A DNA stretch of 10,766 nucleotides from a bacterium (GTDB lineage: Bacteria > Zhuqueibacterota > Zhuqueibacteria > Oceanimicrobiales > Oceanimicrobiaceae): positions 1-10,766 of the forward strand of contig JBHHXN010000176.1 of assembly GCA_046757025.1 (NCBI GenBank), read 5' to 3'. The translations under genes and the position numbers were made by a program. Below, in pieces: positions 1-10,766 of this stretch. Positions within the stretch are counted from its first letter, which is position 1; the number at the start of each line of letters is the position of its first letter. Below the pieces are notes generated by a model, which was not told the DNA's origin, made no database searches, and saw only the letters and a program-made list of their open reading frames with translations.

Positions 1-42
1 GAACGCTATGAATTCTTTTCTCACTTATTTACATTGAATCGG

Positions 43-69
43 GAGACTCCTGCATTCGCAGGAGTGACA
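43..69 (-). repeat. REP-like GC palindrome with TGTCA tag, downstream of zwf
   Basis: Perfect 8-bp stem ACTCCTGC (46-53) / GCAGGAGT (58-65) with a 4-nt loop; the minus strand reads TGTCACTCCTGCGAATGCAGGAGTCTC. Only one copy is visible, so repeat status is inferred from its form. Confidence 0.55.
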
Positions 70-125
70 CCTGAATAGTAAATAGCTGGAATTATTTCAT
101 TACGAATTCAAGAACCGTCTTTATA

Positions 126-1655
126 TTAAAGCTTCGCCCACTTTCTGCCATCTCGCTGAATAAACTCCTCCGCTGCGTATGGCCCCCAGGTGCCGGCGCG
201 GTAGGGATGGATGTGCGGCGCATCTTTACCGTTCCAGCCTTGCAGTACGCCGTCCACCGCGCGCCAGGCCGCCTCCACTTCGTCGTGGCGGATGAACAGG
301 GTGCTGTCTCCCAGAATGGCGTCCAGAATCAACCGCTCATAAGCCTCTGGCTGCTCGGCATGAAACACGTCGCGATAATTGAACTCCATGTCGGTGGGTT
401 GCAAAATCATGCTCGGTCCCGGCACTTTCAGCCCAAAAGAGAGCCGAATGCCTTCGTCCGGCTGCACCCTCAGAGAAAGCCGATTGGGCTGCATGCTGTC
501 GCCCTCCTTGTGTTCAGCGTGTTCGGAATGACCAAAAAGCGCCAGCGGTGGCTGCCGAAATTCGATGGTGATTTCGGTCAACCTTTCCGCCAAAGCTTTT
601 CCGGTGCGCAGATAAAACGGCACGCCCGCCCAGCGCCAATTGTCCAAAAAGAATTTCAACGCCACAAAGGTTTCGGTGACCGAATTCGGATGCACGTTGG
701 TTTCACTTAAATAATCCCCAATTGAACGTTCGGCAATGTGGCCACTGGTGTATTGTCCCCGCAGGGAAAATTGCGCCACTTCTTCCACTTTGATGGGCCG
801 CAGAGCGCACAGCACTTTGACTTTTTCATCGCGCACCGCGTTGGGCGCAAACGAGGCCGGTGGTTCCATGGCCATGAGCGCTAAAAGCTGCAGGATATGA
901 TTCTGCACCATATCTCGAAGCGCACCGGATTGATCGTAGTACCCGCCGCGGCCTTCCACACTTACGGCTTCGGCCACGGTAATCTGCACGTGGTCGATGT
1001 AGCGGCGATCCCACAGGGGCTCGAAAATGCTGTTGCCGAATCGAAACGCCATGATGTTCTGCACGGTTTCTTTGCCGAGATAGTGATCGATGCGGTAAAC
1101 CTGGCGCTCGTGTATTTTTGTCAGAATTTGTCGATTCAAATTTCGTGCAGATTCGAGGTCCCGGCCAAACGGTTTTTCAATGATCAAGCGTGTCCAGCGG
1201 CTTTCATCGTGGGCGTCGGCCATCAGCCCGGATTCAACCAGAAAATTGACGACATCCAGAAATACGTTGGGCGGTGTGGAAAGATAGAACAAACGATTGC
1301 CCATTCCGGGCGCCACCCCCATTCCCTCATCGAGATTATGCAACAATTTCTGTAATTGCGAGAAACTCTGAACTTGATCATAATTGCCGCACTGATAGAA
1401 CAGCCGCTGAACAAATCCCTGCAACACTCTCGAACTACTTTGAGGGTGGGAACGCGAAAACGCCAGTATGGCTTCCTGCATTTCAGCTCGAAATTGCTGG
1501 TGCGATTTCTCCCGACGGGCAAAACCGACGATGACGGTTTTTTCGGGCAGCAATTTCTCAACCTCAAGCTGGTACAGAGCGGGAATGAGCTTACGCCGGG
1601 TTAAATCACCGGAGGCTCCAAAAATAACGATGGACGTGGAGATTTTCTGCTTCAT
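126..1655 (-). CDS. zwf: Glucose-6-phosphate 1-dehydrogenase (NADP+), 509 aa
   Basis: Rossmann IFGASGDL, GFARR (NADP 2'-phosphate Arg), EKPFG, substrate motif RIDHYLGKE, catalytic DMVQNH, RWAGVPFYLRTGK. Start moved from the track's 1679 to ATG at 1655 (MKQK...), which has GAGGT 7 nt upstream. Confidence 0.97.
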   Translation of the reverse strand: MKQKISTSIVIFGASGDLTRRKLIPALYQLEVEKLLPEKTVIVGFARREKSHQQFRAEMQEAILAFSRSHPQSSSRVLQGFVQRLFYQCGNYDQVQSFSQLQKLLHNLDEGMGVAPGMGNRLFYLSTPPNVFLDVVNFLVESGLMADAHDESRWTRLIIEKPFGRDLESARNLNRQILTKIHERQVYRIDHYLGKETVQNIMAFRFGNSIFEPLWDRRYIDHVQITVAEAVSVEGRGGYYDQSGALRDMVQNHILQLLALMAMEPPASFAPNAVRDEKVKVLCALRPIKVEEVAQFSLRGQYTSGHIAERSIGDYLSETNVHPNSVTETFVALKFFLDNWRWAGVPFYLRTGKALAERLTEITIEFRQPPLALFGHSEHAEHKEGDSMQPNRLSLRVQPDEGIRLSFGLKVPGPSMILQPTDMEFNYRDVFHAEQPEAYERLILDAILGDSTLFIRHDEVEAAWRAVDGVLQGWNGKDAPHIHPYRAGTWGPYAAEEFIQRDGRKWAKL

Positions 1656-1679
1656 TAAATATACCTCATTGGAATACAA

Positions 1680-2426
1680 TCAGCTCTGTCTTGTCTTCTC
1701 GAAAAGGAGGGCGGCTGCGGAGTTGTCAAGCATCCACATTAGATTGCCTGGAACCGGCAGCACCAGCGACGCCGGCAATTGTTTGCTCGGGCCATCCAAA
1801 TTCAGCACACGCTGCACGATCTCGGATTTAGAACTACCTGCAACCAGAAAAATCACCGTGCGAGCCGCGTTCAGCACCGGCAGCGTCAGGGTAATTCGGT
1901 TAGTGTCGAGCCGTGAGACAAAGACCGAAGTGACCAGCTTGTTTTTTTCATCAATGGCTTTGGCGCCCGGAAAAAGCGACGCCGTGTGGCCGTCTTCGCC
2001 CAGACCGAGCAGGATGAGATCAAATCTCGGCGGCGACTCGTTGAACTGTTCAAGTAAAACTTGCTCATATTCAAGCGCCGCTTGCTCAGGTTCGATTTCC
2101 CCGCGCATTCTGTGAACATTCGCCGGCGGAATCTCGATTTGATCCAGCAACGACTCCTTTACCATTCTAAAATTGCTGTCGGGATGGTCGGGCGGAACCG
2201 CGCGCTCGTCTCCCCAGAAAAGGTGCACTTGCGGCCAGTCCACACGGTTTTGATAAAGCCGGCTCGCCAGCAACGAATAGACGTCACGGGGTGTGTTGCC
2301 GCCGGCCAGAGCCACGCTGCAGTCACCCCACCGCTGCCTTGACAGGTTGATTATCTCTACTATTTTTTCGGCGGCCATGGTTACCAGGGCCGGCTTTGAG
2401 GGATAAATGTCAATCTCTTGTTCCAT
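1680..2426 (-). CDS. pgl: 6-phosphogluconolactonase (DevB/Pgl type), 248 aa
   Basis: ALAGGNTP, LFWGDERAVP..SNF, FDLILLGLGEDGHTASLFP and RITLT motifs; directly upstream of zwf (24-nt gap). Confidence 0.96.
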   Translation of the reverse strand: MEQEIDIYPSKPALVTMAAEKIVEIINLSRQRWGDCSVALAGGNTPRDVYSLLASRLYQNRVDWPQVHLFWGDERAVPPDHPDSNFRMVKESLLDQIEIPPANVHRMRGEIEPEQAALEYEQVLLEQFNESPPRFDLILLGLGEDGHTASLFPGAKAIDEKNKLVTSVFVSRLDTNRITLTLPVLNAARTVIFLVAGSSKSEIVQRVLNLDGPSKQLPASLVLPVPGNLMWMLDNSAAALLFEKTRQS

Positions 2427-2447
2427 GCAAGAACTCGCAATCGTAAG

Positions 2448-3182
2448 TCATCTTTGCTCAATTATTTTAGCCGCCACGGAACCCAGATTCGCAGGGTCAT
2501 CCACAATCCTTCCCTTTTCGATCAGATCGCTTTTATGAACCGTCTTGCGTGTAAAATCGGTGGTCACCACAATGCAGCGCATGCCAGCGGCAAGCGCTGC
2601 TTTTACTCCGGCTGGCGAATCTTCAATCACCAGACAATTAGCGGCCTCGGCCTGCAATTGGCGGGCAACCAAAAGGTAAATTTCAGGGTCGGGCTTGCCG
2701 TTTTCGACATCATCCCGCGACGCAATAAAATCGAATTGATCTCGCAACTTCAAGATATCCAGCACCCGATTGACCTGGGAACAATAGGACATGGTGGCCA
2801 GGCCGGTCTTGAGATTGTTTGCGCGAACGTAATTTAACAATTCGACATTATACGGACACCGGTGGTCGTGCAAGATCTTCGAATCGGCAAGCATTTGCTC
2901 ATAGAATCGCAATCGAATTAGCAAAAACGCCTGCCACGGAGTTAGTACGTCAAACTCGCCCATGCGAACCCGTACTGCTTCCTGCAATTCGAAACGCTGA
3001 AGTAGAGCCTCCGCTACCTCCTGACGAGAAAGCCCGACCACATCTTTAAAGGCCTCCACAAACTGTTTCTCGGTTACGTGACCGGGAGAAAGCTCCAAAG
3101 CAGCGCGGGCATACGAAATCGCCTTCAATCTTTCCGTCTGAACCAGAGTGCCATCGAGATCAAAAATCACCGCCTCGATCAT
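2448..3182 (-). CDS. HAD-superfamily hydrolase, subfamily IA (beta-phosphoglucomutase / sugar-phosphatase-like), 244 aa
   Basis: Motif I FDLDGT, helical C1 cap, motif II ATMS, motif III GKPDPEIY, motif IV IEDSPAG. Its start overlaps the upstream PGI stop (ATGA at 3182-3179). Substrate cannot be assigned from sequence. Confidence 0.9.
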   Translation of the reverse strand: MIEAVIFDLDGTLVQTERLKAISYARAALELSPGHVTEKQFVEAFKDVVGLSRQEVAEALLQRFELQEAVRVRMGEFDVLTPWQAFLLIRLRFYEQMLADSKILHDHRCPYNVELLNYVRANNLKTGLATMSYCSQVNRVLDILKLRDQFDFIASRDDVENGKPDPEIYLLVARQLQAEAANCLVIEDSPAGVKAALAAGMRCIVVTTDFTRKTVHKSDLIEKGRIVDDPANLGSVAAKIIEQR

Positions 3183-4939
3183 GCCAGTACCTGCTCCAGT
3201 CGCTTCAGGCCAGCCAGCACATCTGTACCAAGATGAAATCGAATGACTTTTCTACCGGCGTCCAGCAGCGCCCGGCGGTCGCCCAGAGCCTGAGCCAGTT
3301 TCAACACGCCGAACGAAATGGATGAAGCCTCAGCGCCAGCTTTGTCTGGAATATCCACATCCTCCAACGAATCGGCCGTGATTTGGATGAACAGGCCGTT
3401 GCCGGCATCGCCTTTGTGGAGCTGACCCGTGGAATGCAAAAACCGCGGTCCAAAGCCAACCGTGGTGGGTAATTTGTATTTGTCCCGTAAACGAAGACGA
3501 ATTTTGTGCAGCGCTGCCCGGGCCTCCTCTGTCGGATGGACATAAGCTTGCAGCGCAAGGTAATCTCCCTTTTTGCCGGCTCCATCCGCAGTGCTGGCGT
3601 TGGCCAGAAACTGACTCATGGCCTGTTTCAGATTGCTTACGGAAAGATCCGTGAATACCGAAATGCCGCCATCTTCAAAAGTCGGCGAAGGCTGCGGCAG
3701 CTCACCCTGCTCCTGGTAAGTTTCTACCATTTTGCGCGCCTGTACTTTCGCGGATTCGACATTGGGTTGGTCAAAAGGATTGACGCGCAAAATATGTCCC
3801 GCCACCGCGGTGGCCAGTTCCCAGCGAAAAAATTCGCCGCCGAGATCGTACACATCCTGCAGGAGTAGCTGCACCACGGGCTGATCAGCTCGTTTAATTT
3901 TATCGATTTTTTCATCGAGGCAGTCGTCGCCGGCCAACTTCAAATACACAAAAAGTCGATCCAGGCCATAAAATTCTGGAGCCGCCAAGTCTTCGCCGTT
4001 CACCGGTAAAATGCCGGTGCCGTCTTTACCAGTGCTTTCTGCGACAAGCTGTTCCGCCCACACTCCAAAATGCGCCAGCGCCGGCGAAGCCACCAGCGTC
4101 AATTTGTCCCGGCCGGCGTTGGCCAGTGCCCCCATGATGGCGCCCAGCCATACGGCCGTGTTGTCGCCGTGGAGGAGGTCATTTTCAGCACGGCAATTTT
4201 CTGCCATGCGGTAGGTACGTTCCAGCAGTCTGTTCAAGTCCAGGCCCAGCAAACCAGCCGGCAGCAAACCAAAATAGGACAGTACAGAATAGCGGCCGCC
4301 GATGTTCGGGTCGTTGAGAAAAGTTTCGCGAAACCGATACTCGTGGGCTAATTCCACAAGCGAGCTGCCGGGATCGGTGATGGCGATAAAATGTTCGCCC
4401 ACTCTTTCCCAACCGAGTGCTTTCACTACCAGATTAAAACAATACTTAAAAAACGACAGCGTTTCCACGGTGCCGCCGGATTTGGTGGAGACGATAAACA
4501 GCGTTTTTTGAAGATCAAGGTTTTTTGTGTGAGCCAAAACCGCCTGCGGATCCGTGCTGTCCAGAACCGCCAGATCCAGATAGCCGGATTTCACACCAAA
4601 CGTGGTCTTAAAAACTTCCGGCGCCAGACTGGAACCGCCCATTCCCAAAAGCAAGGCATGAGTAAAACCGTCCTGGCGCAGCGATTCCACAAATGAAACA
4701 ACGCCGGCTATTTTTTCAGTCATCCACTGGGGACTGCGCAGCCAGCCGAGCCGGTTGGTGATTTCTGCCGGTTCCGATTTCCAGATGGTATGATCCAGGG
4801 ACCAGATGCGCGCGATGACGTTTTCTTCCTGCATTTTTTGCAAGGTTTGCAGCACCTTTGGTTGCAGCTCGTGCAAATTTACCACAAAGCTTTGGGAGGT
4901 CAGCGGTTCAGCTTCTAAGTTTTCCTTCAAAAGTGCCAT
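3179..4939 (-). CDS. pgi: Glucose-6-phosphate isomerase resembling the C-terminal module of Tal-Pgi fusion proteins, here stand-alone, 586 aa
   Basis: RLGWL, LLGMGGSSL, STKSGGTVET, AITDPGS, IGGRYSVLS, EQLVAESTGK, NPFDQPNVESAK, GPRFLHSTGQLHKG. SD-like AAAGGA 5 nt before ATG 4939. Confidence 0.9.
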   Translation of the reverse strand: MALLKENLEAEPLTSQSFVVNLHELQPKVLQTLQKMQEENVIARIWSLDHTIWKSEPAEITNRLGWLRSPQWMTEKIAGVVSFVESLRQDGFTHALLLGMGGSSLAPEVFKTTFGVKSGYLDLAVLDSTDPQAVLAHTKNLDLQKTLFIVSTKSGGTVETLSFFKYCFNLVVKALGWERVGEHFIAITDPGSSLVELAHEYRFRETFLNDPNIGGRYSVLSYFGLLPAGLLGLDLNRLLERTYRMAENCRAENDLLHGDNTAVWLGAIMGALANAGRDKLTLVASPALAHFGVWAEQLVAESTGKDGTGILPVNGEDLAAPEFYGLDRLFVYLKLAGDDCLDEKIDKIKRADQPVVQLLLQDVYDLGGEFFRWELATAVAGHILRVNPFDQPNVESAKVQARKMVETYQEQGELPQPSPTFEDGGISVFTDLSVSNLKQAMSQFLANASTADGAGKKGDYLALQAYVHPTEEARAALHKIRLRLRDKYKLPTTVGFGPRFLHSTGQLHKGDAGNGLFIQITADSLEDVDIPDKAGAEASSISFGVLKLAQALGDRRALLDAGRKVIRFHLGTDVLAGLKRLEQVLA

Positions 4940-4994
4940 GGGATTCCTTTACATTTCGAGATAACTCATTTGAGTCGATTCAATTTTGCTGTAC

Positions 4995-7016
<2,022 letters not shown>

Positions 7017-7020
7017 TGAA

Positions 7021-7030
7021 CTCCTCCTTT
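7021..7030 (-). promoter_or_regulatory. Strong Shine-Dalgarno site for tkt (TTG start)
   Basis: Plus-strand ctcctccttt reads AAAGGAGGAG on the minus strand, followed by TTCA then TTG. Confidence 0.8.
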
Positions 7031-7108
7031 ATAGATTTTGAACGACCTGGCTGAATAAGCGTTGTGTTTATCAGAGCCGCCATTTTTATCATTTTTCTTG
7101 TACTTCAT

Positions 7109-7251
7109 GATTCTGTTGATTAAGTCTATTTTTCCATCAATCTTCATGCTGGGCGGAGTAGAAGTATGAATAAAAAACAACAGGTTACGGCATTTTCCAA
7201 TTTCACGTCGGGACTCAGACTGAAGGTTTCTTCGACTTAATCAACAGAGTC
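7109..7251. mobile_element. 143-bp non-autonomous MITE-like element with 18-bp terminal inverted repeats
   Basis: Left end GATTCTGTTGATTAAGTC (7109-7126); right end GACTTAATCAACAGAGTC (7234-7251), whose reverse complement GACTCTGTTGATTAAGTC matches at 17/18. Flanked by AT on both sides. No transposase inside. Confidence 0.6.
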
Positions 7252-7532
7252 ATTCATACTAATAATCAATTTCTAAATTAAAAAATCAAGAAAGAATCTC
7301 ATCACCAGGTTCTTATTACAAAAATATTATTTCTCAAAATGTGAATAATCCATATTTGGCTATCCAATTCGCACGGCTGAAGTTTGAGTTAAGTGGGTAA
7401 CCGTAATTCCTGTAACGTAAATTTGATCCCGAATATTTTTACATCGGGTATCAAAATATCTACATGAACAAAAGCCGGAAAAACTCCTCAAATGCTTTCG
7501 AACTCATTTTTACCACGGGATTTCAACTGGCA

Positions 7533-8390
7533 TCAGAACATCACTTCTACCAGCGTAACCAGAGCAACCAGCACAAAAAGTATGGCCAGCCCGCGCTCCA
7601 AAACCCGTTGCGAAATTCGGTTGGAAACAATCGAGCCTAACTGTCCGCCGATAATTACGCCTGGTACGGTGAAAATCACCAGATTTAAAACCGTATTCAA
7701 AGTATCCCCGCCCATTTGGAGGAACTTAACAAAATGTCCAGCCGACGCGACCAGCGCGGTGATGGCGACGACAAATACGCTGGAAGCCACCGCCACCCGA
7801 CTGGGAAGACGACAGCGCTGCAGCAGGAAATAACCGTTTAGTTCTCCCTGGCCGGTGGAGATCATCCCGATGAAAAGCCCCCCGATACCGGCAAAGATAC
7901 GACCTTCGGTTCGATTGCACACCGTATAACGGATTTCTTCGCCATCACGCGTAACCAGGCATGACTCGGCGTTTTCGCCGCCGTACTCTTTCTCGATGGC
8001 GTCGTCCAGGCCGGCGACTTCTTTCTGATCTGGCGCCCTCAGAAAACTGATGGCAATGGCTAACAAACCGCCCCCCAGGATGATTTTCAGAATTTCTGAA
8101 GGGACAAATCCTGAAATCCAGGTCCCGAGCAAAGCCATGGGAATCGTGACCGTAAGCAGGACCATGCCCAGTTTATAGTCGATCAACCGTTTACGCCCGT
8201 AGGCAAACAAACCGCTGGCAAACCCAAAAACTTCCGTAATCAGGCCGGTGCCGATGGCAATCTCTGGAGGCAGCCGTAAAGTTAGAATGAAAAGCGGGGT
8301 AAAAAAGGTGGCGCCTTCTACCCCTGAAGCCATGGCAATGGTGGCAATAACAATGGAAATGGGAAACATAAACCAATATTCTAAGGTCAT
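7533..8390 (-). CDS. TSUP family (TauE/SafE, DUF81) integral membrane transporter, 285 aa
   Basis: Two repeated halves with Gly-rich motifs (ASGVEGATFFTP; GMISTGQGELNG), AIGTGL and AVASS helices, IDYKLG, GVIIGGQLG; about 8 hydrophobic segments. Start at ATG 8390 (MTLEYW) with GAGGA 5 nt upstream rather than 8513. Confidence 0.88.
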   Translation of the reverse strand: MTLEYWFMFPISIVIATIAMASGVEGATFFTPLFILTLRLPPEIAIGTGLITEVFGFASGLFAYGRKRLIDYKLGMVLLTVTIPMALLGTWISGFVPSEILKIILGGGLLAIAISFLRAPDQKEVAGLDDAIEKEYGGENAESCLVTRDGEEIRYTVCNRTEGRIFAGIGGLFIGMISTGQGELNGYFLLQRCRLPSRVAVASSVFVVAITALVASAGHFVKFLQMGGDTLNTVLNLVIFTVPGVIIGGQLGSIVSNRISQRVLERGLAILFVLVALVTLVEVMF

Positions 8391-8597
8391 TTTAATCCTC
8401 AAATAATTTTTTAACGGGGATGTTCGAGCAACATGAACAGAAGGTTGTCGGTGAATGCCGGGCCTTTGGTCATTTCCAGGTGCTCTGTAAAGACAAATAA
8501 AACCTGTGCCCATTTGATGGGTGAATACGAAGCGGGCGTCTTATGTTTTTCAGCGCAGCCGTTGAATGGCAGCCAGGAAGCCATCCGCAGCAAGAAT

Positions 8598-8640
8598 AAT
8601 TGACTAATGAATCTTGTCCTCAAGATTTTAATAGTCAATT
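8598..8640. promoter_or_regulatory. 43-bp interrupted palindrome (operator or RNA hairpin)
   Basis: AATTGACTA-atg-AATCTTG-tcct-CAAGATT-ttaa-TAGTCAATT: perfect 9-bp outer and 7-bp inner arms. The palindrome is certain; its function is inferred. Confidence 0.5.
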
Positions 8641-8744
8641 TCATTTACGCCGTGAATGGCCAGAAAATGGTGAAAATCATTTCTTATTTTACAGCAATTT
8701 CTCTTTAAAAGCAAATCATTTGGCAATATTTCACAATAAAGCAA

Positions 8745-10568
8745 TTAAAACGGCAAACTCACACCGCCGGTAAATATCAAGCCATCCTGGCCGATGGCGC
8801 CGTTGGCCACAATGCCGATGTTGGGTCTATTCAATACTCTCATACTCATGCCGGGATTGATGTTAAAATCACCCTCAAAATCCGTACTGTTGAACACCTG
8901 TCCAAAATCCAGAAACGGTGCAATTTCTAAATCCATTGGAAATCCCATCATGACGATATGCATGGCCTGGTAGCGCAACTCCATGCTGCCAAAAACCGCA
9001 TGCTGTCCGTAAAACCGGCCCGCGTCAAATGCCCGCAAAGTCGCTTCACCGCCGAGGGTCGCCTGATCGAAAAATGGAATATTTTCGCTGGTGGTCAAAG
9101 TCCAGCTATTTCTGAGCAACAAAGTAAATTTCTGATCCACGGTAGAAAAATATTTTCTAAAATCGAATGAAAAGCGACCGTAATTTGAAACCGGTTCAAA
9201 ATCGCTGGTCACCTGGTCGTATTCCGCCGTCAGTTTCACATAAATTCCCGCAGAAGGGGTAAATTCCTGGTTGCGTCCGTCGTAAACAATGTTTACTCGT
9301 TCACCAACCACGGTGGCGCCCGCAATTCCAGGTACGTTTGCAAAATCTTCTTGGTTGATGGTGAAGGGCACTTCGGCCGCCAGACGGTCGGCGCCGCGTT
9401 TGACATCCACTGAACGAATTTTACCGCCCACCGAAAAGCGCAGATTATTGACCGGCAGCCAGTAAAGATCCAAATAGCCGCCAAACTCTTCGTGGGTATA
9501 ATTGCTTTCATCTTCCTCATCCGTGCTCCCGCCGATTCCATAAAACCGGTAGCGCGGGTCCTGAAATGCGTTGATTTGCAATTCATAACCCACACGATCA
9601 TTTTTACCTACAGCTAAATTTTCATGATGGAATTGAACCTGCCGGTTGCGGTCTTCAGAAAACTGCGCTGAAAACCAGTAATTAACATACGCTGCCGGAC
9701 AACTCACCACATCCACGGCCACGGTGGCTCCAACATTTTCGTTGTAATATCCGCGCACATCGAAGGTACCGGTCATGATACCTTCGCGCGTCACGTTCAT
9801 CAAAGCCATGGCGCCGCCAATGCTCTGGCCGTTATTTTCCGTGGAACCTATGAACGGATGCCAGACCGTCTGAATGTGTTTACCATGATTTCCCGGATCA
9901 AAAAACAATCGGTGCAAAAATTTTGGCAACGGCCCATTTTCATCCCAGGTATGAAACATGGTTTTCATGGGCTGTGGCAAATTCAGCCGCTTTTCCTGAA
10001 CAAAAAAATCAGCAGACACCGGGCCCTTTGACGGTTCGGGAATTATTACGGCCCCGTTGCCTGAGTTGGCACGGACTGTAACCGTAGTTGAATACGCTTC
10101 ATCGACATGAGTCGTCAGATGTCCGGCGTTTAATCCGGGGGTGTAGGTGATTTTTACCGCAATTTGATAGCTGCCTGTCGCGGCGTTTTCAGCGACTTTA
10201 AATGGCACCATGACTTTGATTTCCCCGGTAAAAACACGGGTAATACCCAAATGCACCGGCACCCCTCGCACTTCTGGCTGAGGGAAGCGGGGTTTTTCAA
10301 AACTAAAATTCTGTTGTTTTTGCACGTTTATAATGGTGGCGGCAGGTATGCGCGCGCTACGGTCATTTTCACCCAGCCAGAAACCCCGTGGAATTCGGAA
10401 AGTGATCACCAACGCCGATGTCTGTCCGGCAGCCACATGCGCATCCACAGAACTCATAGAAATCTCTATTGGATTTTCAACTGTTTGTGAAACGCCTCTT
10501 GAAGTAAGAAAAACAATTTCGAGAACAATTAACAAAAATCTTAATAAGGATTGATTTAATATTTTCAA
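8745..10568 (-). CDS. Secreted outer-membrane protein: signal peptide + DsbD-N-like Ig domain (no Cys) + Omp85/BamA-TamA-type beta-barrel, about 607 aa
   Basis: Hydrophobic N-terminus ending GVS|Q. The C-terminal ~375 aa show amphipathic strands, YDGRNQEFTPSAG, FDFRKYF, loop-6 lid LGG...LRAF..GRF (9027-9038), ELRY, PFLDFGQVF and a terminal Phe. Probable start is TTG 10568, with GGAGG 5 nt upstream. Confidence 0.82.
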   Translation of the reverse strand: MKILNQSLLRFLLIVLEIVFLTSRGVSQTVENPIEISMSSVDAHVAAGQTSALVITFRIPRGFWLGENDRSARIPAATIINVQKQQNFSFEKPRFPQPEVRGVPVHLGITRVFTGEIKVMVPFKVAENAATGSYQIAVKITYTPGLNAGHLTTHVDEAYSTTVTVRANSGNGAVIIPEPSKGPVSADFFVQEKRLNLPQPMKTMFHTWDENGPLPKFLHRLFFDPGNHGKHIQTVWHPFIGSTENNGQSIGGAMALMNVTREGIMTGTFDVRGYYNENVGATVAVDVVSCPAAYVNYWFSAQFSEDRNRQVQFHHENLAVGKNDRVGYELQINAFQDPRYRFYGIGGSTDEEDESNYTHEEFGGYLDLYWLPVNNLRFSVGGKIRSVDVKRGADRLAAEVPFTINQEDFANVPGIAGATVVGERVNIVYDGRNQEFTPSAGIYVKLTAEYDQVTSDFEPVSNYGRFSFDFRKYFSTVDQKFTLLLRNSWTLTTSENIPFFDQATLGGEATLRAFDAGRFYGQHAVFGSMELRYQAMHIVMMGFPMDLEIAPFLDFGQVFNSTDFEGDFNINPGMSMRVLNRPNIGIVANGAIGQDGLIFTGGVSLPF

Positions 10569-10667
10569 AATAACCTCCAATGATCATTTTGGTGATGAAT
10601 ATTTTAAGTCCGGGCAAGTGTTTTCATTCCAAAGCCCTATATACCGTTATCCAATTAGTTCAGAAAA

Positions 10668-10726
10668 TGTCATTCTAAAGGAGCCCTTCAACGTAGCTCA
10701 GGATGAACTCCGCGACTGAAGAATCT
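10668..10726 (+). repeat. Nested REP-like element with TGTCA tag, upstream of the Omp85-type gene
   Basis: TGTCATTCT...AGAATCT outer arms, GGAG (10680-10683) / CTCC (10708-10711) inner stem enclosing CCCTTCAACGTAGCTCAGGATGAA. Resembles GTCATTCTGA...GAAGAATCT and CCCTTCGAC..GCTCAGG repeat units as I recall them. Confidence 0.5.
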
Positions 10727-10766
10727 CAGACCACCAAACTGTATTCATTCAATCACAAGCTCAGTA

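Follow-up and report, generated by a model that had tools for sequence, protein, structure and literature searches.

A family of POTRA-less Omp85-type barrels carrying a DsbD-N homologue without catalytic cysteines

The window (the whole stretch of DNA analysed, 10,766 nucleotides) contains at 8745..10568 a gene that joins a DsbD-N-like domain to an Omp85-type barrel; this gene and all other features located below lie on the minus strand. An uninterrupted reading frame of 611 codons extends over 8745–10580, and is open as far as TTG 10580. The preliminary description, made from the sequence alone, had placed the start at TTG 10568. This is the likelier start, because GGAGG stands 5 nt upstream and Met occupies its column in 91% of aligned relatives, and it gives a protein of 607 amino acids. 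Residues are numbered here on the 611-residue translation from TTG 10580, so that positions in the likely 607-residue protein are obtained by subtracting four. The order of parts is signal peptide, DsbD-N homologue, His/Asp linker and Omp85 barrel. The signal peptide, also recognised earlier, is predicted to be of the Sec/SPI type and to occupy residues 5–31 (10488..10568), on the basis of a hydrophobic core and a conserved cleavage site with A/S before the cut and Q-T after it. The mature protein probably starts at Gln32, following cleavage between Ser31 and Gln32; Gln was present at +1 in 81 of 104 aligned rows, and Ser or Ala at –1 in 75 of 104. A lipobox Cys is lacking in the window protein. 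A promoter scan returned one site where 5.9 were expected by chance.

A chimeric assembly, which had been named as a possible objection to the fusion, was ruled out: contigs from three of three sequencing runs (all from one study, possibly the source of the assembly) span the domain junction, and the same architecture recurs in 103 full-length relatives. The protein search gave 111 matches among 7,995 scored candidates, and the self-hit and seven partial proteins were left out of the family alignment. The 103 relatives taken in are 40–79% identical and share both domains. Their record titles name KSB1, Calditrichota, Ignavibacteria, Rhodothermia, Saprospiraceae, Gillisia, Latescibacterota, Acidobacteriota and Myxococcota, and a Gemmatimonadetes relative was identified by its protein name; no cultured family member was identified. 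The rows closest to the window protein in a 75-row tree are KSB1. Of the 21 genomes in its own taxonomic family 10 carry the gene, and none of the remaining 146 genomes of the phylum does. Three more barrel matches, near 30% identity, are other Omp85s. Both the N-domain and the barrel are under purifying selection: in four of four pairs pN was 0.17–0.25 for the N-domain and 0.09–0.11 for the barrel, with pS saturated at 0.69–0.80. No NCBIfam model scored above its cut-off for the window protein, and the one matching cluster in the ESM Atlas (92 members) is named only 'BamA/TamA family'. A search for stand-alone short N-domains gave four matches among 61 candidates, which resemble fragments or deletion forms.

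The neighbours of the fusion gene in the window are pentose-phosphate genes and, downstream, a gene for a TauE/SafE-family permease at 7533..8513, with homology from ATG 8390. In a survey of 75 loci, placed in 57 groups at 90% identity, TauE adjoined the family gene in four groups, and is not an obligatory partner. No coherent non-Omp85 neighbour family occurred in more than five of the 57 groups; the sole such cluster to reach eight was a chain of unlike proteins. Of the 57 groups, 12 have a gene with a thiol-redox motif within 6 kb (null mean 2.7), nine have one with a metal/metalloid motif (null 1.4) and none has either of two control motifs (nulls 3.0 and 1.6); one heavy-metal motif match, a radical-SAM false positive, is excluded from these counts. 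The test was post hoc: the motifs were picked after the loci had been viewed, the null came from one genome, kin loci were included, and about half of the thiol-redox matches came from one Ignavibacteria synteny block. The enrichment is modest and serves as a lead only. Accessory genes are often located in stress islands. The fusion gene is accessory, because the same genome encodes its own full canonical BamA, one of 17 Omp85 matches, and an intact three-domain DsbD.

Residues 32–170 (10071..10487) form an Ig domain related to DsbD's N-terminal domain. The Pfam family DsbD_N matched residues 49–145 of the whole protein with E=0.0017 and the isolated N-domain with E=1.1e-4, at 22.6 bits and therefore below the cut-off of 25; it matched 32 of 38 family N-domains at E<=0.1. 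The model of the N-domain alone (pLDDT 90.5) is an Ig sandwich, and all of the top 10 Foldseek rows obtained with it are DsbD N-domains, so that the expected Ig fold was borne out by prediction. In VIA, DsbD-alpha came first (Z 10.8, rmsd 3.2, 112 aligned residues), followed by ScsB (Z 10.7). The fold is not decisive by itself, because the Ig domain of an unrelated glycosidase (Z 10.5) lay within one Z unit of DsbD-alpha in the same search. The homology is settled by sequence, since a profile built solely from the 38 family N-domains finds complete DsbDs. This profile matched 73 of 167 genomes, with true three-domain DsbDs at a best E of 1e-15, and its weaker matches were mostly open reading frames of about 600 amino acids. 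Six frames were scanned, namely five of the weaker matches and the genome's own DsbD: five are complete DsbDs, and the sixth, a short frame, holds just the N-domain. No DsbD was among the matches when the profile was run against PDB sequences. The DsbD matches of the profile, together with the Foldseek rows and the sub-threshold Pfam match, show that the N-domain is a DsbD-N homologue, as first proposed. It has lost both catalytic cysteines.

The loss is visible in the former active-site hairpin, TYTPGLNAGHLTTH (residues 145–158; 10107..10148), which aligns to the YQ-GCxxxxC-xxP of true DsbDs. In the joint alignment the DsbD segment YQ-GCxxxxC lands on YTPGLNAGHL. The cysteine pair is present in 11 of 11 aligned DsbD N-domains, whereas columns 149, 150 and 155 contain no Cys in any of 130 distinct family rows, which have a conserved TPGLNAGxL in place of CxxxxC. 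An active DsbD-like reductase domain is thus ruled out. The preliminary description had called the protein's N-domain cysteine-less; this holds for the Ig domain, and does not extend to the barrel, which has an invariant cysteine at position 294. The best-conserved N-domain motifs (FWLG, GVPVHxG and TYTPGLNAGxLxTH) encircle the former active site. We take the conserved GVPVHxG loop (residues 106–112; 10245..10265) to be the counterpart of the DsbD cap loop, from the alignment and from the DsbD structure.

The C-terminal part of the protein, residues 235–611 (8748..9878), is an Omp85-type barrel, in agreement with the first assignment. Pfam Omp85 (PF01103) matched residues 325–567 with E 2e-12 and 47.7 bits against a cut-off of 24, and BamA and TamA were at the top of both the Foldseek and the VIA searches (Z up to 26.4). 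The lid motif LRAF (residues 515–518; 9027..9038) is a variant of the Omp85 loop-6 motif as defined in the available text of PMC11358297. Across the family it reads xRAF or xRGF, with R516 in 129 of 130 rows. Its lid-lock partner, an FxDxG motif, is FLDFG at residues 556–560 (8901..8915), where F556 and D558 are kept in 130 of 130 rows and G560 in 122. The terminal Phe is present, and the family has kept the lid-lock and the terminal Gly-Gly that working insertases have. POTRA domains are absent, as had been noted: no POTRA family in Pfam matched the window protein, the predicted fold of the N-domain is an Ig sandwich, and the model has only short helices (205–208 and 217–225) between the Ig domain and the barrel. 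The protein is not a BamA orthologue, given the separate true BamA in the genome and a score of 36.5 bits for TIGR03303 (the NCBIfam BamA model) against a cut-off of 297; four of four relatives tested were likewise below it. Comparing profiles with the genome's BamA gave no significant match (E 0.4).

In a set of 1.84 billion representatives, the closest relatives outside the family are proteins of about 400 amino acids that consist of the barrel only, and the N-domain was found in none of 99 barrel-only relatives tested. In the 75-row tree (a quick tree with a midpoint root) all 22 family rows form one clade with support 100, nested (SH-aLRT 100) in a 53-row clade together with 26 barrel-only and five Nitrospira rows. 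The family therefore has one origin from barrel-only Omp85s, as far as this sequence tree shows.

The Nitrospira sister barrel lies in an operon of the order shc-hpnG-like-mlaE-mlaF-mlaD-mlaC-Omp85-DUF3187-dxs-ispG. Such a hopanoid/Mla setting suggests that the family could have inherited from its barrel-only ancestors a place at the outer-membrane end of a lipid-transport route, in which a periplasmic carrier would dock on the Ig domain. An inositol-lipid synthesis block precedes the family gene in three of 57 locus groups, and mlaEFD-like genes are found upstream in two loci. Within the taxonomic family, however, the squalene-hopene cyclase family was found in two of 21 genomes and not in the genome that holds the window, whose two MlaC-domain genes lie on another contig beside TolC-like and MMPL/RND-like genes (named by inspection of their sequences). 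We consider a lipid-transport function quite improbable, and hopanoid export by the DsbD-N/Omp85 family in particular is unsupported. The available parts of PMC10665443 and PMC12324291 mention no Omp85/BamA barrels in Mla or hopanoid operons.

An AlphaFold2 model of the whole protein, made with a 104-row alignment (pLDDT 91, pTM 0.86), has a beta-sandwich at 39–170 and 18 long strands at 235–608. The preliminary description had expected 16 strands; the model, a structural ladder and covariation all predict 18. When structures were searched widely, the alignments began at model residues 269–271 for Sam50, Toc75 and a PelBC chain, at 295–296 for OmpG and CymA, at 328 for BrkA, and at 227–237 for AlgE, maltoporin, Wzi and Occ porins. 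We take these templates to have 16, 14, 12 and 18 strands respectively. Four rows for BamA barrels alone paired residues 423–426 with model 270–273, and some BamA/TamA rows began at model 221–243 in a shifted register. In the covariation analysis (249 rows, Meff 143), 16 of the 17 consecutive strand pairs were the top 16 of 153 pairs; strands 235–248/251–263 ranked third and 251–263/269–280 seventh, although the model and the covariation share much input and are not independent. When 37 poorly covered rows of 268 were dropped, these two pairs ranked 11th and 14th. As candidates for closing the barrel, 269–280/600–610 ranked 17 and 15 in the two covariation runs, and 235–248/600–610 ranked 33 and 20, again among 153 pairs. 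By eye, six strands precede the loop-3 motif here and four in POTRA-less paralogues from the same genome.

Comparison with 16-stranded POTRA-less relatives points to where the additional hairpin entered. The profile of the first hairpin (residues 235–263; 9792..9878) resembles their beta1–beta2, scoring 15.4, 4.8 and 4.7 bits against L020, P0239 and C128 respectively. Residues 269–296 (9693..9776) scored below 0 against all three and have no counterpart in them. These weak scores, from few relatives, suggest that the extra hairpin is an internal insertion at 269–296. They weaken the idea that strands 235–263 were added at the N-terminus and plug the lateral gate. An internal duplication was sought by hairpin-to-hairpin profile comparison, which gave nothing. 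The same extra hairpin appears throughout a large sister clade of barrel-only proteins, among them the Nitrospira barrel of the hopanoid operon. Transitions from 16 to 18 strands have been described among solved barrels in general (PMC6340704, in the part available).

When the model was superposed on full BamA, alignments started at model residues 66, 104–107, 152 or 224–228. These starts pair with BamA residues 356–394, which by the boundaries we assume is the POTRA5 region. The Ig domain is therefore predicted to occupy the periplasmic position of POTRA5. The preliminary description had raised the possibility of a type Vd-like autotransporter, with the Ig domain displayed on the surface as an adhesin. 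Ig folds are indeed common in adhesins, and several came just below DsbD in the fold search. However, the predicted position in POTRA5 space, the family-specific invariant residues at predicted periplasmic turns (see below), and an Ig domain that shows the constraint of a docking module and none of the variability of a passenger, all disfavour this. In addition the N-domain of PlpD, itself the type Vd precedent, was shown to stay periplasmic (PMC11116518, available text). Surface display is thus unlikely in the model, and we regard an adhesin function as very improbable.

The overlay on POTRA5 is also what would be expected if the protein were an insertase or foldase dedicated to a single outer-membrane client or a few of them, the Ig domain being, as the preliminary description first suggested, a client-binding module in place of POTRA domains. 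The retained lid-lock motifs fit such a role, as does a second Omp85-type gene nearby in eight of 57 locus groups. The resemblance of strands 235–263 to a true beta1–beta2 means that the seam may remain a gate. The model fits lateral-open BamA (9co0; Z 25.5, rmsd 3.5) better than darobactin-bound BamA (7nre; Z 21.1, rmsd 5.0), but two additional strands would by themselves also be expected to give this closer fit. The 57 locus groups revealed no conserved client gene, and NCBIfam BamA scores are far under the cut-off. An insertase would also leave an invariant Cys and a His/Asp motif unexplained, and on balance we think it unlikely.

That motif, H223-x4-D228-x3-H232-x-K234 (9879..9914), lies at the end of a Pro-rich linker with two short helices (residues 171–234; 9879..10070, from the alignment and the model). 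It is specific to the family: H223, D228 and K234 are each kept in 130 of 130 rows and H232 in 129, and outgroup rows mostly have no aligned linker. The invariant cysteine, Cys294 (9699..9701), stands in the sequence SCPAAYxN at a predicted periplasmic turn, at the end of the likely inserted hairpin. It is present in 130 of 130 family rows against one of 113 barrel-only rows, of which 104 have Tyr or Phe. Within the barrel T264, M269, C294, Y298, N300, N437, E439 and F440 are fixed in the family and rare in those 113 outgroup rows. The strand order puts the family-specific residues, together with the linker, at periplasmic turns on one face of the barrel. The former active-site face and the linker probably lie periplasmically beneath the barrel, close to Cys294. 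Cys294 and the linker His and Asp residues may converge into one site, as judged solely from the end-points of the superposition alignments. Covariation between N-domain and barrel was noise.

These residues could form the Cys-His-Asp triad (C294, H223 or H232, D228) of an outer-membrane enzyme whose substrate would be a lipid, a lipoprotein or peptidoglycan facing the periplasm, and whose Ig domain would serve as a lid or bind the substrate. All three are invariant and family-specific, and PlpD offers the precedent of an enzyme-bearing Omp85 that acts on inner-leaflet lipids (PMC11116518, available text). Against this, the searches returned no enzyme fold or family match, the triad geometry is putative, and the 57 locus groups hold no conserved substrate-pathway gene nearby. 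We rate an enzyme as rather unlikely.

The reading that we favour, tentatively and at somewhat less than an even chance, is that the family is an accessory Omp85 barrel with a capped periplasmic thiol/metal site around Cys294, and has a role in handling envelope redox or soft-metal stress. The cysteine-less DsbD-N domain would cap the predicted 18-stranded barrel on its periplasmic side, and cap, linker and barrel together would form the site. This site might bind a soft metal or undergo thiol chemistry, and might gate or sense at the barrel mouth. The old partner surface of DsbD may recruit a thioredoxin-fold protein that resets Cys294. Consistent with this reading are the conserved architecture in 103 relatives, purifying selection, the homology of the N-domain with true DsbDs, the clustering of its best-conserved motifs around the former active site, the family-specific C294 and linker residues, the superposition on the POTRA5 region, the enrichment of thiol-redox and metal genes, the genome's own BamA and DsbD, and the patchy presence of the gene. 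Against it stand the absence of an N-domain/barrel covariation signal and of a conserved neighbour, the retention of the insertase lid-lock and Gly-Gly, and the window's own neighbours, TauE and pentose-phosphate genes.

ScsB offers a precedent for a redox-inactive Ig domain, having a second Ig subdomain without a redox site that is proposed to tune partner binding (PMC10907172, available text). A more specific proposal, which we regard as a long shot, is that the barrel acquired the face on which DsbD docks its partners and came to carry the reactive thiol itself, and that the dead Ig domain docks periplasmic thioredoxin-fold proteins that reduce Cys294, so that the Dsb reducing pathway would extend to a redox- or metal-gated outer-membrane channel.

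Among the closest known systems are the noNterm Omp85s (Heinz and Lithgow 2014, PMC4104836; Leptospira LIC12252/12254/12258, PMC11358297; available text of both), which likewise lack POTRA domains, carry the loop-6 Arg motif and FxDxG, and occur alongside canonical BamA. The family nests in a barrel-only clade, and the comparison with noNterm proteins is by shared architecture. The family differs from them in having the DsbD-N-like domain of 140 amino acids and the conserved linker in 103 relatives, 18 predicted strands where the Leptospira barrels are reported in that text to have 16 (PMC11358297), and Cys294 where barrel-only rows have Tyr or Phe. BamA and TamA, the best structural matches, share the lid-lock motifs and terminal Phe; in contrast to them the family has no POTRA domain, two extra predicted strands, a patchy distribution and scores below the BamA cut-off. 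DsbD-alpha and ScsB-alpha have the same Ig fold and detectable sequence homology with the N-domain, but here the catalytic cysteines are missing and an outer-membrane barrel replaces the inner-membrane and thioredoxin domains of DsbD.

POTRA-less Omp85 fusions of many kinds exist. PlpD and the patatin-, WD40- and metallophosphoesterase-Omp85 proteins likewise have a non-POTRA N-terminal domain, which in PlpD lies in the periplasm, docked beneath the barrel, in the available account; unlike PlpD and type Vd proteins, which combine a patatin domain with one POTRA domain, the present family has a pseudo-enzyme Ig fold, and no patatin domain, POTRA domain or lipase motif was found in it. In the TamA-TamB hybrid (PMC12800296, available text) extra strands pair into an Omp85 barrel to give an open-like geometry, but in that case a partner protein supplies the strands, which fold into the lumen, whereas here they belong to the same chain and are predicted in the wall. 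A survey of ten Omp85 subfamilies (PMC4104836) names WD40, patatin, metallo, lipo and noNterm forms, and its available text does not mention DsbD; the supplement text also has no occurrence of DsbD, a weak negative in that 'Nitrospira' does not occur there either. In the literature covered, which leaves out most subscription journals, we found neither the DsbD-N/Omp85 architecture nor an 18-stranded bacterial Omp85. The proteins thus constitute a real, conserved and distinct Omp85 subfamily that is apparently undescribed, in keeping with the preliminary description, which knew of no characterised example.

Two features stand out most, the extra hairpin that is predicted and the cysteine that has been relocated. 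The usual view of Omp85 barrels is that all have 16 strands and that most are insertases or translocases fed by POTRA domains. A conserved family with 18 predicted strands would show that the Omp85 fold can grow by one hairpin, and would allow the question whether lateral gating survives in a widened barrel to be tested on a natural case. The exchange of DsbD's two cysteines for a single cysteine in the barrel would be a testable case of the reuse of a redox domain at the outer membrane.

The fusion gene, an Omp85 barrel joined to a cysteine-less DsbD-N-like domain, is preceded in the window by a multi-copy intergenic repeat (10676-10766) with 15 matches in the genome. Contig depth was about tenfold higher at this repeat, which may be REP-like. 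Elsewhere in the window, an AT-rich gap (7001-7500, 34% GC) and a pentose-phosphate operon on the reverse strand (126-7016) were found, the latter encoding transketolase, a PGI-family protein, a HAD hydrolase, 6-phosphogluconolactonase and G6PD.

The whole genome gave 17 Omp85 matches, among them BamA, a patatin-type protein and a 1008-aa form. A second copy of the family gene, 83% identical, lies on another contig of the same genome (C328, positions 1-1017; locus L084); it is truncated by the contig start and retains the SCP motif. Altered forms were also seen. A KSB1 copy (L025, 9941-11792) is broken into two frames within the barrel. Two short forms are either deletion alleles or assembly errors: P0177, of 161 aa, in which the N-domain and linker are joined directly to a terminal GGIGLPF strand, and P0119, which lacks part of the N-domain and the linker. 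In five of the 130 family rows, alignment columns 91 and 133 both hold cysteine; this pair lies away from the former active site and probably forms a structural disulfide.

In five Ignavibacteria-type loci, the region directly downstream of the family gene encodes a small protein that has no annotation and contains a YxCxLC motif, and a 250-aa TPR protein adjoins the family gene in five loci. The loci listed for these neighbours are L019 (12952-13329), L022, L133, L134 and L156.

MlaC domains were present in all 21 genomes of the taxonomic family to which the window's genome belongs, usually two in each. In the window's genome (contig C4; L160, 6361-12720), genes for an MMPL/RND-like protein, a fusion protein of about 450 aa that includes an MlaC domain, a TolC-like protein and MlaC follow one another. 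The barrel-only sister protein of Nitrospira, whose alignment covers the same six N-terminal strands as the family barrel, is encoded within a hopanoid cyclase/mlaEFDC/DUF3187/dxs/ispG cluster (L052, 4004-15555, and most of L052-L083; Pfam was run on this cluster for L052 only). There it occupies the position expected for MlaA.
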